Positions 1 to 64,000 of a stretch of DNA of 64,000 bases are shown here, one piece after another. The stretch's first letter is position 1, and each line of letters begins with the position of its first letter. The notes beneath the pieces were generated by a model that was not told where the DNA came from, did no database searches, and was given only the letters and a program-made list of their open reading frames with translations. The position numbers and the translations under genes were made by a program. Source of the stretch: a virus (taxonomy: Duplodnaviria; Caudoviricetes); IMG/VR virus record IMGVR_UViG_3300029288_005816, positions 1-64,000 of that record. One strand, written 5' to 3'.

Positions 1-198
1 GTCGATGGTTTGGCGAAGAGATTATCTCTTTCCAAGAAGATATATGATAATATTTATGAATGCAAGACGTGGAAAGAATTATATAAAGCATTCTCCACTG
101 CGAAAATGAGTGTTCGCAGGAAAGCAAATGATTTTGCTTTTTCAGAAACTTATCTGGAAAATGAAAAAAGCACAGTGAAAAAACTGTGCTTTCTATAA
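1..198 (+). CDS. 3' end of a gene entering from outside the window; function unknown
   Basis: Frame 1 is open from base 1 to the TAA at 196-198. Confidence 0.5.
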   Translation, partial: VDGLAKRLSLSKKIYDNIYECKTWKELYKAFSTAKMSVRRKANDFAFSETYLENEKSTVKKLCFL

Positions 199-206
199 TT
201 TTCTAT

Positions 207-290
207 TTATTTTCTAATTCCAGCATTGGAACTGCAATAAGAGCATTCGTTGGGACAATAATCGGTAATTTCAATTGTTATTTCTTTCAT
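207..290 (-). pseudogene. 27-aa radical SAM N-terminal stub (MKEITIEITDYCPNECSYCSSNAGIRK)
   Basis: Hand translation; EIT-x-CxxxCxxC motif; ATGA overlap with upstream gene; stops after 27 codons. Confidence 0.55.
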
Positions 291-901
291 TTTTTTAAAT
301 AAACTATTCTATAATTATATTCAACACAACTTCCTATTGAAAAATGATGCCACAAACCATCCTTACAATATTTATTTTTAAACAAATAAATAATGTTTCC
401 GTCTGATATAAATCTTTCTATGTCTTTTCTCTTGCAAAATTCCACTTCATAAGGCTTAATTCTTTCTTTAAACCCAAGATGACGATTCATCATCTTGGAT
501 GAATCATATGTTATTTTCCCATCCTCATCAAATCCAAAATAATGCTTGTCTATTTCAATATATTCAAAATTAAAATTCAAGGTATCATTTTTTTCAAATC
601 TTTCAAGTACAGGAGAATACATAGCTTTATGCTTATCTTCTATTTCATTGACTGTATTATATTTCTTCGTTTTTATTCTTTCATTCCACACATTAATCAT
701 AATACTTACTTGCATTCCAATTAAATAAAAACATTCTGCACCATATTTGGAGCTAATTGAGAAAAAATTTTCATCTCCTGATTTTTTGTCAAAATGTACA
801 GTACATTCGAATTTAGAATTTTGTTTAATATTAGTTTCAACTAGTTCTTTAACTAAAGTTTGTGGAATATAATCTGGTAAAGTTATATATATTGTTTCCA
901 T
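287..901 (-). CDS. hypothetical protein
   Basis: 204-aa ORF in tightly packed minus-strand operon. Confidence 0.75.
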   Translation of the reverse strand: METIYITLPDYIPQTLVKELVETNIKQNSKFECTVHFDKKSGDENFFSISSKYGAECFYLIGMQVSIMINVWNERIKTKKYNTVNEIEDKHKAMYSPVLERFEKNDTLNFNFEYIEIDKHYFGFDEDGKITYDSSKMMNRHLGFKERIKPYEVEFCKRKDIERFISDGNIIYLFKNKYCKDGLWHHFSIGSCVEYNYRIVYLKK

Positions 902-907
902 AATTTT

Positions 908-1267
908 TTAAAATATAAAAATTCCTACCATTAAGAGCATTAGTAATAAACTTACTGTAATTAAATTCAAAATTTTTTGCATTCTTTTCTCTTCAATTTC
1001 CAAGATTTCTTTATCATCTATAATATTTTTAAGCAAAGATTTGTTAAATTTAGAAAGTAAGTCATGGAAGAAGCATTTGTAATATGAAATCCCTAGTAAT
1101 GGTAATAAAACAAATTTTACTATAAACGAAATGAAATTAGGTTCATACTTTATAACAACGTCTGCAGTTTCTGAAGTGGGTTTAATTAAAAAAAGTGATG
1201 ATAAAATAAACAAAAACACTGCATAATAAATTGCAATTGGCAAATAATAATAAAAGATTTTTTTCAT
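908..1267 (-). CDS. hypothetical membrane protein
   Basis: About 3 hydrophobic segments. Confidence 0.7.
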   Translation of the reverse strand: MKKIFYYYLPIAIYYAVFLFILSSLFLIKPTSETADVVIKYEPNFISFIVKFVLLPLLGISYYKCFFHDLLSKFNKSLLKNIIDDKEILEIEEKRMQKILNLITVSLLLMLLMVGIFIF

Positions 1268-1328
1268 ATATATTAATTTTAATTATTGGTTTCATTTTTT
1301 ATTCATGGTGCCATATCCATTCATAAAA

Positions 1329-1359
1329 CAAAAATACAAATAAAAAAAACAATATCAAA
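1329..1359 (-). promoter_or_regulatory. Bacteroidota housekeeping-type promoter
   Basis: Minus strand TTTG-N19-TATTTTTG matches the -33/-7 consensus TTTG...TAnnTTTG. Confidence 0.6.
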
Positions 1360-1364
1360 AAAAA

Positions 1365-1880
1365 TTATTTTTTCTTTGGTTTAAAAAACATTAGCATTTT
1401 TGTTCCTTCCATTTTTGGAATAGCTTCTGGAACCCCATAATTTTCTAATGCATCAACTAATTTTTTTAAAAGCTCTGCCCCTTGATTTTGATAAGCCATT
1501 TCTCTTCCTTTAAAGAAGATTACAACTTTTAATCTGTCTCCTTTAGAAAGAAAGTTTTGAGCATGTTTAACTTTAAAATTAAAATCATGTTCATCAGTCT
1601 TCGGCCTGAACCTTAGTTCCTTTATTTCTATTTTATCTGGTTTTTTATCATTTTTTCTTTTATCATAAAGAAATTTCTGATAATCCATAATCTTGCATAT
1701 GCAAGGAGTTAAAGATGCATTAATTTCCACCAAATCTAGTCCCATTTCATCAGCAAGCTTAATTGCTTCTTGTATAGGATAGATATCCATTTTTACATTA
1801 TCTCCAACAAGTTTTACTTGTGGGACTCTTATTTGATTGTTTATTCTTAATTTGTTTTCTTCTTTTCTTTTATTATTCAT
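1365..1880 (-). CDS. infC: translation initiation factor IF-3
   Basis: RINNQIRVPQVKLVG, GLDLVEI, CKIMDYQKFLY, KELRFRPKTDEHDF, GDRLKVVIFFKGRE; start set at MNNKRK (1880). Confidence 0.95.
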   Translation of the reverse strand: MNNKRKEENKLRINNQIRVPQVKLVGDNVKMDIYPIQEAIKLADEMGLDLVEINASLTPCICKIMDYQKFLYDKRKNDKKPDKIEIKELRFRPKTDEHDFNFKVKHAQNFLSKGDRLKVVIFFKGREMAYQNQGAELLKKLVDALENYGVPEAIPKMEGTKMLMFFKPKKK

Positions 1881-1884
1881 ATTT

Positions 1885-2349
1885 TTATAGAAGTGGTAAA
1901 TTTCCTGTAATTTTATCAATTTCTTCAGCCCAATATGGACCAATTGCTATGCAAGTATTAGTAGGAACTCCATTGAATTCTGTTAATCCAGCGTCAGTTA
2001 TCAAAACAGTCGGCATATTTTCACTTTTGGCTTTTTGATATATTTCCAGAAGTTCCTTTTCATCTTTGCAATAAACACATATCTTTGTAAAGCGTCCATT
2101 AATCCATTTATCCCAGGGAGAATTTTTTTTGTATGCAAAAAACAAAGTGCCATATCCACACTTTTTTAATATCCAAAACAGAAAGCGAATTATAGTGAAT
2201 ATAATTCCTTTTTGTTTTATTCGCATTGTATTAAGCACAACTCCCAAACTCCCATGCGAGCCTTGAGCTATAGCTTTTCCCTGCCTCATTTTTAAATCCT
2301 TGCGAACAACTAGAACTTGTTTGCAACTGTTATTTTCTTTATTACTCAT
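1885..2349 (-). CDS. pth2: peptidyl-tRNA hydrolase type 2
   Basis: KQVLVVRKDLKMRQGKAIAQGSH, ITDAGLTEF, TCIAIGP, IDKITGNLPLL. Confidence 0.92.
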   Translation of the reverse strand: MSNKENNSCKQVLVVRKDLKMRQGKAIAQGSHGSLGVVLNTMRIKQKGIIFTIIRFLFWILKKCGYGTLFFAYKKNSPWDKWINGRFTKICVYCKDEKELLEIYQKAKSENMPTVLITDAGLTEFNGVPTNTCIAIGPYWAEEIDKITGNLPLL

Positions 2350-2525
2350 TGTATTTATTTTTTGTGTCTTTCTAAATTATTTCCTAATAAAGACATAAAT
2401 ATAATTAATGCTAATTCCCAGCCATAAAGTACCCAAGCCAGTACAATTGCTGTTAATGTAATAGCAGCACCAATTAAATTTATTATTATTGTTATTTTAA
2501 TATTTTTTTTCATTATACATTAAAT

Positions 2526-3431
2526 TTATAATTTTGTTGCAATCATTGTGTAGTTGTTAAGATAACAATGTATTATTTTAAAATCCATATTAAGTTCCTT
2601 AAATATTTTTTCAATTTCTTCAAGTTTGTTTATTCTCGTAAATTGTCCAAAATATTGAGTATAGCAGTTTCCAGATTTATCCCTAACTCCAAAAAGAGTT
2701 TCATAATTTCCTTCTTTATCTTTAATAATGATATTTTTATTTTTTTCTGACAATACGAACATTGAAAAAATAAATTTTCCACCAACTTTTAATTTGTTCT
2801 TTATTTGTTTATAATAGTTCATTCTTTGCTCTGGAGTCAAATGCTGAAAAACATTTATAGAATAGATAATGTCTAATTCATTAGGAATAATTTTTGGAAT
2901 ACTTTTTCCATCTGTTTTGTATAATCTTCTAAATTTAAAAAGAGGATGAATATCAATTGCATAATAATTTTTTAAATTATGATTTAATGCTAAATATTGA
3001 GTTAATGACCCATGGCCAGGTCCAATTTCCAATATTTTTGCATTTTGATTTTTTTCAAAAACATCATCAAGCTCTTTAATTGCCCCACAAGGTTTATGAA
3101 GATTTTCAATTATTTTCTCATTTAATTCTATTTTATCTTTATTATCCTCTCCAGAGATTGCTCCTAAAGAAAACATATCTGTTGCTTTTTTCCAAAAATA
3201 CCGATTGTCTATTTTATTTGGGGAAAAAGTATTAAGAATACTTTTTGGATAAATACTCATATTACTAAGAAACTTTATCTTTTTACTCATTTTCTTGGTT
3301 ATAATAGTTGTATCTGCCCTATTCCCATCTTTCAATCGAGTTTCACTTTCTTTCATTTCTCTGTAATGTTCAAAATATAAATCTATCTTTTTTTTGTTCA
3401 TTCGCATTAGAATCTTCTGCTTAGTATTCAT
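2526..3431 (-). CDS. class I SAM-dependent methyltransferase
   Basis: ILEIGPGHG motif I, DIIYSINVFQH, LKVGGKFIF. Confidence 0.8.
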   Translation of the reverse strand: MNTKQKILMRMNKKKIDLYFEHYREMKESETRLKDGNRADTTIITKKMSKKIKFLSNMSIYPKSILNTFSPNKIDNRYFWKKATDMFSLGAISGEDNKDKIELNEKIIENLHKPCGAIKELDDVFEKNQNAKILEIGPGHGSLTQYLALNHNLKNYYAIDIHPLFKFRRLYKTDGKSIPKIIPNELDIIYSINVFQHLTPEQRMNYYKQIKNKLKVGGKFIFSMFVLSEKNKNIIIKDKEGNYETLFGVRDKSGNCYTQYFGQFTRINKLEEIEKIFKELNMDFKIIHCYLNNYTMIATKL

Positions 3432-3433
3432 AA

Positions 3434-3907
3434 TTAAATCTCCTCAATATTAGTTATTTCAATTTTTTTTACAGCCAGTTTATCTTTAAATATAAGTTTG
3501 GACAACTCAAAAAAAGCATTGCTTTTTACAATATCTAAACTAGGAGCAACTAGTTCAAAATTTCCCACTCCTTCAGGAGTTTCATTAAAGTCTTTTGTAT
3601 AAAATGAATGAGAAAAGAATATTCTAAACCTCTTTGTTTCTCCAATTAAAATTGAATTTGAAAGTAGTTTACCACTTTCGTTATATTCTTTAAAGACATC
3701 AGATTCATAATATTCATCAACATCTTTAAAATGCAAAATTTCTTTAACAATGTATTTAAAGAGATTATCTCTAAACACAGTGTCATTAAACCCCCATTGT
3801 CTTCCAGTGGCCGCAATGTTATCTGGAATTTTTTTCATTAAAAGTTCGGATTCTTGCTCATCCAAATTAAATGGTAAGTCATCCATTGAAATAATTCTAG
3901 TGCTCAT
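3434..3907 (-). CDS. hypothetical protein
   Basis: 157-aa ORF, operonic. Confidence 0.7.
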   Translation of the reverse strand: MSTRIISMDDLPFNLDEQESELLMKKIPDNIAATGRQWGFNDTVFRDNLFKYIVKEILHFKDVDEYYESDVFKEYNESGKLLSNSILIGETKRFRIFFSHSFYTKDFNETPEGVGNFELVAPSLDIVKSNAFFELSKLIFKDKLAVKKIEITNIEEI

Positions 3908-4382
3908 CTTTGTTATTATTTAATTTTTTTTCAATATTATATACAATCATCTTTTTCTTATAATTCAAAATAATTTTTCTAAATTTTAAACCAAGTTTAT
4001 TAATCTCATCAATTTTTCTTCTTATTGTTACAGAGTCTCTTTGTTTACTTGCTTTACTAGAATCATCATCTATAAAATTATCAATACACTTGTCAACCTG
4101 CAGTTGCAATTGTTTTATTTCTTTAAATATTTTTTTAATTTCCAAAATGTCTTGAGTAAACTTTTTTTTCTTTCTTTCTGTACATCCTGGGCATACATCT
4201 CCAAGATGAATCCTGGCATTAATGGTGGCTTTCCAATTACATCCACATTTTTTATTATGACATTTCCACCAATATTTCTTCCTAGAAATTCGCCTTACTG
4301 CGCTTGGATTTATTTTACCATTTAAAGTTGGATGCCAATCAGCAAATATTTTTGGATATTCCTTTTTTATACTACGAGGCAT
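3897..4382 (-). CDS. zinc-ribbon (DUF4379-like) domain protein with basic helical C-terminus
   Basis: WHPTLNG...KYWWKC..CGCNWKATINAR..CPGC. Confidence 0.65.
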   Translation of the reverse strand: MPRSIKKEYPKIFADWHPTLNGKINPSAVRRISRKKYWWKCHNKKCGCNWKATINARIHLGDVCPGCTERKKKKFTQDILEIKKIFKEIKQLQLQVDKCIDNFIDDDSSKASKQRDSVTIRRKIDEINKLGLKFRKIILNYKKKMIVYNIEKKLNNNKDEH

Positions 4383-4383
4383 A

Positions 4384-5565
4384 TTATACTTTGTTTATTA
4401 TAAACAACCCTAACTTCTTACACCCATAAACCAAATCAGATAATAATATTTCAAACATTTTTTTGTTATCTTCACTATCTCTAATAATGTGACTTGTATA
4501 AAGCAAGTTTATTTCTTTGCAATGATTAACTAACGCTTCAAATAAAAAATTTGGTCTCAAATTTATTTTAGATTTTAAATATGCAAATTCCAAGTCTTTT
4601 GAATTAAATGTTTCGCTTATTTTTAACTCACATCCAGCACTATTTAAACGAGCCATAGTATAACTCAAATAAAGTCCTGCAGAATTTTTTGTATTGCTAA
4701 TTATATCCAAATTTATTGATTTGTCTACATCTGGATTTGATTTTAAAATCAAACCAGCAAAAACATTATATATCAATTGTATGTTATTATTAAAATCCTC
4801 TGATATTAATTCAATAAAATCCTCAATCAATATTACATTTCCAAGTCTACTAGACATTTTCTTTCCCGATACTTTTACCAGCCCCAAACCAATATGATGA
4901 ATGTATGGAAATAATTTTTTTAATAATTCAAAATGATTACACTGTTCCTTACCAGTTAAATAAAGTGTTGAAGAATTTAACATTTCAGCAAGCGAAACAT
5001 CTTGATAAAAATATGATGTTTGCCCTGTATTTTTAATCCCAACAACTTTATCTTCTCCAATCTCAAAGATTTTGGTTCCTTCATAATCTCCACTTCCATT
5101 TTTAAGCAAGGTACCATTATATTTCATTTCTGATGCCATAATAGATTTGTGAGGAAAAAAATGAAAATCTTTCTGATATTTCTGCAATAACATTATCGCA
5201 TCTTCTTTTTTAACTTCTCCATCTAAAGTATCACCATAAATACTAACAGTTTTTTCACAAATTCCGAGTGACTCAAAAGCTTTCGCTATTACTAAATTTG
5301 AAAAATGCCCAATATGCAATTTTTTATTAAGATTTGGGCTAAACCCATCCATCCATTCAAATTGCTTTGCATCTAAAAAAACTTCAGATAGTTTAACTTC
5401 ATTTGGAATAATAATGTTAGTATATTTTTCAGTAGTAGTTGTTTTAAATGAATTACAATCAACCCACTCTTGAACTTCTTCCTCTGGAGTCCCATAAAAA
5501 CATAATTTAAAATCATTACTTATTGATTTTGGTACTACTTTTATTTTATTTATGTCAATTTTCAT
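4384..5565 (-). CDS. argS: arginyl-tRNA synthetase-like protein (shortened)
   Basis: SPNLNKKLHIGH (HIGH), YLTGKEQCNHF, KMSSRLG (KMSKS), YLSYTMARLNS (DALR domain); start at 5565 gives ATGA overlap. Confidence 0.85.
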   Translation of the reverse strand: MKIDINKIKVVPKSISNDFKLCFYGTPEEEVQEWVDCNSFKTTTTEKYTNIIIPNEVKLSEVFLDAKQFEWMDGFSPNLNKKLHIGHFSNLVIAKAFESLGICEKTVSIYGDTLDGEVKKEDAIMLLQKYQKDFHFFPHKSIMASEMKYNGTLLKNGSGDYEGTKIFEIGEDKVVGIKNTGQTSYFYQDVSLAEMLNSSTLYLTGKEQCNHFELLKKLFPYIHHIGLGLVKVSGKKMSSRLGNVILIEDFIELISEDFNNNIQLIYNVFAGLILKSNPDVDKSINLDIISNTKNSAGLYLSYTMARLNSAGCELKISETFNSKDLEFAYLKSKINLRPNFLFEALVNHCKEINLLYTSHIIRDSEDNKKMFEILLSDLVYGCKKLGLFIINKV

Positions 5566-5903
5566 ATATTCCATAATATTTCAAAAGGAATTGCATTAAT
5601 TATTTTTAATGATGATGGATTTTGCATAATTTTTTGAACCATTTCTGATTTACTAATAATTTCCTTTATCCAAAATATAGATTTTGTTCCTGGTCTTCCA
5701 TCCTTACAACTTCCTGATATGCCAACTACAGTATATCCACCACCTTGGTAGAATATCACTTCTCCTTTTGGTAGATTATTTGTAAGGTCTTCTGGGTGAA
5801 AAGGTAAATCTCTAAAAGATATTCCCAAGTTAGTCATTCTATCATTTTCAAGTGACCACCTATAGTGACCATATTCTGTTAAATTAGTACCAAAGTATTC
5901 CAT
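5562..5903 (-). CDS. hypothetical protein
   Basis: 113-aa ORF, operonic. Confidence 0.7.
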   Translation of the reverse strand: MEYFGTNLTEYGHYRWSLENDRMTNLGISFRDLPFHPEDLTNNLPKGEVIFYQGGGYTVVGISGSCKDGRPGTKSIFWIKEIISKSEMVQKIMQNPSSLKIINAIPFEILWNI

Positions 5904-5908
5904 TTTTT

Positions 5909-6112
5909 CTATTTTTTAAATTCTTCTTTTATAAAGTCAACTGTTTCCTCGTCTAGCCTCTGCAACAATCTAACAAATATGCCATGTTCCATACATATTT
6001 TCACAATTTCATATGAACTAACTCCCAATTCATCAGCTAATTCTACAACTGTTAATAATGGTTTAGAAAAATCAAATGGCTCTTTATTTGTATACCCTAA
6101 ATCTAATGTCAT
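5909..6112 (-). CDS. stand-alone IF-2 N-terminal-like winged-helix protein
   Basis: LTVVELADELGVSSYEIVKIC...RLDEETVDFIKEEF resembles the IF2_N repeat. Confidence 0.65.
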   Translation of the reverse strand: MTLDLGYTNKEPFDFSKPLLTVVELADELGVSSYEIVKICMEHGIFVRLLQRLDEETVDFIKEEFKK

Positions 6113-6235
6113 AATTACAATTTATTTTTACAACGAACAAAGTAAACATATTAAAATGCACATTATTATTATAAATAATGTCATTTTATCATTATTTTCG
6201 TATATTTCACTCATGCTTTGTAATTTTTCAAAACA

Positions 6236-6267
6236 CAAATATATAAAAAGTTTTTCAACTTTCCAAA
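6236..6267 (-). promoter_or_regulatory. Bacteroidota housekeeping-type promoter
   Basis: TTTG-N20-TATATTTG. Confidence 0.6.
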
Positions 6268-6299
6268 TTGATAAAAATTAAAAATTTTGATTAGTGAAT

Positions 6300-6647
6300 T
6301 TAATAAATTATGACCTTTATTTTTAATCTATACTTATTTGCTAGGTCAATCATATGTTTTGTTCCCTTACTTTTCCCATCCCAAAATGCAATTAAAGCAT
6401 CAGCATATTGTGCCATCTCTTCGTTTCTCTTATATCCAGCGCTTCTTCCCATATTCCAATTGGCAGGAAATCGCTTTATTGTATATCCTTTTTTCTCTGC
6501 ATATTTTTCTCCAAGCTTGTCAGCTCCATTGGCTGTTCCACTTACTATTTCAATTTCAGATTGTAAACTTAATGCTTTATCACAAATTTGACAAAGCAAG
6601 TTATAATCATTAAATGTTCTTCCGCCTGCAATTATTACTTTTATCAT
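6300..6647 (-). CDS. SLOG-family (DUF2493/YspA-like) protein
   Basis: VIIAGGRTF, IVSGTANGADKLGE, AGYKRNEEMA, AFWDGKSKGTKHMI. Confidence 0.85.
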   Translation of the reverse strand: MIKVIIAGGRTFNDYNLLCQICDKALSLQSEIEIVSGTANGADKLGEKYAEKKGYTIKRFPANWNMGRSAGYKRNEEMAQYADALIAFWDGKSKGTKHMIDLANKYRLKIKVIIY

Positions 6648-7090
6648 TAGCTGTTTTCCCTTATATCTCTTTTTATGTCTTTCTCCTTTAGGGATAATCT
6701 TTTATCATATAACTTTTTCCCCCTTGCTAGAGCTATAACAACTTTCACAAGCCCCCTTTCATTAACAAAAAGCTTTATTGGAACAATTGTAAGTCCCTTT
6801 TCTGAGGTTTTTTCTTTAAGCCTTTTTATTTCTTTTTTTGTTAAAAGAAGTTTCCTTTCTCTTTTAGGTTCGTGCTGATTATAGCTTGTATTTTTATATT
6901 CAGAAATGTGTAAGTTCTTAAGGAAAATTTCATTGTCTTTTATATAACAAAAAGAATCTGTAAAACTAGCAGCTCCATTTCTTATTGATTTCACTTCTGA
7001 CCCAGAAAGAACAATTCCCGATATGAGCTCTTCTATAAAAGTAAATTCAAAATTGGCTTTTTTATTTTTTATACTAATATTATTTTTCAT
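6647..7090 (-). CDS. smpB: SsrA-binding protein
   Basis: NKKANFEF, GIVLSGSEVKSIR, HEPKRERKLLL, KGLTIVP, LARGKKLYDKR. Confidence 0.95.
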   Translation of the reverse strand: MKNNISIKNKKANFEFTFIEELISGIVLSGSEVKSIRNGAASFTDSFCYIKDNEIFLKNLHISEYKNTSYNQHEPKRERKLLLTKKEIKRLKEKTSEKGLTIVPIKLFVNERGLVKVVIALARGKKLYDKRLSLKEKDIKRDIRENS

Positions 7091-7436
7091 TTTCTAATGT
7101 TTTCTCATACATTTTATATAAATAATCTACGGGGTGTTCTTTTTTAAGAGCAGAAAAATTCAGCATTTTTTTCATTAACATATCAATTATAAAAGCATGA
7201 TTATCTTTTGGATAAACTGTATTTAATCCTTCTGCTATTCTTTCAGGAATCTCTATAACACACAATTCAAACCAATGAATGCATGTTTCATCTCCGTCTT
7301 TTAAAAAAAAGCAACATTCAGTATTATCAAAATATTCTGCTATGTCATATTCTGGAAACAAATCATTACACATTTGCAATAATTTATTTTTTTGCTCATC
7401 TGTTAAATTTATTTTATTCATTTTTAACAAAAACAA
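7080..7436 (-). CDS. hypothetical protein
   Basis: ORF with HWFELC motif; true start may be slightly downstream. Confidence 0.65.
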   Translation of the reverse strand: MFLLKMNKINLTDEQKNKLLQMCNDLFPEYDIAEYFDNTECCFFLKDGDETCIHWFELCVIEIPERIAEGLNTVYPKDNHAFIIDMLMKKMLNFSALKKEHPVDYLYKMYEKTLENEK

Positions 7437-7725
7437 AATCTAATCTAGAATTATTTTTCATTTCTTCACATATCCTAAAAAAGAATTCATCACTTGTATA
7501 AATTCCAATGCTATTGCCAAAATCTGTTATTTGGGTTATACAATTTGGGAGATATACTGTTTGCTTTTCTTCTCGCTTAAACTGTATTCCACATACTAAT
7601 CCTGCGAACCCATATTCGGCACTTTCAATTTGGGAAACAACTTTATCTGGCAATTCTTGGAGCTTTTTTGATATTTTTTCAAATTCTTCAATAGTTTCAG
7701 CGGAAATTTTAGGTCTTTCGTTCAT
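7414..7725 (-). CDS. hypothetical protein
   Basis: Operonic ORF. Confidence 0.65.
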   Translation of the reverse strand: MNERPKISAETIEEFEKISKKLQELPDKVVSQIESAEYGFAGLVCGIQFKREEKQTVYLPNCITQITDFGNSIGIYTSDEFFFRICEEMKNNSRLDFVFVKNE

Positions 7726-7740
7726 ATTATATAAATTAAA

Positions 7741-8253
7741 TTATTTATTAAAATTATTTTTATTTTCAAAATTATCAATTTTTGATTTTGCTATCTCTGT
7801 AGCCTTTTCAAAATCCGCTTCTACAAAAGTAAACTTATCCTTAAGTTTATATCGAACAGCTTCTTTCATTTGGTAACTATTAATAATAAGCATACAATTA
7901 TTCATATATTTTTTATTTATTTCTTCTAATATAGCTTGCTCCGCTTTCTCTCTATTATTATAATTTTCTTTTATTATTTTTAAATATTCATTTTTGGTTA
8001 AAAAAAGTTTATTATAATCAATAATATTATTTAAGCAATCATTTGTAAAATCTATTATTTTTTTACAAAATTCATTATATTCATATTGAGGAATTGTAGA
8101 GTCTACATTAGATATCATAATATTTATATACTTCATTTTTTTCTGCCAAGTCTCATAATTTTCAACAAATTCCTCAGAAGAAGAGTCTTCAATACTTTTT
8201 TTTAAATCAAAAATCATTTGTTCTTTTATTTCTTTAATTTCTTTTTCATCCAT
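7741..8253 (-). CDS. hypothetical protein
   Basis: Operonic ORF. Confidence 0.65.
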   Translation of the reverse strand: MDEKEIKEIKEQMIFDLKKSIEDSSSEEFVENYETWQKKMKYINIMISNVDSTIPQYEYNEFCKKIIDFTNDCLNNIIDYNKLFLTKNEYLKIIKENYNNREKAEQAILEEINKKYMNNCMLIINSYQMKEAVRYKLKDKFTFVEADFEKATEIAKSKIDNFENKNNFNK

Positions 8254-8974
8254 AATTTTTAATATCCAATATTTTATTAACTAACTCTTTTTTTAAGATT
8301 CTAGAAAAATTTGACAATATTGTACCAAATATAATTACAAAAGCCGCAAATATTTTTAATTGAATCGGTGCGTTTAAAGCAATGATTACATAATAAAAAG
8401 CCCACCAAAAAGTAATCTCACATAATACAGCTGGCAATAATATAAAAATTATACATATATTCAATTGCTTTTTTGTTATTTTAGTTTCTTTATTAATATT
8501 TTCTATTGCACTTTCAAAGGATAATTTATTATTTTCATACTCTTTTCCTATCTCTTTTGTTCTTTTTAAAGCATTCATTATAAATGGTAATATTATAATT
8601 CCAGACAACATTTTTATAAGTGCAAATATGCATGCTACTACAATAAGAGAAAATGTAAAATTGCTTAAAGTTACATTAAAGCACAAATACATAATTAAAA
8701 ACCAAAAAACAAAAAATTGAATAATTGTAAAAATATAATGTGATGGTGTTGCTTTGTATTTTTCAATATTAATAATATATTTGTTTTCTAAAACACTAGT
8801 AATTAAATGTATAATAACCGAAAATATAGCAAGTGGAATAACAAGCCATGTAAAGTTTGCAAGATAAATAAGCCATAACAATAAGCTACAGATAAAAAAT
8901 ACTGACATCCCATCAAATATAGCTACTACTACAGGAATACTTTTAGTATCAATTTTTTTAAGAAATTTTAGCAT
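8246..8974 (-). CDS. hypothetical multi-pass membrane protein
   Basis: About 6 hydrophobic segments. Confidence 0.75.
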   Translation of the reverse strand: MLKFLKKIDTKSIPVVVAIFDGMSVFFICSLLLWLIYLANFTWLVIPLAIFSVIIHLITSVLENKYIINIEKYKATPSHYIFTIIQFFVFWFLIMYLCFNVTLSNFTFSLIVVACIFALIKMLSGIIILPFIMNALKRTKEIGKEYENNKLSFESAIENINKETKITKKQLNICIIFILLPAVLCEITFWWAFYYVIIALNAPIQLKIFAAFVIIFGTILSNFSRILKKELVNKILDIKNYG

Positions 8975-8991
8975 TTTAAATGTTTTTAATA

Positions 8992-9276
8992 TTAAGAAAA
9001 ATCATTGTATTCTATATACTTTCCATAGTCTTTTTCATATTCATTGATAAAGTTTCTTCTAATGGAAACCATATCATCAGCAAGTTCTCCTCCAAATTCT
9101 GCACTTCCTCGCAATAAAAAAATAGAGGCTTCGCAAGTTAAAATATTTTGCAATTTATTATGTTGCATCATAGATATAAGATTTTTGTCTCCTGTTTCAT
9201 TCCAATCTATTTCTTTATTTTCTGATTTAAGAAAATATTCTGATGCTACTATAATTTCGAAACTTCCATCATTCAT
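8992..9276 (-). CDS. hypothetical protein
   Basis: ORF directly downstream of promoter motif. Confidence 0.65.
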   Translation of the reverse strand: MNDGSFEIIVASEYFLKSENKEIDWNETGDKNLISMMQHNKLQNILTCEASIFLLRGSAEFGGELADDMVSIRRNFINEYEKDYGKYIEYNDFS

Positions 9277-9296
9277 AATTATAATCTTTTTATACT

Positions 9297-9320
9297 ATAC
9301 GAAATTTTTATAAAAAAGTT
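9297..9320 (-). promoter_or_regulatory. ECF-like promoter AAC-N16-CGTAT
   Basis: One of 13 copies with identical spacing. Confidence 0.7.
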
Positions 9321-9325
9321 TTAAT

Positions 9326-9655
9326 TTATAACTTAAAATTAGCCCATACTCCATCAAATAAACCTAGCCATTCTTCCAAATATCCTTCTTTTGATTTATC
9401 CCCGATTATATATTCAGTGTTATTTGGCAAGAAATCTTTTATTCTATTTAAGTCTTTTCTAAAAAAAATAATGTGAGCGTTTTCTATTATTTTATCACCA
9501 TTTAAATGTGTAAATCTTGTTTTTTCATTTAACATATATCCTCCTTGACAACTTTGTATAGTTTCTATACCATTGTCCCAAAGCGTTTGAATAAGTTCTG
9601 CTATACCTTCATCAATTTCAACACTGTTCATTAATATTTTTTTGTGTAATTTCAT
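9326..9655 (-). CDS. hypothetical protein
   Basis: IDEGIAELIQTLWDNGIETIQSCQGG, a type of small phage ORF. Confidence 0.7.
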   Translation of the reverse strand: MKLHKKILMNSVEIDEGIAELIQTLWDNGIETIQSCQGGYMLNEKTRFTHLNGDKIIENAHIIFFRKDLNRIKDFLPNNTEYIIGDKSKEGYLEEWLGLFDGVWANFKL

Positions 9656-9662
9656 AATTTAG

Positions 9663-9956
9663 CTAATTTAAACACACTTTATATTTGTTTTTACCTAATA
9701 ATAGTGCTGCATATTTATATTGAAGTAAACACCGTGGAGAGAAAGCACATATTTCATCACTGCCATTGTTACTTTTCCACTTGGTTGTTATTGATTTGCT
9801 ATCTATTGAAAATATCTTCATTGCAGATTCTGGATTTGACTTTAAGAACACTGTTTGTCCAACTTTAAACATATTGATATTAGTATGACATATTTGATAC
9901 TGCCAGTCATATAATTGTAAATCTCCTTCTTTAAATATTTTTATTTCATCTTTCAT
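9663..9956 (-). CDS. hypothetical protein
   Basis: Operonic ORF; FKVGQTVFLKS. Confidence 0.65.
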   Translation of the reverse strand: MKDEIKIFKEGDLQLYDWQYQICHTNINMFKVGQTVFLKSNPESAMKIFSIDSKSITTKWKSNNGSDEICAFSPRCLLQYKYAALLLGKNKYKVCLN

Positions 9957-10537
9957 TTTGTCTTAAAATAATGCTCACGAGAGATTTTTAATCTATTACA
10001 CATTTCATCAAAGGCATCAAAAATTATCAATAACCAATTATCAACTTTTTCACAAAATGGAATATCTTCATATTCTATAAATCTTGGGATATAATTATCT
10101 CTATATGCCTTATATTTGTATTCCAATTCATCATCTGTTTCCAATAGCAATTCTTCATACCATTCTTTTGCTTTTTCTAGCTTTTCCCCTTCATATCCAT
10201 ATTCTTCAAGCCCAGTATCAATAAGTCCTTTTATGTTCTTTGCAGTTTCTTCTGCATCATAACTTTTAGCTTTTTGTTTACTAAGCGTTCCCAACTTTTC
10301 TAACCAATAAGAATCTGACACACATCCATCAGCACTAGGTACAAATGGCCTACAAAAAACCCAATTCCCGTAATCTCCTGTTACAGTTAGTACTCTATCT
10401 GTATTTATAAATTGAATGTATCTATTATTGCTATCTCCTACTTGAAAATGGTCAATTCTTATTTCTTTCTCCCCATTTTTAAATATTTCAACACGATGTT
10501 CATGTTTACTAAAGTCAATACCTGTCCTATTTTTCAT
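9953..10537 (-). CDS. hypothetical phage protein
   Basis: LTVTGDYGNWVFCR; 4-nt overlap with neighbour. Confidence 0.75.
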   Translation of the reverse strand: MKNRTGIDFSKHEHRVEIFKNGEKEIRIDHFQVGDSNNRYIQFINTDRVLTVTGDYGNWVFCRPFVPSADGCVSDSYWLEKLGTLSKQKAKSYDAEETAKNIKGLIDTGLEEYGYEGEKLEKAKEWYEELLLETDDELEYKYKAYRDNYIPRFIEYEDIPFCEKVDNWLLIIFDAFDEMCNRLKISREHYFKTK

Positions 10538-10687
10538 TTTATCTGATATTTTTTAAATAAAAATTTTTTCTATTGCTTTGTCTTCTATAGTATACAATTT
10601 TCTATACCCGATTATGGTAGCACCACGATGACCATAATTACTATATCTATCTATTATCAAAATCTTTTAAATTATCCATTTCCATTT

Positions 10688-11062
10688 TTATACCAAATTA
10701 TTAATTTTCAATTTTATCATATCAATATCTGATTGTATATAATTTAGAAAGTCATCTCTACTAATTTCAGTTGGTTTTGTAAATTTATATATACTTTCAG
10801 TTCCGTCTATTTCTATTCTAAACTCATTATTATCAAAAAATAATTTTAGACCATTAACATGAACATGATTTTCATCAACATAATCTATTTTATCAACTCT
10901 AAAATAGCAAGTAGTACTCAGACGAAAATATCTTCCAATTAGGCCATGATATTCTTTATTTTCTTCTTTTTCAATTTGGTTTTGTAGCTCTAAAACTTCA
11001 GATTGCTTTTTTTTCAATTTTTCTTTTAATTTTTCTATCATATTATTTCTTTTTGTTTTCAA
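10688..11062 (-). CDS. hypothetical protein
   Basis: Operonic ORF. Confidence 0.65.
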   Translation of the reverse strand: MKTKRNNMIEKLKEKLKKKQSEVLELQNQIEKEENKEYHGLIGRYFRLSTTCYFRVDKIDYVDENHVHVNGLKLFFDNNEFRIEIDGTESIYKFTKPTEISRDDFLNYIQSDIDMIKLKINNLV

Positions 11063-11549
11063 TCAATGACCTCATAAACTCATACATTCCATTATCTCCT
11101 TTCTTTTCTCGCATCTTTTCATAGTATTCATTTAGTTTATCCCAATTATCAACAAGATTACTCCATATAGGAGAAAGTGATTTTAACTTATATAATTCTT
11201 TTTTCCACTCTGGAACGGTTTCTAATAATTTCCAACATCTACCGAAATCGGAGGGGTCGGAAGGATGATGAATTGAAAATCCCTTATTACCCATAAAACA
11301 ATTCCACATTGTCATAGAGCTTAAACCTCTTTCCGATACTTCAAACCACCACATTGCTCTATCATGTACAGATTTATTTTTATCTACTTTTGGTTCCTCC
11401 CAGGTTTTTTTACAATTTTTATGAAGATTATTAAATGCTTCTATTTTCTCAGTCATTTCTTTAATTGATATTGGATAATTTAAGGCAAATTCTCCACCAC
11501 AATTAAGACAAAAAAGATTTTCGTTTCTAAATGTTGTATTTGCTTTCAT
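11043..11549 (-). CDS. hypothetical phage protein with CxxC
   Basis: CLNCGGE; HPSDPSDFGRCWKLLE. Confidence 0.75.
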   Translation of the reverse strand: MKANTTFRNENLFCLNCGGEFALNYPISIKEMTEKIEAFNNLHKNCKKTWEEPKVDKNKSVHDRAMWWFEVSERGLSSMTMWNCFMGNKGFSIHHPSDPSDFGRCWKLLETVPEWKKELYKLKSLSPIWSNLVDNWDKLNEYYEKMREKKGDNGMYEFMRSLIENKKK

Positions 11550-11561
11550 ATATTTATTGTT

Positions 11562-11903
11562 TTAAAATACATTGTTACATTTATTACATCTTAATCGTAT
11601 ACAATAATCTCCGCCAAAAACAGAAAATTTCTTTGATTCACCACATTTGCAAACAGCATCATTCTCTCCTTTAGAAAATTTTACATTAAAAATTTTTTCT
11701 ATATTTTGTTTTATTTGTTCACCACCTTCAAACCATAAAAAATCATAACTTGTAAAATGTGTTATTCTATTTTTATTATTGTTATAATCATAATTTGCTC
11801 CATAAAGTAACCCATCTTGTTCATAAAACTTAAAGTCTTTCTTTTTATAATGGTCTCCGAGCTGTGATATCAAATAATCTGTAATATCTTTCCTAAATTT
11901 CAT
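11562..11903 (-). CDS. hypothetical protein with C-terminal zinc ribbon
   Basis: CKCG...CNKC. Confidence 0.65.
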   Translation of the reverse strand: MKFRKDITDYLISQLGDHYKKKDFKFYEQDGLLYGANYDYNNNKNRITHFTSYDFLWFEGGEQIKQNIEKIFNVKFSKGENDAVCKCGESKKFSVFGGDYCIRLRCNKCNNVF

Positions 11904-12178
11904 AATTTATTATTGTTTTTTGTTATTAAAATATCAATTACAGCAAGTAATATAATTAGTATCATTACTATTAATACTGGAATAGATAATTTAACTCGAT
12001 ATAAATATTCCGCTATCATACCAATAAAAGCACCAGATATATATCTTTGTATATTTTTAAATTTATTCATTCTTATAGTCTATTAAATTACAGAATATAT
12101 TAACAAAGTTATAATTTTTTTTTGAAATTACAAAATTTTTTTATATTTATATGTAAGACAATAATAAATATTACAAAT

Positions 12179-12337
12179 ATGAAAAAATTTCAAGCAAAAA
12201 CAGTAACATTCAGGATAGATGCTGAATTATACCAAAAATGTATTAAGTTATCTATAGAAAAAAGCCAAAAAGAAGGTAGAATTGTTAAACTAAGTGAAAT
12301 TATAAGAGAGGCAATTACCACTTGGCTGAAAAATTAA
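12179..12337 (+). CDS. ribbon-helix-helix DNA-binding protein
   Basis: TVTFRIDAELY...KLSEIIREAI; paralog at 47825. Confidence 0.65.
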   Translation: MKKFQAKTVTFRIDAELYQKCIKLSIEKSQKEGRIVKLSEIIREAITTWLKN

Positions 12338-12348
12338 ACATTACAATT

Positions 12349-12957
12349 ATGAAAAAAAAAGATTACCAAGAAAAATATTGGGAAAAAAACAAATTGGCAC
12401 TAATCAAAAAAAACGCCAAATATAGGGAAGAAAATAAAGAATTTCTATCAAAAAATAAAAAAAAATATTATTTAAAAAACAGAGAGGAAATACTATTAAA
12501 AAGTAAAATATATCACGAGCAAAATAAAGAAAAAATTAACAAAAGAAGAAAGGAATACCGAGAAAAAAACAGAATAAAAATTGCAAAACAAAAAAGAGAA
12601 TATCAAAAAAAACTTCACAACACTATTAATGGTAAATTAATGCATAACATTAGGCAATCAATTAGGCGCTCGCTATCCAGCAAAGGATATACTAAAAAAT
12701 TTGCGAGTGAAAAAATACTTGGTTGTTCAATTGAAGAATTTAAAAAGTACCTTGAATCTAAATTCGAACCTTGGATGAGCTGGAAAAATAAAGGTTTATA
12801 TAATGGTGAATTTAATTATGGATGGGACATTGACCATATTGTTTCATTGTCCACAGCAGAAACAGAAGAAAATATAATTAAGTTAAATCACTACACAAAC
12901 CTTCAACCACTATGTAGCAAAATAAACAGAGATATTAAAAAAAATAAAATATTATAA
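12349..12957 (+). CDS. HNH-type free-standing endonuclease
   Basis: Basic repeats KEYREKN; WDIDHIVSLS...NHYTNLQPL. Confidence 0.7.
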   Translation: MKKKDYQEKYWEKNKLALIKKNAKYREENKEFLSKNKKKYYLKNREEILLKSKIYHEQNKEKINKRRKEYREKNRIKIAKQKREYQKKLHNTINGKLMHNIRQSIRRSLSSKGYTKKFASEKILGCSIEEFKKYLESKFEPWMSWKNKGLYNGEFNYGWDIDHIVSLSTAETEENIIKLNHYTNLQPLCSKINRDIKKNKIL

Positions 12958-14325
12958 ACTTGATGCTTTATGAATTTCCAAGCATTCTTCAAGAGTATTT
13001 GCAATATCTTTATCTCCGATTCTTGATTTAATATAGCGTGGATGTAATAGCGAATATTTTTTATCAGTGATTGAAACACCATTACACTTTATTTCCGCAA
13101 TTGTTCCTAAATATTTATCTTGATTTCTGGTTATTTCTTCCATATCGTCTTCTGTAATGCCGCCAGCCATCGCCTTTAATATTCCATCTTCACTTTGCAC
13201 TTCCAAAGAAGATACTACATGTTCATTTTTTGTACCTTTGTCTCCATATGAAAATCCTGTTATTTTAAGGTCTAGTAAAACTTCTTTCTTTATTTTAATT
13301 TGATATGATGGCTTTGAGTCCACCCACATTCCTGATGCAGCCTTTAAAACAGTACCTTCTAGCCCCCTATCTAAAACATCTTCAAAATGCACCATTGCCT
13401 CTTCTATGTTTTTAACTACCCTGGTCTCAACAACAGATAGCATTTTTAAATCTTTTAAAATTTCTTCTAATTTTGCCAATCTCTCTTCATATTCTTTCCC
13501 ACAAGTTCTTTCATAATATTCATCAAGGGTTAAAAAATCCCAAGATGTTACAATAATAGAGTCAAGAGCTTGTCGATATGGCATATGCTTTTCCTCAAAT
13601 TTTGCAATTTCTTTACCTGTGTTTTCTCCGTTGCTTTTCTTGTTTGCAATAGATATTAGAGACGTAATCATCCCATTACTTTTGTATCTTTCAACTCCAA
13701 CCATAGTCAATTCAGAATTAAGTACTCCATTTGGAAGCTTTTTTAATTCTTCCAAAAACTTTGGATTTTCGAGATTGATTGTTTCTCCTTGCCTTGATTC
13801 TAAAAATGGAGTTGAATCATCTATTATAATATTTGCATATTGTCCGTCTGCTTTTAGTTGAGAATATATTTTTTTATATTTGGCAAATAATTTATTTACT
13901 AAATCTTTTGAATAAGGCTTACATCCTTGATAACCCACTTTTTCAATTAATTTTGGAATAACTTTATTGATATTGGTGGTTCCCATGCCTATTTTTGCAT
14001 CTTTGTCAATAGTCCTCTCTATTATATAAGAATCATCCGAAGATAATGATGATAATATATCTTTTAAATGGTTGATTGCGTCATAACCAGTCAATTCTCT
14101 ATTACTTAGCTTTTCCAAAAAAATTAATGCCTCATCCAAACTCATTGTCGGATTTGAAGTTGGTTTGTATTCTGGAATAGCTTTTACGTAAAATTTTACT
14201 CGTTTTGATAAAATTTTGTATAATACTCTTTTTAAAAGTTCGTTATCTCTGTATTTTGCGAGAATTTCCATCTTTTTATTGGTGGAACTCTCAGCTGCAA
14301 TTTCATCAAATATTTTTTTTATCAT
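12952..14325 (-). CDS. lig: ATP-dependent DNA ligase (T4 gp30-like)
   Basis: QLKADG motif I, EGTVLK, IKIKK, LLHPRY. Confidence 0.9.
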   Translation of the reverse strand: MIKKIFDEIAAESSTNKKMEILAKYRDNELLKRVLYKILSKRVKFYVKAIPEYKPTSNPTMSLDEALIFLEKLSNRELTGYDAINHLKDILSSLSSDDSYIIERTIDKDAKIGMGTTNINKVIPKLIEKVGYQGCKPYSKDLVNKLFAKYKKIYSQLKADGQYANIIIDDSTPFLESRQGETINLENPKFLEELKKLPNGVLNSELTMVGVERYKSNGMITSLISIANKKSNGENTGKEIAKFEEKHMPYRQALDSIIVTSWDFLTLDEYYERTCGKEYEERLAKLEEILKDLKMLSVVETRVVKNIEEAMVHFEDVLDRGLEGTVLKAASGMWVDSKPSYQIKIKKEVLLDLKITGFSYGDKGTKNEHVVSSLEVQSEDGILKAMAGGITEDDMEEITRNQDKYLGTIAEIKCNGVSITDKKYSLLHPRYIKSRIGDKDIANTLEECLEIHKASSL

Positions 14326-14342
14326 ATAATAAATTTTATTTT

Positions 14343-14849
14343 TTAATCATCCCAATTTGTATCACCATCCCATCCCACAATTTTTTTTAATTCATCTTTT
14401 GAGAATGAGTGTACTTTACCTACCATCTTAGTCCAACATTTAGCAGTTCTTCCTCCATATGGTTTTGCTAAACCATGTAAAGTACACTTTTTTGTTGTTT
14501 CATCAAGAAATGTGCATGGTGTATTAATATCATAAGTAGCGTTAGATGGCAAATACTTTCCTGCATAAGACTGCCATTCTTTTCGAATTGGGGTCAAAGT
14601 GAAATGTCCATCTTTTGCACTTGCTGTATCAACCACTAAATATTTTTTAAAAAGTTTTTTACGAGTTAAATGAAAATGTTTTGCCATAATAGCTATATCC
14701 TCTTTAGAGAGATTACATGGTTTTAGCCAACAACAGAATGAACAACATTTGCAAGATTTCTGATTTGAACCTTCTCCTCCTTTTAAATTTTTATAAAGAA
14801 TATTTGCTTTCTTTGAATATTCCATTGATTTAAACATATTTCCAAACAT
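14343..14849 (-). CDS. YkgJ-like cysteine-cluster protein
   Basis: CKCCSFCC, PCTFLD..KCTLH..KP. Confidence 0.7.
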   Translation of the reverse strand: MFGNMFKSMEYSKKANILYKNLKGGEGSNQKSCKCCSFCCWLKPCNLSKEDIAIMAKHFHLTRKKLFKKYLVVDTASAKDGHFTLTPIRKEWQSYAGKYLPSNATYDINTPCTFLDETTKKCTLHGLAKPYGGRTAKCWTKMVGKVHSFSKDELKKIVGWDGDTNWDD

Positions 14850-14882
14850 ACTATCTACAATTTTTTATTAACATATTAGCTT

Positions 14883-14906
14883 ATACGATAAAACATAACA
14901 AATGTT
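14883..14906 (-). promoter_or_regulatory. ECF-like promoter AAC-N16-CGTAT
   Basis: TAACATT...TCGTATAA. Confidence 0.7.
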
Positions 14907-14926
14907 ATAATTTTGTAATTGTTATT

Positions 14927-15244
14927 TTATATTTCATGTCCACAAATAGAACATTTATAATAATCATTATGACTATCATGTCCTTCATATTTCATTGCAC
15001 TAGACCCATTTTCTTTTTTGTGATTACACAAATTTTGAAGTGCTTTTATAGCCATATCAATTTTGTTGATAGTTTTATGCAAATCCTCTTTTTCTGATTC
15101 TAGATTTTTAATTATTGAATCTGCTTCAACACAAGTGCTTTCAGAATATATATCCTGAAGAGCTTCTATAGCTATATTAATTTTATTAAATCTTTCAAAT
15201 AAAACATTTTTATCTTGACTTAATTTTTTAATTTGTTCTTTCAT
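14927..15244 (-). CDS. hypothetical coiled-coil/zinc-finger protein
   Basis: Internal duplication KIN(I/M)AI(E/K)ALQ; CNH...HDSH...CSICG. Confidence 0.65.
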   Translation of the reverse strand: MKEQIKKLSQDKNVLFERFNKINIAIEALQDIYSESTCVEADSIIKNLESEKEDLHKTINKIDMAIKALQNLCNHKKENGSSAMKYEGHDSHNDYYKCSICGHEI

Positions 15245-15256
15245 AATTTTATATTT

Positions 15257-15712
15257 TTATCTTGAAACACTCACTTCAGCATTTGGATAATTATAGCATG
15301 CATTTAAATAATTTTCAACAAACTTAACAAGTACTTCATAAGTACCCCACCCATTATCAGGGTTAAATTCTCTATACTTGTCAGGTTCCAATTTTAATTT
15401 ATGAAGTCCTTCTCTTAAAGGCTCAATCAATTCTTTAGCTTTTGTAATGCCAAGTTCATCTGGACGCCATAAATACTTGTATATTTTCACTTCCTCTGCC
15501 ATTTTGCCTAAATTATGTGTGATATTAGCAGAATAAACTTCATCAGTTTCATACTGTTGCGATTGTAATTTTACTGGGTCTTTATCTGGAAACTTTTCAT
15601 TCCATTCTTGTACAGTTATTTCTTTTGTTTCGCCATTCTCACGAATAAAAATTCCTGATGAACTTTTGGGTACATTTGCACCTTTTTGACTTAAATATAC
15701 ATCTAAACTCAT
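15257..15712 (-). CDS. hypothetical phage protein
   Basis: MSLDVYL...ANITHNLGKMA...NPDNGWGTY. Confidence 0.75.
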   Translation of the reverse strand: MSLDVYLSQKGANVPKSSSGIFIRENGETKEITVQEWNEKFPDKDPVKLQSQQYETDEVYSANITHNLGKMAEEVKIYKYLWRPDELGITKAKELIEPLREGLHKLKLEPDKYREFNPDNGWGTYEVLVKFVENYLNACYNYPNAEVSVSR

Positions 15713-15723
15713 TATAATTTTAT

Positions 15724-16037
15724 TTAAAGTTTTTTATAATCTTTATAAATCCAAATAGTAGCATCATTACTATTATGAAAATAACTTTCAGATACATTTA
15801 GCTGTTCTCTAATTTTTGGCATCCAATAATCCATATTATCAAATGTACTGCCTTTTTCATTTTTGTTATTTTGTATCTGCCAATCAGCAAACAAAATATC
15901 AAATGCCCAGCAGTTATCTGTATCCCCACAAACTGCCCCTGTTTGATTTGGCCTTCTTTTTATTTCTTTTGCATTTTACCAAGAATTTTATTTAATTCTG
16001 CAAGAATTATATATTCATCAGTTAATTTGTTTTCCAT
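15724..16037 (-). pseudogene. frameshifted hypothetical ORF
   Basis: MENKLTDEY...GK joins NAKEIKRRPNQTGAVCGD...KKL* if one A is added to the A4 run near 15975. Confidence 0.45.
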
Positions 16038-16061
16038 ATTTTTATTTTAAATAAATGTTTA

Positions 16062-16355
16062 CTATAGTATTTTTTCAAAATCGTCATATCTAAAAGTTAT
16101 GTTTAATTGGCATTCATCTTCAACCACTTTGAATGGTGATTCTATAATTTTTAGATTTTTAAATTTATAACCAGGAAGTGCAACAAATTCTGTCCAGATG
16201 TCTTTTTTATCTTTTATTTTTTCAACTAGCTTACACCAATCATATAAAAAACTTGTTGTGTTGTTTTTTTGTTCCAACTCTTCAATTGCTTGACTTGTGG
16301 GTAAAACAAAATTATATGTTTTATCTCCGATTTTTATTTCTTTGCTCATCTTCAT
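16062..16355 (-). CDS. hypothetical protein
   Basis: Operonic ORF. Confidence 0.6.
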   Translation of the reverse strand: MKMSKEIKIGDKTYNFVLPTSQAIEELEQKNNTTSFLYDWCKLVEKIKDKKDIWTEFVALPGYKFKNLKIIESPFKVVEDECQLNITFRYDDFEKIL

Positions 16356-16689
16356 ATTTTTTAAATGTTAACCACGTTGTTTTCATATTTGGAGGCATTT
16401 CATTAAGAAACTTTGAAATTAACTCATTTGCCGCTTTTATCTTATTGGCGTTTTCTATTTCTTTCTCTTCTGCCTCACTTTCTCTTCCCATAATATATGC
16501 ATCTTCGTTTATTCTATAATGGTATGGAGCATCAGCTATTTCTCTTGCTTCATTAATAATTAAATGCTCTTCTTCAGTAAAAAAGTCTTCAAAACACTTT
16601 TCTATATGATAATTAATTTGCCTACCTACAGAAGCAAGTTCGTCTTTATATTCTTCTACTGTATTATATGCTTTTTTTAAATCTTCCAT
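16321..16689 (-). CDS. hypothetical protein
   Basis: Operonic ORF. Confidence 0.65.
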   Translation of the reverse strand: MEDLKKAYNTVEEYKDELASVGRQINYHIEKCFEDFFTEEEHLIINEAREIADAPYHYRINEDAYIMGRESEAEEKEIENANKIKAANELISKFLNEMPPNMKTTWLTFKKYEDEQRNKNRR

Positions 16690-16703
16690 ATTAAATCAGC
16701 TTT

Positions 16704-17339
16704 TTACATAAAACTAACCCACCCACGCAAAAAAGAGAGTGGCAATTCTGTATAATTTATAATTCCATTATCGAGGCCATCTTTAATAACACTGTCTTTA
16801 TTTTCATATTTGCATTTTTCTAAAAAATTAACCATAGATTCAATAACTTGTTCCTTTGTATCAGTGGTTTCAAACTTTCCAATAGAACAATCTGAACAAT
16901 CCATATCATACCAAAAAAACATATATCTGTTTATAGTTTCATTTTCTTCTGTCTCAATTTCAGAAAGAATTAATATATCATCTCCAAAGCAATCTAATTT
17001 TGTATGATACATCTCAAACTTGCCAGATACTATTTTTTCTTTTAATTCTTTTTTCGTTCCATTAAATTTAAACCAATCTCTTTCTCCATTATTTTGATAA
17101 TCAATATTTCTATCAGAGATATTTTCATCATCTGATGTATATCTATCAGCCAAATAGCATTTAATTGGTTTAACGTAATTAATAAACCCATTTAAAAATG
17201 TTGATGAAACATATGTCCAAACAACTCCATATGGAATTGGATTGTGTGCTATTTCTTTGGGATATTCATAATTATCTTCAAAATAATCCCAAATTGTTTT
17301 CTTTTTTTCCATATTAAATTTTTTAAGCTTTGTTCTCAT
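16704..17339 (-). CDS. hypothetical protein
   Basis: 211-aa ORF downstream of promoter. Confidence 0.7.
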   Translation of the reverse strand: MRTKLKKFNMEKKKTIWDYFEDNYEYPKEIAHNPIPYGVVWTYVSSTFLNGFINYVKPIKCYLADRYTSDDENISDRNIDYQNNGERDWFKFNGTKKELKEKIVSGKFEMYHTKLDCFGDDILILSEIETEENETINRYMFFWYDMDCSDCSIGKFETTDTKEQVIESMVNFLEKCKYENKDSVIKDGLDNGIINYTELPLSFLRGWVSFM

Positions 17340-17360
17340 AATTTTTATTTGAATTTAAGA

Positions 17361-17392
17361 CAAAAATAACATATATTTATGAGAAAACCAAA
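17361..17392 (-). promoter_or_regulatory. Bacteroidota housekeeping-type promoter
   Basis: TTTG-N20-TATTTTTG. Confidence 0.6.
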
Positions 17393-17549
17393 TTCTATGA
17401 AAGAAAAATCAAAAAGATTAGACATAGTTATTACTCCAGAAATTTCAAAAAAATTAAACGAAGGAAATTATAATAAAAATAAACTGATTATAAATCTTTT
17501 AAAAAAATTTTTGGCTAAAAAAGAAAAAAATATTACGTCTTTGCCGTAA
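17379..17549 (+). CDS. small RHH-like protein (56 aa, not in ORF track)
   Basis: Hand translation MRKPNSMKEKSKRLDIVITPEISKKL...NKNKLIINLLKKFL. Confidence 0.5.
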   Translation: MRKPNSMKEKSKRLDIVITPEISKKLNEGNYNKNKLIINLLKKFLAKKEKNITSLP

Positions 17550-17589
17550 TTTTATTTTTTTATATATTTACAATAAACAATTATAAATT

Positions 17590-17763
17590 ATGGGAAGAAA
17601 AAAACTAACACAGGAAGAAAAAAGGCAAATATTAACCATTCACCTTCCAAACGAACTTTTCGTAAAATTTGAAAAGTTAAATGTAAAAAATAAATCTAAG
17701 TTTTTTAATTGGTTATTGGAAGAATATTTTAACGAATTAAGCAAAAAAAATAACTATGTCTAA
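17590..17763 (+). CDS. small RHH-like protein (57 aa, not in ORF track)
   Basis: MGRKKL...ILTIHLPNELFVKF...NKSKFFNWLLEEYF; overlaps endonuclease start. Confidence 0.6.
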   Translation: MGRKKLTQEEKRQILTIHLPNELFVKFEKLNVKNKSKFFNWLLEEYFNELSKKNNYV

Positions 17764-18949
17764 TAAATATAAAACAGAAAAGTTTATTAAAAGAGCCATA
17801 GAAATTCATGGAAATAAATATAATTATTCTTTTGTAAATTACATAAATTCAAGAACAAAAGTAAAAATAATTTGTTTGGAACATGGTGTTTTTGAACAAG
17901 AAATTGGAGTTCATTTAAAAGGAAGTGGGTGTGCTAAATGTAGTTTTGAGAAATCAAGATGTTCAAGTAGAAACTTTATAGACAAGGCGAATGTAATTCA
18001 CAATAGCAAATATGATTATTCATTGGTTAATTATGTAAATAATAAAACTAAAGTTAAAATAATTTGTCCAATTCATGGAGTTTTTGAAATGATTCCCAAC
18101 GCTCACTTATGTGGTCAAGGTTGTTCAAAATGCCGCTATGAAAATGTCTCAAAAAGATTTACTATGACATTCAATGAGTTTATTGACAAAGCCAATAAAA
18201 TACACAAAAACAAGTATGATTATTCTTTAGTTTCTTTAAATTTACAAAATAAAATTAAAATAATTTGTCCTATACATGGAATTTTCGAACAAAAGCCAGG
18301 AAGTCATCTATTTGGACAAGGTTGCCCAACTTGCGGTGGCAGTAAAAAATTGAACAAAGAGTTTTTTATTAAGTCTTCTATTAAAATACACGGAAATAAA
18401 TATGATTATTCTTTGGTAGATTACAAAAACAATCGTACAGCGGTTGAAATTATATGTCCAAAGCATGGCGTGTTTAAACAAACCGCAAAAAAACATATTA
18501 CTAGAAAGCAGGGGTGTCCAATGTGTAGAAATTCCAAAGGGGAAAATATTCTGTTCAATCTATTCACAAAAAACAAAATTAAATTTACCCCACAAAAAAA
18601 ATTTAGTGAATGCAAATCAATAAATCTTCTTCCATTCGATTTTTATTTAGATGAATTTAATTGTTGTATTGAGTTTCATGGTTTACAGCATTTTCAATCA
18701 ATCAAAGTATTTGGAGCAGAAGAAAAATTTATTTATTTACAAAAAAAAGATAAAATAAAAGAAAAATACTGTGAAAACAATAATATTTCATTGTTAATAA
18801 TATTTGATAAGTGTACGGAATTCAAAAAACTGTATTTTGTGGATTTATTTAATAATACAAACGAATATATAAAAAACATTATAATAAACAAAAACAACAT
18901 GTCTCAAGTAACCCCCGAAGAGTATAATGATTTTAAATCATCTTTTTAA
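17756..18949 (+). CDS. free-standing endonuclease with four DUF723-like zinc repeats and C-terminal PD-(D/E)xK/Vsr-like domain
   Basis: 4x KYDYS..Y..KVKIICPIHGxFEQ..HL.GxGCxxC; LPFDFYL..CIEFHGLQHF. Confidence 0.8.
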   Translation: MSNKYKTEKFIKRAIEIHGNKYNYSFVNYINSRTKVKIICLEHGVFEQEIGVHLKGSGCAKCSFEKSRCSSRNFIDKANVIHNSKYDYSLVNYVNNKTKVKIICPIHGVFEMIPNAHLCGQGCSKCRYENVSKRFTMTFNEFIDKANKIHKNKYDYSLVSLNLQNKIKIICPIHGIFEQKPGSHLFGQGCPTCGGSKKLNKEFFIKSSIKIHGNKYDYSLVDYKNNRTAVEIICPKHGVFKQTAKKHITRKQGCPMCRNSKGENILFNLFTKNKIKFTPQKKFSECKSINLLPFDFYLDEFNCCIEFHGLQHFQSIKVFGAEEKFIYLQKKDKIKEKYCENNNISLLIIFDKCTEFKKLYFVDLFNNTNEYIKNIIINKNNMSQVTPEEYNDFKSSF

Positions 18950-20156
18950 TCTGTTTTATAATTTCTTTTATCACATCATCTTTGTTTGTCTTCATTTCAA
19001 ACCCTGGATACGTTCGTTCGAATTTATATTTAATATAACGTTGTCCTTCAAATTCTTTGTGTGCGCCAATTATGGGAATAAAATTTTCAATGTGTTTGCC
19101 TGCTTCAAAAATCCAGCCCAATTCAAATCTAGAAGTTTGACAAAAGCTTCTTCCTTCAATTTTTTCAAACTCTTTGTCTAACCAAAAAACAATTATCCCC
19201 TGGTACATTGCTTTTTCTAAATATTTTTCTTCCCAGTCTACTTGTTCTGAATATACAAATTTATCTTTATCAGGTTTTTCAAGTCTTCTTGGGGAACACA
19301 AAACAATGTTTTTGTTTAATTTTGTGCTTTTTAATTCTTCTTGTATTTTTTTTATAAATTCTTCTTGCCAAAGCACTTTGGGGTTTGTCCCTTGAATACA
19401 ACCTCCAAAAAATACATATACATCTTTACTTTCTTCAAATGTAGCCACCTTATCATATTCTGGTGCCCTAAGTACTTTAACTTCTCCATGCCTGTTTTTA
19501 ACACTTGCAACAAGTTCTCCTGGAAAACAATTTTGGTCATAATGTTTCCTAATTCCATTCATTTGAAATTTAATTAAATCTTCTGAAACTGGAGTAAAGT
19601 GCCAAGCATCAACGCCCACATTTATCATATTTCTCTGAACTTTCCATAATCCATGAATATGACCAACAATATTAAATTTATCAGATTTAGCATTTGTAGG
19701 GAAATGGTTCAAATAAACAGTTTCTCCACCAATTTCAATTTCTAATTCATCAACAACTTTTGTAAAATATTTAGATAAAATTTTATCATTTATTTCATAT
19801 TTGGCTGTCCCACTATTTTCTATGTTTATATCATAGTTCCCTTTTATTAAGACCTTTTCTCCATTAAGTTGGTTTAGGATTTCTAATCCATCTTTATCCA
19901 TTGATATATCCCCCAGATGATAAACTAAGTCATTCTTTTCAATTGTTTTATTCCAGACCTCAATTATATGGTTATTTACTTCCTTTGCATCCTTAAAAAC
20001 TAAATCTCTTCCATATAAGTTAAGTCTTGAGTCGTTAAAGTGAGTATCACTAATAAAGAATCTTTTCTTTTCTTTTTTTTTAGATTCTTCAAGGATGATA
20101 TTTTCTCCAATTTTACTCTTTATATCTTCTACCATTTTGTTTATTTCATTTTCCAT
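18933..20156 (-). CDS. calcineurin-like metallophosphoesterase fused to nucleoside 2-deoxyribosyltransferase-like domain
   Basis: SDTHF, HLGD, GNYD, NHFP, GHIH; C-terminal VFFGGCIQG..WQ..QVDWE..IVFWL..SRFELG. Confidence 0.8.
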   Translation of the reverse strand: MENEINKMVEDIKSKIGENIILEESKKKEKKRFFISDTHFNDSRLNLYGRDLVFKDAKEVNNHIIEVWNKTIEKNDLVYHLGDISMDKDGLEILNQLNGEKVLIKGNYDINIENSGTAKYEINDKILSKYFTKVVDELEIEIGGETVYLNHFPTNAKSDKFNIVGHIHGLWKVQRNMINVGVDAWHFTPVSEDLIKFQMNGIRKHYDQNCFPGELVASVKNRHGEVKVLRAPEYDKVATFEESKDVYVFFGGCIQGTNPKVLWQEEFIKKIQEELKSTKLNKNIVLCSPRRLEKPDKDKFVYSEQVDWEEKYLEKAMYQGIIVFWLDKEFEKIEGRSFCQTSRFELGWIFEAGKHIENFIPIIGAHKEFEGQRYIKYKFERTYPGFEMKTNKDDVIKEIIKQIKKMI

Positions 20157-20178
20157 GTTCCTAATTTTAATTAAAAAA

Positions 20179-20209
20179 CAAAGGTATAAAATTTTTTATA
20201 ATTTTCAAA
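20179..20209 (-). promoter_or_regulatory. Bacteroidota housekeeping-type promoter
   Basis: TTTG-N19-TACCTTTG. Confidence 0.7.
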
Positions 20210-20253
20210 GTTTTTTATTATTTATATGAAAGACAATATAAAAGCTATAAAAT

Positions 20254-20397
20254 ATGAAAAAAATCATAAACGAGATTGTCCCAGAAATAGAAATAGCAAC
20301 TCCAGAAATTGAAACTATTCCAATACCAAACCCAGAATGGGAATTAACACCTGATAAATGGCCTGAAAATACTCCCATGCCAGAACCTAAAGCATAA
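20254..20397 (+). CDS. 47-aa Pro/Glu-rich peptide ending PEPKA (not in ORF track)
   Basis: Hand translation MKKIINEIVPEIEIATPEIETIPIPNPEWELTPDKWPENTPMPEPKA. Confidence 0.5.
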   Translation: MKKIINEIVPEIEIATPEIETIPIPNPEWELTPDKWPENTPMPEPKA

Positions 20398-20403
20398 TAT
20401 TAT

Positions 20404-21621
20404 ATGGCAATGAAATTTAAAAATACCAGGTATGGAAAGCCGCATAAAACGGTTATAGATGGAATTGAAAATAAAAAAAGAACACCGTTTTCAAATGTTG
20501 ATTTTTTTAATGGAGGAGACCCTAATTATACAACAATCCAGAAACTGGCTAGTGAAGAATTTGAAAGCATTACAAAAGAAGTAGAAATCAATGGTAAAAT
20601 TTCTCTAATTGATATATCTGAATCTATTACACAAATTTTTGACATTGAACGTCCTTATATAAAAGAATTAGAAAAACTCGCTATAAAAAAAGTTAAAGAG
20701 CAATTCGGCATCCCAGATTCTGTGATGAATAAAGTATGTGCTAAAATAACAATGAAAATATCACAAGATGAATTATATTTAAAGAAAAAAAGTCCTCCCT
20801 TGTTTTTTTCAGATGAAGAAAAAGAAATTATAAAAAAACATGTAGAAAAAAGAAAAATTCAAAATGCATTAATGATGGGTGCGGGTTTTAGAAGCCATAC
20901 AACTTTTAATTCAATAAAAGAAGATTTAGACAAAATTGATACAATACTTTATCCATTATATCAGAAAACAATGCCTAATTTTTCCTTATCAATTTGGCAA
21001 ATGCCATTAGAAAATATGATGAGTCAATCGTTTGCGTCTGGTGTTACTAAGATGGGAAAAGATAAAAATGGGAAACTTTTAATTCAAGCATCTGCAATGA
21101 TGTTCCCGATTCTAATGCATGAAGTAACAAAAGCATCATTAGAATTGTTGTTTTCTAATTATATTATTGATATTACTAAAAAATATGGAGAAGAAATAGT
21201 AAATGAAATTATAAGACAATCTGATATTCCTCTACAAGAAATTTGGATGAAAAGAATTGGCCCAACTTTATGGAGGTATCTGCATAACACTCTTGATTAT
21301 ATTATAAAGCATGATAGAATGGGGGATTATAAATTAGTTTCTTATTTAATGAACAAGATATCTTTAATGGAACCAGAAAAATTTACAATTTTTATGAATA
21401 ATATAATATACAATTCAGAATTGGCAATGGAAGAAATAAATTTAATGATTGACGAAATCGAAGCTAAAATTAATTCTTTTAAAATTCAAGAGGAAAAAAT
21501 ACCTAAAAGTTATAATGATATGAATATAGAAGAATTACAAAAAGAATTAATAAACGCTTCTAAAGATGAAAGATACGAAGACGCAGCGAAATTAGTAAAA
21601 ATAATTAAAGCAAAAAGCTAA
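20404..21621 (+). CDS. hypothetical phage protein with C-terminal UVR (UvrB/C) motif
   Basis: FPILMHEVTKA, EIWMKRIGPTLW; IEELQKELINASKDERYEDAAKL. Confidence 0.75.
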   Translation: MAMKFKNTRYGKPHKTVIDGIENKKRTPFSNVDFFNGGDPNYTTIQKLASEEFESITKEVEINGKISLIDISESITQIFDIERPYIKELEKLAIKKVKEQFGIPDSVMNKVCAKITMKISQDELYLKKKSPPLFFSDEEKEIIKKHVEKRKIQNALMMGAGFRSHTTFNSIKEDLDKIDTILYPLYQKTMPNFSLSIWQMPLENMMSQSFASGVTKMGKDKNGKLLIQASAMMFPILMHEVTKASLELLFSNYIIDITKKYGEEIVNEIIRQSDIPLQEIWMKRIGPTLWRYLHNTLDYIIKHDRMGDYKLVSYLMNKISLMEPEKFTIFMNNIIYNSELAMEEINLMIDEIEAKINSFKIQEEKIPKSYNDMNIEELQKELINASKDERYEDAAKLVKIIKAKS

Positions 21622-21625
21622 ATTA

Positions 21626-23878
21626 TTATTCATCAAATTTTTTCATTTGGAACAATTCAATTAAAGATGTTTGCCTTTTTGTCTGTTTTATATTATTTAC
21701 AGACCTAGAAAATGCACTTCTTTGTCCCACAAAAACACAAAGTTTTTTTGCTCTTGTAAGTCCTGTATAAATCAAATTTCTATATAACATAGCAAAATGT
21801 TGATTTGTTAAGGGGATTATAATAGCATCAAATTCACTTCCTTGACTTTTATGAATCGTTATGCAATATGCAAGTTTTAATTCAAGCAATTGGTCTCTTT
21901 TGTATAAAATACTTTTATTCTCTGTACCAAATTCAATTAAGCATTGCTTTTCTTCTGGGTCAACCATAGTTATTTTTCCTATATCCCCATTATAGACTCC
22001 CAAATCGTAATCATTAACAGTTTGAATAACTCTATCACCTTGTCTTAAAACCCTGTTTTTAATCTTTATTTCGAACTTTTTAGGAGAAGGTGGATTAACT
22101 GCTGCTTGTAAAATTTCGTTGATTTTTATCGCTCCTATGTCCCCCACATTCATAGGACATAAAATTTGTATTTCTATTCCTTCTCCATAATATTTTTTTA
22201 TGGTTTCTATGTAAAGTTTTTTAATCATTTCAATAGCATCGACCCCATAAAATAAACTTGACCAATCTGGATAATCTGTAAAATGTTTATGTGGATTTGC
22301 AAGCTCTGAATCAATAAAAAGACAGTCCGTTTTTTTATTCCATAAATCTGGTTCAATTAATGGGCTGCTAATATTTGGTTCAATTCCTTTATTAATACCA
22401 TGAGCAAATTTAATAATTTCCGAACCTTCACCTTGTCTAAATATTTTATTTAAAATGTATGTTTTTACAAATCCACTATTAATTAAGTCTTTAAAAAAAG
22501 CACCTGGACCAACTGGGGGTAATTGGTCAACATCTCCAATAAACAAAATTTGACAATCTTGAGGAATAGCTCTCAATAATGATGCCGCCAAATGTATATC
22601 CACCATTGATGTTTCATCAATAATTATAAATTCACAATTAAGCTGATTTTTTTCATTGTGATTAAAGCATTTCTCAACATGATTCCATCCCAAAAGTCTA
22701 TGTATAGTCTGTGCTTGAACTCCTATGACTTCTGTCATTCTTTGCGCTGCTCTTCCTGTTGGAGCCGCAAGTAGATATGTAAATTGTAATTTTTCCAAAA
22801 GGTCAATTAAGTATTTTAATGTTGTTGTTTTTCCACATCCAGGTCCACCAGTAAGCACAGAAACTCCATTGGTAACAATTTCTTTAATACTTTCTTGCTG
22901 TTCTTCACTTAATAATATTTCTTCTTCCTTTAACGACTCTTCCCATTCACTAACAATAATTTCATCAGCAACATTTCCAGCTGTTTTTAAAACATCAATT
23001 TTTTGAGCACAATATCTTTCATCATAAAACAATTGAATAGAATAATATCTTTCTTGTCCAGATATTTTTGAAAGTTTTATAATATTTTCTTCTACCAATT
23101 CATTTAAAATTTCATCAATCTTTTCTTTTATGCTTACCTCAAGAATTTCAGTTGCCTTAAGCAATATTTGATTATGTAGCAAATAGCAGTGACCATCATT
23201 TTCACCTTCATTTAATATATAGATTATTCCAGCAGAAATTCTTTCTTTCGAATTTTTATCAAATCCCATGTCTAAAGCAATATTATCTGCATATTTAAAC
23301 CCTATTCCTTTGATATCATTTGCCATTCTATAAGGATTTAACCTGATTTTATTGATACAATCCTTTCCGTATGTTTCATATATTTTAGTTGCAAATAAAG
23401 TACTTATATTATAACTTTGAAGAAACACCATTATTTCATTAATTTCAGAGTTTATTATCCAAGAATTTTTTATGGTTTCTAACTTCTTTTTTGATACACC
23501 TGGGACTTCTACTAATCTATCTATATCAGTTTTTAATATCTCAAGAACATTCTCTCCAAAATGTTGTACTATTTTTTTTGCAATTACAGGACCTATTCCC
23601 TTAAAAAAACTGGATGATAAATATTTAATCATTGCCTCCCTTGTTTCAGGGGCTATTTCAATAGCTTTGTCTGCTTTAAATTGATTTCCATACCTTGGAT
23701 TTGAAACCCATTGCCCATGGAACTCCATTGTTAATCCTTCATGAATTTTTAACTGATTAGCTGTTACAGTGTATTCTTTTCCTTTGTCTTTTATCAATAC
23801 ACTCAAAACATAAAATCCAGTGTCCTCTGACTTAAAAATTATTTTTTCTACTGTACCTATAATTTTCTCTTCTTGCAT
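21626..23878 (-). CDS. recD2: RecD2-like SF1B DNA helicase
   Basis: KGIGPVIA HhH, TGGPGCGKTT, APTGRAAQR, IIDETSMVD, GDVDQLPPVGPG, AYCITIHKSQGSEF, YTGLTRAK. Confidence 0.93.
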   Translation of the reverse strand: MQEEKIIGTVEKIIFKSEDTGFYVLSVLIKDKGKEYTVTANQLKIHEGLTMEFHGQWVSNPRYGNQFKADKAIEIAPETREAMIKYLSSSFFKGIGPVIAKKIVQHFGENVLEILKTDIDRLVEVPGVSKKKLETIKNSWIINSEINEIMVFLQSYNISTLFATKIYETYGKDCINKIRLNPYRMANDIKGIGFKYADNIALDMGFDKNSKERISAGIIYILNEGENDGHCYLLHNQILLKATEILEVSIKEKIDEILNELVEENIIKLSKISGQERYYSIQLFYDERYCAQKIDVLKTAGNVADEIIVSEWEESLKEEEILLSEEQQESIKEIVTNGVSVLTGGPGCGKTTTLKYLIDLLEKLQFTYLLAAPTGRAAQRMTEVIGVQAQTIHRLLGWNHVEKCFNHNEKNQLNCEFIIIDETSMVDIHLAASLLRAIPQDCQILFIGDVDQLPPVGPGAFFKDLINSGFVKTYILNKIFRQGEGSEIIKFAHGINKGIEPNISSPLIEPDLWNKKTDCLFIDSELANPHKHFTDYPDWSSLFYGVDAIEMIKKLYIETIKKYYGEGIEIQILCPMNVGDIGAIKINEILQAAVNPPSPKKFEIKIKNRVLRQGDRVIQTVNDYDLGVYNGDIGKITMVDPEEKQCLIEFGTENKSILYKRDQLLELKLAYCITIHKSQGSEFDAIIIPLTNQHFAMLYRNLIYTGLTRAKKLCVFVGQRSAFSRSVNNIKQTKRQTSLIELFQMKKFDE

Positions 23879-23930
23879 AATTTTCTATTTCATATCCTGT
23901 TCATACATAAATAAAACCACACCTTCAATT

Positions 23931-24407
23931 TTAACAGCCATCTTTTAATTTTTTTATTTCTTCTACAGCTTCTTTTAGTTTTTCTTCAGCTCTTTTTAAC
24001 TTCCATTCGGATTCAGCTTTTTTTCTTCTAGCCTCAGCTCTTTCTTTACTAGCAATAGCTTTTTTAACACGTTCACTCTCATCTAAAACAATTGCTTCAT
24101 TTGCTATTATTTTAATAATAACTGGCATTGGATAATTGGAATATTTTTTTGTAAACCAAGTCACCCTTGACCTGGCTTGTCCAATTTTTGTATAAATTTT
24201 TGCTTTTTGTAAGCTATCGACCCATGTCTTTCCATATCCGCCATAACCAACATTGTGGAAATATTGTCCACTCGAATTTCTCACAACAAATAATTCAAGA
24301 TGAATTTTAATATCTTTTATTTCTTCATTTATTTGAAATACTTCTTCGTTTGAAAAAGATGTTTTTTTTTCACCAATATCGTATGGTGTACATCCTGTTA
24401 TCGACAT
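23931..24407 (-). CDS. hypothetical phage protein
   Basis: AKIYTKIGQARSRVTW. Confidence 0.65.
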   Translation of the reverse strand: MSITGCTPYDIGEKKTSFSNEEVFQINEEIKDIKIHLELFVVRNSSGQYFHNVGYGGYGKTWVDSLQKAKIYTKIGQARSRVTWFTKKYSNYPMPVIIKIIANEAIVLDESERVKKAIASKERAEARRKKAESEWKLKRAEEKLKEAVEEIKKLKDGC

Positions 24408-24441
24408 AATTATAGATTTTTGTTTATATTAATCACTTTCT

Positions 24442-24705
24442 TTAGTATACACCTGGGGATTTAATCTCTGGATATATTTTCCATTTGTTATTTTCATAAT
24501 CCCAGTGTCGATTGTCACAAATGTCGAAGGTAAAATATAAACCAAATATTTCAATATTAAAATCAAATCCAGCATGGTCTGTATGTCTATCCCACTTAAT
24601 TGAGAAATTAAAATAACTCCATTCTTGCCAAATTCCAGATTGTAATTCTAATGATTTATTTTTGGAAAGTCTTAGGGTAGGATTAAAAAATACTCTTTCA
24701 GTCAT
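24442..24705 (-). CDS. hypothetical protein
   Basis: DHAGFDFNIE..CDNRHWDY. Confidence 0.65.
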   Translation of the reverse strand: MTERVFFNPTLRLSKNKSLELQSGIWQEWSYFNFSIKWDRHTDHAGFDFNIEIFGLYFTFDICDNRHWDYENNKWKIYPEIKSPGVY

Positions 24706-24729
24706 ATTTGTTTTATTTTAGATTATCAG

Positions 24730-24760
24730 CAAATATAACAAAAAAAAGTAAATAAACAAA
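24730..24760 (-). promoter_or_regulatory. Bacteroidota housekeeping-type promoter
   Basis: TTTG-N19-TATATTTG. Confidence 0.65.
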
Positions 24761-24950
24761 ATTTATTTACTTTTACTAATTGACGTTTCTATTCCCAAAT
24801 CAACTATTTTAACAACACCTGCCAATTCAAGATTTGCTATATGAACTCTAAGCGTTTCATGAATTTTGTTAAAATCTTTTTCTGAATTAACTTTAATCTG
24901 AAATTTAATTTCTTTATCCATTTTTATTTTATAATTATGCTAAAAAAAAC

Positions 24951-24977
24951 AAAACCCCGATAAAAATTCGGGGTTTT
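24951..24977. terminator. intrinsic terminator hairpin
   Basis: AAAACCCCGA-TAAAAAT-TCGGGGTTTT. Confidence 0.75.
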
Positions 24978-25005
24978 TATTATATATTATATTTTTTTAT
25001 TTTTT

Positions 25006-25209
25006 TTACATTTGGAACAAATTTTTGAAATATTCTTTTGCCATAGTTCCAGTTTTTTCAATATGAGATAGAAATTCTTCTCTCATTTTTTTAAGCTCTT
25101 CACGTCTTTTTGAATTTTGTTCTTCTAAAAATTTATTAAACCTAATTTTTTCAGACTCATTTAATTCCAAGTAAGAAGCTTTTATTTTATCTAATTTTGA
25201 ATCTGCCAT
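25006..25209 (-). CDS. hypothetical protein
   Basis: Short ORF between promoter and terminator. Confidence 0.6.
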   Translation of the reverse strand: MADSKLDKIKASYLELNESEKIRFNKFLEEQNSKRREELKKMREEFLSHIEKTGTMAKEYFKNLFQM

Positions 25210-25256
25210 AATTATTTTCCTCTTTTTATTTATTTTAAATTAATATTTTTTATTCT

Positions 25257-25280
25257 ATACGAAAAAAAAGAAAATATGTT
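25257..25280 (-). promoter_or_regulatory. ECF-like promoter AAC-N16-CGTAT
   Basis: TGTAAC...TCGTATAG. Confidence 0.7.
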
Positions 25281-25836
25281 ACAGGTATTTTATAATCTTT
25301 ATGGCATCAACAATTTTTTTTATTCTGTTTGTTGCTGGAACATCTTTATTCCAACTTCTATTCATTAAAAAAAAGTTTTCTTCTGGATTGCCATTTTGAA
25401 TCCAATTATAATAATTAGGTGGGCCATCATCTATTAAATAATTCAATCCTATAGCACCTTTATCTTTTGTGATATATAGCTCATCAAATGCAAAATTATA
25501 CTTTCCTAACCAAAGATAAGTCATTGATATAAGATGAGATTCTTGAGATGTAGCACAAACTAATTTAATATTGTTTTTTTGAGCCCAGTCTTTTAATATT
25601 TCAAATTGCTTTATTATCCCACTATACGGCTTGGTTTTTAAAAAAATATCTTCTGGATACTCATTAAAAATAATATCAAACTTATCTTTAAGAGGCATTT
25701 TAATATGCGGATAATCATAATTGTGTGGAATTTTATCTACATCTATATATTCTGGATAATAATTTTTAAAAACATTATTAATTCCAGACATTAAATTTCT
25801 TAAAACACCATCTACATCAACTCCTACTTTTATCAT
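25279..25836 (-). CDS. 5'(3')-deoxyribonucleotidase (NT5C-like HAD)
   Basis: GVDVDGVL; YLIDDGPPN; WNKD. Confidence 0.8.
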   Translation of the reverse strand: MIKVGVDVDGVLRNLMSGINNVFKNYYPEYIDVDKIPHNYDYPHIKMPLKDKFDIIFNEYPEDIFLKTKPYSGIIKQFEILKDWAQKNNIKLVCATSQESHLISMTYLWLGKYNFAFDELYITKDKGAIGLNYLIDDGPPNYYNWIQNGNPEENFFLMNRSWNKDVPATNRIKKIVDAIKIIKYL

Positions 25837-26170
25837 TTTTTAAATATAAATGCTTGAAATATTTATCAATTGTTTTAAACAATTTTGTATTTTTGGAAAT
25901 AGTAAAATAAGCAAGTTCTACAGATTGATTAATGCGGCCTGGAATTACTTCTTTAAATCTTGGCATTGTATGATAATAATTTCCCTTGTATTCTGGGCAA
26001 TACAAAACAATATGGTCATTTTTGTCTGCAATACAAATTGGATAATTAACCATAAATGATGCTAGTCCAATTATGGAAAATTTTTCATGTTGTTTTACAC
26101 TAACTGGAATCTGCTTTGGAGCATTTAATAAAATTGGAAAATCTAGTGCCATAAATTTAATTTTTATCAA
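25817..26170 (-). CDS. hypothetical protein
   Basis: Operonic ORF. Confidence 0.6.
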   Translation of the reverse strand: MIKIKFMALDFPILLNAPKQIPVSVKQHEKFSIIGLASFMVNYPICIADKNDHIVLYCPEYKGNYYHTMPRFKEVIPGRINQSVELAYFTISKNTKLFKTIDKYFKHLYLKNDKSRS

Positions 26171-26504
26171 TTTTTTCTACAAAAACTTCAAATTCTTCTA
26201 TAGTTCGAGTTAAAAGAGCTCCTTTGTGTTCAAAATGAATCTCTTTTAAATATCTTTTAATACTTACAACTTTAAAATCCCCACGAACTCCTTCTCTAAA
26301 ATAATTATGTTTAGAATTTTTCCATCTTACATCATACCAGTCTTTATCCATTATTGTATCAACATAAACAATCTCTCCAATACTTGGCGCCATCATTGTT
26401 TCAATTGCAATCAATTCAGTCTCACATTCTTGGTCGTCTTTTATCCAGTATCTTACACTAGATTTAGAATAAGGTCTATTTAACACTTCATCTTCTAATA
26501 TCAT
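26157..26504 (-). CDS. hypothetical protein
   Basis: Operonic ORF. Confidence 0.6.
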   Translation of the reverse strand: MILEDEVLNRPYSKSSVRYWIKDDQECETELIAIETMMAPSIGEIVYVDTIMDKDWYDVRWKNSKHNYFREGVRGDFKVVSIKRYLKEIHFEHKGALLTRTIEEFEVFVEKIDKN

Positions 26505-26509
26505 AAATT

Positions 26510-27565
26510 TTATTTTGTATTAATTTTCATCATAACATCTTCTAAGTGATGCACATATTCTAAGAACCTAGGAGTTCTTTTAATATAAGATTCACGTTTC
26601 ATTGGCATATCAATGTCTATAAATTCATAAATCTCACCTGGATTTGATTTTAACACATAAATTTCATCAGCCAAATATACAGCTTCAGACAAGTCATGTG
26701 TTACAAGAATAAATGTAGGGTCACCTGGAATTTTTGACCATATGTTAATCAACATATCTTGCATTCTTAATCTTGTTTGTATGTCAAGAGCACCAAACGG
26801 TTCGTCTAAGAGTAGCATTTCATTATTTGCAATTAAACTCCTAGCAATTGCAACCCTTTGGAGCTGCCCTCCACTTAAAATAGGATATTGTGCAAATTTG
26901 TGTTCATGTCCTTCAAGATTAACGATTTTTATCATTTCCATAGCTTGTTCTTCTCTTTCTGCCTTTGCAACGCCTTTTAACTCTAATGGTAAAGCAACGT
27001 TTTGCAAAACTGTAGACCATGGGAAAGATGAATATTGTTGAAAAACCATTCCTACTTTGTCGTTGGCCGTTTGTAATTTACCGTCAACTAAAATTTCGCC
27101 AGATGTTGGTTTTTGCAAATTTGCAATATATCTTAATAATGTTGATTTGCCACATCCACTTGCCCCAACAATTACAGTAAACTGCCCAACGCCTTTTATG
27201 TCTCTGACCCGAAGATTAAAATTATCAAATATTATATTTTTTTCTCCAGATTTATCTTTATAAATCTGAGAAATATTCTTTAATTCCAATTTATCAACTG
27301 ATTCATACTTTGCTTCATTAAAAATAATTTTTGGACTTTCTTCAGACACAGTATTTATAACTGGAACCTCAATAGTTTCTGTCTTTGTAGTATCAAAATA
27401 TGTTTTTTTAGATTGAGAAGTTTCTGAAACGTCACTTTGTACAAAAACCTGGGGTTCTTTTTTTTTACTTCTAAAAATGCTTGAGAAAATATTATTTTTC
27501 TTTTTTGTTTCATCTGTGGTACTTGAAACAACGGTCTCTATTTTTTTATCGAAATAGCCTGGCAT
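26510..27565 (-). CDS. ABC transporter ATP-binding protein (NitT/TauT type) with N-terminal extension
   Basis: GASGCGKSTLL, MVFQQ, LSGGQLQRVAIARSL, LLLDEPFGALD, VTHD. Confidence 0.93.
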   Translation of the reverse strand: MPGYFDKKIETVVSSTTDETKKKNNIFSSIFRSKKKEPQVFVQSDVSETSQSKKTYFDTTKTETIEVPVINTVSEESPKIIFNEAKYESVDKLELKNISQIYKDKSGEKNIIFDNFNLRVRDIKGVGQFTVIVGASGCGKSTLLRYIANLQKPTSGEILVDGKLQTANDKVGMVFQQYSSFPWSTVLQNVALPLELKGVAKAEREEQAMEMIKIVNLEGHEHKFAQYPILSGGQLQRVAIARSLIANNEMLLLDEPFGALDIQTRLRMQDMLINIWSKIPGDPTFILVTHDLSEAVYLADEIYVLKSNPGEIYEFIDIDMPMKRESYIKRTPRFLEYVHHLEDVMMKINTK

Positions 27566-27566
27566 A

Positions 27567-28355
27567 TTAAATGTGTTTAAATTTAAATAATTTTTTATCT
27601 AACCATTTAAATAAAATATCTTGTAAGAATCCAATAATAATTATAATTACGATAATTGCAAAAATTTTATCTAACCTACTTTGCTTGGCCGATGTATAAA
27701 TCATCGCACCAACGCCACCTTCGTTGTTTACCATTTCTGCAACAATAATGTAAGTCCAAGAAATAGCAGTAATAACCCTAATATCTGATGATAATTTGGA
27801 TATAACAGAAGGCCAGTATACTTTTACAAATACCTGCCAGCTTTTTGCACCCAAGGTGTGAATAGTATCAAGATGTATTTTTTCTGTTTCATAAACTCTT
27901 TGTACAACAATTGGTAATAGATAAACTATAATACCAAATGCCAAGAAATTAATTTTCATGCCAGAAGATATTCCAAACCATGCAATAAATACTCCGACTA
28001 ATCCAGTAAGAGGAACATACCTTAATGCATCAATGTATTTGCTAAACATACTTCTCATAAATGGAATTAATGCAACTAAAAAACCAATTGGAACAGAAAA
28101 AGCAATGGCTTTAATATATCCCGCTACATTTAGTTTAATAGAATATAAAATATTTGCAATCAAATTTTCTTTTTTCAAGAGTTCGAAAAAAGACAAAACA
28201 ACGCTTTCTGGACTTGGAATTGTTTGAGGCTTTACCCATCCAGTACCAGTGGTTATTAAAAACCAAATTGCTACAAGAAACAGAAAGCCAGCAACCCCTA
28301 TTATTGTGGATAGTTTATCCGATAATTTTCCGCCTAATTTAAAAAGTGATTTCAT
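27567..28355 (-). CDS. ABC transporter permease (NitT/TauT type)
   Basis: IPSPESV, TLGAKSWQVFVKVYWP, SWTYIIVAEMV. Confidence 0.9.
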   Translation of the reverse strand: MKSLFKLGGKLSDKLSTIIGVAGFLFLVAIWFLITTGTGWVKPQTIPSPESVVLSFFELLKKENLIANILYSIKLNVAGYIKAIAFSVPIGFLVALIPFMRSMFSKYIDALRYVPLTGLVGVFIAWFGISSGMKINFLAFGIIVYLLPIVVQRVYETEKIHLDTIHTLGAKSWQVFVKVYWPSVISKLSSDIRVITAISWTYIIVAEMVNNEGGVGAMIYTSAKQSRLDKIFAIIVIIIIIGFLQDILFKWLDKKLFKFKHI

Positions 28356-28374
28356 TTTTTATTTTTAAAGAGTT

Positions 28375-28407
28375 AAAAAAAGCGCTCAAAGCTTGAGCGC
28401 TTTTTTT
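28375..28407. terminator. intrinsic terminator hairpin
   Basis: A7-GCGCTCAA-AGC-TTGAGCGC-T7. Confidence 0.8.
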
Positions 28408-28421
28408 ATATTTAAATTTTA

Positions 28422-29936
28422 TTAGTCTTTAATTAGTTCAAAATCTGTGGTTCTGTATTTTTCATCGCTACCTTTTGAACCTGCATTGATAGCGTTTATT
28501 GAGCCATTCCCTTTAACAATAAACCTGTTTGGGTCGAATTTGAATTCTTTAATGAGGTAATCGGCAACTGATTGTGCTCTTTTTTCTGATAATGTTTTAT
28601 TAAAAGTTGGGTTTCCAGAATTATCAGTATTTCCTTCGATACGAATTCTGGCACCAGCATTTGTTTTAGCGATTTCAACAAATTCTCTGTTGATTTTTGC
28701 TTTTGCTTCTCCAGTTAAAGTATATGAACCAGTTGGGAAATTAATTGTAACTTTTTTTGTTGTATAAGCTGTTTTATTTTTTATATCTTCTGTAACAGGA
28801 GTAAATTTCTTATTTACTTCACACAAATGGCCATTTCCAGTAAGAGTAGAACTTTTTACCAATACAGCATCAGAAACATCTCTCCATAACAAAGGATTTT
28901 CAACCATTTTAATTTTTTGATATTCTCCAGACATAGAAGTATATAATAAATCACCAGTAACCCAATTGGCATCTCCAAGACCAAAGAAATTTTTATTATC
29001 TCCATGAGTTGTGTATCTTACATTTTCCATTGAAGCCAATGCATCTGATTCTGTCATTTGAAATTTATCTGCTAAAATTTTAGCGGCTTTATCTCTTGCA
29101 TTGTCTTTGTTTGCATTAAGTTCAGAAGCACCAACCATCCAACCATCATAGAGTTTTTGCAATTTTTCTAAATTATTTTTTACATATTCTTCTTTTGCGA
29201 TAAAACCATCTGCAATAATAAATGTGGCTTCTTTTGTACTTGCTAAAACTTTAGACCCTGATACTTTTTTCACACAATCTATATCATCTGGAGACCAAAC
29301 TACAGCTGCAGCAACAGTTCCTTGTTTAAATAAATTAGCAGCATCAATAGCATTTGGAACAGGTTTAATTTCAATGTCTTCCAATGTCATGTTATTGGCC
29401 TTCAATAAATTGATTAAAAACGAATGACTTGGAGTGCCTTCTGCAACAGCTACAGTTTTACCTTTAAGGTCTGATATTTTTTCTACAGACAAATCAACTA
29501 CAATAGCATCTCCACCACGAGACCAATCGGCCTGAAATAAAAATTTAGGATTTGAGAGCGCCATAGTTCCTTGTCTGCTCATCTCTGTTGGAAGAGCATC
29601 AACGGTACACCATAACAAATCTACTTCACCAGCTTCAAATGCTTTTCTGGAAGCAAGGAAATCGTCAAGAACAACAAACTGTACCTGGATACCATAATCT
29701 TTATAAAATCTACATTCCATATTTGGCTCAAATCCGTTATTCATATACTGCCCTGCAGCATATCCTGGCCATGTAACTACGCCAATTTTAATTACACCAC
29801 CGCTTTTAGTTTTTCCTGCGAATGAATTTATTTTATCCTGGAAGGAAAAATATAAAACCCCCAAAATTAAAACAACTATTGTAGCAAGTACAATCTTGCC
29901 TCTTGTTGTCAAACCACCTGTTTTTGTTGTTGTCAT
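28422..29936 (-). CDS. membrane-anchored PBP-II substrate-binding protein fused to OmpA-like C-terminal domain
   Basis: N-terminal TM; GVVTWPGYAAG, DWSRGGDAIV; IEGNTDNSG..LSEKRAQSVADYL. Confidence 0.88.
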   Translation of the reverse strand: MTTTKTGGLTTRGKIVLATIVVLILGVLYFSFQDKINSFAGKTKSGGVIKIGVVTWPGYAAGQYMNNGFEPNMECRFYKDYGIQVQFVVLDDFLASRKAFEAGEVDLLWCTVDALPTEMSRQGTMALSNPKFLFQADWSRGGDAIVVDLSVEKISDLKGKTVAVAEGTPSHSFLINLLKANNMTLEDIEIKPVPNAIDAANLFKQGTVAAAVVWSPDDIDCVKKVSGSKVLASTKEATFIIADGFIAKEEYVKNNLEKLQKLYDGWMVGASELNANKDNARDKAAKILADKFQMTESDALASMENVRYTTHGDNKNFFGLGDANWVTGDLLYTSMSGEYQKIKMVENPLLWRDVSDAVLVKSSTLTGNGHLCEVNKKFTPVTEDIKNKTAYTTKKVTINFPTGSYTLTGEAKAKINREFVEIAKTNAGARIRIEGNTDNSGNPTFNKTLSEKRAQSVADYLIKEFKFDPNRFIVKGNGSINAINAGSKGSDEKYRTTDFELIKD

Positions 29937-29988
29937 AAAATTTTAATTTTAAATTTAAATTAATAATAAATAATGTTTACGCCTAATT

Positions 29989-30012
29989 ATACGCAATTTT
30001 GTTTAAAAGGTT
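29989..30012 (-). promoter_or_regulatory. ECF-like promoter AAC-N16-CGTAT
   Basis: GTAAC...GCGTATAA. Confidence 0.65.
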
Positions 30013-30746
30013 ACACCAAATGTTAAATAAATCTTTTCCATTTGTGGATTAACGCACAGTTGAATATTAGATGGCAGAGTATAAGTTTCATTAAATTTTA
30101 TTTTATAATTATAAGCTGCGCCTACATTTACAACATTAAATCCATTTAATTTATTCAAATAAAAATCGCTTTGCCCAGTAATTGCCCCAACATATATTTC
30201 CCAATCTTCACAAAGATATCTTGTTTCAAGATATGTGGTATATTTACTATTTCCATTTTCAGATAAATCCCATCCACTATATAATAATGTTGATGCTGTC
30301 AATCTAATGGGAATTTTATTTGTACCCATAAATGTTAAATCACACATGATATGATGATATCCAGCTGTATCCGAATAATTAAAACAATCTTGGTTATTTC
30401 CAGTTAAATCAATATAAAAATCTGTAGCAGAAAGTTTTAAAAACTTATATGTATACGAGGCATATAAATCAGCTTCATAATAATTATTTAAAACACTTAC
30501 TGAACCAATTGTGCCAACTTCTATGTTTCCAGTTTTAAGTGACAAAATTGGTTGAATATTTGGTCTATTATCAAGCATTGTTCCCCTCCACACGTATTGG
30601 CTAACCACTCCAGCACCCGCAAATGTTTCTATTTTAATTTTGTTCACATCAGTTTTTGATGTATCTACTGTTTGGCCAGAAGCACGTAATACAAATAATA
30701 CGGTTAATCCAGCAAGTAATGATATAAAAATAATAAATTTTTTCAT
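30003..30746 (-). CDS. outer-membrane beta-barrel protein (TorF/Gcw_chp-like)
   Basis: Signal peptide; SQYVWRG; C-terminal aromatic FGVTF. Confidence 0.75.
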   Translation of the reverse strand: MKKFIIFISLLAGLTVLFVLRASGQTVDTSKTDVNKIKIETFAGAGVVSQYVWRGTMLDNRPNIQPILSLKTGNIEVGTIGSVSVLNNYYEADLYASYTYKFLKLSATDFYIDLTGNNQDCFNYSDTAGYHHIMCDLTFMGTNKIPIRLTASTLLYSGWDLSENGNSKYTTYLETRYLCEDWEIYVGAITGQSDFYLNKLNGFNVVNVGAAYNYKIKFNETYTLPSNIQLCVNPQMEKIYLTFGVTF

Positions 30747-30802
30747 TTTAAATCTTCTTTTAAAGTATTGCATAATTATGTTATTTAATGTTATTTAATT
30801 AT

Positions 30803-31825
30803 TTAAAAATATTTACCTGATAAAGGGTCTTTTTGCAAAGTTTTAGCAGTTTCATTTAATGTAGGAATTTCAAACTTATTTGATAGTAAAACTTTTTCTT
30901 TCCCTGAATTTACATCAAAATCATTAAAGAAAGAATCAAATCCACCCTGTTCATATTCTTCTAGCATACGCATTCCGTCTTCTGCAAAAATACCTTGTTC
31001 AATATCAATTCCTTGAACCAATCCTTCAGACATATCCATAAACCTATCCATAGTGCCAAGTTTTTGAGAGACTTCTTCTTCCATTTTTTCAAGAGCCAAC
31101 TCAAACATAGCCCTTTCATTTGGGTCGCCATTCAAAATAGACATACTTGAAACTAATGCCGCATAACCTTGTTTAATAGTTTTGTATTCTATTTCTTTTT
31201 GTTCCATTTCATCTTTTAAATCCTCTATTACGATGCCAGAAACTTCATACATTTTTTTCAAAACAGTATAAATTTTCTGAATTTTTGCAAGTAAATCGGA
31301 TAATTTAATAGTAGTTTCTCTTCTACGACCAGCTTTCCTAGACTCAAGGTAAACTTGCCCTTTTAATTCTTTTTCTTTAGCAGATGATGCAATTTTTAAA
31401 CTTCTCTCAATATTTTGTTTGTTTTCACTTATTTTTCTTTCTAATCCACGAATTTCCCCAGAAAGTTTAGCAATATGGTCATTCATTTTTTCATGATTTT
31501 TTTCCAAATTTTCAATATGAATTTTAATAATTGCGATTGGATTAAGCTCAACAAAAATGCCAGTAATATAACGCATAAACATCTTAAATCCGAAAGAAAA
31601 AAGGGTTCTTATTTTTTTGTTTGTTACAAGAAAAATAAGTAAAACAATTGCCCCAAGAAGAAGCATGGCATGGAGAGTATTGGTTAAAAGAACTATAATA
31701 AATGGAAGCGCTTTATATAACAAATATGCTCCACCAATTCCCAATAAAACTAAAACCCATTTTCCGACTTTACCTTCCGGCTTATCGAAAAATCCTTTAA
31801 CTCCTTTTTCTAAACTATTTTCCAT
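30803..31825 (-). CDS. membrane-anchored coiled-coil protein, PspA/IM30-like
   Basis: 2-3 TM then long heptad region; NPIAII. Confidence 0.6.
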   Translation of the reverse strand: MENSLEKGVKGFFDKPEGKVGKWVLVLLGIGGAYLLYKALPFIIVLLTNTLHAMLLLGAIVLLIFLVTNKKIRTLFSFGFKMFMRYITGIFVELNPIAIIKIHIENLEKNHEKMNDHIAKLSGEIRGLERKISENKQNIERSLKIASSAKEKELKGQVYLESRKAGRRRETTIKLSDLLAKIQKIYTVLKKMYEVSGIVIEDLKDEMEQKEIEYKTIKQGYAALVSSMSILNGDPNERAMFELALEKMEEEVSQKLGTMDRFMDMSEGLVQGIDIEQGIFAEDGMRMLEEYEQGGFDSFFNDFDVNSGKEKVLLSNKFEIPTLNETAKTLQKDPLSGKYF

Positions 31826-31848
31826 TTTTAAATTTTTAAAATTAATAA

Positions 31849-32547
31849 TTATTGAATATGTTGATTTATTTTTTCCTTGTATCCTAAGATTTGATTTTCC
31901 AATTGTTGAATTGTTATATCAAAATCTGCTTGCTTCTGGGCAATTGCAAATTTAGACTGTTCTACTTCTGCTTTTGTTGTAGCAACAGTATTACTTATCT
32001 CTTGAATTTCTTGAGTAAGCTTTTGTATTTGTGCTGCTTTTTCTTGAGCAGTTTTTGATAACTGTTCAATGTAGCTTTCTTTTTTATCCACCATTTCGAC
32101 GGTTGCCTTACCCATTTCTTTTTGAAATACTGCCTTTTCATTGTCAATGACATCAATATAATGGTCAATCGACTCGGTAAGATGCTCTTTGGTCATTCCA
32201 CCAGACGAATTTGCAAGGGTTGCAAAAACCATATTAAATTTCGTTTTTTCATCAACCGACAAACTTGACATCTTGTTAAGAGACTGCATAAATTCAAAAA
32301 AATCATTGCCATCAAGATTATTTTCTTCAATAGCAACAGATAGTTTTTCATAAATGTCATTATCAATTTTACCAATCACCTGACCAGGTGTAGAATTAAC
32401 TGCTGAAGTGAAAAAAATTGACGGTTTTTTTGACTCTGTTGCAGAACCTTGTTTAGTTTCTGTTTTATTTTCAGAAGAATTTTGCTTTGTAGTTTTTTCT
32501 TCTACTTCGACCTCTTTTACAAGACCTAATTTGTTTAGTATGTTCAT
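31849..32547 (-). CDS. hypothetical coiled-coil protein (first gene of membrane operon)
   Basis: NNLDGNDFFEF; long coiled coil. Confidence 0.7.
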   Translation of the reverse strand: MNILNKLGLVKEVEVEEKTTKQNSSENKTETKQGSATESKKPSIFFTSAVNSTPGQVIGKIDNDIYEKLSVAIEENNLDGNDFFEFMQSLNKMSSLSVDEKTKFNMVFATLANSSGGMTKEHLTESIDHYIDVIDNEKAVFQKEMGKATVEMVDKKESYIEQLSKTAQEKAAQIQKLTQEIQEISNTVATTKAEVEQSKFAIAQKQADFDITIQQLENQILGYKEKINQHIQ

Positions 32548-32582
32548 AATATTATTATATTAAATTGTTAATTTTTCAGTTT

Positions 32583-32606
32583 ATACGAGAAAATTTGAAA
32601 TTTGTT
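32583..32606 (-). promoter_or_regulatory. ECF-like promoter AAC-N16-CGTAT
   Basis: ATAAC...TCGTATAA. Confidence 0.7.
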
Positions 32607-32794
32607 ATATTTTTTTAAAAATATAATTAAATATCAGATAGAAAATTCAATCTATAATATTATATTTCAGCCACAAATCATCCATCTGAATATATTTTTA
32701 TTACTTTGACTATTTGGCCATTTTCAACTGATAATTGATGTTAACGTCTTTTATTACATTAAAAGATACAATTACTTCTACTGTATCTCCAGGA

Positions 32795-33227
32795 TTATAC
32801 ATAAATTAAACTATCTATAAATTGAAATAAACAATTTTCTGAAACATTGAACCATTCAGTCCTACCATCACTTTTTTTGTTTATTATATAAGTTGGATGT
32901 TTTATTCTGTTTTTTTTAAAATGTTCAAATACTTTGTTTTCAAAAGCCCCCCATGTTTTCATAAATCACTCTGCATGTAATAATTTTACCTCCACTATAA
33001 TATTTTGAGTTCAATTCTCTGCACCTTCTGTTTATATCTATGGAAACACCTACCTTATATATGTGGTATTTTGAATCATATAAAACATATAAATGTTGCT
33101 CTTCTTTGCTATAATATTTTTTGCATTTAGGACATCCGTTTCCACTTAAATGCGAAGTCGGAGCTTGTTCAAAAACCCCATGAATTGGACAAATTATCTT
33201 TACCTTTAATCCATCAACAAAACAAAG
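32795..33227 (-). pseudogene. relic endonuclease: one DUF723-like repeat plus GIY-YIG/T5orf172-like domain
   Basis: KVKIICPIHGVFEQAPTSHLSGNGCPKC, YKVGVS..RR..L, GRTEWF; no start codon; frameshift in G6 run near 32950. Confidence 0.7.
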
Positions 33228-34115
33228 TTATTTATAAAGATTGTTTTTTAAAATATAATCTATTACTTTTTCGTCTAAAATCTCTTTTAATTTATCTTTA
33301 GATGGATTTTTCTCTTTTAAGATATTTCTTGCCATTGTAGAAGAGACAGCAGGTATGTGAAATTTTTCCTCATCATGAATATAAATATGCGGTGATTGTA
33401 AATACCATTTCACACACTCATCTCTTTTGACGCCATTTCTTGGCACTACTATAAAAGGAACATCCATTTTTAGTAACTCTTCAAAATTGTACCAATCTTT
33501 TATTGTATTGGCTCTATCGATACCCATTACAAAAGAAAATCTATAATTTTCATACTCTTTATCATGAATCAATTTATTGAGCATGTGATAGGTTTCACCG
33601 TGCAATTGATGTTTTATTTCATAATCGCAGACTTTTATTCTGCCATCATTACTTGCAGCTATTTTTAGCATTTTAATTCTATGTTCTGAAGAGAGCATTT
33701 GCTTTCCATCCATATGTTGAAAAGCTGGCATCATCCAGACTTCATCAGCCCATTTACTTGCTTTTAAAACAAGATTCGCAATCCCTATATGTGCTTTAGT
33801 ACAGCAATCAAAAGCACCCCCCAAGATTGCCACTTGAGTCTTTCTTCCTCTACCTTTATATTGAAGCATTCTTCTTCTAATCTTTGCTTCATTACTTTTG
33901 ACAAGTTCAGAAATATCCCATCCACTTTCATTGCAAAGCTGAATAAGACTTGCGAGTAAATCACCTGCTTCTTCTTTTAAATTTGTTAAATCTGTATAAT
34001 TACAAAGTTCTCTACATTCTCCTGAAATATCTTCCAATCTTTTAGTAAGTGAAGTATGTACAAAAGCTTCTAAAAATACTTTATTTACAATCTCTTGTAA
34101 TTCTTTGTGCTCCAT
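33228..34115 (-). CDS. nadD: MazG-like pyrophosphohydrolase fused to nicotinate-nucleotide adenylyltransferase
   Basis: N-terminal E..EL..LKEEAGDLL; GGAFDCCTKAH, HRIKML, MGIDRA..WY..EELL, SSTMARN. Confidence 0.8.
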   Translation of the reverse strand: MEHKELQEIVNKVFLEAFVHTSLTKRLEDISGECRELCNYTDLTNLKEEAGDLLASLIQLCNESGWDISELVKSNEAKIRRRMLQYKGRGRKTQVAILGGAFDCCTKAHIGIANLVLKASKWADEVWMMPAFQHMDGKQMLSSEHRIKMLKIAASNDGRIKVCDYEIKHQLHGETYHMLNKLIHDKEYENYRFSFVMGIDRANTIKDWYNFEELLKMDVPFIVVPRNGVKRDECVKWYLQSPHIYIHDEEKFHIPAVSSTMARNILKEKNPSKDKLKEILDEKVIDYILKNNLYK

Positions 34116-34116
34116 A

Positions 34117-34317
34117 TTAACCTTTCAAAATTTGTTTTTTTTCTTTATAAGGAAAGTATCTTCCAACAATTACCCCTAACAAGAAGATTATAATTGCTAA
34201 AAGCCCAAGTACTGCTTTAAAAATAAAGACTCCAAACGCAAAAACATAAGAGCCGACAAAACAAGCAGCAACAATTGCTGCAATAATAAAAATGATAATT
34301 AAATATTTTTTTTTCAT
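34117..34317 (-). CDS. small membrane protein
   Basis: Two TM segments. Confidence 0.65.
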   Translation of the reverse strand: MKKKYLIIIFIIAAIVAACFVGSYVFAFGVFIFKAVLGLLAIIIFLLGVIVGRYFPYKEKKQILKG

Positions 34318-34345
34318 ATTAAATTTGTTTTTAAATTAATATTTT

Positions 34346-34369
34346 ATACGTACAAAATTAAAAAAAGTT
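34346..34369 (-). promoter_or_regulatory. ECF-like promoter AAC-N16-CGTAT
   Basis: TGAAAC...ACGTATAA. Confidence 0.7.
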
Positions 34370-34378
34370 TCAGATATA

Positions 34379-34462
34379 AAAAAATCGAAAGACATATTGT
34401 TTCTTGAAATGTCCTTCGATTTTTTATCGGACATGTCCGATATTTATCGGACATGTCCGATA
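34379..34462. repeat. hairpin plus tandem duplication of perfect 18-bp palindrome TATCGGACATGTCCGATA
   Basis: Palindromes at 34425-34442 and 34445-34462; related arms ATCGAAAGACAT/ATGTCCTTCGAT upstream. Confidence 0.9.
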
Positions 34463-34463
34463 T

Positions 34464-34988
34464 TTATAATTTTATTTTTTTTGGAATTCCATTCATAGCA
34501 AGATAAAAATTACTATATTCTTGAAGATGTGTGACTTCTTCTCCGAACCATGATGGTGCAATAAAAGAATCACAATCTAATTCATTATCAAATTCTACTT
34601 CTACAGTATATAGTCCATTTAAATTATTTTTATATACATCCAGATAAGCTCTTTGTTTATGCCCTTCAAGAGGTAATTCATATCTATATTTATGAACAGA
34701 TATGTTTTTACATAATGGCCATAATATGTGAAATTGAGGTTTTAAAAGTTCAACTTCGTATTCTTCTCTAATTTTAGTTCCAGTCCCTTTAATTGTTTGA
34801 TAGCATTGCTCTCCAAGATTATAATTTGTTGGAGACATATGCAATACTTGCCTAAGCCTATATATATAACTACTTCCTAAAAAATTTTGAATATATCCTT
34901 GATTAATATCCCTATAAGCTTGCTTTGACAAATCTGGTAAATTTTCAACCAATACAATAAATTTTCTTTCAATCTCTATGTTTTTCAT
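34464..34988 (-). CDS. CYTH domain protein
   Basis: EIERKF, INQGY, KYRY, YLDVY, VEVEF. Confidence 0.88.
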   Translation of the reverse strand: MKNIEIERKFIVLVENLPDLSKQAYRDINQGYIQNFLGSSYIYRLRQVLHMSPTNYNLGEQCYQTIKGTGTKIREEYEVELLKPQFHILWPLCKNISVHKYRYELPLEGHKQRAYLDVYKNNLNGLYTVEVEFDNELDCDSFIAPSWFGEEVTHLQEYSNFYLAMNGIPKKIKL

Positions 34989-35389
34989 ATCTTTAATTTT
35001 TTACATTTTTTTAAAGAAAGGCACGCTATTTCTTTTACTATTTTTTCAAAAATTTCTTTAATTTCTTTTTCATCATTAGCTTTGTCGATTTTTAATGCTA
35101 TCTCTTCCTTTTTTTCTATTGACAAATTGCCATAACAAAAAATTTTATTACAGTAAATTGCTTTTTTATTAAGAAAGCCCATTTCATCTAGTTTCTTTTT
35201 CATTTCGAAAACACTATCCATATATTTAGATGATAAGTCATCATTAATATTCTTAAAAATTTCAAATAATTCTTGCTGTTGATTTTCATCTAAACAACAA
35301 TTTGCAAAAAATAAGGCAATTTTTTCTTCAGTTTCTTTAGAAAAAACTTCTTTCAGATTAACTTTTTTTAATTTTTCGATATAATTCAT
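34985..35389 (-). CDS. hypothetical protein
   Basis: Operonic ORF. Confidence 0.6.
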   Translation of the reverse strand: MNYIEKLKKVNLKEVFSKETEEKIALFFANCCLDENQQQELFEIFKNINDDLSSKYMDSVFEMKKKLDEMGFLNKKAIYCNKIFCYGNLSIEKKEEIALKIDKANDEKEIKEIFEKIVKEIACLSLKKCKKLKI

Positions 35390-35444
35390 ATTTTTAATTT
35401 TTTTTCTTTTTTATTTATAAAACACTGCTAATATATTTATTATC

Positions 35445-36335
35445 TTATTTAATATAAGATTGAACTAAGTTATAGTTTCTTTTTTTACTTAAAATTTTTA
35501 AAGCATCTTTTCTTATTTGTCTTATTCTTTCTTTTGTTAAATCAAGTATCTCTCCTATTTCATCAAGACTCTTTGGCTCTTGGCCATTTAATCCATAGTA
35601 AAGTTCAATAACTAATCTATGATTTTTTGGCATATTATTTAATATATTATTGATTACTAATTTTAAATCTTCATCTTCTAATTTTTCATCAGTTTTTTTA
35701 AAGGTATAATCAGGAATTAAATTTTCAAGAGTAAAACTCTCAAATTTTGAGTTATTATTTGATACTTCAACGTTTAAAGATTGAAATCCTTTGTCAATCA
35801 AAAATATATTCTCAAAATCTTCGGGACTAATATCAAAATCGAGTATTTCAATAGTTTCATCTGTTGTCGGTTTTCTTTGATGAATTTGTTCAAATTTATC
35901 TTGAACTTTTTTTATTTTATTTAATTGCCCTATCTTATTAAGAGGAAGTCGTATACCTTTTAAGTTTTCATTTAGATAACACATTATAGATTGTCTTATC
36001 CACCACACAGCATAAGATATAAATTTACATCCTCTTGTAGAATCATATCTTCTAGCCGCTTTTATGAGCCCAATATTTCCTTCACTCACTAAATCCTCCA
36101 ATGAACATCCTTCGTTCTGATATTGTTTTGCCACGCTAATGACAAACCTCAAATTTCTTTCTATTAATTCAGTTTCTGCTTCTTTATCTCCATTTTTTAT
36201 TTTTAAAGCTAATTCTACTTCTTCATCTGGAGTTAAATTTGTGTTTTTTCCTAACTTTGACACCTCTTGTAGGTAACGATTAAATGATGCTGTTTCTCGT
36301 TTTGTAATTTGATTTGCTATTTTTAGTTGTTTCAT
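35445..36335 (-). CDS. RNA polymerase sigma-70 factor (RpoD/SigA-like, Bacteroidota style)
   Basis: SFNRYLQEV, NLRFVISVAKQYQ, DLVSEGNIGLIKAA..FISYAVWWIRQSI, SLDEIG..LTKERIRQI. Confidence 0.93.
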   Translation of the reverse strand: MKQLKIANQITKRETASFNRYLQEVSKLGKNTNLTPDEEVELALKIKNGDKEAETELIERNLRFVISVAKQYQNEGCSLEDLVSEGNIGLIKAARRYDSTRGCKFISYAVWWIRQSIMCYLNENLKGIRLPLNKIGQLNKIKKVQDKFEQIHQRKPTTDETIEILDFDISPEDFENIFLIDKGFQSLNVEVSNNNSKFESFTLENLIPDYTFKKTDEKLEDEDLKLVINNILNNMPKNHRLVIELYYGLNGQEPKSLDEIGEILDLTKERIRQIRKDALKILSKKRNYNLVQSYIK

Positions 36336-36361
36336 TGTAAGTTAATTTAAGTTTTTTATTG

Positions 36362-36385
36362 ATACGATAAAAACAAAAAAAAGTT
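36362..36385 (-). promoter_or_regulatory. ECF-like promoter AAC-N16-CGTAT upstream of sigma gene
   Basis: TGAAAC...TCGTATC. Confidence 0.7.
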
Positions 36386-36387
36386 TC

Positions 36388-36420
36388 AAAAAAAAACCTT
36401 CAAACAACAGTTTGAAGGTT
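36388..36420 (-). terminator. terminator of tmRNA gene
   Basis: AACCTTCAAAC-TGTT-GTTTGAAGGTT followed by T-run on minus strand. Confidence 0.85.
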
Positions 36421-36660
36421 ACTTACCTGCTTACGCTACAAGAACGCTTACAGGCGCTTGGCTGTAACTCATTTGAGCTAGAGCTGCTGCTTTTTTTATA
36501 AAATTTTCGCCGTTTAAAGCTATATTAATATTCTTTTCTTATTTGCAATGTTTTATTCTAATGCAGCACGCCCCCATATATACTTGTGAATCTGAGTGGA
36601 AGCGCCATCTTCGACGATGGGTCATAAAATATCTCAATAAAAATACAAACGAATATTAAT
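36421..36660 (-). ncRNA. ssrA: circularly permuted (two-piece) tmRNA
   Basis: Acceptor piece first (T-arm CCATC-GTCGAA-GATGG, 3' strand CGCTTCC-A at 36604-36597), 21-nt spacer, then coding piece starting GGGGGCG (36575); G3:U70 and A73; three P2 helices; tag ORF 36511-36431. Confidence 0.85.
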
Positions 36661-36666
36661 TTCTTG

Positions 36667-36697
36667 TAAATATATGAAAAAAAAATGAAATATCAAA
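36667..36697 (-). promoter_or_regulatory. near-consensus Bacteroidota promoter for tmRNA
   Basis: TTTG-N19-TATATTTA ending just before the predicted 5' end. Confidence 0.55.
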
Positions 36698-36814
36698 ATT
36701 TTAAATATTTTTTTCACTCCTGCAAAAATAAAAAAGTTATACTTTAACAATTGATAAAATAAAAATTTTTTTATAAATTTAAAAATACTTTATTATTTAT
36801 AAAAAAATTGATTT

Positions 36815-37639
36815 ATGAAAGTAATAAAAATTAAGAAAAGCGGAAAAATTTTTTTAGAAGAGGCAATAGGAGAAGAAGTTAAGACTACAAGGATAAAGAG
36901 TTTAAGTAATTTCTTGGCTTGTGAAGTTGAGTTAGAAGAAGGTCTCACCTTCGGTACATTATTTAAATTAATTCTTAAAGAAAAAGACATTTTTGATATT
37001 ATTTTCCATCAAGAATTAAATGACAAAGAACTTAAAGACTTTGAAAAAAAATTGAATGAGGTACCAGTTGTTTATGAAGAAGATTTTAAATTAAATTATT
37101 TAGAAGTTTCAAAAATATTTGAACTCTTTACTTTTGACAAAGGCAATACAATTGATTTATTTTCAGTATTTGTAGGAATAGGAAAAACAAATGATGGATT
37201 TGATGTTCTTATTCCATTAAGTTTTTTCTCTGTAAGTGAATTAAAAGATGTAGAAATTATACAAAATAAATCGGTAGAAGTTTGTAAAGATGTAAAGGTG
37301 GGGGATGAAGATTATCCAGAAGAAAACGATGACGATGATGATGGAGACGACGAGCCTGATGATGATAATTTAATTCCATATTTTGAGGCTTCTACTAAAA
37401 TAAACCTGTATGAAATTTTACAATGTATAATATGTGAAATAGCTTATTACAGAGATGACAATGATAGAATTTCAGTAAGAAGGAACCAAAATAGTGAACA
37501 CATTAATAAAAATAAAATAGCAATTTTACAAACCCAGCTTAAAGACCATATAGAAAACGAGGCATTTGAAAAGGCTGCAATAGTAAAAAGAGAGTTAGAT
37601 AGATTAAATACCGCAATTACTAATATAAACAAAAATTAA
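36815..37639 (+). CDS. hypothetical protein with acidic insert and C-terminal UVR motif
   Basis: EENDDDDDGDDEPDDDN; LQTQLKDHIENEAFEKAAIVKRELD. Confidence 0.75.
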   Translation: MKVIKIKKSGKIFLEEAIGEEVKTTRIKSLSNFLACEVELEEGLTFGTLFKLILKEKDIFDIIFHQELNDKELKDFEKKLNEVPVVYEEDFKLNYLEVSKIFELFTFDKGNTIDLFSVFVGIGKTNDGFDVLIPLSFFSVSELKDVEIIQNKSVEVCKDVKVGDEDYPEENDDDDDGDDEPDDDNLIPYFEASTKINLYEILQCIICEIAYYRDDNDRISVRRNQNSEHINKNKIAILQTQLKDHIENEAFEKAAIVKRELDRLNTAITNINKN

Positions 37640-37650
37640 TTATAAAACAT

Positions 37651-38340
37651 ATGGAAAAAATTAATTTTAGAAATTTATTAACTGATTTGTATAATATTTA
37701 TAATCCAGACAATATTCAGTATATTGATGATTTACTAGAAAAATATAATAGACATGAATTTGATGCTCTACAAAATATTTTTATAAAATACAATAGAAAA
37801 TTTACACCTTATTATGATTCTGAAATTGGTACAGATAAATACATATTAAACCTAATCAAAGAATATGATTCTGGAATAAGAAGTTTGGAAAATGTAGATT
37901 TAAAAAAGCAAGTACATGAAAAAACAGAAAGTATAGAGAAAAAAAACAAACAAGAAGAAAATGAAAAAATAGAAACGCTTCAAAAAGAAGTAAAAGGAGA
38001 AGTTGATAAAAAAATACAAGATATTGAAAAATCTTTTTCTGAAAAAGAAAATGAACTTAAAAAAGCATTAGATAATATTTATGATAACTTTGAAAAAAAA
38101 TTATCTACTCTTAAAAATCAAAATGATGATGTAACTATTCGTATATTTTCTACTTATACAAACTCAGAATTAGATTTACCAAACAAAAAAATAATTGCTG
38201 GACTTGGGAGAGGTTCAAGATTAGTTCTAAAAGATAAAGAAAATAAAGTTATAGGGTTAGAGATATTTGATATAATTTATGATGATATTTCTTCATTAGA
38301 TGGTAAACCTTTAATCGAAATATTTGTTCAAAAAATTTAA
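37651..38340 (+). CDS. hypothetical coiled-coil protein
   Basis: 229-aa ORF co-oriented with 36815. Confidence 0.7.
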   Translation: MEKINFRNLLTDLYNIYNPDNIQYIDDLLEKYNRHEFDALQNIFIKYNRKFTPYYDSEIGTDKYILNLIKEYDSGIRSLENVDLKKQVHEKTESIEKKNKQEENEKIETLQKEVKGEVDKKIQDIEKSFSEKENELKKALDNIYDNFEKKLSTLKNQNDDVTIRIFSTYTNSELDLPNKKIIAGLGRGSRLVLKDKENKVIGLEIFDIIYDDISSLDGKPLIEIFVQKI

Positions 38341-38409
38341 TTTTATAAAAGTAAAAGTTTGCACAAAGTATCTAAAAACAATACTTTAATCAAAACTTTA
38401 CTTTTATAA

Positions 38410-38436
38410 AAAAAGGGAGCTAATTGCTCCCTTTTT
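38410..38436. terminator. bidirectional terminator
   Basis: AAAAAGGGAGC-TAATT-GCTCCCTTTTT between convergent genes. Confidence 0.85.
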
Positions 38437-38452
38437 ATTTTAAAAGATATAA

Positions 38453-38653
38453 TTAAAAAGCTTTTTTAGCTACACCTTCTTTAATGGCTTTTAATGCTGT
38501 TGATTCTGACATCATAAGAGACATTTTGTTTCCATCAGCAGTTTCCCCTTTTGCCATGTACCCGCCTTTAGATGTTTTTACTATTTCTGCTTTAAGCATT
38601 TCTTCTTTTTTCTTGGTTTTAAGGCAATATGCCATTAATTTTTCTTTTGTCAT
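38453..38653 (-). CDS. DUF5679-like small protein
   Basis: AYCLKTKKKEEM...KGGYMAKG..GNKMS. Confidence 0.55.
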   Translation of the reverse strand: MTKEKLMAYCLKTKKKEEMLKAEIVKTSKGGYMAKGETADGNKMSLMMSESTALKAIKEGVAKKAF

Positions 38654-38844
38654 AGTTTTAAAAATTTTAAGTTTAAAATAAAAATATACACATAAATATA
38701 TATAAAATAAAGGAAAAATTAAGATATTTTTAATTTATTTTTTAATTCTGTCAAAACTTTCCTAAAAATATATATTAATGACAATTCCCCAAATTAAATC
38801 AAAAACCGAAATTTTTCTCCTATTTACTAATAAACATAATAATT

Positions 38845-39963
38845 ATGAAAAATTTTAAAACAAAAGAATTTGTAGAAAAAGCTATGAAAATTCATGGAGA
38901 CAAATATATATATGATAAAGTTAAATATATTAATAATCACACAAAAATTATAATAGATTGTAAAAAACATGGATTTTTTTTACAATCTCCATCTAAACAT
39001 CTACAAGGGCAAAAATGTCCATCATGTTCTGGTGTAAAAAAGATAACTCAAGAAGAATTTATCAAAAAAGCAAAAGAAATACATAAAAATTTTTATGACT
39101 ATAGTCTTTCTGTTTTTAAAAACGTAAATTCAAAAATAAAAATAATATGCCCAATACATGGAGAATTTGAACAAAGAGCAGACCATCACTTAGAAGGACA
39201 TAAATGCAAAAAATGTTCATGTAAAAGTGAAAAAAATATAAAAAAGATTAAAAATTATTTTATTTGTTTTTTAGAAAAAGCAAATAAAAAATGGAATAAC
39301 AAATATGATTATTCAAAAATAGAATATAAAAATCCAAGAGAAAAAATAAAAATAATATGTCCAATTCATGGAGAATTTTATCAATCTACAGATACACATT
39401 TAAAACATGAATGTCTTAAATGTTCAATAGAGAATAACGCCAACAAGCAAAAACATGACACTAATAAATTTATAGAGAAAGCAAAAAACACACATGATGA
39501 AATTTATGATTATTCAAAAGTTAATTATAAAGGTAATAGAGTCAAAGTAGAAATAATCTGCAAAGAACATGGTGCCTTTTTCCAAGCGCCTTACAATCAT
39601 TTACAAAACAAAGGATGTCCACATTGTAAAAATAAATCTAAAGGAGAAAAAAAAATACAAAGGTTTTTATCAGAAAATAAGTTTATCTTTGAAAGACAAA
39701 AAACTTTCAAAGGATGTATAAATCCATTGACTAATAAAAAACTAAGGTTTGATTTCTATTTAGTAAATTTAAATTTGTGCATAGAATATGATGGCCAGCA
39801 GCATTTTAATTCTATTGACTACTGGGGTGGAGAAAATGCTTTAAAAGAAAATATTGAAAAAGACAATATAAAAAACGAATATTGTAAAGAAAATGGAATT
39901 AACTTAATAAGAATAAGTTATAAAGATGATATTGCTAATGCGTTAAAAGAAAAATTATTTTAA
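38845..39963 (+). CDS. free-standing endonuclease with DUF723-like repeats and PD-(D/E)xK/Vsr-like domain
   Basis: 4x KYDYS/IICPIHGEF repeats; LRFDFYL..CIEYDGQQHF. Confidence 0.8.
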   Translation: MKNFKTKEFVEKAMKIHGDKYIYDKVKYINNHTKIIIDCKKHGFFLQSPSKHLQGQKCPSCSGVKKITQEEFIKKAKEIHKNFYDYSLSVFKNVNSKIKIICPIHGEFEQRADHHLEGHKCKKCSCKSEKNIKKIKNYFICFLEKANKKWNNKYDYSKIEYKNPREKIKIICPIHGEFYQSTDTHLKHECLKCSIENNANKQKHDTNKFIEKAKNTHDEIYDYSKVNYKGNRVKVEIICKEHGAFFQAPYNHLQNKGCPHCKNKSKGEKKIQRFLSENKFIFERQKTFKGCINPLTNKKLRFDFYLVNLNLCIEYDGQQHFNSIDYWGGENALKENIEKDNIKNEYCKENGINLIRISYKDDIANALKEKLF

Positions 39964-39990
39964 ATTATTTTTTACTGCTATTTAGATTTT

Positions 39991-40476
39991 TTAAACAAAC
40001 AATTTGTTTTCTTTAAACATCTCTGGTTTAGCTAAATATTCGCTTGCAGACCCAGATTTAATTTTTTCCATTGCCCTAATCATTGAAGATGATATATGCT
40101 CATATTTTCTATCACAAGGAATAAATATCATTTTAATATTTGGATTTTGGTCTTCAAGTACACGTAGTGTGTTGATTTCATAATCAAGGTCAGCTCCGTT
40201 TCTAAGTCCACGCACTATTGTAACATCATACCCTTCTTCTTCTTTTTTATGAATATAATCTACAAGGAATCCATCAAATCCTTCAACATTTTTCCCAATA
40301 AGATTCCTTTTTAAAGTTTCAATTACATTAACTCCACTTTTTTTATCTGGATTATTCCCAACTGCAACAACAACTTCATCAAATATTTTTTCTGCTTTTA
40401 ATAAAATATCTAAATGACCTATTGAAAATGGATTAAAACTTCCTGGGTAAATAGCTAATTTCTTCATTTCTTTCAT
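39991..40476 (-). CDS. coaD: pantetheine-phosphate adenylyltransferase
   Basis: AIYPGSFNPFSIGH, IVRGLRNGADLDYE, HISSSMIR. Confidence 0.9.
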   Translation of the reverse strand: MKEMKKLAIYPGSFNPFSIGHLDILLKAEKIFDEVVVAVGNNPDKKSGVNVIETLKRNLIGKNVEGFDGFLVDYIHKKEEEGYDVTIVRGLRNGADLDYEINTLRVLEDQNPNIKMIFIPCDRKYEHISSSMIRAMEKIKSGSASEYLAKPEMFKENKLFV

Positions 40477-40486
40477 TTTTTATTTG

Positions 40487-40517
40487 CAAAGATATTAAAA
40501 ATTAATTAGAAAACAAA
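40487..40517 (-). promoter_or_regulatory. Bacteroidota housekeeping-type promoter
   Basis: TTTG-N19-TATCTTTG. Confidence 0.7.
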
Positions 40518-40555
40518 TTTTTTACATATTTATGTAATACAATAATACAAAAAAA

Positions 40556-41440
40556 ATGAAAAAAGAAAGTGAAATTATAAAATTTGCAGAAAAATACGCA
40601 TATATTTTTAATCCTTATAAAAATAAAACTGAAAAAATAACATTATTTGATTATCAAAAAAAGATATTGAATAATTTTGAAAAAAATAAATTTACAATTA
40701 TTAAACAAAGTAGACAAGTTGGAATAGATACAGTAGTTGCAATATATGCTGCATATCTTCTTATAAAAAATAATGAAAAAACAATTCTTGCTATATATGA
40801 TTCTATTGATAGTGCAAAAAATTTTTTGCAAACAGTTAGAAATATTATTATGCATGTAGAAGAATCTTGTGAAAATAAAAAAAATAGATTATTTTTCATA
40901 AATAACAAAAGAGAAATTCAACTTAAAAATAAAAGTAGATTAATAGTCATGGGAGATACTCCAAATGGAGGAAAAAGTTACAGGATTGATTTATTATTTA
41001 TGAATAATTTTGAGTATATTTCACATAGCAAAGATATTTGGGCAGCCGCTGGATGGACTTTATCTGTAAACAATGGAAAATCCATATTTGCATCTACTCC
41101 TAAATATAAAAAAGGCTTTTTCCATGAGTTATGGAACAATGCAATAAAGAAAAAAAATGATTTTAAACCAGTAAATATTAATTGGAAACAAAATCCATAT
41201 TTTGATAATGTATGGTATGAAAATATGTGCAAAACACTTAATTATGATAAAGATTCAATAGCAACAGAATTGGATGGAAAATTCATAAGTAAAAAAGAAA
41301 ACAGAAAAAAAACCACAATAACCATGCGAATAGAAATAGATAAAAAAGATAAAATATTAAATAGGATAAAGCAAAAAAATATGAGCTCTATAACAGATTA
41401 TATTATAGAACTCATAAATAATGATTTAAAATGTTATTAA
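40556..41440 (+). CDS. terminase large-subunit ATPase-like domain (degenerate) fused to C-terminal RHH
   Basis: LFDYQ, KQSRQVG, ASTP..GFFHELW, WKQNP; Walker B reads LFMNN; no nuclease domain; C-terminal TITMRIE..SITDYIIELI. Confidence 0.7.
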   Translation: MKKESEIIKFAEKYAYIFNPYKNKTEKITLFDYQKKILNNFEKNKFTIIKQSRQVGIDTVVAIYAAYLLIKNNEKTILAIYDSIDSAKNFLQTVRNIIMHVEESCENKKNRLFFINNKREIQLKNKSRLIVMGDTPNGGKSYRIDLLFMNNFEYISHSKDIWAAAGWTLSVNNGKSIFASTPKYKKGFFHELWNNAIKKKNDFKPVNINWKQNPYFDNVWYENMCKTLNYDKDSIATELDGKFISKKENRKKTTITMRIEIDKKDKILNRIKQKNMSSITDYIIELINNDLKCY

Positions 41441-42141
41441 ATTGGTTTTTTCTTTTCTAAAATATTATCAATCAAGCCATAGTCTTTTGCTTCACTTGAA
41501 GTCATCCAGTGGTCACGGTCTGAATCTTTTGCAATAGTTTTAAATGGCTTCCCAGAATGAATAGAAATAATCTCATAAAGCTCCTTTTTGGTCTTTTTTA
41601 TTTCTTCTGCTGCAATATCTATATCAGAAGATTGTCCACATGCTCCACCTGATGGCTGGTGTATCATAGTTCTTGCATGTTTTAATGCGCTTCTTTTGCC
41701 TCTTGTACCAGCGCATAACAAAACTGCCGCCATAGATGCAGCCATTCCTGTATTAACAGTAACAATGTCTGGAATAATATATTGCATTAAATCATAAATG
41801 CCCATTCCTGAATATACTGAGCCTCCTCCACTATTTATATAAATAGATATATCACTCTTTGGGTCAATAGACTCAAGAAATAGTAATTGGGCATTTACCA
41901 CGTTTGCCACAATATCATCAATAGGCAAACCAAGAAATATAACTCTATCTACCATTAATCTATCAAAAACAGAAATTGATATAGCATTCATTCTGCGTTC
42001 CTCTATTACATTCGGAGTCATTGCAACTGGACCAGCTGAATTACAACCAACAATATTATTCATTGCAGTATTGTATCTATGAAGATTTAAACTACTAATT
42101 CCCTTATGCTTTATAGCATATTTTTCAAATTCTTTTTTCAT
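41437..42141 (-). CDS. clpP: ATP-dependent Clp protease proteolytic subunit
   Basis: SVFDRLMVDRVIFL, YINSGGGSVYSG, AASMAA (Ser), MIHQP (His), DRDHWM. Confidence 0.95.
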   Translation of the reverse strand: MKKEFEKYAIKHKGISSLNLHRYNTAMNNIVGCNSAGPVAMTPNVIEERRMNAISISVFDRLMVDRVIFLGLPIDDIVANVVNAQLLFLESIDPKSDISIYINSGGGSVYSGMGIYDLMQYIIPDIVTVNTGMAASMAAVLLCAGTRGKRSALKHARTMIHQPSGGACGQSSDIDIAAEEIKKTKKELYEIISIHSGKPFKTIAKDSDRDHWMTSSEAKDYGLIDNILEKKKPI

Positions 42142-42185
42142 ATAAGTTTATTTAAAATTAATAATTATTCTATTTTATTTATATT

Positions 42186-43196
42186 TTATAATTCCATTTC
42201 TTCATGAATTATCAACTCCTTGCCTATAATATTTAGATTTTTAGTTTTTAATGAAACTTTTTCAAAATCTTCAGCAAATTCATCTTTTAATCGCTTTGCT
42301 TGAATTCTTAATTTTTCTTTAGTCTCGTGCTTTTTAACTAAAGACAATTTTCTATCCAAGTCCAAATCAATTGCTTTTTTTATGGATTCAAGTTTTATTT
42401 TTGAATTCTTCATTTCTTTAAATATACCTTTAATTTCCTTTTGGCTATTGTGATAAAGGAATATGTTTGGAAAAGTATTTGTCAATTCTTCTAATTTTTG
42501 ATATTCGCAATGTGGATAAAAAGGTGACAAATCCTTATATGTAGATTCATGAAAAATAAAAACATTTTCTGGCACTTTAATTAATGACTCATATAATTTT
42601 AAATCTGTCTTGCTAATTATTTCTGTTATTGGGACATTAACATCCCCACTATAAATCAGGAATAAATCTTCTTTATTTTTTCTAAAATTAAACACAAAAC
42701 CTGCAGATGGAAAATCTTTATAATGATAATTTGTAGTATCAATTTTATGAATAATCATATTCAAATTTTTATATAAAACATTAGGATTCGAGTTTATTAT
42801 ATAACTATCTTCCATATGTCCGCAAACATCTTTCAAATATGTTTCAATTTTTGATTTTAAAGAAGGAATACATTCAATTTTAGCAATTTGGTTTTTCTTA
42901 TCGAAATATTTATGATATACAAGCGTAGAAAGGCTTCCAATGTGGTCTTCATGACAATGAGTAATAAAAATATAATCAATGCTATCAATTAAATTTCTTG
43001 CTTTTAATTCAGAATATGTGGTAGAACCACAATCAATCAGAATGGTACCCGCAGCAGTTTTAATAATAGCACTTGAGTTTTTTTCAAGCGCATCAAAAGC
43101 TCCGCCTGTTCCCAAAAAGAGAATTTCAACTATTGGTGGTTTACCACTATTTTTTAGTAAAGCATTAATTTTAGATTTTAATATAAATTTGGCCAT
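42186..43196 (-). CDS. MBL-fold metallohydrolase (RNase Z-like)
   Basis: FLGTGGAF, LIDCG, THCHEDH, YSGD, HESTY. Confidence 0.85.
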   Translation of the reverse strand: MAKFILKSKINALLKNSGKPPIVEILFLGTGGAFDALEKNSSAIIKTAAGTILIDCGSTTYSELKARNLIDSIDYIFITHCHEDHIGSLSTLVYHKYFDKKNQIAKIECIPSLKSKIETYLKDVCGHMEDSYIINSNPNVLYKNLNMIIHKIDTTNYHYKDFPSAGFVFNFRKNKEDLFLIYSGDVNVPITEIISKTDLKLYESLIKVPENVFIFHESTYKDLSPFYPHCEYQKLEELTNTFPNIFLYHNSQKEIKGIFKEMKNSKIKLESIKKAIDLDLDRKLSLVKKHETKEKLRIQAKRLKDEFAEDFEKVSLKTKNLNIIGKELIIHEEMEL

Positions 43197-43215
43197 TAAA
43201 TCTGTTTTCTAAATT

Positions 43216-43239
43216 ATACGAAAAAAAATAAAAAATGTT
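43216..43239 (-). promoter_or_regulatory. ECF-like promoter AAC-N16-CGTAT
   Basis: TAAAAC...TCGTATAA. Confidence 0.7.
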
Positions 43240-43539
43240 TTAACAATCCTCGGCATTATCAATTTCTTCTGATATTATATATAATTTTGCATTTTGACTT
43301 ATAAGACTCCTATAATCACGGAATATTTCTTCTGCCTTAATTCTTAAATCCTCTATTACAGAGCCATCTTCTCTACTTTCGTCAGAAACTATTTCTCTAG
43401 GATTTGATGATACCATCATAAGAATTTCTTTTTCAAACATTGAAATTGAATCCTCATTTCTCTTTATTGTATCTTCTACACTTGCCTTTCTTACCCCAGA
43501 AACAAAGACATCTGTGCTTAATTGAACTCCCCAACTCAT
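43240..43539 (-). CDS. hypothetical protein
   Basis: Operonic ORF. Confidence 0.65.
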   Translation of the reverse strand: MSWGVQLSTDVFVSGVRKASVEDTIKRNEDSISMFEKEILMMVSSNPREIVSDESREDGSVIEDLRIKAEEIFRDYRSLISQNAKLYIISEEIDNAEDC

Positions 43540-43632
43540 GATTTTCTTTTTTTCATTAATAATGCGACACCTTGTTCAAAAGCTTCTTCTCTTAATTTTT
43601 GCATTTCTTTTCTATCTCTTTCTTTTTCATAA

Positions 43633-43983
43633 TTAAAATTTTAACATACTAGCTAAATCAAGCATTACAAAATCATCATTTCTCCTATTAAAACATTTTA
43701 TTATTCTATCTCTTTGTGATTTTGGTAATGTAGAATATGGAATATTAGCTTCTGTTTCAAAATTACCACATCCCCAGCGGCAATTCGCCGTCATTATTCT
43801 CATATGAACTGCAAATCCTCCAACATCTACTGCTTGACTACAATTTAAAGAATTCCACCAATCCTCTGGGGTTTCCTTATCCGTTTTAAGAGAAGGATAT
43901 TCATCAAAATTCTTCTTACCTGTTGGGCTAAACAACTCTGGACATGCTGCAACGGCAGCTGCTAATGCTAAAAAATTTGACAT
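43633..43983 (-). CDS. hypothetical protein
   Basis: Operonic ORF. Confidence 0.6.
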   Translation of the reverse strand: MSNFLALAAAVAACPELFSPTGKKNFDEYPSLKTDKETPEDWWNSLNCSQAVDVGGFAVHMRIMTANCRWGCGNFETEANIPYSTLPKSQRDRIIKCFNRRNDDFVMLDLASMLKF

Positions 43984-43989
43984 AATTTT

Positions 43990-44277
43990 TTATTTTTTTG
44001 TTTCTACAGTTCCAAATATTTTATGAAATTTTTCAAGACACTCCGCAACTTCTTTATTGTATTTTTTTCTGTCAGAATATCTCCAAAATTGATACCATTC
44101 TACTGGTTTAGTTTTTGGGCATATTATTATTGGTTCATTAACAGGACCTTTGCTTGTTTTACCAACAACAATATTTGGCATCGTTGATTTGACTGTAGTT
44201 ACACTCAAATCTGTTTCAGTGACAAACACGCCAGAAGAAGCGAGCTTATTGTGATTATTTCTTTTAAACCAATTCAT
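43990..44277 (-). CDS. small protein resembling the N-terminus of a contractile tail sheath protein
   Basis: SSGVFVTETDLS...VVGKTSKGPVNEP. Confidence 0.55.
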   Translation of the reverse strand: MNWFKRNNHNKLASSGVFVTETDLSVTTVKSTMPNIVVGKTSKGPVNEPIIICPKTKPVEWYQFWRYSDRKKYNKEVAECLEKFHKIFGTVETKK

Positions 44278-44317
44278 GTTTTATTTTTTGACAAATATAT
44301 AAAAAATTTTTGAATAA

Positions 44318-44824
44318 TCAACAAATTCTACCACAATTTTGATACATCCTCCAGACTGCATAATTCCTTTCAAGATAAATAGGAGTCGGCATTCCAAGCG
44401 TTAAATGAAGTCCCCATTTTCCATCTTTAGGATACCCCATCTGTTCTCTTAAATCCTTTAATTCATCACACCTAACTCTTAACCACACATGCATTCCATT
44501 TGTTCTCGGAGAAAGTTCATAAATAAATTTAACATTTTTTTTATGATATAAGTTCTTAAATTTTTCCCAGTTATCAGCACTTGTTTCTTCCCCCCTAATA
44601 ACACTAATATGTGAGCCAAACGCTGGTTTTTGTAGTTTTATTCCATGCTGTTTTTCATAGAACCAAGAATAATATTCACCAAAATTATTATTTTCTCCTA
44701 AAGTAACAATAACCCACCATTTTTTAAACATTTTTTCTGATGGGTCAACAAGAGCTCTGGGGTCAAAAACGATTGTTCCTTCATATTCTACTAATTGTTC
44801 ATTTTCAAAATCAAGACGATACAT
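44318..44824 (-). CDS. 2H phosphoesterase family protein
   Basis: Two Hx(S/T) motifs: SHISVI and LHLTLG. Confidence 0.65.
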   Translation of the reverse strand: MYRLDFENEQLVEYEGTIVFDPRALVDPSEKMFKKWWVIVTLGENNNFGEYYSWFYEKQHGIKLQKPAFGSHISVIRGEETSADNWEKFKNLYHKKNVKFIYELSPRTNGMHVWLRVRCDELKDLREQMGYPKDGKWGLHLTLGMPTPIYLERNYAVWRMYQNCGRIC

Positions 44825-45761
44825 TTTTACTCAATTCATATAATTGTCTAGCTTTAGTTTTTATTTCATCAATTTTAATAATTTTATCAACCCATTCTTT
44901 AGGAATACCGTTGAGTCCATAGTATGCCCCAGCTATTTGTCCATAAACAGCACCAGTTGTATCTGCATCGTTCCCAAGATTTACAGCCTTTAGTGCTCCA
45001 TCTTTAAAATTATCAGTACTTTCAAAAGCCCATAACGCTGATTCCAAGCAACTAATAACATATCCACTTCCAACTATTCCCCCAGGTATTCCAGGTTTTC
45101 TTTCTTTATATTTCTTATTTATAATATTCCAAACCAACGGATGAGACATCTCTTCATCCATTTCCCAAGATGCCCACTCTTCAACAGAAGGTCCACCTAA
45201 AACATTATCTTTAGATTTTCCATTTAATAAATTAGCTATTATCCATCCCATAAAAACGGAACATCCTATTGATTGATAAGATGCATGTGTGGTCTTGGAA
45301 TTTAGCTCACAATACTCTTTACATTTTGTTAAATTATTATAATATACCATAGGAATAGGTGCTAATCTCATTATTGCACCATTTCCTGCTGCATATTTGT
45401 CATCTGAATAAGGGTTTTTTGTTTTTTCATAATGTTTTATTCCTTTTACTGTAGCCATGCCTATATCAAAGCAATAACCCATTGGACTATTATATCCATG
45501 GTGATACCAGTTGACGAATTTTGTCATAATGTCTTCAGCATCGAACTGCCTTTTTTCAATTAAACTATCGGCAATACATAATGCCATAGAAGTATCATCT
45601 GTCCAGCACCCAACTGGCACTTTAAATGGTCCTCCTCCGACAATATCAGAAACTGGATTTGCTTGAGCTTCTTCATAAGAAGTAAACTCAAGCGTTGTGC
45701 CAAGCGCATCTCCAACAGCAAGACCAACAAAACATCCTAAAAATTTGTCAAGGTTATCCAT
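44811..45761 (-). CDS. ADP-ribosylglycohydrolase (DraG/ARH family)
   Basis: GLAVGDALG, WTDDTSMAL, GNGAIMRLAP, GNDADTTGAVYGQIAGA. Confidence 0.93.
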   Translation of the reverse strand: MDNLDKFLGCFVGLAVGDALGTTLEFTSYEEAQANPVSDIVGGGPFKVPVGCWTDDTSMALCIADSLIEKRQFDAEDIMTKFVNWYHHGYNSPMGYCFDIGMATVKGIKHYEKTKNPYSDDKYAAGNGAIMRLAPIPMVYYNNLTKCKEYCELNSKTTHASYQSIGCSVFMGWIIANLLNGKSKDNVLGGPSVEEWASWEMDEEMSHPLVWNIINKKYKERKPGIPGGIVGSGYVISCLESALWAFESTDNFKDGALKAVNLGNDADTTGAVYGQIAGAYYGLNGIPKEWVDKIIKIDEIKTKARQLYELSKNVSS

Positions 45762-46209
45762 TCAATTTATTTTTTACAATTTGAGAAACAATTTTATTGT
45801 CAGCTTTTCCTGAAAACTCAGAATTGAATTTTGCCATTACTTTTCCCATATCTTTCATAGAAGAAGCTCCAAGCTCTTCTATAATATCTGAAATCAACAT
45901 TTTCATTTGGTCTTCTGACATTTGTTGTGGAAGATAAGTATCAAGAATTTCAATCTCTTTGCAAACATTTTCAGGAATTTCTCTTTTACACATTTCACAC
46001 TCTTCTTTAATAATTTCCTGATTCTTTTTAATTTTTTTCAAAATTGCTGTTATTCCTTCATCATTAAGGTAGAAATCAGCTTTTCCACGACCTTCTTCTA
46101 ATGCTACTTCAGATAAAACAACTTTTAATAAATTTTTTTTTATCCCATTATTGGTTTTAATAGCTATTTTCAAATCGTCTTTCAACCTATCTTTCAATGT
46201 TTGCTGCAT
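45754..46209 (-). CDS. GatB/YqeY domain protein
   Basis: DLKIAIK, EIEILDTYLPQQMS, SMKDMGKVM, GKADNKIVS. Confidence 0.88.
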   Translation of the reverse strand: MQQTLKDRLKDDLKIAIKTNNGIKKNLLKVVLSEVALEEGRGKADFYLNDEGITAILKKIKKNQEIIKEECEMCKREIPENVCKEIEILDTYLPQQMSEDQMKMLISDIIEELGASSMKDMGKVMAKFNSEFSGKADNKIVSQIVKNKLNG

Positions 46210-46244
46210 AATTTTAAGTTTAAATAAATGTTTATTTTTTTTAA

Positions 46245-46502
46245 TTAATCAATAAAATTTTCTCTATACCAAGCTTTTGGAGCATGTTCATTAATCCAAG
46301 CCAAAGCTTCTGGTTTAATCATGTTGTACAAAAATTCATACATTTCATCTTCATAAGCATCCCAATCAGAATCCCAAGTAATTTCAAGTTCCCCTGAAAA
46401 TTCATTTATTTTTGGAATTGCAATATCCATTACTTTTTGGGCTTGTTGTGCAAACATTTCATGTTCACATAACATACTTTCCAATTTTTCTCTAACTGTC
46501 AT
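46245..46502 (-). CDS. hypothetical protein
   Basis: Operonic ORF. Confidence 0.65.
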   Translation of the reverse strand: MTVREKLESMLCEHEMFAQQAQKVMDIAIPKINEFSGELEITWDSDWDAYEDEMYEFLYNMIKPEALAWINEHAPKAWYRENFID

Positions 46503-46520
46503 ATAAAAAAATTTAAGTTT

Positions 46521-47462
46521 TCAGAGAACCCATTTAGCCATATTATTATCGAGCATAAAAAGGCAATCTCTTTCTTCAATATCTTCTTCAAGAATATATT
46601 CTTTAAAATTTATATAGTATTTATTTCCAGGACAGCCAAACAATGTTTTGTATCCATTAACCAGCCCAACCATTGTTTGAGAAAAAATAGTTTTCACATA
46701 TATATCCTTTGATATTTTTTGCAATTTAAAGATAGTAGGGTTAACATTCATCCAAGTTTTACTATCACTTAAGCGTTTTTCTTTAATTGTTTTAACTACT
46801 TCTATTATCTGTTCAATCCGTTCATGTGCAATTTCTTTATTATCCCCTAAATTCATGACCAACTCGTCATGAGAAATAAATATAATATTTTCCGATGGAA
46901 AAATTTCTTCCAATTCTTCAACCAGCTTTAGCATATGATAATGTTGAATTTTTTGAAATCTCTTTGGGTTTAAATTGCCAAATACAACTTGCCTGAAACT
47001 TTTACTAGATGAAATCATGGGATGAATCTTAAATGAATCACATAATTCAACCCAACTAGACTTTAGTTCATTTTCAGTATCAAATATTTTCATAGATTGA
47101 AAATTTGCACTTGAAAAGTCTAAGGATAACATAAAGTTACCTTCATACAATTTTAAATAGTCTTTCGTAAACAATTTAGTTTTAGAATAATCAAATTCTT
47201 GACATCTTTTGTAAGATTCTGATGATTCCAAATGATTTTTAAGTAAACCATATACTGTCCCCATTTTATAATGACCTACATTGTTGTATCCACTTTTTTG
47301 TAACCATTCTTCAAATTCAGAATAATTATCTACAAGAGAAATAATATCTTTAAATTCAAAAGACTTAAAAAGAGTTTGAATATAATATTCGAAATATTTT
47401 TCAATCGGAATATTTAATTTAAACATTTTAGCAAATTCAACAATTTCTTTAATTTTTTTCAT
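46521..47462 (-). CDS. hypothetical protein
   Basis: LSLDFSSANFQ, SKSFRQVVFGNLNPKR, HDELV. Confidence 0.7.
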   Translation of the reverse strand: MKKIKEIVEFAKMFKLNIPIEKYFEYYIQTLFKSFEFKDIISLVDNYSEFEEWLQKSGYNNVGHYKMGTVYGLLKNHLESSESYKRCQEFDYSKTKLFTKDYLKLYEGNFMLSLDFSSANFQSMKIFDTENELKSSWVELCDSFKIHPMISSSKSFRQVVFGNLNPKRFQKIQHYHMLKLVEELEEIFPSENIIFISHDELVMNLGDNKEIAHERIEQIIEVVKTIKEKRLSDSKTWMNVNPTIFKLQKISKDIYVKTIFSQTMVGLVNGYKTLFGCPGNKYYINFKEYILEEDIEERDCLFMLDNNMAKWVL

Positions 47463-47468
47463 GTTTTT

Positions 47469-47714
47469 TTATTTTAAAGACCCATCTGCAGAGAAAACAG
47501 AAACATCAATCCATATTTTATCACCAATTTTTAATTGTTCTATACTTTTTGCAACTCGACTCTCTGTTAAAAAACTATGAAGGTTACAACAAAATATTTT
47601 CTTTTTACTATTCAAAAGTCTAATTTCGAACATCTGATTTGTTCCGCAACTTCTTATGATAATTTTTTTTATTTCGTCAAGCCCAAAACTTCCGTTATAT
47701 GCTGTCTGTATCAT
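47469..47714 (-). CDS. hypothetical protein
   Basis: First ORF after promoter. Confidence 0.55.
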   Translation of the reverse strand: MIQTAYNGSFGLDEIKKIIIRSCGTNQMFEIRLLNSKKKIFCCNLHSFLTESRVAKSIEQLKIGDKIWIDVSVFSADGSLK

Positions 47715-47737
47715 TTTTGTTTAATTTATATTGTTTT

Positions 47738-47761
47738 ATACGAAAATAATTTAGTAAAGTT
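47738..47761 (-). promoter_or_regulatory. ECF-like promoter AAC-N16-CGTAT
   Basis: ATAAC...TCGTATAA. Confidence 0.7.
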
Positions 47762-47824
47762 ATATATTTTTTTCGAATTTACAAAATTTTTTCATATTTA
47801 TAATTGTAACACAAAAGCACAAAT

Positions 47825-47980
47825 ATGAAAAAAGAAAGACATTTGACCATTAGAATTTCAAACGAATTGTACAATAGTTTAATTAACAAAACTCTTAAAA
47901 GAAGCAATAAAGAAAAAAAACTTATTAAACTTTCAGAAACAATAAGAGAAATCTTAGAAAAACATGAAAATTTAAAATAA
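47825..47980 (+). CDS. RHH protein (51 aa, not in ORF track)
   Basis: MKKERHLTIRISNELY...KLSETIREIL; paralog of 12179. Confidence 0.65.
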   Translation: MKKERHLTIRISNELYNSLINKTLKRSNKEKKLIKLSETIREILEKHENLK

Positions 47981-47999
47981 ATATAAAACATTATAAATT

Positions 48000-49139
48000 A
48001 TGATATTAACTGAAAAAACACAAATAAAGATAAACCCCAAAAATTTTAAGTATTATCAAAAATTGCACTATACTCCAATAGTTGGCGAAATGTTGGACGT
48101 TTTTGTTAAAGATTTAACAAAGTGTAGTTCTGCATTAGTTAAAATAGAATGTGACATTTGCCACTATGTTAAAATCATGAAATATGAAAATTATTACAAT
48201 AACACCAAAAAATATGGGTATTATTCTTGTAATGGTAAATGTTCAAAAAATAAATTAAAAAAAACTTGTAAGGAGCGATATGGTGATGAACATTTTTTTA
48301 AATGTAATACTTTTTTAGAAAAAAAAGAAAAAACATGCCGTACAAAATATGATGTTAATAATTATACAAAAAGTGATATCATTAAAGAAAAGTCAAAGCA
48401 AACAAAAAAAAATAAATATAATGATGAAAATTATAACAACAGAGAAAAGGCTAAAAAAACTTGCATAAAACTATATGGCGTTGACCACCCTTCTAAATTA
48501 AGTGACTTTGGCAATAAAGTTAAATGCATTTTGTTGAATAAGTATGGAATTGAAAACTATAATAATCAAGCTAAAGCTATAAAAACAAGCATAGAAAAGT
48601 ATGGGGTTGCACACTCATCACAATATTTTAAAGTAAAAGCTAAAAAGGAATCAACAAATATAAAAAGATATGGGTTTAAATCTGCTTTACAAAATGAGGA
48701 TGTAAAAAAGAAAACACTAAAAACGAATATAAAAAGGTATGGTGTTAATTGTCCAATGCAAAACCCGAATATATTTCTAAAACAGCAAAAGTCATCGTAT
48801 GTAATCAAAATTCATGCTGAAACTGGTTTATATTACAGAGGTACATATGAAAAAGATTTTTTAGATATGTGTCATATTAAAAGCATTCCAATACAACAAG
48901 GTAAAAGAATAAAGTACATAAACAATAATAAACATCATTATTATTTTTCTGATTTTTATTTAATGGGGCACAATATGATTATTGAAATTAAATCATCATA
49001 TACTTTTAAAAAAATGTATGCCCTAAATATAATAAAAAGAGATGCTGCAATAAAAAAAGGCTATAAATTTATTTTTATAATAAACAAAGATTATACTGAA
49101 TTTTTAAATATTGTAAAAATTCCTTCTAACATTAATTAG
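48000..49139 (+). CDS. free-standing endonuclease with KYG repeats and C-terminal PD-(D/E)xK domain
   Basis: Multiple KYG repeats; GTYEKDF..YFSDFYL..IIEIKS. Confidence 0.75.
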   Translation: MILTEKTQIKINPKNFKYYQKLHYTPIVGEMLDVFVKDLTKCSSALVKIECDICHYVKIMKYENYYNNTKKYGYYSCNGKCSKNKLKKTCKERYGDEHFFKCNTFLEKKEKTCRTKYDVNNYTKSDIIKEKSKQTKKNKYNDENYNNREKAKKTCIKLYGVDHPSKLSDFGNKVKCILLNKYGIENYNNQAKAIKTSIEKYGVAHSSQYFKVKAKKESTNIKRYGFKSALQNEDVKKKTLKTNIKRYGVNCPMQNPNIFLKQQKSSYVIKIHAETGLYYRGTYEKDFLDMCHIKSIPIQQGKRIKYINNNKHHYYFSDFYLMGHNMIIEIKSSYTFKKMYALNIIKRDAAIKKGYKFIFIINKDYTEFLNIVKIPSNIN

Positions 49140-50282
49140 CAATTCATTTACAAAACACTCATCAACCATATCTGGTAATTTTGAAGTTTTACATAATTCA
49201 TTTGTTTTTTTTATTTTTTCATCTACAGATTTAAGTATTGAAAATAAATCAACTTCTCCATTTCTAATATTTAACAACTCTTGTGCATTAGGTCGTCTTA
49301 CAATTACCCCTTTCCCTTCTAAAATTTCTATAGACATGTCAATTATCCTCACACAATGAAGAAGATTCTTTGCATCAATCTTTGAGTTTTTTTCTTTATC
49401 AAGTTGTCCATGATTTTTAACATCAATCCATCGTTGAATATTTCTGTTTTTTATCCAATTTTTATATTTTTTATAGTCCTTACAATGACTTGAATATGAG
49501 TCTTTTTGATATATAAAATTACACAATGAGGATTCTGTCCTAGGAACTGAACTTAGCCTAATACTATTAGACACACCTTCTTTACTTAGTCCTTTATATC
49601 CCAACCCAACTGTTTCCCCTTTGCCTTTGAAAACTTTTTTGTTGTGTTCTTTATCATCTTTATCCATTGACTTAGCAAAGCAATTATGAGCTTTCCAATC
49701 ATAAAAAAGAGAAAAAACATCTTTTGCATTTGGGACATTTACAACGCCGCAGAAAATTTGCTCCATTCCGTTTTCTTTTAAAAAACTCTTCAAAGGTTTA
49801 GACTCACTTCCATTTATTACATAGCAAAAATCAATCAGTCCCTTTCTAATTGTTTTGGATTTTTCCCAATTCATCATTTTGTCTTGCCCAGATGCTTTTT
49901 TGCATTGTGCGTAGGCATATCCGCCAAACGTTGCAGAACATTTTTTTGTAATAAATTTCTCTTTTTCTCTTAAAATTAAATCAAAAACGGGGTGTTTATA
50001 AACAATAAACTCATCTGGAATATTTAAAATTTCTAAAATATTGGGGTTGTTTAATGTTAACAGTTCAAGAAACCTTCCAACTTCATAGTAAACACAATCT
50101 CCCTTTTCATCTTGAACTTGTGGAATATATTTATTATACCCCATAATATCTTCTAATGGTTGAATATATACGCCACACATATCTTTGTCAGATATCCCTT
50201 CAATATAAGTCCCATATACAAAAGACCCTCTATATGATTCAAATATAATTAGTTTTTTATCTTTTAATTCTTGTATATTCAT
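49104..50282 (-). CDS. nucleotidyltransferase (Pol-beta superfamily, YcgL/RlaP-like)
   Basis: RGSFVYG..SDKDMCGVY, LTLNNPNILE, NLLHCVRII, LLNIRNGE. Confidence 0.85.
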   Translation of the reverse strand: MNIQELKDKKLIIFESYRGSFVYGTYIEGISDKDMCGVYIQPLEDIMGYNKYIPQVQDEKGDCVYYEVGRFLELLTLNNPNILEILNIPDEFIVYKHPVFDLILREKEKFITKKCSATFGGYAYAQCKKASGQDKMMNWEKSKTIRKGLIDFCYVINGSESKPLKSFLKENGMEQIFCGVVNVPNAKDVFSLFYDWKAHNCFAKSMDKDDKEHNKKVFKGKGETVGLGYKGLSKEGVSNSIRLSSVPRTESSLCNFIYQKDSYSSHCKDYKKYKNWIKNRNIQRWIDVKNHGQLDKEKNSKIDAKNLLHCVRIIDMSIEILEGKGVIVRRPNAQELLNIRNGEVDLFSILKSVDEKIKKTNELCKTSKLPDMVDECFVNELLINVRRNFYNI

Positions 50283-50303
50283 CGTTATTCTTTTTATTCT
50301 TTT

Positions 50304-50327
50304 ATACGATTTTTTTTACATTTTGTT
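50304..50327 (-). promoter_or_regulatory. ECF-like promoter AAC-N16-CGTAT
   Basis: TGAAAC...TCGTATAA. Confidence 0.7.
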
Positions 50328-50337
50328 TCAAACATCT

Positions 50338-50718
50338 TTAACTATCTGTGTATATACTGCCAATTTGAATATATCCTTTGTCATGCACTAAAATACTATA
50401 AAAATCAGCACAATCATGTATCAAATATACGCTTTCCCCTCCACAAAACTCTAATATTCCATCTAACACAAATTTTCTAAATTCTTCTGATGTTTCTGTA
50501 CTTGGCCAATGTGCTTCAAGGGTTAATGATAATAGCTCCTTGTCACTAAAATTATACAAAAAAGCATTATTTTCCTCTTCTTCGTCAAGAGTATAATCTG
50601 GTAATAATTTTTTCTTTTTTTCTATTTTAAAAATATCAAAATCACCATACCAATTGCTTTTCCCCAGTTCATAAAGTGTTTTATTGTCAACTCTTACCAA
50701 ATAATAAAATGTACTCAT
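50338..50718 (-). CDS. hypothetical protein (paralog of next gene)
   Basis: YYLVRVDNKTLYELGK. Confidence 0.7.
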   Translation of the reverse strand: MSTFYYLVRVDNKTLYELGKSNWYGDFDIFKIEKKKKLLPDYTLDEEEENNAFLYNFSDKELLSLTLEAHWPSTETSEEFRKFVLDGILEFCGGESVYLIHDCADFYSILVHDKGYIQIGSIYTDS

Positions 50719-51116
50719 GGTTTTTTATAATTATATATACTTTCAACAATAGAAAACCCATAGTCTCTTTTCAACTCCACAAGAGTATCACTTCCTTCAT
50801 ATAACATACAAACTATATTTCCATCACAAAAATTTATTATTGAATTTATTACATATTTAACAAATTCTGTATCTTCTAATGTACCTTTTTCATAATTATT
50901 TTCTTTAATATGTTCTTTAAAAACAATTTCGAGCATTTCTGTATCACAAACATTAAAAGTCTCAATAAATTCTTCTTCTGCATATTTATTATTTGGAATC
51001 AATTTCATATTTGTTTTAACTTTAAATATTCCCAAAGTGTCATTCCATCCAGTTGTTTTCCCAAGTTCATAAATGGTTTTATTATCTGGCCTTACTAAGT
51101 ACTTATATACACTCAT
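50715..51116 (-). CDS. hypothetical protein (paralog of previous gene)
   Basis: YKYLVRPDNKTIYELGK. Confidence 0.7.
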   Translation of the reverse strand: MSVYKYLVRPDNKTIYELGKTTGWNDTLGIFKVKTNMKLIPNNKYAEEEFIETFNVCDTEMLEIVFKEHIKENNYEKGTLEDTEFVKYVINSIINFCDGNIVCMLYEGSDTLVELKRDYGFSIVESIYNYKKP

Positions 51117-51123
51117 ACTTTAA

Positions 51124-51777
51124 TTATTTTGTAATTTTCATCCCTAATTTATTTTCATTAATTTTTGCAAAAAAACTTAGATTATTTTGGCCATTTCTAT
51201 TTTTTAAAATTTTTAAATTTAAAATAATGTTATATTTTTTACCAAATATCTTTTGAATTATTCTTTTAAATTTACTTATAATTTTGTTTGAAGTATGTTT
51301 CCTTAATCCAAGAATAAAATCTGCTATATGTGCCATTTTTATGGTATTAGGCAAACCATATAAATCTAATTGATTAGGTGAATATTGTTTTATTGTATTA
51401 ATTCCCATAATAACACAAATATTATTTTCAATTGCAAAATCCCTAATTTTCATAAAAAATTCTTTATTCTCCATATAATATACATCATAAATAATTATAT
51501 AATCAAGTTTATTTTTTTCTTTTATTTTAACATTTAAATAATTAAATAAGTCTTTATTAACATTGGAGATATTTACAATAGTACACTTGCTTTTGAGACT
51601 TGAAAAGCCCCAAGGCGATAGAAATAATACATTTTTTCTTTTTTTAGAATATATTTCAGCCAGATTTGATAGAAACAATCCTTTGCCATCACCTGCTGCA
51701 GAACTCACAATAGATAATCCCGTAAATTGATTACATAGGTCATCTAAGGTGCTATTACGATTTAATTTAAATTTCAT
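51124..51777 (-). CDS. degenerate DnaB/RecA-fold ATPase-like protein
   Basis: SAAGDGKGLFL, HIADFILGL, ILKNRNG; start set at MKFKLN (51777). Confidence 0.55.
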   Translation of the reverse strand: MKFKLNRNSTLDDLCNQFTGLSIVSSAAGDGKGLFLSNLAEIYSKKRKNVLFLSPWGFSSLKSKCTIVNISNVNKDLFNYLNVKIKEKNKLDYIIIYDVYYMENKEFFMKIRDFAIENNICVIMGINTIKQYSPNQLDLYGLPNTIKMAHIADFILGLRKHTSNKIISKFKRIIQKIFGKKYNIILNLKILKNRNGQNNLSFFAKINENKLGMKITK

Positions 51778-51781
51778 ATAT

Positions 51782-52843
51782 TTATTTTTTAGGTTTAATA
51801 TTTTCTGAATCTTTAAGAGCTTCAAAAATTTCCTTTTCTTTGTCTGATAATGTTTTGGGAATAAATACAATTATATCAATATACATATCACCCCTGATAT
51901 TTGTTCCTGCTTTATACAATCCTTTACCTTCAACTCTAAGTTTAGTTCCACTTTGTGTTCCTGGAGCAATAGCAATTTTTATAATTCCATTTTCAATTGT
52001 TTTCATTTCCAAATCTTTACCAAAAATTGCTTCATATATACTTATTTCATATTTTGTAAACAAATCAAATTCACGACGAGCTACAAATTCATTAAATTCC
52101 TCTTCAATAATAACGAATAAATTACCATTTATCCCGCCATTTTTTGAGACATTTCCAGCACCAGCAAATGATAATACATCTCCATTTTTTACACTCTTTG
52201 GAATTACTAAATCTACTATTTCTTCATGAAAAACTATTTTTTTACCATTGCAAGAAGGGCAAACTGTTTGAATTATTTTTCCAGTTCCTCCACAACTTGA
52301 ACATGCTTCTTGAGTTACTACTGTTCCAACTATAGTGTTTTTTACATGTTGTACTTGACCAGACCCATTACAAGTTGGACATGTTTTTACAGAGGACTCA
52401 TTTGCCGCACCAGTTCCATTGCAAGTTTTACATAATACTTCTTTTCTATATTTTAATTTTTTTGTTATTCCAGTAAAAATTTCTTGTAAAGTTAATTTTA
52501 ATTTTATTTTTAAATCTGTGCCCTTTTGAGGTTGTGAAGCGTGGTTTCTACGTCCCCCAAAAAATTGATTAAGTATATCATCCATGCTAAATCCACCGCC
52601 AAATCCATTTGGAAATCCTCCTGGAAATCCTTGTCCCATTTCAGAATCACCCAAATCATACCTTTTCCTCTTTTCTATATCACCAATAACGGCATATGCT
52701 TCCCCTATTTCTTTAAATATTTCTTCATTTCCTCCTTTATCTGGATGATTTTTTTTAGCTAAAGTTCTATAAGCCTTTTTTATTTCTTCCTGAGATGCAT
52801 CTTTTGAAACCCCTAAAATTTGATAATAATCTTTTCTTGTCAT
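51782..52843 (-). CDS. dnaJ: DnaJ chaperone
   Basis: J domain with HPD, G/F region, four CxxCxG repeats, C-terminal domain. Confidence 0.95.
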
Positions 52844-52867
52844 TTTACTATATTATGTTAATTTATA

Positions 52868-52897
52868 CAAAAATAGTATAAAAAAGCCTTAGACAAA
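52868..52897 (-). promoter_or_regulatory. Bacteroidota-type promoter overlapping a terminator-like hairpin
   Basis: TTTG-N18-TATTTTTG; AAAGCCTT...AAGGCTTT. Confidence 0.55.
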
Positions 52898-52922
52898 TCC
52901 AAGGCTTTATATTTTTTGATAT

Positions 52923-53849
52923 TTAAACTTCTGCCTCTGGAGAGTTTTGGGTGGGTTGTTTAAAAACTCTAACTTCTTCAGACATGGATTTCATCCTTAA
53001 ATAATTTGTAGCCAATGCAACAACATCCTTTTCACAATATATAGCAATTCTCGGTAAATCTTTTTCTTTCCAAAAAATATCTTTAACTTGACTACCGTCA
53101 ATATCATCTTTTGATGAAGCCGTTCCAAAAATATCAGAAAGAGAATCAAGACTAACTGATGCATCCCATATTCCAAATGACCACGTTTCTTTTGTATCAA
53201 TAATATGCGTTTGTTCCCACGGTTTCATATGTGCATAATCAAGTGCATATGGTAATTTAAATCCATTTATAATTAATCTCTTTGCTATAAAAGGAAAGTC
53301 AAATATCTTACCATTATGCGCACAGAATGCCCAAGATTCTTTAGCTTTTTTATCTAAAATTGCTCCTAATTTTTCATGATTAATGAAATCGCTTAAAAGA
53401 ATTTTCTCATCTTCATTTGAAAAAGTTATAATTTTAATATTATAAAAATCTTCTGCTTCATTTTTCCAAATAACTCCTGCAGAAATACAAAGGATTCTAC
53501 CAAATTCTGGGAATATTGGTGCTTTTATATTATATAACTCATTTCCAACTTCTAATTTAATTCCTTTCATAATTTCTTCTGGAGTTAAATCTTGTATACT
53601 TACTTTTTTTGTGGATTTTTTCTTTTTACCTCCTTCTGTAACCTCTTCTGTAGCTAAAACTTCTTTCTTTAGAGATTTGTTGTTAAGAAATTCCAAATAT
53701 TTTGTATTTATTCTAGGTTCAAAGTCTTTCTTAAATCTCTTAAAAAAAATTTCCTGTTGACGTTCTGTCAATTCAGAAAAATTTTCTTTTTGACTAGTTG
53801 TTTCTATATCTAGAAACAAAATTCTATTTAACGGTTTTTGGTCTAACAT
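52923..53849 (-). CDS. PolB-like 3'-5' exonuclease
   Basis: FLDIET, FCAHNGKIFDFPFIAKR, DTKETW, SKDDIDGS, YCEKDV. Confidence 0.88.
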   Translation of the reverse strand: MLDQKPLNRILFLDIETTSQKENFSELTERQQEIFFKRFKKDFEPRINTKYLEFLNNKSLKKEVLATEEVTEGGKKKKSTKKVSIQDLTPEEIMKGIKLEVGNELYNIKAPIFPEFGRILCISAGVIWKNEAEDFYNIKIITFSNEDEKILLSDFINHEKLGAILDKKAKESWAFCAHNGKIFDFPFIAKRLIINGFKLPYALDYAHMKPWEQTHIIDTKETWSFGIWDASVSLDSLSDIFGTASSKDDIDGSQVKDIFWKEKDLPRIAIYCEKDVVALATNYLRMKSMSEEVRVFKQPTQNSPEAEV

Positions 53850-53860
53850 ATATTTGATTT

Positions 53861-54388
53861 TTATTTTGTATTATTAAATTCTTTGAACATTCTATCAGAT
53901 ATTTTTTGATATAATCCTGATATTTTGTGTAAAATATATCGATATAGCTTTTTTATGGGGTCATTAATTAATGTCCATATTATAGAAAATGGCCAATAAC
54001 TCATCCAAACTATTACTCTGTTTTTATTTACTGAAAGATTTATATCAATTTCTTGTCTGTAAAATTTAATACAATTTTCTTTTTTTTCTTTTACTTCTTC
54101 TTTTATCGTAGAAAGATAAAAATACCATTTAAAAAATGACCAAACAATGCCCAATACTACATATAATGCAAAAAACCCCAATACTGTCCACGGATTAGTT
54201 ACAGCATAATTAAAAATATTTTTGAAACTTTCAAAATTCCCAAAAATTCCAATTAAGAAAACTGATATTATAAGAATAATCGTAGCTCCCGTACCACTTT
54301 GTTCCTCTTTTTCAACAAACGTAGTTATTAATATGAATGTTAATATAATTAACAACCAAAACCATAATGTTCCAAATGCAAATAACAT
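53861..54388 (-). CDS. hypothetical membrane protein
   Basis: 3 TM segments; WMSYWPFS. Confidence 0.7.
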   Translation of the reverse strand: MLFAFGTLWFWLLIILTFILITTFVEKEEQSGTGATIILIISVFLIGIFGNFESFKNIFNYAVTNPWTVLGFFALYVVLGIVWSFFKWYFYLSTIKEEVKEKKENCIKFYRQEIDINLSVNKNRVIVWMSYWPFSIIWTLINDPIKKLYRYILHKISGLYQKISDRMFKEFNNTK

Positions 54389-54420
54389 AATTCTATTTTT
54401 AAATTAATAATTTATTTTAA

Positions 54421-55431
54421 TTAAATTTGACAATCATAAATACTTAACATGGTATCATCTGGAATTTCATCAAGTAAATTTTTAAATTCTTTATTCCAAT
54501 CTTTGGGTTCTTTTTCATTAGATACAAATTTCCACCAGCCCATTTCCCCTTTTTCATACCATTTTCCGTCTTTTACTACAGCAAAAGTAGAGATAGACGC
54601 ATGCTTATCTAAAAAAACTTCTCTTCCATCTAATTTTTCTTCTATATAACTATGATAAGACTTATTTTGATTCTTTTCTGAATTTTTCTTAAGTTCTTCA
54701 TATAAATTAATAGCTTCTTCTAATTTTTCTTCATACATTGCATCAAAATCAATGTTCATTTTAAAAGCCCTATCAGCTGTTCCAGACTTTGCAGAATGTA
54801 TAATAAAACATTGTGTTCTAAGCATCCCTGGCTTTAATTTAAAATATCCAGAATAACTTCCTCCTAAATTGGCACAATTCCATTTTGCATTTTTATTTAA
54901 ATAATATCCAAATCTGCCATTTTTTTCTTCATATCCTTCATATTTTTTTGCATATTCCTCAAATGTTCTATATTTATTTTTAAGTGGGATTTGTTTAGGA
55001 CATGCTATTCTTTTGATTCTAATTTTGCCTTCAAAACAAACATTCTTATCTGGATGTGTTGTTTCTATAATTGATAAAACTTTAAACCAGTAATATCCTT
55101 TTATTTCTTTTTTAATGCCTGGAATATAATAATATCCTCTATAACATCCATTTTTTTTATAATATGAGCCAAGACTTAATCTTTTAATGTCTTGGTCAAA
55201 CTCATTTCCAATTTTAGTATTTGAAAGTTTTTTATAAAATTCTTTCGTTATTTCCATTCCTGATTCATTATAAGAGGAACACCAAAATTCTCTAATTTTT
55301 TTTGTTTTATAATCTTTTACCGCTTCTTCAGTTTTATCAATGAATTGTATATATTTTTTATTCTTTTCATCATATGGTGCAAGTTGCTCTTCAGGATTTT
55401 TTCCTATCACTAAAACACTAAAATTTGACAT
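54421..55431 (-). CDS. hypothetical phage protein
   Basis: MSNFSVLVIG..EQLAPYDE; GKWYEKGEMGWW; YDC. Confidence 0.75.
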   Translation of the reverse strand: MSNFSVLVIGKNPEEQLAPYDEKNKKYIQFIDKTEEAVKDYKTKKIREFWCSSYNESGMEITKEFYKKLSNTKIGNEFDQDIKRLSLGSYYKKNGCYRGYYYIPGIKKEIKGYYWFKVLSIIETTHPDKNVCFEGKIRIKRIACPKQIPLKNKYRTFEEYAKKYEGYEEKNGRFGYYLNKNAKWNCANLGGSYSGYFKLKPGMLRTQCFIIHSAKSGTADRAFKMNIDFDAMYEEKLEEAINLYEELKKNSEKNQNKSYHSYIEEKLDGREVFLDKHASISTFAVVKDGKWYEKGEMGWWKFVSNEKEPKDWNKEFKNLLDEIPDDTMLSIYDCQI

Positions 55432-55456
55432 ACTAATTAATTTAAATTTCTAACTA

Positions 55457-55480
55457 ATACGATAAAAAAAACAAAAAGTT
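55457..55480 (-). promoter_or_regulatory. ECF-like promoter AAC-N16-CGTAT
   Basis: TGAAAC...TCGTATTA. Confidence 0.7.
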
Positions 55481-55582
55481 TCAAAAATAAATATAAATTT
55501 TATAAAATAAAAATAGTTTTACAAAACTATTAATTTTTTTTGAAAAAACAAAATTTCTTCATATTTATATAAAAATGAAGAA

Positions 55583-55738
55583 ATGAAAAACGAATATTTA
55601 ACTAAAATAAAAGTAAATTATTCTATTAGTAAAAATGTTATAGAAGAGTTTAATAAAGTTGCAAAAGAAAATGCAATAAACAAATCAGGATTAATAGAGT
55701 TATTCATAAAAGAATGGACTCAAAATAATAAAAAATAA
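55583..55738 (+). CDS. RHH (CopG/Arc-like) protein (51 aa, not in ORF track)
   Basis: IKVNYSISKNVIEEFNKVAKENAINKSGLIELFIKEW. Confidence 0.65.
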   Translation: MKNEYLTKIKVNYSISKNVIEEFNKVAKENAINKSGLIELFIKEWTQNNKK

Positions 55739-55739
55739 T

Positions 55740-56891
55740 ATGGAAAAATTAACAACAAAAGAGTTTATTGAAAAAGCTCAAAAAATTCATGGAGATAAAT
55801 TTGATTACTCATTGGTTAAATATGTAAACAACAAAATAAAAGTAAAAATTATTTGCAAAGAGCACGGAGAGTTTGAACAACAACCGTCAACTCATTTACT
55901 GGGTCGTAGCGGATGTAAAAAATGCCATATAAATTCAATACGTAGCAATACGGAAGAATTTATACAAAAAGCGAAAGATATTCATGGAGATAAGTGTGAT
56001 TATTCATTGGTCGAATATGTTGGTAGCAAAGTAAAAGTAAAAATAATTTGTAAAGAACACGGGATATTTGAGCAAACTCCAGTCATGCACATGGCAGGAC
56101 AAAATTGCCCCAAATGTTCAATAGCTGCTAAATTTACTCAAAAGAAATTCGTAGAAAAAGCAAAAGCCATTCACGGAGATAAATATGATTATTCAGAAAC
56201 TATATATAATGGAGCAGAACATAGTGTAAAAATATTTTGTAAAAAATGTAATAATACTTTTGTACAGGTCGCATCTTCCCATATGAAAGGATGGGGATGT
56301 AATGAATGTTCAAAAAAAGCCCACACATTATCTGTAGAAGAATTTATTAACAGAGCCATTAAAAAACATGGTGATAAATATGATTATTCGAGTGTTAACT
56401 ATAAAAGAATGGATGTTAAAGTTGATATTTTTTGTAAAAAATGCAAAAAATATTTTCAACAAACTCCGCACAATCATATGTTTTATGGATGTAAGAATTG
56501 CTCTTCTTCCGACGAGTCAAAAGGAGAAAAAGAAATAAAAAATTTTTTGGAAAAATTAAACATTTCATTTATACAACAAAAAATGTTTGATGATTGTAAA
56601 AATATAAATAAATTGCCCTTTGATTTCTACTTACCACATTTTAACACGTGTATAGAATTTGATGGAAAGCAACACTTTAAACCCATTGGACATTGGGGCG
56701 GTGAAGATGGGTTAAAATCTATACAAAAAAGAGATAAAATAAAAACAGAATATTGTAAATTAAACAATATTCCACTTATTAGGATTTCTTATAAAGATAA
56801 TATTGAATATATTTTAAATAAGACGCTTCAAAATTTCGGCTGTCATCCTGGCGTCATCGACTCCACGATGCATAACACCATCAAATTCTAA
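55740..56891 (+). CDS. free-standing endonuclease with DUF723-like repeats and PD-(D/E)xK/Vsr-like domain
   Basis: 4x HGDKYDYS repeats; LPFDFYL..CIEFDGKQHF. Confidence 0.8.
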   Translation: MEKLTTKEFIEKAQKIHGDKFDYSLVKYVNNKIKVKIICKEHGEFEQQPSTHLLGRSGCKKCHINSIRSNTEEFIQKAKDIHGDKCDYSLVEYVGSKVKVKIICKEHGIFEQTPVMHMAGQNCPKCSIAAKFTQKKFVEKAKAIHGDKYDYSETIYNGAEHSVKIFCKKCNNTFVQVASSHMKGWGCNECSKKAHTLSVEEFINRAIKKHGDKYDYSSVNYKRMDVKVDIFCKKCKKYFQQTPHNHMFYGCKNCSSSDESKGEKEIKNFLEKLNISFIQQKMFDDCKNINKLPFDFYLPHFNTCIEFDGKQHFKPIGHWGGEDGLKSIQKRDKIKTEYCKLNNIPLIRISYKDNIEYILNKTLQNFGCHPGVIDSTMHNTIKF

Positions 56892-57362
56892 ACCCAACTG
56901 CTTAAGTGCATTTGATACACTTGTAGATGTCTTTTCTCCTCTTTTAAAAGCATACCATTCTTTAAGGTTAAAATGTGTTTTTCCAAAGGGATATTTTATT
57001 TTTTTTTCATAACATTCTGATTCTAAAATAATTCTATCATAGTCTCCCCAACTAAACCACATGCGTCGGTCACTTTGATACTCATCGACCAAAATTTTGC
57101 ATGCCTTCTTAAAAGATATTCCTTCTTTATCTACTAATTCTTGGGTGATGGTAGTTAACTTTGTGCAAAACGGACTTATTTCGGAAAACTGCGGTTTAAT
57201 AATTATGCTTCTTGACCCTATTGTTTCTTTTGAAAAATAGTCGACTTGTGCGATACCGATTTCAATTATTTCTTTTGACATTCCTACTGGAATTGGCGAC
57301 ATCCAACAGCAAGCCTCGACATCAATTACTAAAACGAAAGTGTTAATTTTTTCTTTTCTCAT
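56814..57362 (-). CDS. DEDDh 3'-5' exonuclease (ERI-1/KapD-like)
   Basis: IDVEACC, EIIEIG, SWGDYD, HRGVDDA. Confidence 0.88.
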   Translation of the reverse strand: MRKEKINTFVLVIDVEACCWMSPIPVGMSKEIIEIGIAQVDYFSKETIGSRSIIIKPQFSEISPFCTKLTTITQELVDKEGISFKKACKILVDEYQSDRRMWFSWGDYDRIILESECYEKKIKYPFGKTHFNLKEWYAFKRGEKTSTSVSNALKQLGLEFDGVMHRGVDDARMTAEILKRLI

Positions 57363-57918
57363 AAACTTTTATATATTTTGGAGGTACTTCATCTGTAAGA
57401 TAAACATTGTTATCTGTCTTATAAAATTTATATCCCTCATTGCACATTTGTTTTGCTTCTATCACCAATACTACTGATTCAACACCTTTTTGGTGTCTTG
57501 ACCCTGTGTCTTTTGCTTTATTCATATTTTCTTCTGAATATAAATGAACATGATGTCTATTCATTTTTTTAAGCCCTTCTTTCATAATAGAAGGCATAAA
57601 TCTTGGAGCTGTGCCATGATATAATTTAAATGGAGGAATAATAGCTGATAATTGCAAATCCACTTCTATTGAGTGCCCCTGATTTGCTTTTATAAGCTTT
57701 TTATCATCACTAAATTTAAATCTTTGTTTATCAGAAGTTTTTACAACTTCTTCTAAATCTTCAAATGTGAATTCTATTTTGTTTTGAGATTTTTTTATAA
57801 GTAAATCTACATCTGCCCATCCATTTTTATCCAATATTATTCCAATAGAAGATGGATTGTGCCGCAACACATAAGATAAGTGTTTGCTAATTTTTGTTAT
57901 TTTTTCTTTATAAATCAT
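57343..57918 (-). CDS. kptA: RNA 2'-phosphotransferase Tpt1/KptA
   Basis: ISKHLSYVLRH, DKQRF, ANQGHS, LYHGT, RHHVHL, NNVYLT. Confidence 0.93.
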   Translation of the reverse strand: MIYKEKITKISKHLSYVLRHNPSSIGIILDKNGWADVDLLIKKSQNKIEFTFEDLEEVVKTSDKQRFKFSDDKKLIKANQGHSIEVDLQLSAIIPPFKLYHGTAPRFMPSIMKEGLKKMNRHHVHLYSEENMNKAKDTGSRHQKGVESVVLVIEAKQMCNEGYKFYKTDNNVYLTDEVPPKYIKVYEKRKN

Positions 57919-57958
57919 AATGGCAAAAATACACAAAAATTATTAAATAAAAAAATTT

Positions 57959-58186
57959 TTAAGATATAAAATGATTATATAAGCCAATCGGATTTTGATT
58001 TGGTGCCAAACCAGAAACTTGCCCAGTTGCATCTTTTTTAGTATTCTTAATAATAGAACAGTCAATATTAATATCTTCAGAAATACTCTCTCCATTAATA
58101 GAAATTTGTTTATTCTTTAGTCTAGCTTTGATATCCTGGCTAAATAATCCTTGTTGTTTTAATATTTCTGATAATTTTATTAACAT
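57959..58186 (-). CDS. hypothetical protein
   Basis: Operonic ORF. Confidence 0.55.
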   Translation of the reverse strand: MLIKLSEILKQQGLFSQDIKARLKNKQISINGESISEDINIDCSIIKNTKKDATGQVSGLAPNQNPIGLYNHFIS

Positions 58187-58201
58187 ATATCTTGGTTTAA
58201 T

Positions 58202-58387
58202 TTAAAATGGTAACATTTCTTTTTTATAAAAAGTCAATTGTTTCATTTTATTTAAAGTAATAAATTTTTTATTCATCCAATAACCTTTTGTGTAATTTAA
58301 AATAGTTAATTTAATTTGCCTACCAAATTTAGAATATAATTTTTTATTTTCGAAATAATACCCTTGAAACTCTTTTATAAAAACCAT
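58202..58387 (-). CDS. hypothetical protein
   Basis: Operonic ORF next to array edge. Confidence 0.55.
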   Translation of the reverse strand: MVFIKEFQGYYFENKKLYSKFGRQIKLTILNYTKGYWMNKKFITLNKMKQLTFYKKEMLPF

Positions 58388-58410
58388 ATTCTATACTTTA
58401 AAATTATGAT

Positions 58411-58460
58411 AATTAACACAATAAGATATAGACTAAAGTGCGATTATCCACGAGTTATGT
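58411..58460 (+). repeat. degenerate attC0 (left array border)
   Basis: R' GTTATGTGCC at 58454 complements GGCACATAAC at 58737; left arm folds poorly. Confidence 0.45.
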
Positions 58461-58464
58461 GCCA

Positions 58465-58719
58465 TTAACCGATAACATCGTGAATTGACGGCACTCTTGG
58501 TAATAGCTTCCGCATCAATGAGAAAAAACTTCTGTATTCCTCAATCTGCTTTTCCTGTTGTTGAAGTTTGCTTTCCAAATCAACTATGTGTTTGTGTGCC
58601 AAAAACCATTCATTCAATTTACCACTTTCGTCTTTTGAAGTAATGTGTTTTTTTAATTCAGCATACTTGTCGGCACACTCTTTTTTCCCCATTGCTGCTC
58701 CGTGGTCATAATAAGCCAT
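58465..58719 (-). CDS. cassette 1 hypothetical protein
   Basis: ORF enclosed by complementary core sites. Confidence 0.7.
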   Translation of the reverse strand: MAYYDHGAAMGKKECADKYAELKKHITSKDESGKLNEWFLAHKHIVDLESKLQQQEKQIEEYRSFFSLMRKLLPRVPSIHDVIG

Positions 58720-58739
58720 ATCTTTCTAAGTTTAACGGC

Positions 58740-58836
58740 ACATAACAAGGTATATATGTTATACGCCAATGAAGTGTCGTACTTAATTTTAAAACTTTAT
58801 GGTCAGGCGTACAACACATATACCCAACCGTTATAG
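58740..58836 (+). repeat. attC1
   Basis: TAAC-AA-[19-nt arm]...[19-nt arm]-CAACC-GTTA; arms pair 17/19. Confidence 0.85.
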
Positions 58837-58853
58837 GTAATAAAATTTACTAC

Positions 58854-59078
58854 CTACATTCCAATACTTTCATCATATTTAAAGCTAATCAATATAATCG
58901 GTAAAAAAACAATTATTATTACCGTCCAAAAAATTAACAATATACCCATCATCCCACCAATGAAATATTTACCAAATAACGTAAATTCCATTTCATCAAT
59001 GAACTCAAAAAACATACTTTTCCAATAATGTTTGATAATGTTCCAACTTCGTAATAATTGTTTTTTTATAAATTTCAT
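58854..59078 (-). CDS. cassette 2 membrane protein
   Basis: One TM segment; enclosed by GTTATAGGTA/TACCTATAAC. Confidence 0.7.
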   Translation of the reverse strand: MKFIKKQLLRSWNIIKHYWKSMFFEFIDEMEFTLFGKYFIGGMMGILLIFWTVIIIVFLPIILISFKYDESIGM

Positions 59079-59098
59079 AACCCGTAAATTTTACATAC

Positions 59099-59194
59099 CT
59101 ATAACAAAGTGTATAAGTAATGTGGCTAAATTAATTTATCTATAAGTTGAAAGTATGTGCAAAGCCACACTACTCATACACTCAACCGTTAGTA
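59099..59194 (+). repeat. attC2
   Basis: TAAC-AAA-[GTGTATAAGTAATGTGGCT]...[AGCCACACTACTCATACAC]-TCAACC-GTTA; 17/19. Confidence 0.88.
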
Positions 59195-59200
59195 GTAATT

Positions 59201-59407
59201 TTATTTACAATCAAATTTACTATCAAACCACTTATTAAAGTCCTCATATACGCTATTTTCGCCATCCTCACCATAATCAGCGCCTAATTGAACTCCTGCT
59301 GAAAATGCTCTTTGCAAATCATCCTTAGTAAAACTACTACTAACATCAGATATATTCAATTTTTTATCTGAGTCATCAACTCCTATGTTTTTATTTACAT
59401 CTTTCAT
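59201..59407 (-). CDS. cassette 3 hypothetical protein (start lies inside attC3)
   Basis: N-terminus KLNISDVSSS encoded by attC arm. Confidence 0.7.
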   Translation of the reverse strand: MKDVNKNIGVDDSDKKLNISDVSSSFTKDDLQRAFSAGVQLGADYGEDGENSVYEDFNKWFDSKFDCK

Positions 59408-59465
59408 TTTATTTAATTTTTGTGTTATTAATTAAGAAAACTGAATATATCTGTAACCGTTATAA
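59338..59465 (+). repeat. attC3
   Basis: 12-bp perfect arms CAGATATATTCA/TGAATATATCTG. Confidence 0.8.
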
Positions 59466-59480
59466 AACATTAAAACGATT

Positions 59481-59614
59481 TTATAACAAAGTATATAAAT
59501 AATGGTGATGTGGAGTCGAACCACCTACTCGAAGTCTCACCTGAAATTTAGGACTCGAACCTACTACTCGAAGTCTCACCGAACCACCACTATTCATATA
59601 CTCAACCGTTATAA
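59481..59614 (+). repeat. attC4 of ORF-less cassette; loop contains a 30-nt duplication
   Basis: Arms 15/17; units at 59512-59541 and 59551-59580. Confidence 0.85.
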
Positions 59615-59923
59615 TCAAAACTTCCTCCAGTCTAAATATTGTAGCTTTATCTCATTTGAGAAAAATTTAATGTCATTATCATAATCTTTTCGATTTCTTG
59701 AATCCCAAATTAAAACACCACCAGTTATAATAATACCATTTACCATTAATCTATCTCCCTTAACAATTTCAATCTGTAAGCCATTAAATTTTTCTCTTAA
59801 ACGAGTTCGTATTTCCAATTGATATTCCGTCAATTTATCCGTACTGATTATAACATCAGATATAACCAATTTAGGTTTCTGTGATTTAATCAAGTTAAGT
59901 TTTTCTAATAATCTTTTTATCAT
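59615..59923 (-). CDS. cassette 5 hypothetical protein (start inside attC5)
   Basis: KLVISDVIIS encoded by attC arm. Confidence 0.7.
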   Translation of the reverse strand: MIKRLLEKLNLIKSQKPKLVISDVIISTDKLTEYQLEIRTRLREKFNGLQIEIVKGDRLMVNGIIITGGVLIWDSRNRKDYDNDIKFFSNEIKLQYLDWRKF

Positions 59924-59979
59924 ATTTTAAGTTTTTGTATTTCAATTCCTAAACTGGTTATATCTGAGAACCGTTAGCA
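59848..59979 (+). repeat. attC5
   Basis: Arms CAGATATAACCAATTTAGG/CCTAAACTGGTTATATCTG 18/19. Confidence 0.85.
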
Positions 59980-60213
59980 ACAATGTTTTATGACCATAAC
60001 ACTTCCATATAAACCAACCGCCTCAGTAAGCATACTTTTAAAAAGCCTACATTCGTTGCTATTATAGCCTTTTTTTGCTACATAATTATCTAGTTTTTGT
60101 TGAAAGTCATCAGGCAATTGACTTTTTAAAAATTCCTGTGCATCTTTCCAAAAATCAACACTGTTGCTAACATCACGTATAGCACATTGCTGTTTGTTCT
60201 TCGTATTTTTCAT
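59974..60213 (-). CDS. cassette 6 hypothetical protein (stop in core site, start inside attC6)
   Basis: QQCAIRDVSNS; TAA is the complement of the TTA in GTTAGCAACA. Confidence 0.7.
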   Translation of the reverse strand: MKNTKNKQQCAIRDVSNSVDFWKDAQEFLKSQLPDDFQQKLDNYVAKKGYNSNECRLFKSMLTEAVGLYGSVMVIKHCC

Positions 60214-60287
60214 CGTAAATAATTTTTAAGTTTGTAATTCTAATTAAGTTATACATAAACAACGTTCCATACACGCAGCCATTATAG
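60165..60287 (+). repeat. attC6 (partly degenerate, R' = ATT)
   Basis: TGTTGCTAAC complements GTTAGCAACA; imperfect arms. Confidence 0.65.
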
Positions 60288-60297
60288 GTAATAAAAT

Positions 60298-60444
60298 TTA
60301 CTTGCCATAAATCTTTGTTAAACCTTCTTGTTCTCTTTTAGATTTACATTTATCACAATATTTCATCGTCCAAGCAGTTCCCTTGCTTTGAATAAGCCAT
60401 TCACTTGTTGCTTTTTTTCCACAATTACATTTTCCGTGCATCAT
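60298..60444 (-). CDS. cassette 7 small zinc-finger-like protein
   Basis: MMHGKCNCG...YCDKC; start placed by analogy with the cassette 2 leader. Confidence 0.55.
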   Translation of the reverse strand: MMHGKCNCGKKATSEWLIQSKGTAWTMKYCDKCKSKREQEGLTKIYGK

Positions 60445-60463
60445 ATCCGTAAATTTTACATAC

Positions 60464-60485
60464 CTATTACGACCAACCGTTATAA
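60464..60485 (+). repeat. collapsed attC7 (arms deleted)
   Basis: TACCTATTAC-GACCAACC-GTTATAA. Confidence 0.65.
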
Positions 60486-60752
60486 ACAAGTTTGTTTAAT
60501 TCTTTCAATTTCACTTTTCATCATTTGTTGTGGCGTATGATATTTTTCACAAATTTCACATTGCCAAGTGCCAGACCCAACAAAAGCAACTGGAATACCA
60601 CAGCAAATTCCAGCGAAAAAATCTAATTTATCATTCGTGTCACAAACCTGGTTTATAATACCAAATAAACTCAATAAAAAGTTTTGTGCTTCTATTTCAG
60701 TTATACAACCTTGTTCAAGGTCTTTTGCTATTTTTAATATTTGTTCTTTCAT
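60480..60752 (-). CDS. cassette 8 hypothetical protein with zinc ribbon (start inside attC8)
   Basis: LLSLFGIINQ; CCG..WQCEIC; stop in core site. Confidence 0.7.
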   Translation of the reverse strand: MKEQILKIAKDLEQGCITEIEAQNFLLSLFGIINQVCDTNDKLDFFAGICCGIPVAFVGSGTWQCEICEKYHTPQQMMKSEIERIKQTCL

Positions 60753-60785
60753 ATCTTTTACTGTGTTTATTTGTAACTATTAGAC
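60653..60785 (+). repeat. attC8 (degenerate cores TAAT/ATTA)
   Basis: Arms CAAATAAACTCAATAAAAA/CTTTTACTGTGTTTATTTG. Confidence 0.65.
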
Positions 60786-60794
60786 ACAATACTA

Positions 60795-60977
60795 CTATAC
60801 TTTTTTATAGATTGAGTTAAAATCCCTATCAGAAATGAATTGTCTTTTGCCTCTGTATAAGTAAAATATCAAATCAGTTCCTCTTTGTTTATTAGTTCCC
60901 TTTTTTATGTTATATTCATTTCCTGTTTGGATATTTTTATATCTTCCAAATTCTCTGATGTTACTAAGTTTTTCCAT
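60795..60977 (-). CDS. hypothetical protein
   Basis: Short ORF continuing the array. Confidence 0.6.
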   Translation of the reverse strand: MEKLSNIREFGRYKNIQTGNEYNIKKGTNKQRGTDLIFYLYRGKRQFISDRDFNSIYKKV

Positions 60978-61019
60978 AATTTACAGTATTGCGCCAATTA
61001 ATATAAATATCAAAAATGC

Positions 61020-61196
61020 TTATAATACACTTTTTTTAAATTTATACATTTCATGGTTATGAAATTCATATTCCATTCTTTTATAGTCTTTAAATAAACT
61101 TTTTACTTCTCTTACTTCTAAACACTTGAATTTCCTAATACAATTTCCATAATAGTAAAATTGCCCTATTTCTAAATCATTTATAGTTAAACCCAT
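61020..61196 (-). CDS. hypothetical protein (58 aa, not in ORF track)
   Basis: Hand translation MGLTINDLEIGQFYYY...KKSVL. Confidence 0.55.
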   Translation of the reverse strand: MGLTINDLEIGQFYYYGNCIRKFKCLEVREVKSLFKDYKRMEYEFHNHEMYKFKKSVL

Positions 61197-61228
61197 ATAT
61201 TTAAGTATTTTAAAATTTTCTAGTATAA

Positions 61229-61510
61229 TTATAGCATTACTTTATATACCAACATTGTGTCTGAAAAATGAGACCTGTTTCCATCTATTAGCCTGAAAGC
61301 ATTTTCAAAGACGCCTTCCCACTCTGTTGGAATTGGTTCTGTCTTTTTAAAAACATAAGCTCCCTTACGAAATCCTCCATGTCCACTATCATCTCCATCT
61401 ATTGGAAAATCTACAAAATGTTCGTATACTTTTAATTCTCCGAACGTTAATGGCTTCGACATTGTAGTTCTAGCCAGCACATTTTTATTGGACTCTTTAT
61501 TTTTTTTCAT
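61229..61510 (-). CDS. hypothetical protein
   Basis: LTFGELKVYEHFVDFPIDGDDSGHGGF. Confidence 0.65.
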   Translation of the reverse strand: MKKNKESNKNVLARTTMSKPLTFGELKVYEHFVDFPIDGDDSGHGGFRKGAYVFKKTEPIPTEWEGVFENAFRLIDGNRSHFSDTMLVYKVML

Positions 61511-61533
61511 TGTTATATTTTATAATAATTTTA

Positions 61534-61719
61534 TTAAATATATCGTACAATTTTATCTTTTTCTCCATTAAGAGCATTTTTGGCATATTCTTCAGCTTGT
61601 ACAACCATCCTGTCCATGCAAGTTTTTTTATCTTCGCATCCATATGTGTTTGAGACCAGCCTTAATGCTTCTTTTATGGATTCAAGTTGAAATTTATAAA
61701 TAGTTATTTTTTCCATCAT
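61534..61719 (-). CDS. hypothetical protein
   Basis: KITIYKFQLESIKEALRL. Confidence 0.6.
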   Translation of the reverse strand: MMEKITIYKFQLESIKEALRLVSNTYGCEDKKTCMDRMVVQAEEYAKNALNGEKDKIVRYI

Positions 61720-61727
61720 TATTTATT

Positions 61728-62045
61728 TTATGCAAGCAATTCAAAATCGTACATGACCCCATTTCCAACGTATGACAAACAAACATAATCATTATCATTC
61801 CAGATGTCAATTTCATATCTCAACTCTTCATCATTCCAATCAAATGACCCAATTAATTCTTTGTGTTCATGAAGTTCTCTCATAAATTTAAATTTGAAAC
61901 GTTGCCCTTCCTTTATTGACTTTCCATTTTTGTCTTCCCTTACAATGGTAAGTTGTTCTATTTTTGTCTCTAAATCATTAATTGTTTCAGTGCATTCGAT
62001 GTATTTTCCACCGATTTTTGCATATACTTTACCTTTGTATTCCAT
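61728..62045 (-). CDS. YopX-like protein
   Basis: DKNGKSIKEGQRF. Confidence 0.5.
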   Translation of the reverse strand: MEYKGKVYAKIGGKYIECTETINDLETKIEQLTIVREDKNGKSIKEGQRFKFKFMRELHEHKELIGSFDWNDEELRYEIDIWNDNDYVCLSYVGNGVMYDFELLA

Positions 62046-62071
62046 TTTATTGTGTAAATTTTTATTTAATT

Positions 62072-62095
62072 ATACGTATTTTTTGGCTATTTGTT
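62072..62095 (-). promoter_or_regulatory. ECF-like promoter AAC-N16-CGTAT (would transcribe into the cassette array)
   Basis: TGTAAC...ACGTATAA. Confidence 0.7.
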
Positions 62096-62308
62096 ACAAA
62101 TTGCATATGTGTTTAAAAACCATTTTGGGTTATTTATTACTTCCTCTTTTGTAAAATTATACATTTTTAATTTACCTTCAATGACTTCTTCATCAGTCAT
62201 TGAGTAATAAAAATTGCCATTAATATCTTCTTTAAATATTCTGCCTTTAGGACAATTTGGTAACTTCTTTATTAATATTAATTTTCTTTGTTTTTCCATA
62301 TATTTCAA
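62087..62308 (-). CDS. hypothetical protein
   Basis: First ORF after promoter at 62333. Confidence 0.6.
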   Translation of the reverse strand: MKYMEKQRKLILIKKLPNCPKGRIFKEDINGNFYYSMTDEEVIEGKLKMYNFTKEEVINNPKWFLNTYAICNK

Positions 62309-62332
62309 AATAAAGTTTATATTACATATTTT

Positions 62333-62356
62333 ATACGAAAAATATAAAAAAAAGTT
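62333..62356 (-). promoter_or_regulatory. ECF-like promoter AAC-N16-CGTAT
   Basis: TTAAC...TCGTATAA. Confidence 0.7.
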
Positions 62357-62380
62357 AATATTTATAGTAAAGATATTCCC

Positions 62381-62662
62381 ATGAAAAAATTTTTAGAAAT
62401 AATTAAAAAATATAAAGAAAGAAACTGCAAAACGTTTTTTGGAACTGCATTGCAAATGCTGATTTTCCACCATATAACCAGATTAATATTCTTTATGATT
62501 TTAGCAATAACAGGTGCCTTGGGTATTCAATATGGTGATAGTAGTGCAGTAATATGGAATATTCTATTTTATTCTGGATTAATATATTTAGCCATATTTG
62601 CTCTATTCGTAATTATTTTCGTTTGCATAATAAATCCAATAAGAAGTTTAAAAGAAAAATGA
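62381..62662 (+). CDS. small membrane protein
   Basis: Two TM segments. Confidence 0.65.
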   Translation: MKKFLEIIKKYKERNCKTFFGTALQMLIFHHITRLIFFMILAITGALGIQYGDSSAVIWNILFYSGLIYLAIFALFVIIFVCIINPIRSLKEK

Positions 62663-63084
62663 TAACTTGTATTATTATTGCCATTTTATTAATAATCGCA
62701 GCTATAAGTGATGCTGTAATGGATGTAATATCTTTTAAATTCTATCAGTCAGTATTCTCTAAATTTAAAAAACATGAAAATTGGTTTAATCCTTTAATAA
62801 GTTGGAAAAATAAATACAAAAATTGTGACCCATCAAAAGGTCCAGCATTCTTAGGAAGCACAACAGTCTTTTCATGGTTAACAGATGCCTGGCATTTTTT
62901 TCAAATGATTATGCTATCATGTTTTAATATTGCCATAGTACTTGGAATAAATTATATCTTTTTCTTAAATTACACAATTTGGAGCCTATTTATTATAGAT
63001 ATAATTATGTTTATAATTATAAAATTTTTATATGGATTAATATTTGAAATATTTTGGAAAAAGATTTTTATAAAAAAGAAATAA
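62659..63084 (+). CDS. hypothetical phage membrane protein
   Basis: WFNPLISWKNKYK...LTDAWHFFQ; start at 62659 gives ATGA overlap. Confidence 0.7.
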   Translation: MITCIIIAILLIIAAISDAVMDVISFKFYQSVFSKFKKHENWFNPLISWKNKYKNCDPSKGPAFLGSTTVFSWLTDAWHFFQMIMLSCFNIAIVLGINYIFFLNYTIWSLFIIDIIMFIIIKFLYGLIFEIFWKKIFIKKK

Positions 63085-63088
63085 AATT

Positions 63089-63637
63089 ATGAAAGAAGAT
63101 TTAACAAGCGAAAAAGATGCTAAAAAATTAGCAGATAACTTTGAGTCTACAACTCCTCCAAAAACGACTTACAATATAAAAGATAGATTGGAATACTATA
63201 AAGATAGAAAAAATAAAGCATCCGATTTAAATAAAAATCTAATAGATAAAATTAAAATTAAACATATTGGTAAATTTATTGGCTTGTATAATGTATATGA
63301 AGTAAATGGAGATTTAATAAGAACAGACATAGATATTGATTTTGTCAGTGGTGGTAACCCAGGAAGATATGCTTATGTCCCAGAAGGAGAAATATGGATT
63401 GATAGTAATCTTTTGCCAAATGATTTTGCTGCAACAGTTATTCATGAGTTTGTAGAATGCATGATAATGGAATATAAAGAAAAAAGCTATAATCATTCTC
63501 ATGATAAAGCTTCTGCACTCGAATTACGATTTAGAAAAAAACATATTAAAGAAGAAAATCAATCTATAAAAGTAGAATTTGAAAAAGCTAGTGAATTTGT
63601 TGTGAATTTTTTAAAGAATAAAAGCTCCAGAAACTAA
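63089..63637 (+). CDS. hypothetical protein with HExxE...H metal-binding motif
   Basis: EIWID..VIHEFVE..YNHSHDKA. Confidence 0.65.
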   Translation: MKEDLTSEKDAKKLADNFESTTPPKTTYNIKDRLEYYKDRKNKASDLNKNLIDKIKIKHIGKFIGLYNVYEVNGDLIRTDIDIDFVSGGNPGRYAYVPEGEIWIDSNLLPNDFAATVIHEFVECMIMEYKEKSYNHSHDKASALELRFRKKHIKEENQSIKVEFEKASEFVVNFLKNKSSRN

Positions 63638-63651
63638 TTTCTGAAGCTTTT
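63620..63651. terminator. bidirectional terminator
   Basis: AAAAGCTCCAGAAA-CTAA-TTTCTGAAGCTTTT between convergent genes. Confidence 0.7.
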
Positions 63652-63654
63652 TAT

Positions 63655-63927
63655 TTATAAACCTTCTCCTCTATCTAGAACTGGCTCCCATCTCAAATTA
63701 TTATTTTTAATAGCTTTATTAATCCATCTCATCAAAGTTATTACCTTTTCTTTTTTATGAAATACCCCATCACCAACATCAGCTCTATCACTAGCATCAA
63801 TACAAATTGTATACTTTTTATTCTCAACAATATAATTATAAATTAAATTGGAGCCAATGCAACATTCGTACTCTGCCATATTGTCGTTCCTTATCATTTC
63901 TGCCACGGTGTGCTTTAAATTTTCCAT
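63655..63927 (-). CDS. hypothetical protein
   Basis: 90-aa ORF. Confidence 0.65.
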   Translation of the reverse strand: MENLKHTVAEMIRNDNMAEYECCIGSNLIYNYIVENKKYTICIDASDRADVGDGVFHKKEKVITLMRWINKAIKNNNLRWEPVLDRGEGL

Positions 63928-64000
63928 AATATATAATTTTTGATTTGTTGTAATAGGAAGCAGGGAGTTGGAGTATGTAAAATAATTTTACCAATTATCT

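Follow-up and report, generated by a model that had tools for sequence, protein, structure and literature searches.

A probable permuted tmRNA gene with no room for pseudoknots in a large uncultured phage

The DNA analyzed here (the window, 64,000 nt in full) comes from a 90.7-kb IMG/VR virus record of approximately 27% G+C. A sequence-only reading had placed a circularly permuted, minimised tmRNA gene on its minus strand, between a divergent ORF of 274 residues (36815-37639, plus strand) and an RpoD-like sigma-factor gene (35445-36335, minus strand). tmRNA is the RNA that rescues stalled ribosomes, and SmpB is its obligate protein partner; two-piece tmRNA is described as having arisen in three lineages of bacteria, and mitochondria have a reduced form. 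The locus raises the question of whether the element is a genuine tmRNA gene and, if it is, from which lineage it came. We found that a large uncultured phage carries a circularly permuted tmRNA gene at approximately 36665-36386 of the minus strand; covariation among relatives, ARAGORN calls on three homologs, a tag with a coding pattern of change and a phage smpB gene all support the proposal. The element is very probably a functional ssrA (tmRNA) gene, and the large phage that carries it probably has a Bacteroidota host.

The gene starts with a promoter, followed by the 3’ strands of P2, the T arm, the acceptor-stem 3’ strand with A73, a 21-nt spacer and the acceptor-stem 5’ strand, and continues with the 5’ strands of P2, a 12-nt linker, a 26-codon tag frame, a stop-bearing helix 5 and a terminator, all on the minus strand. 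The promoter-like site (TTGATA, 16 nt, TATATT; 36669-36696) scores 10 of 12 matches and both hexamers are kept in the aligned homologs; from this site, transcription is inferred to begin a few bases ahead of P2c. The acceptor-piece strand of P2c (36651-36660, 10 nt) makes a perfect 10-bp helix with 36524-36533. It is followed by a 7-nt bulge of invariant columns, GTTTGTA (36644-36650), inside the nearly invariant block TTCGTTTG, and then by the U-rich strand of P2b (36638-36643; partner 36536-36541) and the strand of P2a with its extension (36624-36634; partner 36545-36556, with one bulge). P2a proper pairs 36629-36624 with 36556-36551, and in the adjoining 5-pair extension two pairs are mismatched in the window copy. 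A GAC junction (36621-36623), which aligns to the Rfam consensus and compares with the GGAC at this place in standard tmRNA, that of Bacteroidota included, leads into the T arm (36605-36620). The T arm has a 5-bp stem and a 6-nt loop, GTCGAA, that departs from the consensus in being one base below the usual length and in having G at the position of T54.

The acceptor-stem 3’ strand with the discriminator A73 (36597-36604) is separated by the spacer (36576-36596) from the 5’ strand GGGGGCG (36569-36575), on the 5’ side of which the RNase P site is expected. The two strands form a stem of seven pairs that includes both G3:U70 and G4:U69, and the spacer, 21 nt here, ranges from approximately 16 to approximately 75 nt in the family with no conservation of sequence. 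The T arm, both acceptor strands, the spacer and the 7-bp stem all lie where the sequence-only reading had put them, and its remark that CCA is not fully encoded is correct, with C74 encoded in the window copy and C75 and A76 absent from the DNA. A 12-nt, D-loop-like single strand of the tRNA-like domain (36557-36568), aligned to the Rfam tmRNA_permuted consensus, contains a TAGA that is nearly invariant across the family. The coding-piece strands of P2 (36524-36556) comprise P2a (36551-36556), the extension, P2b (36536-36541) and P2c (36524-36533), as drawn from pair counts and RNAalifold. The linker (36512-36523) ends in an invariant TAAAC that abuts the resume codon. The tag frame (36431-36511) runs from the GGC resume codon at 36511-36509 through 26 codons (GENFIKKAAALAQMSYSQAPVSVLVA) to a TAA stop at 36433-36431, and a helix 5-like hairpin (36425-36455), which folds likewise in every family member, surrounds the stop codon. 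The intrinsic terminator (36386-36420) consists of an 11-bp stem (36420-36395) and a T run, with a hairpin at the same place in all members; its stem begins 10 nt past the stop codon, matching the earlier estimate of about 10 nt. Directly after the terminator, and ahead of the sigma gene, there is an AAC-N16-CGTAT promoter that is conserved in the family.

The sequence-only reading had looked to Rfam and ARAGORN for a check, and the window copy was missed by both. ARAGORN made no tmRNA call on the window, and Rfam at gathering score produced no match there. When 700 bases of the window were searched in E-value mode, RF04321 (tmRNA_permuted) gave 19.8 bits (E 0.07; gathering score 47) and RF02544 (mitochondrial tmRNA) gave 25.1 bits (E 0.06), the top relevant bit score for the window. 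The RF04321 alignment nevertheless spans the element end to end, with each part where the earlier reading had it, and the T arm and the acceptor hairpin form in the minimum-free-energy fold (z = -3.1). The window copy alone is only borderline above chance.

We looked for relatives in the surroundings of sigma-factor homologs and by pattern scans of the tag region, followed by an nhmmer profile. These searches yielded 13 further distinct copies (L037, L039, L040, L041, L042, L084, L128, L132, L133, L138, L140, L141 and L142), 14 with the window, all of them upstream of the same phage RpoD-like sigma gene, whose products are 51-68% identical. The L042 copy is identical in L043 and L131, and the L133 copy is cut at a contig end. 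The sigma-factor relatives come from long metagenomic contigs that in some cases measure 229-540 kb. In L037, an inserted IS605-type tnpB separates the intact RNA from the sigma gene, suggesting that the RNA is its own unit rather than the leader of that gene. The RNA is absent from L139 (sigma factor 56% identical), where a real ORF occupies the corresponding position. An exact search of viral contigs for a 24-nt stretch of the T arm and acceptor strand returned zero matches, as did blastn of the region against GenBank phages, among which the best sigma-factor match was 36% identical; no sigma-factor relatives were found among viral contigs. Against five SmpB-bearing relatives, which are fragments 2-34% complete, blastn of the region gave AT-rich noise only and the family covariance model (R1, below) gave no match. 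This model also found no copy in 151 sampled Bacteroidota genomes. A resume-region pattern run over viral contigs gave one real locus (L084) among the 80 listed loci of 84 matching stretches, and a tag-based pattern run over metagenomes gave 11 loci, five of them real and six arising by chance within unrelated genes.

The homologs fared better than the window with the same tools. ARAGORN recognised permuted tmRNA in three of them (L039, L084 and L142), reading the same frame from the same GGC resume codon. T loops of 7 nt, resembling TTCGAAT, occur in nine homologs, these three among them; the 6-nt loop GTCGAA is found in the window, L041, L042 and L128, and L037 has a 6-nt TTCGTC. The window was likely missed by ARAGORN because of its 6-nt T loop, since the loops of the three called homologs are 7 nt. 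RF04321 aligned end to end with every homolog tested, with scores of 27.1-45.5 bits, all below the gathering score of 47.

We built R1 from five sequences, using the four confident helices only, and then aligned all 14 copies to it. Standard pairs fill 98.1% of cells in this alignment (n = 14), compared to 79% in shuffles and 45-53% in slid controls with partners shifted by 1-3 columns; the alignment was fitted to the model structure, which favours that structure, and covariation statistics rest here on a small set of 14 sequences. Compensatory change on both sides was seen in 17 of 28 pairs, and none of 500 shuffles reached any of the five measures, so the helix covariation among homologs on which the sequence-only reading had staked its claim is present. 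The acceptor stem is 100% paired. Three of its pairs, G1:C72, G2:C71 and G3:U70, never vary among the 14 copies and A73 followed by C is likewise invariant, which extends to the family the G3:U70 and A73 that had been noticed in the window. The T stem (5 of 5 pairs compensatory) and P2a (5 of 6 pairs compensatory, 97% paired) show near-total sequence turnover between members with pairing kept, and P2c is paired in 96.8% of cells, with both-side change in 4 of its 10 pairs. RNAalifold on the same alignment returned 38 pairs, 24 of them compensatory; it recovered the model helices and added the P2a extension and P2b, a helix of 5-6 bp between a U-rich and a purine-rich strand; these two additions pair in 92% of cells. 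The 13-locus comparison, through this covariation, decides for a real tmRNA structure over a chance fold.

The three P2 helices originally proposed were retained in part. The perfect 10-bp helix, P2c, is conserved, and the other two had to be redrawn. The TTTTATT/AATAAAA helix was dropped because only 59% of its cells pair. The GTTTGTA/TGCAAAT helix (with 36541-36547) pairs in 81% of cells, nearly all as G-U with one compensatory pair, and cannot be nested with P2b; it recalls the GCAUGU/GCAUGU helix of standard tmRNA and was rejected in favour of P2b, albeit not fully. As redrawn, P2 consists of P2a (11 pairs, one bulge), P2b (6) and P2c (10), approximately 27 bp in total, and this long helix stands where an anticodon arm would be, linking the tRNA-like and mRNA-like parts. 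We also considered a pseudoknot joining the GTTTG of the bulge to the TAAAC that precedes the resume codon and rejected it, as L128, L140 and L142 vary there without compensation. The distance from P2c to the resume codon is 11-15 nt in all members, consistent with the 12 nt and the lack of room for pk1 in the original proposal. A linker of this length, together with the ending of the RNA at the terminator, leaves no room for pk1 or for pk2-4; the earlier statement that most pseudoknots were lost is, if anything, understated, as we saw room for none.

A frame of 23-26 codons is open in 14 of 14 copies, starting with GGC (GAC in L141) right after the invariant TAAAC, and its indels are multiples of three only. 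Mean pairwise differences at codon positions 1, 2 and 3 are 0.26, 0.21 and 0.43, and median pS is 0.49 compared to a pN of 0.25. The dozen or so bases before GGC are conserved, without codon periodicity. The frame has no start codon, and an in-frame TAA lies upstream of it. These patterns indicate that the tag peptide is made and selected, and that it would be read from an internal resume point. The consensus is approximately G-[EKND]-N-F-[IMLV]-K-x-A-x-A-L-A-x-[ML]-S-Y-S-[QN]-A-P, followed by variable C-termini (LVA, LAA, AAA, AKV, LTV, VTA and ATC), so not all of the tags resemble classical ClpXP degrons. The helix 5 stems differ in sequence with pairing kept (CCTGC/GCAGG, CCTAA/TTAGG and CAGTTT/AAACTG), and the terminator follows within a few bases of helix 5 in every member.

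We surveyed the genome for partner genes. The smpB gene lies at 6656-7072 on the minus strand, scoring 182 bits and passing the cut-offs of both equivalog models (TIGR00086 and NF003843). Pth2 is encoded at 1888-2325, and ClpP, which passes the ClpP subfamily cut-off, at 41437-42141, approximately 5 kb from the tmRNA. No standard tmRNA was found in the 90.7-kb record; the RF00023 matches near 86.6 kb cover only 17-85 nt at 25 bits or less and resemble the T arms of tRNAs. The permuted RNA and smpB also occur together, approximately 33 kb apart, in a second phage genome (G006; 229 kb, 82% complete), in which no standard tmRNA was found either. Neither a CCA-adding enzyme nor a ClpX/ClpA-type unfoldase was found in the 90.7-kb record, so CCA addition and Clp unfolding would fall to the host. 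A metallo-beta-lactamase-fold protein (42186-43196) was considered as RNase Z and was not called, its score being 60 bits compared to a cut-off of 252. That one phage encodes SmpB, tmRNA, Pth2 and ClpP suggests phage control over ribosome rescue in infected cells; any connection of the tag with the phage ClpP is speculative.

The arrangement suggests how the gene might work. A single precursor of approximately 280 nt would be transcribed from the promoter at 36696-36669 and, by analogy with known two-piece tmRNAs, cleaved by RNase P 5’ of G36575. The 21-nt spacer would be trimmed to A73-C74 and the end completed by the host CCA-adding enzyme, giving an acceptor piece of approximately 65-70 nt and a coding piece of approximately 190 nt, whose 3’ end would be the terminator. 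The two pieces would stay joined through the 7-bp acceptor stem and approximately 27 bp of P2. Charging by AlaRS would depend on G3:U70, and the charged RNA, with phage SmpB, would enter stalled ribosomes, where translation would resume at GGC and append Ala plus the 26-residue tag to the stalled product. The end of P2c, fixed 11-15 nt before the resume codon, may substitute for pseudoknot 1.

Two other explanations dispense with tagging altogether. In one, which we consider extremely improbable, the element is no tmRNA at all: it would serve the sigma gene as a leader or regulate it in cis, encode a small protein, or owe its resemblance to a tRNA to chance folding of AT-rich DNA. The window alone, with its borderline Rfam E-values and lack of an ARAGORN call, would fit it, as would the constant position of the element upstream of the sigma gene; however, a terminator and the separate AAC-N16-CGTAT promoter precede that gene, and the RNA is intact where the IS element splits it from the sigma gene. 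A small protein gene is at odds with a frame that has no start codon and an in-frame TAA upstream, and a chance fold with covariation that fits the tmRNA architecture and with three homologs called permuted by ARAGORN. In the other explanation, which has a precedent and which we think very unlikely here, the tRNA-like part is a decoy: it would tie up SmpB, AlaRS or stalled ribosomes of the host and so shut off trans-translation there, while the tag is idle. The tmRNA of mycobacteriophage DS6A consists of the tRNA-like domain only, and such molecules inhibit tmRNA (PMC4131195, PMC11915505). An idle tag would not be expected to stay open in 14 of 14 copies with in-frame indels only, an excess of changes at third codon positions and a peptide core that is kept across the family; conservation extends to the resume context and the stop-holding helix 5, and the phage carries an SmpB of its own. 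We retained the reading of a functional tmRNA.

It is unlikely, in our view, that the gene is a real two-piece tmRNA captured already permuted from a cyanobacterial, alpha or beta lineage and that it has since diverged, shedding its pseudoknots and switching its resume codon. Cyanobacterial tags bear N-I-V close to their start and APV close to their end, and the NFI...QAPV of the window tag is faintly like these motifs. Among the homologs, L142 gave a partial match of 34 bits to cyano_tmRNA (RF01851) and L140 a match of 29 bits to beta_tmRNA (RF01850), and phage two-piece tmRNAs derived from permuted host lineages are documented (PMC9004378). However, both matches are far under their thresholds (70 and 84 bits, respectively) and cover mainly the tRNA-like domain common to all tmRNAs, and the alpha_tmRNA model matched none of the family homologs. 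We compared the family with Bacteroidota one-piece and Pseudomonadota permuted tmRNAs alone, and the short tRNA-like domain carries little phylogenetic signal. Permuted tmRNAs from Pseudomonadota (32, from 101 sampled) scored 50-162 bits on RF04321. In the 15 that ARAGORN read, every tag starts with ANDN and 14 are 10-13 residues long, in contrast to the family tags, which start with G followed by E, K, N or D. The one-piece tmRNAs of four Bacteroidota genomes (365-401 nt) resume at GGC and encode GENNYALAA, GNNNYALAA, GNTNFALAA and GERQYALAA, and the first three codons of the window tag, GGC GAA AAT, are identical to those of a Flavobacteriales tmRNA (L227). The phage SmpB has its nearest bacterial relatives in Bacteroidota (52-58% identity), and the named bacterial relatives of the sigma factor are also Bacteroidota (45-49% identity), where the host probably belongs. 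According to the 2025 tmRNA database, 24,380 of 24,454 Bacteroidota tmRNAs are standard, and permuted genes are all filed as alpha, beta or cyano type (PMC11915505).

The GGC/Gly resume codon, the GEN start of the tag, the Bacteroidota-like SmpB and sigma factor and the sub-threshold scores on all Rfam permuted models favour derivation of the gene from a Bacteroidota-type one-piece tmRNA through a separate, fourth permutation in the phage lineage. The independent permutation in a Bacteroidota phage that the sequence-only reading put forward is thus the favoured origin, and it is one that we still infer. A wider proposal, possible but rather unlikely, is that a fourth, independent and pseudoknot-free tmRNA lineage was born in large Bacteroidota phages. 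In this lineage a plain helix end would place the resume codon, and the RNA, with phage SmpB, would add a private 26-residue tag (core ALA-x-[ML]-SYS-[QN]-AP) that gives stalled products a phage-chosen fate, for example the phage ClpP, rather than the host ssrA pathway.

Among the closest known arrangements is the two-piece tmRNA of Alphaproteobacteria (Caulobacter ssrA; RF01849, now merged in RF04321), which has the same gene order and G3:U70; in both that type and the phage gene, the spacer is presumably excised to leave two base-paired pieces. Alpha-type genes score 113-162 bits on RF04321, compared to 20-45 for the phage family, and their tags start with ANDN from an Ala resume codon and are mostly 10-13 residues long, whereas those of the phage family start from Gly and have 23-26 residues. 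The resume codon lies 200-229 nt into the alpha-type gene and 174-178 nt into the phage gene. Alpha-type tmRNA retains pk1 to pk3 and has a helix as the remnant of pk4 (PMC1168896), whereas no pseudoknot fits in the phage family. Among 274 tmRNAs reviewed, pk1 was present in nearly all those with a tag frame (PMC1168896), so its absence sets the phage family apart from a tmRNA trait that is near-universal, if not strictly defining. With the one-piece tmRNA of Bacteroidota (RF00023), the phage gene shares the GGC resume codon, the G-E-N/G-N opening and the GAC before the T arm; the Bacteroidota form is unpermuted with a 9-residue tag ending in ALAA, whereas the phage form is permuted, has 23-26 residues and ends right after helix 5. 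The two-piece tmRNAs of marine phages (OM43 phage Melnitz and pelagiphages) are also permuted ssrA genes just downstream of a promoter (PMC9004378). They were detected by ARAGORN and cluster with alphaproteobacterial ssrA, and a phage smpB is not reported for them (PMC9004378). Mitochondrial tmRNA (jakobid/oomycete; RF02544) is likewise permuted, pseudoknot-free and minimal. It apparently has no tag frame (PMC11915505), whereas the phage gene has a long conserved one.

What is already known, then, is two-piece tmRNA itself, its alphaproteobacterial type in phages (PMC9004378) and, from the tmRNA passages of the huge-phage study, tmRNA together with SmpB in huge phages (PMC7162821). What is new is the lineage, the absence of pseudoknots beside a long selected tag and a family that lies below the curated detection threshold. 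A further lineage, in phages whose hosts likely have one-piece tmRNA, would, if true, mean that permutation recurs and is easily reached, and a long selected tag frame without a pseudoknot offers a natural test of the role of pk1. Phage ssrA genes of this kind are under-annotated, lying below the Rfam threshold with ARAGORN catching only some of them. In the tmRNA passages of the huge-phage study, many translation genes including tmRNA and SmpB are described, with the tmRNAs annotated by ARAGORN, and those passages do not mention the form of the tmRNA or a permuted lineage (PMC7162821). The window copy would escape such annotation, since ARAGORN gives no call on the window. A standard one-piece tmRNA, scoring 73 bits, is carried by a related SmpB-bearing record (G005).

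An AAC-N16-CGTAT motif is located on the minus strand between the tmRNA terminator and the RpoD-like sigma-factor gene (window 36362-36387), immediately 3' of the former, and it was kept at every homologous locus. In the alignment of these loci, L040 to L043 were found to carry a second copy of the motif upstream of the tmRNA promoter. The motif core, TTTTTATCGTA, occurred 13 times in the window when up to one mismatch was allowed, compared to an expectation of 5.6.

The tmRNA gene and the sigma-factor gene are separated in L037, a locus on a 456-kb contig, by an inserted IS605-family tnpB (OrfB_IS605, with a Cas12f-like TNB domain; L037:1168-2328), and the shorter contig of L038 ends before the RNA is reached. 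The segment between the acceptor 3' and 5' strands is a spacer of 60-75 nt with its own internal hairpin in three family members (L042:2100-2170, L133:15-95 and L141:2180-2240). Because the hairpin of the L042 spacer is followed by a T run, the two tmRNA pieces of this locus might be transcribed separately.

A more distant phage, G005, whose SmpB shows 43% identity, carries a standard one-piece tmRNA (L029:1502-1896, corresponding to G005:C1:45145-45540; 73 bits), for which ARAGORN gave the tag ETAFELATA. The acceptor stem of this one-piece RNA is identical to that of the permuted tmRNA in L133. Short matches (17-85 nt, 25 bits or less) to the T arm in the tmRNA models are clustered beyond the window, at G000:C1:86560-86850 of the whole record, and probably represent a phage tRNA gene array.

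A relative of the window's sigma factor (P0014, 61% identity) was deposited under a Candidatus Paceibacterota MAG, and its source is probably a phage contig that was wrongly binned into that MAG. Misbinned phage contigs could be behind some of the stray 'permuted' tmRNA counts listed for non-proteobacterial phyla in the tmRNA database.

A ClpP gene (window 41437-42141, minus strand), scoring above a ClpP subfamily cut-off, and an adjoining gene for a metallo-beta-lactamase-fold protein (42186-43196, minus strand) lie 5 kb from the tmRNA gene; the top NCBIfam matches of the latter protein were RNase Z models, at 60 bits, far under the cut-off of 252. In L142, ClpP is likewise encoded close to the tmRNA. 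The window also encodes a peptidyl-tRNA hydrolase of the archaeal/eukaryotic type, Pth2 (1888-2325, minus strand; 117 bits), and L140 is a further case, with a PTH2 gene 2 kb away from the tmRNA. The tmRNA region is flanked by cofactor-metabolism genes, both on the minus strand: one encodes a fusion of MazG and nicotinate-nucleotide adenylyltransferase-like domains (33228-34115), the other the pantetheine-phosphate adenylyltransferase CoaD (39991-40476, above cut-off).

Follow-up and report, generated by a model that had tools for sequence, protein, structure and literature searches.

Does a phage genome carry an integron cassette array, or does it carry something that works alike on other sites and with another enzyme? 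The question is raised by a run of short units in the 64,000-nt stretch of DNA analysed here (the window; positions 1 to 64,000 of the Caudoviricetes record IMGVR_UViG_3300029288_005816), which a first-pass annotation had taken as the established signature of integron integrase acting on attC sites. The full record spans 90,754 bp, a linear piece of a virus genome at 57% completeness, and aligns collinearly with ~48–142 kb of G001, a sister phage of 229 kb in which a terminase-family match is present. The units lie within a variable island of small minus-strand ORFs (58190..62330) that is missing from G001. A single unitig of run X1 covers 58428–60777, and contigs of an independent run, X3, bridge 58068–58778 and 59576–62127, that is, both flanks, so the locus is no chimera (unitig joints with short sides were left out of this evidence); other assemblies are concordant, and the array agrees with its flanks in composition and gene strand. 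The locus is thus genuine phage DNA, and a bacterial chromosome joined to it at this point, the flaw that the first-pass annotation had asked to be checked, is largely refuted by the same unitig and contigs.

All 16 end motifs (eight start/end pairs) were found where they had been placed, with pairs 1–6 matching perfectly over 9–10 nt and pairs 7 and 8 carrying core mutations. An exact 9-nt reverse complement no more than 450 nt downstream exists for 7 of the 23 GTTR triplets in the array (six are cassette ends and one is incidental), compared with 1 of 455 such triplets on the plus strand outside the array; the eight consecutive segments, each closed by the reverse complement of its own start, are therefore real and well above chance. 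Read from left to right on the plus strand, the units measure 376, 358, 271, 149, 365, 308, 198 and 300 bp, and they begin at an entry site (58436..58457, ending in CCACGA|GTTA) that has no hairpin upstream and is probably a degenerate attI-like or a secondary insertion site (the adjoining 61-aa ORF has no relatives in viral contigs). Cassette 1 (58454..58829) consists of cargo to 58746 and then hairpin 1 (58747–58829), with an 84-aa ORF at 58465–58719; cassette 2 (58830..59187; hairpin 2, 59106–59187) carries a hydrophobic 74-aa ORF (58854–59078), cassette 3 (59188..59458; hairpin 3, 59345–59458) a 68-aa ORF (59201–59407) and cassette 5 (59608..59972; hairpin 5, 59855–59972) a 102-aa ORF (59615–59923). 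Further right are cassette 6 (59973..60280; 79-aa ORF, 59974–60213; decayed hairpin 6, 60172–60280), the inactivated cassette 7 (60281..60478; 48-aa ORF, 60298–60444) and cassette 8, with decayed cores (60479..60778; 90-aa ORF, 60480–60752; hairpin 8, 60660–60778). All seven of these ORFs are on the minus strand, and four (cassettes 3, 5, 6 and 8) have their start codon inside the hairpin. Cassette 4 (59459..59607) holds only a 29-nt cargo without an ORF, the inverted ends of which flank the loop CATTAAAACGA, and hairpin 4 (59488–59607), which has a 39-nt duplication and, on the minus strand, T-arm-like GGTTCGA motifs (searches of hairpin 4 gave no Rfam and no tRNA match). Partial end complementarity suggests a possible, heavily decayed ninth cassette (60779..61060, plus strand) around a 60-aa minus-strand ORF (60795–60977).

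Decay grows rightwards along the array: hairpin 6 is unfolded and its junction reads ATT in the window where relatives have GTT, the hairpin of cassette 7 has been reduced by deletion to 8 nt (60471–60478), and hairpin 8, with 7/7 of its stem in the variant geometry described below, yet has AAT/ATT cores and closes the array at ATT 60779. The eight segments of the first-pass annotation hold, with corrections: one unit lacks an ORF, an eighth, decayed hairpin is added, junction 7 has no hairpin and junction 6 is decayed.

The sites share much with attC. For hairpins 1–5 the minus strand folds well (z −2.3 to −3.8) and is more stable than the plus strand by 1.8–5.4 kcal/mol, the bottom-strand preference that serves as a criterion for attC (PMC5027507), and hairpin 6 did not fold on the minus strand (z +0.2). 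R″/R′ cores (RYYYAAC ... GTTRRRY) with cross-cassette complementarity are present, and homology breakpoints place the crossover at G|TT. An extrahelical base in L″ with a register-matched spacer was not found in hairpins 1–5, which scored 1–3 of 7 in a test of canonical geometry validated on 13 Vibrio and two PH101 sites (6–7 of 7 canonical), and 7 of 7 for a variant geometry in which the R′ arm is 3–4 nt longer and there is no bulge, that is, no extrahelical base. Among 232 junctions of the wider family, defined by end complementarity with no stem assumed, 186 were variant and 1 was canonical; the sites of the array are not canonical attC. Intact family sites are hairpins of ~48–130 nt with fixed polarity and an invariant 11-nt loop, and their stems covary, with compensatory changes in 9 of 11 pairs (0 of 500 shuffles), a result that leans favourable as the sites were preselected for pairing. 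Across 188 family cassettes, complementarity averaged 4.8/6 across the cassette and 2.2/6 within the site, bearing out the first-pass observation that pairing runs across each cassette rather than within each site.

Sequence comparison shows whole units passing from one genome to another, the breakpoints falling at G|TT. For cassettes 1, 2, 5 and 6, copies in unrelated contigs begin to match at the same G|TT, and these exact boundaries uphold the view of the units as mobile cassettes recombining there. Cassette 1, the protein of which belongs to a cluster of 163, has copies in at least eight further phage contigs, which match from G|TT 58454 onwards and differ in the DNA before it; in one of these contigs it is the first unit adjoining a recombinase. 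Cassette 2 is identical over 364 of 364 nt, with exact ends, in a 318-kb contig (L239) from a sample that also contains the studied phage, and there lies within a full array adjoining its own 266-aa recombinase. An unrelated phage (L003) has a 92% identical copy of cassette 5, in which homology stops exactly at GTT 59973–75, and cassette 6 is 83–85% identical in three other contexts, with boundaries at 59973 and 60284. The cassette 4 29-mer, the same or covarying, is present in more than 20 distinct contexts, hairpin 2 and the hairpin 3 family are also found with other cargos, and the cassette 7 ORF recurs in four contigs (L305–L308) without the cassette ends. Between two cultured Polaribacter phages, Freya_10 has 4.9 kb more than Freya_1, a cassette block inserted at G|TT upstream of the recombinase gene.

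What enzyme might move these units? The search for an IntI-like recombinase that the first-pass annotation had proposed, with the profiles PF00589 and TIGR02249 and the protein of L239 as queries, found no tyrosine recombinase in the 90.8-kb contig, and a 7-kb leftward extension, at which the walk stalled, held neither recombinase nor sites; beside such arrays in related phages, it led to a Xer-like tyrosine recombinase of 265–272 aa. Around 57 loci of this recombinase, 256 sites are upstream, 6 downstream and 1 inverted, and the arrays are headed by a TATA-rich attI-like G|TT site 50–70 nt before the recombinase start codon (the entry site of the present array is a poor match to that family profile, ranking 143 of 1181). 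The partner recombinase has SAM_4 and phage-integrase domains and scores 155–159 bits against TIGR02249 (IntI; cut-off 265), 188–194 bits against NF040815 (XerA; cut-off 220) and far below cut-off against the XerC and XerD profiles. It is without the IntI insertion, ~50 residues being missing, an insertion described as essential to integron function (PMC8138268); no integrase with that insertion (TIGR02249) was found in the contig, and the relatives' enzymes are below cut-off. Co-location suggests that this enzyme and these sites belong together. The sister phage G001 has this recombinase, its own attI-like entry site and cassettes in a part ~21 kb outside that covered by the contig, so the studied phage may carry it too. 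The earlier proposal of a tyrosine recombinase encoded outside the window as the agent is likely correct. The host is inferred to be a member of the Bacteroidota because most of the homologues that the partner recombinase has in bacteria come from that phylum and the cultured phages that carry its family infect Polaribacter and Cellulophaga.

The cargo genes run against integron convention, in which the ORF is in sense orientation and ends near R″: all seven ORFs of the array are antisense, as is the cargo in 178 of the 188 cassettes from related phages (66 of the 178 start inside the hairpin), whereas at loci in bacterial genomes the cargo is sense in 11 of 15. Unit ends often supply the start and stop codons of the cargo ORFs. 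With the cargo antisense, expression most likely enters from the right of the array, and two copies of an AAC-N16-CGTAT motif upstream of the island on the coding (minus) strand (62072..62095 and 62333–62356) are a candidate promoter for the cargo genes; sigma-70 promoter counts were at chance level and the terminator search found none. A place for the 11-nt loop within an AAC-N16-CGT promoter was rejected, since the spacing varies and the 29-nt unit has no AAC. The cargo proteins had no convincing family in Pfam, PHROG or the ESM Atlas; the cargo would be small accessory genes, for which a role in host take-over or counter-defence would be a guess.

For the array itself, the record is one of ageing. 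Cassette order is unchanged in near-identical assemblies, neither excised circles nor reordering were seen in assemblies and unitigs, and the right half is decayed, so that the proposal of a shufflable array is supported for the family and not for this array. The sole apparent variant in the order comparison may be an assembly chimera: a reading of two contigs (L226/L227) as strain variants diverging at G|TT 59188 was dropped, their downstream part being 100% identical to L239, so that a mis-join via the shared 364-nt cassette 2 is equally likely. Scanning the metagenome for the entry site gave only that same contig, and the alternative left junction was not recovered. In X1 and X2, the possible source runs, unitigs break exactly at 58457 and rejoin at 60794 (depths of 31, 21 and 32 in X2). 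At the right junction (the 60779 end) the GTT of another contig, L235, is intact and its hairpin is another one; beyond the GTT its sequence diverges over 14 nt, a pattern better explained by homologous exchange than by clean site-specific insertion. The breaks and the L235 junction together indicate that a co-occurring allele is probably different across the entire array. The array is an orphan, ageing and partly decayed example of its kind.

It works like an integron cassette array yet fails two defining tests, those for extrahelical bases and for IntI, and is therefore filed as an integron variant rather than a member. We consider it probable that the array is an ageing orphan of an integron-like cassette system shared by Bacteroidota phages and their hosts. 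Each unit consists of G|TT, cargo, AAC and hairpin, and in relatives the units are stacked at the attI-like site upstream of the Xer-like recombinase. That enzyme may bind the folded single (minus) strand, with the AAC/GTT core, the asymmetric 3–4-nt spacer and the bulge-free stem standing in for the extrahelical-base code of attC, and may cut units out as circles and insert them at G|TT, the newest at the left. For the present array the enzyme would have acted in trans (from a co-infecting phage, the host or a prophage) or would be encoded in the missing ~43% of the genome, and the cargo would probably be read from promoters to the right.

Other readings have to be weighed against this one. 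That the units are ordinary attC cassettes of a host integron, moved by a true IntI and left as an integrase-less cluster (CALIN), would account for the AAC/GTT core, the chain of complementarity, the minus-strand folding bias and the SAM_4 domain that the recombinase shares with IntI; phage CALINs have been published, and five of the six phage sites tried with IntI1 were active (Qi et al. 2023, PMC9892861). The sixth, P12002L_attC1 of a Polaribacter phage that has further family sites, has the 11-nt loop and geometry of this family and failed with IntI1, which, with the non-canonical hairpins 1–5, the partner recombinase without IntI insertion and the antisense cargo, makes the reading improbable; the signature that had been called established is not supported, on the same grounds of geometry, enzyme and IntI1 assay. 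The absence of a recombinase, the poor attI-like site and the rightward decay would suit a block that was acquired chiefly from the array of another phage, through homologous or micro-homology recombination, and is now a frozen relic, its hairpins being widespread repeats that supply shared homology rather than live sites, and L235, differing past its GTT, also suits it. We rate this unlikely while giving it real weight, since two findings stand against it: a co-occurring genome has cassette 2 at 100% identity, its ends exactly at G|TT, and unitigs break exactly at the entry G|TTA. That reading concerns only the arrival of this array and is compatible with an integron-like system in the family.

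Start codons within four hairpins, the invariant 11-nt loop, the T-arm-like motifs and the G-T pairs on the coding strand could instead mark the hairpins as regulatory RNA elements (terminators, or signals for processing or translation) rather than recombination sites, which is most improbable because it leaves unexplained the cross-unit end complementarity, the G|TT breakpoints and the 256:6 bias towards the recombinase, and no terminator-like site was found; a second, regulatory role for the hairpins is possible. The perfect repeat that cassette 2 forms with another genome and the chimeric look of L226/L227 might recall a phage/bacterial assembly artefact, a reading that the spanning X1 unitig, the X3 contigs, the other assemblies and the matching composition and gene strand leave with hardly any probability.

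Cargo and hairpin also seem to vary separately. Cassette 1 cargo was seen with three different hairpins, homology stopping at TAAC, and pairwise comparison of 401 units gave 15 pairs with shared cargo and differing hairpin, 7 sharing both, and 154 with shared hairpin and differing cargo; cassettes 2 and 7 have common ~22-nt end shells, which surround at least four unrelated cargos. Top-strand use is favoured in attC without extrahelical bases (PMC5027507), and AA|C cleavage between two hairpins could therefore swap them, gene conversion being the alternative. Tentatively, and with more doubt than conviction, we suggest a phage-centred cassette system parallel to integrons, in which a Xer-like enzyme without the IntI insertion would act on folded single-strand sites, cargo and hairpin would be exchangeable separately at AAC and GTT, and reusable end shells giving start and stop signals would turn captured DNA into expressed cassettes. 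If so, both the genesis of cassettes and the Xer-to-IntI step would be directly testable in cultured Polaribacter phages.

Extrahelical bases and the IntI insertion have been regarded as requirements for folded-single-strand recombination of the integron type (PMC8138268, PMC5027507), and a widespread system without either would give phages a little-recognised way of turning over accessory genes. The cassette identical over 364 of 364 nt points to recent trade in small genes among co-occurring phages, and the system may be a living model of the Xer-to-IntI step. The origin of cassettes is an open question (PMC8618304), on which the same cargo with different hairpins and the same shell with different cargo both bear; the cultured Freya phages make the system testable now.

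Among known systems, integrons (IntI, attI and attC, as in class 1 and the Vibrio chromosomal integron) share with this family the AAC/GTT core, crossover at G|TT, end complementarity across the cassette, folded single-strand sites steadier on one strand, and an array adjoining a divergently placed tyrosine recombinase with the newest cassette next to it. They differ in that the phage sites have no extrahelical base and a longer R′ arm, the phage-family recombinase is ~50 aa shorter, and the phage cargo is antisense and therefore not readable from an attI-side promoter, with start codons within the site. Known substrates of XerA and XerCD are double-stranded dif sites and not cassette arrays. 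Simple tyrosine recombinases of these types (NF040815; PDB 4A8E, 5HXY) are the partner enzyme's best profile and PDB-sequence matches, with the enzyme below the NF040815, XerC and XerD cut-offs, and in place of 28-bp double-stranded dif-like sites and modules in either orientation the family has hairpins, 256 of them in one orientation versus 1 inverted. The published phage CALINs (PMC9892861) are likewise attC-like clusters without integrase, there treated as ordinary IntI attC, with the variant geometry, cognate recombinase and antisense cargo not described. The ‘integrase’ of the Polaribacter phages Freya and Danklef and the Cellulophaga phage Ingeline belongs to the same recombinase family (36–39% identity) and was taken as a sign of lysogeny in a paper from which ‘integron’ and ‘cassette’ are absent (Bartlau et al. 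2021, PMC8776804); no description of the present system was found in the searchable literature, a scope outside which most subscription journals lie. The array belongs to an integron-like system by which Bacteroidota phages trade genes, and which departs from textbook integrons in the shape of its sites and probably in its enzyme.

The cargo of cassette 4, 29 nt long and ORF-less, carries an 11-nt loop (CATTAAAACGA; window 59468-59478) that is near-invariant (91 of the 95 matches), is closed by stems that covary and occurs not only in this cargo but also in minimal hairpins of 48 nt; it is perhaps a protein-binding loop. The loop of the adjoining hairpin 4 contains a 39-nt duplication (59500-59590) within which tRNA T-arm-like motifs lie on the minus strand, and L013 has a similar motif after its copy of the 29-nt unit. 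Neither Rfam nor ARAGORN gave any match to the hairpin 4 loop.

The ORF of cassette 7 (window 60288-60460) recurs without cassette ends in other genomes (L305 and L306, both at 3001-3147), and one copy, in a phage operon 3' of YqaJ, partly retains the shell, the ~22-nt cassette ends common to cassettes 2 and 7. The copies without cassette ends are probably a domesticated cassette; possibly, they instead represent a source gene.

To the left of the array, a 75-aa ORF (57959-58186) matches two genes that lie 10 kb apart in the 229-kb sister phage G001: its residues 1-46 resemble a 113-aa gene, and residues 55-75 the end of a 293-aa one. At this position, strain L225 carries a 127-aa gene and additional ones. 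A deletion of ~10 kb that fused the two genes in frame seems to have produced the ORF. Elsewhere in the window (1365-42141), host-like phage genes encode IF-3, Pth2, SmpB, ClpP, a sigma-70 factor (35445-36335) and RecD2, with DnaJ-like and RNA 2'-phosphotransferase genes to their right. In the last part of the contig (genome 88021-90754), the start of an 810-aa ORF recurs at the contig end, from 90543 onwards, which suggests that the assembly stopped at a tandem paralogue.

Isolated minimal hairpin sites also occur in G001 (28775 and 119209; L213 and L001), one of them distant from the G001 recombinase. In phages, the site family lies upstream of the recombinase with cargo antisense, whereas in a small sample of bacterial genomes (L243-L295) it is often downstream, with cargo sense. 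The Polaribacter phage P12002L carries, besides the two sites tested by Qi et al. (PMC9892861), at least six more of variant geometry, set among small minus-strand genes.

Follow-up and report, generated by a model that had tools for sequence, protein, structure and literature searches.

Two cassettes in one phage array share 21 nucleotides at each end and enclose different genes, which raises the question of what the common frame is. A sequence-only reading had taken it for a pre-existing shell in which the cargo was swapped, and hence for a possible snapshot of cassette genesis. In integron arrays, a single family of sites normally accompanies unrelated genes; the origin of the cassettes themselves is, to our knowledge, an open question. 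Here we analyse the array within a window of 64,000 nucleotides, part of a 90.7-kb phage record (IMGVR_UViG_3300029288_005816; 27% GC, 57% complete), together with related sites in other phages and in Bacteroidota chromosomes.

Layout of the array and its shared ends

The array occupies positions 58454–60482, where six conserved hairpins lie between small minus-strand genes. The covariance model R1 finds six sites here and none at other places in the 90.7-kb record. Its features are as follows, with the slash in TAA/C marking the putative exchange point.

58454–60482, minus strand: whole array, with six hairpin sites and one collapsed site, and cassettes B, C, D, empty, E, F and G; by the intergenic layout, its limits are the TAA/C after ORF H and the final TAA/C after ORF B
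58743–58833, minus strand: type 3 hairpin site at the head of cassette B (R1, 81.5 bits); cassette B ends, GTTATGTGCC and GGCACATAAC
58831–58851, minus strand: 3′ shell (trailer) of cassette C, AGTAAATTTTATTACCTATAA on the gene strand, then the C of TAAC
58854–59078, minus strand: ORF C, a 74-aa predicted membrane protein, cargo of cassette 2; no Pfam family
59082–59105, minus strand: 5′ shell (leader) of cassette C, GTTATAGGTATGTAAAATTTACGG, 3 nt upstream of the ATG
59102–59191, minus strand: type 4 hairpin site, which travels with cassette C (R1, 90.9 bits)
59341–59462, minus strand: R1 hairpin with a 73-nt loop in which ORF D has its start codon and first codons; cassette D ends, GTTAGTAGTAGTTTT and AAAATTACTACTAAC
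59459–59487, minus strand: empty cassette, GTTATAAAA-TCGTTTTAATG-TTTTATAAC, with complementary ends and an 11-nt loop
59484–59611, minus strand: R1 hairpin, its long loop containing two tandem tRNA T-arm-like GGTTCGAnTCC units
59851–59976, minus strand: R1 hairpin within which ORF E starts; cassette E ends, GTTATAATCA and TGATTATAAC
60168–60284, minus strand: R1 hairpin (41.4 bits) enclosing the start of ORF F, with the 5′ box TAAT, not TAAC; cassette F ends, GTTAGCAACAGTG and CATTGTTGCTAAC
60282–60302, minus strand: 3′ shell of cassette G, whose internal TAA is the stop codon of ORF G
60298–60444, minus strand: ORF G, 48 aa, Cys-rich and zinc-ribbon-like (CxC...CxxC), cargo of cassette 7
60447–60470, minus strand: 5′ shell of cassette G, GTAATAGGTATGTAAAATTTACGG
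60471–60482, minus strand: collapsed hairpin site to the right of cassette 7, TAACGGTTGGTC, with stem and loop deleted

The 21-mer TTATAGGTAATAAAATTTACT, said to be common to the left ends of both cassettes, occurs exactly at 58831–58851 and 60282–60302, and its right-hand counterpart CCGTAAATTTTACATACCTAT at 59082–59102 and 60447–60467. Each has exactly two copies and none more at up to three mismatches, with shuffled expectations of 0.08 and 0.00. The cargos are indeed unrelated: BLASTP of ORF C against ORF G returned no alignment at E ≤ 100. A single hydrophobic helix is predicted in ORF C. The collapse of the site beside cassette 7 was likewise read correctly, a short TAAC-GGTTGGTC-GTAATAGG at 60482–60463 replacing the hairpin of 90–128 nt that the other cassettes have there. 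The shared flanks are not likely to be an assembly artefact, as both cassettes recur at 100% identity in Logan contigs from other studies (X2 record 3, 58828–59111; X2 record 6, 59466–60764; X3 record 16, 59576–60900). The phage occurs at groundwater and landfill sites (X1–X4). The joints in these assembled contigs have short sides (20–36 nt) separated by unknown letters, so they are taken to show the shell around different cargos and not products of excision.

Searches for known families in this region returned little. No significant Pfam family was found among ten small ORFs, no Rfam family for the window region or the bacterial copies, and no tRNA by ARAGORN, the T-arm-like repeats notwithstanding. 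A blastn search of the array region against cultured phages gave no match, and the 90.7-kb record contains no PF00589 protein (tyrosine recombinase).

Complementary ends and a conserved hairpin

Each of the two 21-mers is an imperfect reverse complement of the other, a feature absent from the sequence-only reading; as inverted repeats, they begin exactly at GTTA and finish at TAAC. Complementary ends of 10–21 bp are present in every cassette of the window array. In each of them, as in integrons, the 5′ end matches the distal box of the cassette's own site in complement, the trace that a circular intermediate would leave. Across 285 viral cassettes, the median end-match score is 11.5 (5.0 in shuffled pairs), a score of at least 9 is reached by 74% (3.8% of shuffled pairs), and the 11th base is a non-Watson–Crick position in 274 of 279 cassettes. 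In bacterial cassettes the ends are built alike and keep their orientation to the hairpin, in a sample that stays at six because a strict TAAC...GTTA detector found no more consecutive sites in seven added bacterial regions. Since the ends are complementary and start at the GTTA/TAAC boxes, the shell is best read as the outer stem of one split hairpin site. The two shared ends are thus most likely the halves of a single folded recombination site, not evidence of one cargo swap. Nothing shows such a swap between cassettes 2 and 7, all cassettes here having complementary ends, and the proposed snapshot of cassette genesis finds no support as it was put, since several end types besides this shell also recur with different cargos.

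The hairpin consists of TAAC, a GGTT bulge, a 20-bp stem, a loop and GTTA. Its covariation is extensive, with 98.9% of cells paired and compensatory changes in eight pairs, and G·T pairs are fixed at three stem positions, which implies that one strand folds. The family is present in more than 100 viral contigs. Model R1, built from phage sites only, matches arrays in Bacteroidota chromosomes, finds the hairpin in 67 of 101 sampled Flavobacteriaceae genomes and also matches the cultured flavobacterial Polaribacter phage P12002L, on the gene strand. A 17-mer search of bacterial genome contigs gave 120 matches, mostly by chance, with the hairpin in only 29. Phage genes lie on the folding strand in 386 flanks and on the opposite strand in 25, whereas the genes of bacterial arrays lie on the strand opposite to the folding strand.

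A recombinase in relatives and putative exchange at TAA/C

In Flavobacterium cheonanense, a tyrosine recombinase is encoded 1 kb from the first site of the chromosomal array; it scores 226 bits on NF040815, above the cut-off, and 204 bits on TIGR02249, below the cut-off of 265. Four of the five jumbo phages with these hairpins encode a recombinase of about 270 aa, and the one that was compared with the bacterial enzyme is 48% identical to it. Three of the four phage genes have upstream of them a hairpin with a strong score and a small cassette with ...TAAC at its end; a TATAWTATAT-like sequence follows directly, some 55 nt ahead of the start codon. In the fourth phage (L285), whose recombinase has 271 aa, the gene is preceded only by a partial model match. 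The array-adjacent recombinases reach 157–204 bits on TIGR02249 (cut-off 265), aligning to positions 2–180 and 238–315 with no counterpart of 181–237, and do not qualify as integron integrases with the IntI-specific additional domain. Their closest solved structure is archaeal XerA. A short Xer-like tyrosine recombinase, encoded by related phages and by hosts, is the probable enzyme.

A database search with the shell ends reached far beyond the window. Among the IMG/VR matches listed, the shell frames at least 36 unrelated cargo families in at least 110 cassettes of other phages. It comprises a 26-nt leader up to the ATG and a 25-nt trailer, with junctions at the start and stop codons, so that the shell does supply the leader and stop region, as had been proposed; the stop is the shell's own TAG or TAA in 31 of the 36 cargo families listed, all 31 in one reading frame. 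The two halves are coupled in 113 of the 145 testable left-shell matches listed, and tandem shell cassettes, with a hairpin between both halves, appear in one case only (L402). The type-4 hairpin precedes the shell in 64 of the 109 listed cassettes with enough upstream sequence to class, another hairpin being joined to it in 45, and nine of the cargo families listed sit behind type-4 as well as other hairpins. These other hairpins and dual families weigh against the split-site reading and imply that the hairpin interior is exchangeable or that recombination also occurs within shells. A relative of ORF C in contig L143 has the same shell (100% identity) around a cargo of 54% amino-acid identity. 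Relatives of ORF G exist both with and without shells; those outside cassettes have a longer C-terminus, which the shell junction truncates, adding K and a stop. By sequence comparison, this junction fits capture into a frame. Microhomology at its breakpoints amounts at most to GAT/ATG at the 5′ end and GG at the 3′ end, too short to support an argument.

On balance, we think it probable that the shell is the split outer stem of an integron-like site of Bacteroidota and their phages, in an array without an integrase, with exchange at TAA/C. Read along the folding strand, here the gene strand, a cassette would consist of a hairpin site and then a gene, and the anatomy and flank linkage suggest that cassettes are exchanged by site-specific recombination at TAA/C, with the exchange point 5′ of the hairpin. 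Once excised as a circle, a cassette would have its final bases on one side of the hairpin and the bases following GTTA on the other, paired with each other into an outer stem; integration would part the two strands and so leave each integrated cassette with complementary ends. The two 21-mers would form the sides of an outer stem of unusual length, in which a T bulge with a G·T pair lies between two runs of 10 bp, and the predicted circle junction reads ...ATTACCTATAA/C-GGTTGAGTG..., with the shell halves on either side of the type-4 hairpin. This stem would belong to one widespread cassette family, mostly with hairpin type 4, in which the same stretch doubles as the leader up to the ATG and the stop-bearing trailer. 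Cassettes 2 and 7 would be members of that family with different genes, the inner hairpin of cassette 7 having been deleted.

Flank linkage places the crossover 5′ of the hairpin: same-type hairpins share the downstream and not the upstream flank in 156 pairs, with the reverse in 14. Against this reading, both flanks differ in most same-type pairs (1194). In its support, metagenome contigs branch at cassette boundaries, and the JGI metagenome contig L309 matches the window at 100% identity over 57602–59191 (1590 nt) and departs from it precisely at the TAAC of the type-4 hairpin; such TAAC breakpoints are taken from assemblies, in which repeats can also cause breaks or joins. When reconstituted, the circle junction of cassette C forms one continuous hairpin at −27.3 kcal/mol, compared with −16.1 kcal/mol in the array context.

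Against the split-site reading stand the lack of a recombinase in the record and the failure of IntI1 to recombine a related small hairpin of Polaribacter phage P12002L (PMC9892861). The shell is also better conserved than its cargo, which argues for a sequence-specific role beyond pairing, and the location of phage genes on the folding strand, unlike in bacterial arrays, makes an RNA-level role equally possible. That the shell is itself an expression frame in RNA is a tentative alternative that we consider unlikely. Leader and trailer would then be portable, paired untranslated regions closing small mRNAs into stems for stability, processing or translation control, and cargos would be shuffled by general recombination with the identical shells as short homologies, as in the PeSL of T4-type phages; such a frame may coexist with site-specific recombination. 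In addition to the gene strand and the conservation of the shell, this reading accommodates the G·U compatibility of every wobble pair on the mRNA strand, a leader that stops at the ATG, a trailer that contains the stop, identical shell and cargo behind differing hairpins, and the fold of full-length cassette C, in which the shell stem is closed. It is at odds with the bacterial arrays, which share the end design and polarity yet have their genes on the other strand, and with ends that start exactly at the GTTA/TAAC boxes beside a recombinase-associated site. Moreover, as the two shells of a gene are in inverted orientation, recombination between them would flip that gene in place instead of moving it. 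A promoter scan, with Bacteroidota promoters outside its scope, found no sigma-70-type excess (10 sigma-70-like sites versus 15.7 expected) and no terminator-like site. A regulatory repeat of purely PeSL-like kind, without site-specific recombination, was dropped in view of the recombinase linkage and the general complementary ends.

Other readings concern how shell and cargo came together. It is rather doubtful that the trailer–hairpin–leader of about 135 nt is a portable cassette-forming module, with the 36 families and their common stop frame as a record of repeated ORF-precise genesis, perhaps by way of processed transcripts. Placed beside any ORF, on one flank, and cut at TAA/C, such a module would yield a leader ending at the ATG and a stop-bearing trailer. 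Very doubtful is the sequence-only model, in which an empty shell hairpin repeatedly takes new DNA into its loop and cargos are swapped. The empty cassette in the array, with paired ends and similar copies in contigs L038 and L116, where its arms covary, would suit this model, as would the truncation of the ancestral C-terminus of ORF G and the termination of 31 of the 36 listed families by the shell itself; however, IMG/VR holds no empty copy of this shell (loop 0–30 nt), the one frame of all 31 would need strong selection if insertion were random, and empty cassettes may equally be deletion remnants. Finally, a miniature transposon with 21-bp terminal inverted repeats, or chance or an assembly artefact, is extremely improbable. 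The cassettes do resemble short segments between terminal inverted repeats, but the repeats abut conserved hairpins on both sides, these flanks being sites and not target-site duplications, and there is no conserved interior (36 unrelated ORF families); a transposon or MITE was rejected on these grounds. Against chance or artefact, the expectation is at most 0.08, and more than 100 independent contigs and independent runs repeat the arrangement.

The split-site reading would mean that large virulent-type Bacteroidota phages have an integron-like gene-exchange system in common with their hosts and in some cases encode its enzyme, which bears on the spread of phage accessory genes. One leader and trailer pair around at least 36 unrelated small genes offers abundant data on how cassettes arise, and the relatives of ORF G outside cassettes make the capture junction mappable for one cargo. 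The Xer-like phage recombinase and this array together could serve as a simple test system for the attachment of sites to genes. The portable-module reading, if true, would give direct access to the problem of how integron cassettes originate.

Comparison with known systems

The nearest known systems are integrons, above all the sedentary chromosomal ones whose attC sites are homogeneous, and CALINs, that is, integrase-less attC clusters. In an integron cassette, the 5′ core site is complementary to the inverse core over 7 bp. The attC boxes are RYYYAAC / GTTRRRY, and the site forms an imperfect hairpin with an unpaired spacer, a conserved inner box and a variable terminal structure; genes lie on the top strand, and the folded bottom strand is recombined.

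Like integrons, the arrays described here have single-gene cassettes, imperfect AAC...GTT hairpins, unpaired spacers, variable loops, strand-specific folding, stop codons that often lie within the site, and many unrelated genes per site family; in relatives, a tyrosine recombinase and an attI-like junction lie at one end of the array. The proposal of an integron-like cassette array is supported. The boxes are YTATAAC / GTTATRN in place of RYYYAAC / GTTRRRY, with the architecture and covariation of the site both seen. With six sites within 1.6 kb and no integrase, the locus would be classed as a CALIN, provided that the hairpins count as attC-like. Unlike in integrons, the recombinase of relatives is an Xer-like protein of about 270 aa that scores below the IntI cut-offs, the end complementarity is 10–26 bp with a fixed mismatch at base 11, and phage genes lie on the folding strand, preceded by a site that often encloses the gene start. 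Only the bacterial arrays have the gene strand of integrons.

A literature search found no paper describing this cassette system. Qi et al. (2023; PMC9892861) reported CALINs from virulent phages and described only two attC-like sites of Polaribacter phage P12002L, as CALIN members. One of them, P12002L_attC1, is a related small hairpin that was not recombined by IntI1 (PMC9892861), and its loop equals the TCGTTTTAATG loop of the empty cassette here; the available part of the P12002L account does not discuss the shell, the recombinase or end complementarity.

The PeSL of T4-type phages are direct repeats with a sigma-70 early promoter and a terminator, shuffled by homologous recombination (PMC2839356, PMC4122927). 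The present system resembles them in its small accessory genes, its location in a plastic phage region and its conserved structured repeats with unrelated genes, and differs from them in its inverted-repeat frame on AAC/GTT boxes and in the dedicated recombinase of its relatives.

Strand-specific hairpins between the cassettes

The source IMG/VR virus record comprises 90,754 bp, with 27% GC and an estimated completeness of 57%, and the window, its first 64 kb, encodes phage replication genes and homing endonucleases. All genes at 58.2–61.5 kb lie on the minus strand, and, read on that strand, the intergenic regions of the array share one design, 5′ to 3′: YTATAAC, a GGTT bulge, a ~20-bp stem with its first 9 bp conserved (GRGTRTATG), a 35–100-nt loop, the return arm and T-GTTAT. 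The motif TAACGGTTGRGTRTATG matches at least 118 viral contigs and, among the matches listed, most carry the same hairpin as the window, falling into discrete types. In an alignment of 31 non-redundant copies, pairing is present in 98.9% of cells, as compared with 31–58% when the partner columns were slid, with compensatory changes at 8 pairs and G.T at 3 positions in 27–30 sequences. Since these G.T pairs are fixed, the gene strand of the window is the folding strand. We conclude that the hairpins form a genuine family in which one particular strand folds. When the whole record was searched with a covariance model of the phage copies, only six sites matched, all in the window.

Hairpin sites matching the covariance model
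58743–58833, minus strand: hairpin site
59102–59191, minus strand: hairpin site (type 4), travelling with cassette C
59341–59462, minus strand: hairpin site
59484–59611, minus strand: hairpin site
59851–59976, minus strand: hairpin site
60168–60284, minus strand: hairpin site

In three of these hairpins, the next gene already starts within the loop, which holds its start codon and first codons; this accounts for the recurring D-V-S/I peptides. Within the site 59484–59611, the loop (59500–59590, minus strand) contains a tandem pair of ~37-nt units. Their ends, GGTTCGAGTCC or GGTTCGACTCC, resemble a tRNA T arm, and ACATCACCA comes after the second unit; ARAGORN called no tRNA at these units. Type-2 hairpins of viral loci (for example, L014:5199-5284 and L086) have a loop with a leader-like motif and an ATG opening a 9-codon mini-ORF, MRYFTYTLL, which continues across the 3′ arm to its stop codon, the TAA in GTTATAA.

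The window also contains three homing-endonuclease-like genes (55740–56891, 17756–18949 and 48000–49139, all plus strand; PHROG 559, 681 and 3339). HGDKYDYS modules are repeated in two of the three. One of the genes is 1.5 kb away from the array and adjoins an RNA 2′-phosphotransferase-like gene (57343–57936) and an ERI-1-like exonuclease gene (56814–57362).

One shell around many cargos

Both 21-mers that form the shared ends, or shell, of cassettes C and G occur exactly twice, at the coordinates of the sequence-only reading (expectation at most 0.08), which confirms that observation. With the left 20-mer as query, IMG/VR and the JGI metagenomes gave at least 155 matches; among those listed, 113 have the right shell 190–380 nt upstream, 32 are without it and 10 lie too near a contig end for the test. 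Counting cargos in this database search, as the sequence-only reading had proposed, revealed at least 36 enclosed ORF families (46–106 aa), defined by having no BLASTP link at E ≤ 1e-3 between them. The leader is conserved over 25–27 nt up to the ATG in all anchorable shell cassettes. Among the matches listed, the stop codon is the shell's own TAG or TAA, in a single frame, in 31 of the 36 families, and lies at most 8 nt upstream in the remaining 5. The hairpin before the shell, in listed cassettes with enough upstream sequence, is type 4 in 64/109 and another type in 45/109, with 9 cargo families found behind both. In L356, a relative of this phage, the ORF F cassette comes after a shell cassette in which both the hairpin and the cargo (71 aa) are different. 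In an unbiased sample, further end types were likewise seen repeatedly, with 3–7 different cargos, so that several frames of this kind exist, the shell among them. In contigs L011 and L078, the shell cassette is followed by a hairpin whose loop contains GGAGGTTCGATTCCTC, similar to the T-arm-like units.

Relatives of ORF G (the Cys-rich peptide) in other phages, at 47–67% identity, have neither shell nor hairpin, and their C terminus is longer (...KIYGYTKRAK...). The 3′ shell takes the place of this tail in the window and in contig L144 (81% identity), giving K and a stop codon, a pattern that fits capture of this cargo; the 5′ shell is absent from L144.

The shell: probably one outer stem, split in two

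The two 21-mers are imperfect inverse complements of each other. On the gene strand, cassette C starts with GTTATAGGTATGTAAAATTTACGG and finishes with GTAAATTTTATTACCTATAAC, so that the repeat spans exactly from the GTTA closing the upstream hairpin to the TAAC opening the next. Complementary ends are found in every cassette of the window.

Complementary cassette ends in the window
B: GTTATGTGCC / GGCACATAAC
D: 15 nt
E: 10 nt
F: 13 nt
Empty cassette: 59459–59487

Across 285 viral cassettes, the median end-match score is 11.5, compared with 5.0 for shuffled pairs, and 74% score at least 9, compared with 3.8% of controls. The 11th base is non-Watson–Crick in 274 of 279 cassettes, mostly G opposite T, and the few scorable bacterial cassettes have the same end design. 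The shell fits this design, with 10 bp, a T bulge with G.T, and 10 more bp. Many loci (for example, L074:170-217, L121, L136, L142 and Polaribacter phage P12002L) carry short hairpins of a second class, in which the loop, (T)CGTTTTAATG, is constant and the stems vary with covariation; the CGTTTT...AATG letters of this loop also make up the region around the 11th position in ordinary cassette ends, and their ATG can be a start codon.

Same-type hairpins share the downstream but not the upstream flank 156 times, and the reverse 14 times, which puts the point of exchange on the hairpin's TAAC side. In attC sites, the folded strand is cut at that same side. A phage cassette would consist of a hairpin and the gene behind it, and in the excised circle both shell halves would flank the hairpin, forming its outer stem. 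The computed fold of the reconstituted cassette C junction is one continuous hairpin, at −27.3 kcal/mol as compared with −16.1 in the array context. Over 57602–59191, contig L309 matches the window at 100% identity; from precisely the TAAC of the type-4 hairpin onwards, its sequence differs and is absent from the record. Metagenome contigs from four runs show breaks, branches and pile-ups at the hairpins, where loose ends begin at 59191 and 58833/58834. Such breakpoints support cassette mobility without proving it, as assemblers break and join at repeats as well.

The specific proposal that cargo was swapped within a pre-existing shell, and that the window may capture this step of cassette genesis, is not supported. 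Splitting of an outer stem explains the shell better. The shell is strictly conserved by comparison with its cargo and fits the start and stop codons exactly, so that it may have a second role at the mRNA level.

Relatives in bacteria and phages

Arrays of hairpins matching the phage model also occur in Bacteroidota chromosomes; 67 of 101 sampled Flavobacteriaceae genomes have matches and, with strict filters applied, a single genome has as many as 17 sites. A tyrosine recombinase of Flavobacterium cheonanense, encoded 1 kb from the first hairpin site, scores 226 bits against NF040815 (above cut-off) and 204 bits against TIGR02249 (below the cut-off of 265). A ~270-aa recombinase of the same kind is encoded by four of five jumbo phages with such hairpins, and the one phage protein compared (L285) is 48% identical to the F. 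cheonanense enzyme. The nearest solved relatives of this Xer-like recombinase are archaeal XerA, then IntI4. Directly 5′ of the recombinase gene in three of the four jumbo phages (L284, L286 and L287) are a strong-scoring hairpin and a small cassette, whose last TAAC is followed, ~55 nt before the recombinase start codon, by a TATAWTATAT-like stretch; the sequence after this TAAC is TATATTATATAGG, TATAATATATGTA or TAGTATATATAAG. We regard this stretch as a candidate attI-like site. In the fourth phage, L285, the sequence upstream of the gene matches the model only partially. The 90,754-bp record contains no tyrosine recombinase, and our literature search found no paper on the Xer-like cassette system.

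A Bacteroidales chromosome (L171; G001:C1:5.05-5.11 Mb) has a tandem series of six or more tyrosine recombinase genes (~295 aa) at intervals of ~8 kb, some of which contain an in-frame stop. L170 and L192, binned as a Methanolobus sp. MAG, contain dense arrays of hairpin cassettes of the phage type, in which the genes occupy the folding strand; they are probably phage contigs that were wrongly assigned to an archaeal bin.

The description of the array as integron-like holds, except that it departs from two defining features, the integrase type and the gene strand: in the bacterial hairpin arrays, as in integrons, the genes lie opposite the folding strand. Attachment-site clusters without an integrase are described in virulent phages, including a Polaribacter phage, in PMC9892861, and our covariance model matches that phage, P12002L. 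One of its published sites, which IntI1 reportedly did not recombine, shares the TCGTTTTAATG loop with the empty cassette of the window.

What the first reader, a model, noticed from the sequence alone, without database searches (positions are those of the whole stretch)
59201..60785. Protein N-termini encoded by the attC arm itself (recurrent D-V-S/I peptide)
Seen: in cassettes 3, 5, 6 and 8 the ATG and first 15-35 codons lie inside the attC. The left arm and core are read antisense as KLNISDVSSS, KLVISDVIIS, QCAIRDVSNS and LSLFGIINQ, while the right arm sits upstream of the start codon. In cassettes 6 and 8 the stop TAA is the complement of the core TTA. Cassette 1 ends in HDVIG*, a possible relic left arm at about 58469-58480. 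Inference: the recombination site doubles as translation-initiation region and coding sequence, so the shared 'DVS' N-terminal motif is a DNA-site footprint rather than a protein motif. The hairpin could also gate translation.
Basis: partly seen in the sequence, partly recalled or inferred. Interest (0 to 1): 0.75.

Follow-up and report, generated by a model that had tools for sequence, protein, structure and literature searches.

The report
Recombination hairpins that encode protein starts
In a large phage, small mobile gene cassettes carry a folded recombination site at their front end, and in one class of cassette the gene's start codon and first 19-36 codons lie inside that site, so the DNA site dictates a recurring "I-S-D-V" peptide in otherwise unrelated proteins.

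Summary
Window 58455-60779 holds eight integron-like cassettes. Each has a small minus-strand ORF plus an attC-like hairpin. The hairpin has a 14-bp R box, a 2-nt/5-nt internal loop, an 11-20-bp L box and a loop of 11-276 nt.

In cassettes 3, 5, 6 and 8 the ATG lies in the hairpin loop. The ORF then reads through the L'' and R'' arms. I-S-D-V is the antisense reading of ATATCTG + AT + GTTA.

I collected 96 such sites from 60 sources, nearly all IMG/VR phage contigs.
- Long-loop sites (70 nt or more) almost always hold the ORF start (29 of 35). Short-loop sites do not (2 of 49).
- In 31 scorable long-loop sites the ORF frame has 0.06 stops across the arms, against 1.7 and 4.6 in the other two frames.
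- Conservation of the arm is at nucleotide level: pN/pS is 3.2 with pS 0.04, the arms covary, and the residue before V follows the spacer dinucleotide.

The leader-plus-hairpin behaves as a swappable module, found on unrelated cargos.

This contig has no recombinase. Related contigs have a Xer-like tyrosine recombinase beside the array that lacks the IntI-specific insert.

Translation of the leaders and translational gating by the hairpin are untested. The HDVIG "relic" is not supported. Cassette 6's site is decayed.

Other first-reader notes of this scan had already flagged this same stretch on this genome.

The parts
58455..58830 (+). Cassette 1. ORF 58465-58719 (minus strand) lies wholly outside the hairpin. 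R'' 58733-58746, L'' 58749-58767, L' 58806-58824, bulge CAACC, crossover G 58830. Short-loop (type A) site.
   Evidence: The bottom strand folds better than the top strand (-27.9 against -22.0 kcal/mol).
58831..59188 (+). Cassette 2. ORF 58854-59078 (minus strand) lies outside the hairpin. R'' 59092-59105, L'' 59108-59127, L' 59163-59182, crossover G 59188. Type A site.
   Evidence: RNA fold z = -5.4.
59189..59459 (+). Cassette 3. ORF 59201-59407 (minus strand) starts in the 85-nt loop. R'' 59331-59344, spacer AT, L'' 59347-59363, L' 59437-59453, bulge TAACC, crossover G 59459. Its leader MKDVNKNIGVDDSDKKLNISDV belongs to the B1 leader family.
59460..59608 (+). Cassette 4. It has no ORF, only a site. 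R'' 59480-59488, L'' 59490-59507, L' 59585-59602, crossover G 59608. The loop holds two 30-nt direct repeats.
59609..59973 (+). Cassette 5. ORF 59615-59923 (minus strand) starts in the loop. R'' 59841-59854, L'' 59856-59875, L' 59948-59967 (95% complementary), bulge GAACC, crossover G 59973. Leader MIKRLLEKLNLIKSQKPKLVISDV.
   Evidence: z = -5.0.
59974..60281 (+). Cassette 6. ORF 59974-60213 (minus strand) has its stop in the core TTA and starts in what was once the loop. R'' 60158-60171. The L box is decayed to 7 of 11 pairs, and the core G is mutated to A at 60281.
   Evidence: z = +1.3.
60282..60479 (+). Cassette 7. The ORF is 60298-60444 (minus strand; the ORF listing frame runs to 60489 from an upstream TTG). 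It has an R box only and no L box. Its ends are the same as those of cassette 2. Crossover G 60479.
60480..60779 (+). Cassette 8. ORF 60480-60752 (minus strand) has its stop in the core TTA and starts in the loop. R'' 60646-60659 ends in TAAT. L'' 60662-60672, L' 60763-60773, bulge TAACT. The core is A at 60779, which pairs with the T of TAAT. The leader belongs to the B4 family.
58442..58454 (+). Left end of the array. The sequence ..CCACGAG|TTA resembles the right half of the ACAAATAAACGAG|TTA sites of contig G002.
62072..62095 (-). Nearest upstream copy of the phage's promoter-like motif AAC-N16-CGTAT on the ORF strand. It could drive read-through transcription of the array.
   Evidence: 13 copies on the minus strand of the window, none inside the array on that strand. 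This is an inference.

Best explanation
Window 58455-60779 is an array of eight mobile gene cassettes of an integron-like system. The system is found in large, low-GC phage contigs, probably of Bacteroidota hosts.

A cassette starts with TTA and ends with G. On the plus strand it reads: R' box, ORF body, R'' box, 2-nt spacer, L'' arm, loop, L' arm, 5-nt bulge, G. When the cassette is a circle, R'' pairs with R' and L'' pairs with L'. This gives one long hairpin, which is best formed by the bottom strand.

The ORFs lie on that bottom strand, so the site sits at the 5' end of the gene. In the long-loop class of site, the loop carries the 5' leader, the ATG and 15-27 codons. The ORF then continues through the L'' and R'' arms into the cargo.

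The N-terminal (L/I)-S-(D/V/E/G)-V-x-x-S is therefore the translation of the L-box end (ATATCTG), the spacer, the invariant core GTTA and the second GTT of the R box.

Shown here:
- the anatomy of the site;
- covariation of the arms;
- cassette boundaries at the core;
- an open frame specific to this site class;
- nucleotide-level conservation of the arm;
- modular reuse of leaders.

Inferred:
- recombination is by a Xer-like tyrosine recombinase acting on the folded bottom strand, supplied in trans for this contig;
- the leaders are translated;
- the leaders mainly act as ready-made translation start regions, with a tolerated passenger peptide.
For: 1. Chain of inverted repeats. The R'' box of each cassette is complementary to the start of its own cassette.

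2. A wider dataset of 96 unique sites from 60 sources has the same geometry. R-box positions 5-10 and 12-14 and L-box positions 1-3 and 8-11 each show 3-4 Watson-Crick pair types. Of the non-Watson-Crick pairs, 129 are G.T on the bottom strand, 4 are G.T on the top strand and 34 are other mismatches. Position 11 is C.A in 92 of 96 sites.

3. The same cassette occurs in different contigs. Identity begins at GTTA and ends at ..CCGTTA, after the hairpin.

4. Where the ORF starts. For loops of 70 nt or more it starts in the loop in 29 of 35 sites. For loops of 40-60 nt it starts there in 2 of 49. For short loops it starts there in 0 of 12. In 31 scorable long-loop sites, stops across the arms plus 45 nt of loop number 0.06 in the ORF frame, against 1.71 and 4.61 in the other frames. 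These sites fall into 15 loop families. In the other site classes all three frames carry about 1.5-1.8 stops.

5. Footprint.
- 25 of 29 sites read GTT as a codon. The codon triplet TCT-GAT-GTT occurs in 15 of them, and spacer variants give V, E or G in place of D.
- In the B1 family the coding 3' arm varies at 0.05 per column, the non-coding loop at 0.5 and the loop-coded leader at 0.69.
- In the B4 family pN/pS is 3.2 in the arm and 0.88 over the whole leader.

6. Modularity. Cargo homologues of ORF 5 carry at least three different leaders, all joined at ISDV|I. The ORF 8 leader is fused to at least 15 unrelated cargos.

7. Recombinase. A 268-aa tyrosine recombinase lies directly beside arrays in G003 and G007, and one is present in the close relative G001.

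8. Metagenome contigs break at the sites, and summed depth there rises to about 2-9 times the flanks.
Against: - There is no direct evidence that the loop ATGs are used. No RNA or protein data exist.
- In-frame TTG codons lie just past the arms, at codon 31 in ORFs 3 and 5.
- pN/pS of the leaders is 0.4 (B1) and 0.88 (B4), so coding constraint on them is weak.
- No recombinase is present on this contig, which is estimated 57% complete. None is present on a complete 130-kb phage that has an array.
- The recombinase lacks the IntI-specific insert, so recognition of a folded site is an assumption.
- G.T wobbles on the ORF-sense strand fit an RNA hairpin as well as a DNA one.
- Sites 6 and 8 in this window have mutated cores and may no longer recombine.
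- Site selection for the dataset required near-perfect arms, so the percentage of paired positions is inflated by construction. The types of mismatch are not affected by this.
Confidence: 0.72

Rival explanations
1. The leaders are not translated. The real starts lie downstream of the R'' arm, for example at the TTG at codon 31, and the upstream open frame is an accident of AT-rich, related sequences.
For: In-frame TTG codons lie shortly after the arms in ORFs 3 and 5. Strong amino-acid conservation of the ORF 5 family begins at about residue 25. Leader pN/pS is near 1 in the B4 family.
Against: The frame is open in 29 of 31 long-loop sites from 15 loop families, while the other two frames carry 1.7 and 4.6 stops. 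Short-loop sites show no such bias. In the cassette shared by L064 and L147, 84 of 119 codons lie in the loop, so the arms certainly sit inside an ORF there. Downstream starts would leave proteins of 38-72 aa or fewer. B1 leaders have pN/pS 0.40, with second codon positions least variable.
Confidence: 0.1
2. The leader is a selected protein tag, for example a signal for packaging, targeting or turnover. The hairpin complement evolved around that tag. On this view the motif is a protein motif first.
For: Leaders are shared by many unrelated cargos. The first 15 residues of the B4 leader are almost invariant. B1 shows pN/pS 0.40. A homologue outside any array keeps the arm-coded residues (L270).
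Against: Synonymous sites of the invariant B4 block and of the arm are conserved too: pS is 0.18 and 0.04, and pN/pS in the arm is 3.2. The non-coding part of the loop is as conserved as the coding part. The residue before V is free to be D, V, E or G. Four sites read the core in other frames. The same core and L-box motif occur in sites that are not coding.
Confidence: 0.1
3. The hairpins act mainly on the mRNA, as a translational operator, a processing site or a stabiliser. They are not DNA recombination sites, and the repeated units spread by ordinary homologous recombination.
For: The wobble pairs are G.U on the mRNA-sense strand. The stems flank the start region. attC stem-loops are known to affect translation in integrons (PMC8876359, section 3.2).
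Against: The R'' arm pairs with a sequence on the far side of the ORF (70-2400 nt away), and the two become adjacent only in a circle. Identical cassettes in different contigs end exactly at the GTTA cores. Arrays sit next to a tyrosine recombinase. The geometry is identical in sites far from any start codon.
Confidence: 0.06

Closest known systems
Integron gene cassettes and attC sites, including clusters of attC sites lacking an integrase (CALINs) reported in virulent phages (Qi et al. 2023, PMC9892861)
   Same: Both are arrays of single-gene units, each with an imperfect hairpin site built from an R box and an L box. The core is G|TTA. R'' is complementary to the start of its own cassette. 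The bottom strand is the better folder. Loop length is variable. Arrays can occur without an integrase, and a Xer/IntI-clade tyrosine recombinase lies beside some arrays.
   Different: The ORFs lie on the bottom strand, so the site is at the 5' end of the gene. There are no extrahelical bases. Instead there is a fixed 2-nt/5-nt internal loop and a conserved G.T at R-box position 11. The R box is 14 bp long (GTTA-N6-(A/G)TT). The recombinase lacks the IntI-specific insert. Loops carry start codons and leaders. I found no match among cultured phages.
ORF-11, ORF-17 and ORF-18 in attI1, and short ORFs within attC, of class 1 integrons (reviewed in PMC8876359)
   Same: A recombination site carries a translation start region and a short coding sequence. 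A stop codon can be supplied by the GTTRRRY core. The peptide sequence itself matters little.
   Different: Those are separate short ORFs that help the next gene by translational coupling. Here the cassette's own protein starts inside its own site and is read through both left arms as an N-terminal fusion.
PeSL (promoter-early stem-loop) cassettes of T4-type phages (from my own knowledge; Arbiol et al. 2010, not read here)
   Same: Small phage ORFs in a plastic region are separated by conserved stem-loop elements, and shuffling is modular.
   Different: PeSLs are promoter-plus-terminator repeats thought to recombine by homology. Here there is no sigma-70-type promoter or terminator signal. Each unit has cassette-specific R boxes that pair across the ORF, and a fixed core crossover.

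Membership tests
Integron cassette / attC | Imperfect palindrome with R''-L''...L'-R' boxes, in which R'' is complementary to the first bases of its own cassette | tested here: met
   The feature holds for 7 of the 8 window cassettes and for all 96 sites collected elsewhere.
Integron cassette / attC | Core consensus G|TTRRRY and RYYYAAC | tested here: inconclusive
   GTTA and TAAC are invariant in 96 of 96 sites. Position 5 is T or G. Positions 6-7 do not follow RRY. IntegronFinder's attC model could not be run.
Integron cassette / attC | Extrahelical bases in the L box that mark the recombining strand | tested here: not met
   The L boxes pair without bulges. The asymmetry is a 2-nt against 5-nt internal loop plus G.T wobbles.
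Integron cassette / attC | ORF on the top strand, upstream of its attC | tested here: not met
   All eight window ORFs, and the ORFs of the arrays elsewhere, lie on the bottom strand with the site at their 5' end.
Integron cassette / attC | The cassette is a discrete mobile unit bounded at the core | tested here: met
   Four cassette pairs in different contigs share identity exactly from GTTA to CCGTTA.
Integron (complete) | IntI integrase with the IntI-specific additional domain | tested here: not met
   G000 has none. The array-adjacent recombinase elsewhere scores 151 bits against TIGR02249 (cutoff 265). It has 31 residues where IntI4 has 79. It aligns end to end with XerA.
Integron (complete) | attI site and Pc promoter next to intI | not tested
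   The left end at 58442-58454 is a half-site. A promoter-like motif lies at 62072, on the far side of the array.
CALIN | Two or more attC sites with no integrase nearby | tested here: met
   Eight sites and no PF00589 hit in the 90.7-kb contig. This holds only if the sites are accepted as attC-like.
T4-type PeSL cassettes | A conserved early promoter plus a terminator-like stem-loop between ORFs | tested here: not met
   Promoter-like sites number 10, against 15.7 expected. Terminator-like sites number 0.

The most novel reading that the evidence does not exclude
The L-box-plus-loop is an exchangeable 'expression head' made of a 5' leader, an ATG and a leader peptide. The recombination system itself grafts it onto any cargo, through a second exchange at the R'' core. 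On this reading these phages build N-terminal fusion genes by site-specific recombination. Some heads, such as the B4 leader with its invariant 23-nt block, would carry a function of their own: a protein tag or a binding site.
Probability: 0.2. Interest if true: 0.85.

Novelty: new variant of a known kind. Interest (0 to 1): 0.72.

Why it matters
This is a clear natural case in which a folded recombination site and a protein-coding start share the same nucleotides. The DNA structure, not protein function, writes a recurring peptide into many unrelated proteins. Anyone mining phage proteomes would misread that peptide as a domain or a signal.

It also exposes a widespread integron-like cassette system in uncultured large phages. 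The system has its own site geometry, inverted gene orientation and a Xer-like recombinase.

If the leader modules are moved by the recombinase, the system would give cassettes a built-in translation start. That bears on an open question in integron biology: how promoterless, start-less cassettes come to be made and expressed.

Tried and rejected
- Rfam scan of 57500-61500: only sub-threshold chance hits.
- Pfam and PHROGs on the eight cassette ORFs and their neighbours: no function assigned.
- Megablast of 56000-62000, and distant blastn of a type A site, against cultured phages: no match.
- Closest relative G001 (Tpt1 85% identical): synteny stops at about 58025 and there is no array at that place, so no allele comparison was possible.
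- One scan of bacterial and archaeal genomes with a 15-mer from the site: 120 stretches, nearly all chance. Only a few small MAG contigs show the cassette signature. The one isolate among the top candidates (Pedobacter) is a chance match.
- Public sequencing runs: no RNA holder listed.
- Read laying gave contigs only. The joints between cassette 2 and cassette 7 ends have unknown letters between them and short sides, so I did not use them as evidence of excision.
- Model with the crossover at the R'' core (cargo travelling with the downstream hairpin): rejected as the main route, because in all 4 pairs of shared cassettes the cargo travels with the hairpin at its 5' end.
- HDVIG* as a relic arm: rejected.
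- tRNA in the loop of cassette 4: none found.
- Sigma-70-type promoters and terminators in the array: not enriched.
- A ninth cassette beyond 60779: no matching R'' found.
Full report
**What the window is.** The window is the first 64 kb of a 90,754-bp IMG/VR virus record. It has 27.7% G+C and is estimated 57% complete. Genes run mostly on the minus strand. The octamer AACCGTTA occurs six times on the plus strand within 58826-60482. Only 0.78 copies are expected in the whole window, and there is just one other copy, on the other strand.

**Anatomy of the array.**
- The repeat finder shows a chain of alternating inverted repeats.
- After each ..AACC-G|TTA, the next 13-16 bases are complementary to a block ending in TAAC that lies 125-260 nt further on. 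I call these the R' box and the R'' box.
- After that TAAC and a 2-nt spacer comes an 11-20-nt arm (L''). Its partner (L') ends 5 nt before the next G|TTA.
- Cutting at G|TTA gives eight units: 58455-58830, 58831-59188, 59189-59459, 59460-59608, 59609-59973, 59974-60281, 60282-60479 and 60480-60779.
- Closed into a circle, each unit forms one long hairpin: R box, a 2-nt against 5-nt internal loop, L box, then a variable loop.
- The minus-strand version of each hairpin is 3-6 kcal/mol more stable than the plus-strand one.
- This is the classic signature of integron cassettes, except that every ORF lies on the bottom strand. The site is therefore at the 5' end of its gene.

**The observation.**
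- ORFs 59201-59407, 59615-59923, 59974-60213 and 60480-60752 begin at an ATG between L'' and L'. They read through L'', the spacer and R''. That puts 25.7, 27.7, 18.7 and 35.7 codons inside the site.
- ATA-TCT-GAT-GTT-A (I-S-D-V) is the reverse complement of TAAC + AT + CAGATAT.
- The stops of ORFs 6 and 8 are the complement of the core TTA.
- Sites 3, 5 and 8 fold significantly as RNA (z = -3.0, -5.0, -2.9). Site 6 does not (z = +1.3); its L' arm and core G are mutated. Site 8 has a T-A pair in place of the invariant C-G pair at the core.
- The supposed relic behind HDVIG* is a single heptamer with no partner arm, and I reject it.

**Is it more than this window?**
- Pattern scans of IMG/VR, followed by a detector for R'/R'' and L''/L' pairing, gave 96 unique sites of the same geometry from 60 sources.
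- The arrays include 13-15 cassettes in 6 kb (L147), at least 20 cassettes in contig G002, and one in a complete 130.6-kb genome with terminal repeats.
- G002 shares only eight weak protein matches with this phage. Yet its sites are 76-90% identical to ours over about 100 nt.
- Across the 96 sites, the variable R- and L-box positions show three or four Watson-Crick pair types each.
- Among the non-Watson-Crick pairs, 129 are A.C on the top strand (that is, G.T on the bottom strand), 4 are G.T on the top strand and 34 are other mismatches. R-box position 11 is C.A in 92 of 96 sites.
- Site selection demanded near-perfect arms, so the fraction paired is inflated by construction. The kind of mismatch is not.

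**The mobile unit.** Four cassettes occur in two unrelated contexts each. In every case identity starts at GTTA and ends at ..CCGTTA after the hairpin. The upstream hairpin and the following cassette are unrelated. So the unit is R' - cargo - R'' - L'' - loop - L' - bulge - G, and the start region in the loop travels with its own cargo. In four metagenomes, contigs break at the sites, and summed depth there rises to about 2-9 times the flanks.

**Are the loop starts real?**
- In sites with loops of 70 nt or more, the longest bottom-strand ORF starts in the loop in 29 of 35 cases.
- With loops of 40-60 nt it does so in 2 of 49 cases. With short loops it does so in 0 of 12.
- Across the arms plus 45 nt of loop, 31 scorable long-loop sites carry 0.06 stops in the ORF frame, against 1.71 and 4.61 in the other two frames. 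These sites fall into 15 loop families. The other site classes carry about 1.5-1.8 stops in all three frames.
- In the cassette shared by L064 and L147, 84 of 119 codons lie in the loop.
- Downstream alternative starts in the window ORFs would leave very small products.
- I take the leaders as coding. Translation itself is unproven.

**Footprint or protein motif?**
- The core GTTA is invariant whether or not the site is coding.
- 25 of 29 sites read GTT as a codon and 4 use other frames.
- The residue before V follows the spacer: AT gives D, AA gives V, TT gives E, AC gives G.
- In the B1 leader family, to which cassette 3 belongs, variation per column is 0.05 in the coding arm, 0.5 in the non-coding part of the loop, 0.69 in the loop-coded leader and 2.5 beyond the core. 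pN/pS of this leader is 0.40.
- In the B4 family (cassette 8), pN/pS is 0.88 for the whole leader and 3.2 for the arm plus core, where pS is 0.043. A paired change in the two arms turns G into D. A 23-nt block in the loop is invariant, synonymous sites included.
- So the arm is conserved as nucleic acid. The peptide is largely a by-product.

**Modularity.** Homologues of the ORF 5 cargo carry the window's leader, a B1 leader or other N-termini, always joined at ISDV|I. At DNA level, the window and L269 share the cargo and both R boxes but have different L-box/loop modules. In L270 the cargo sits outside any array, with the 5' arm lost. The ORF 8 leader is fused to at least 15 unrelated cargos. 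The canonical crossover does not explain this exchange, and it remains unexplained.

**Recombinase.** This contig has none. In G003 and G007 a tyrosine recombinase of about 268 aa lies directly beside the array, and is itself flanked by sites. It scores best against the XerA-type model (176 bits, below the cutoff) and scores 151 bits against the integron-integrase model (cutoff 265). Against IntI4 it has 31 residues where IntI4 has 79. It aligns end to end with XerA. Its nearest cultured relatives are integrases of Cellulophaga and Polaribacter phages, at 36-40% identity.

**Comparison with what is known.** CALINs in virulent phages have been reported and shown to recombine with IntI1 (PMC9892861). 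Short ORFs and start regions inside attI1 and attC are known to aid translation, with stops supplied by the core (PMC8876359). What is new here is threefold. The cassette's own protein starts inside its own site and is read through both left arms. The leader-hairpin is reused as a module. And the system departs from integrons in gene orientation, site geometry and recombinase type.

**Translational gating.** This is untested. In the RNA folds the AUG lies in the large loop.

**Transcription.** The phage's promoter-like motif AAC-N16-CGTAT lies upstream of the array at 62072 and 62333, and is absent inside the array on the ORF strand. This fits read-through transcription of the cassettes.

Noticed in passing
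L257:4970-6253 and L258:6606-8167: The Xer-like recombinase genes beside the arrays are themselves flanked by cassette-type sites, as if each were a cassette. Each is followed by a conserved small ORF that begins MLVD(I/V)SK..EEEVLSVIR.
   Followed up: partly
L009:6527-19074 (G002 26.5-39 kb) and L007: A second site class, ACAAATAAACGAG|TTA, has loops of about 100 nt or more. These loops hold a Bacteroidota-type promoter-like motif (TTTG, about 20 nt, TAtaTTTG) on the ORF strand. The left end of the window array (..CCACGAG|TTA at 58454) resembles this class.
   Followed up: partly
window 59460-59608: Cassette 4 has no ORF. Its loop holds two 30-nt direct repeats (59512-59541 and 59551-59580). 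On the minus strand they read like a tRNA T-arm and 3' end. ARAGORN finds no tRNA, and the Rfam tRNA-Sec hit is only 19 bits.
   Followed up: partly
window 58830-58850 / 59085-59105 and 60281-60301 / 60449-60469: Cassettes 2 and 7 share nearly identical R' and R'' boxes of about 21 nt, and the same 5' leader (GTAAAATTTACGG..ATG), but they carry unrelated ORFs.
   Followed up: no
96-site dataset: 24 of 93 cassette ORFs use the complement of the core TTA as their stop codon. Another 39 stop 10-13 nt from the cassette end, in the conserved ATT(A) of the R' box.
   Followed up: yes
window 9297-62356, minus strand: The motif AAC-N16-CGTAT occurs 13 times on the minus strand and once on the plus strand, where 0.55 are expected. 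Two copies, at 62072 and 62333, lie just upstream of the array.
   Followed up: partly
window 57959-58186: This 75-aa ORF matches only the last 21 residues of a 293-aa protein of the close relative G001. Synteny with G001 ends here, so the array sits at a break point in the genome.
   Followed up: partly
L270:2204-3276 and L271: A homologue of the cassette 5 cargo lies outside any array, directly after an RNase T-like gene. It keeps the arm-coded residues but has lost the 5' arm and the R' box. It looks like a fixed, domesticated former cassette.
   Followed up: partly
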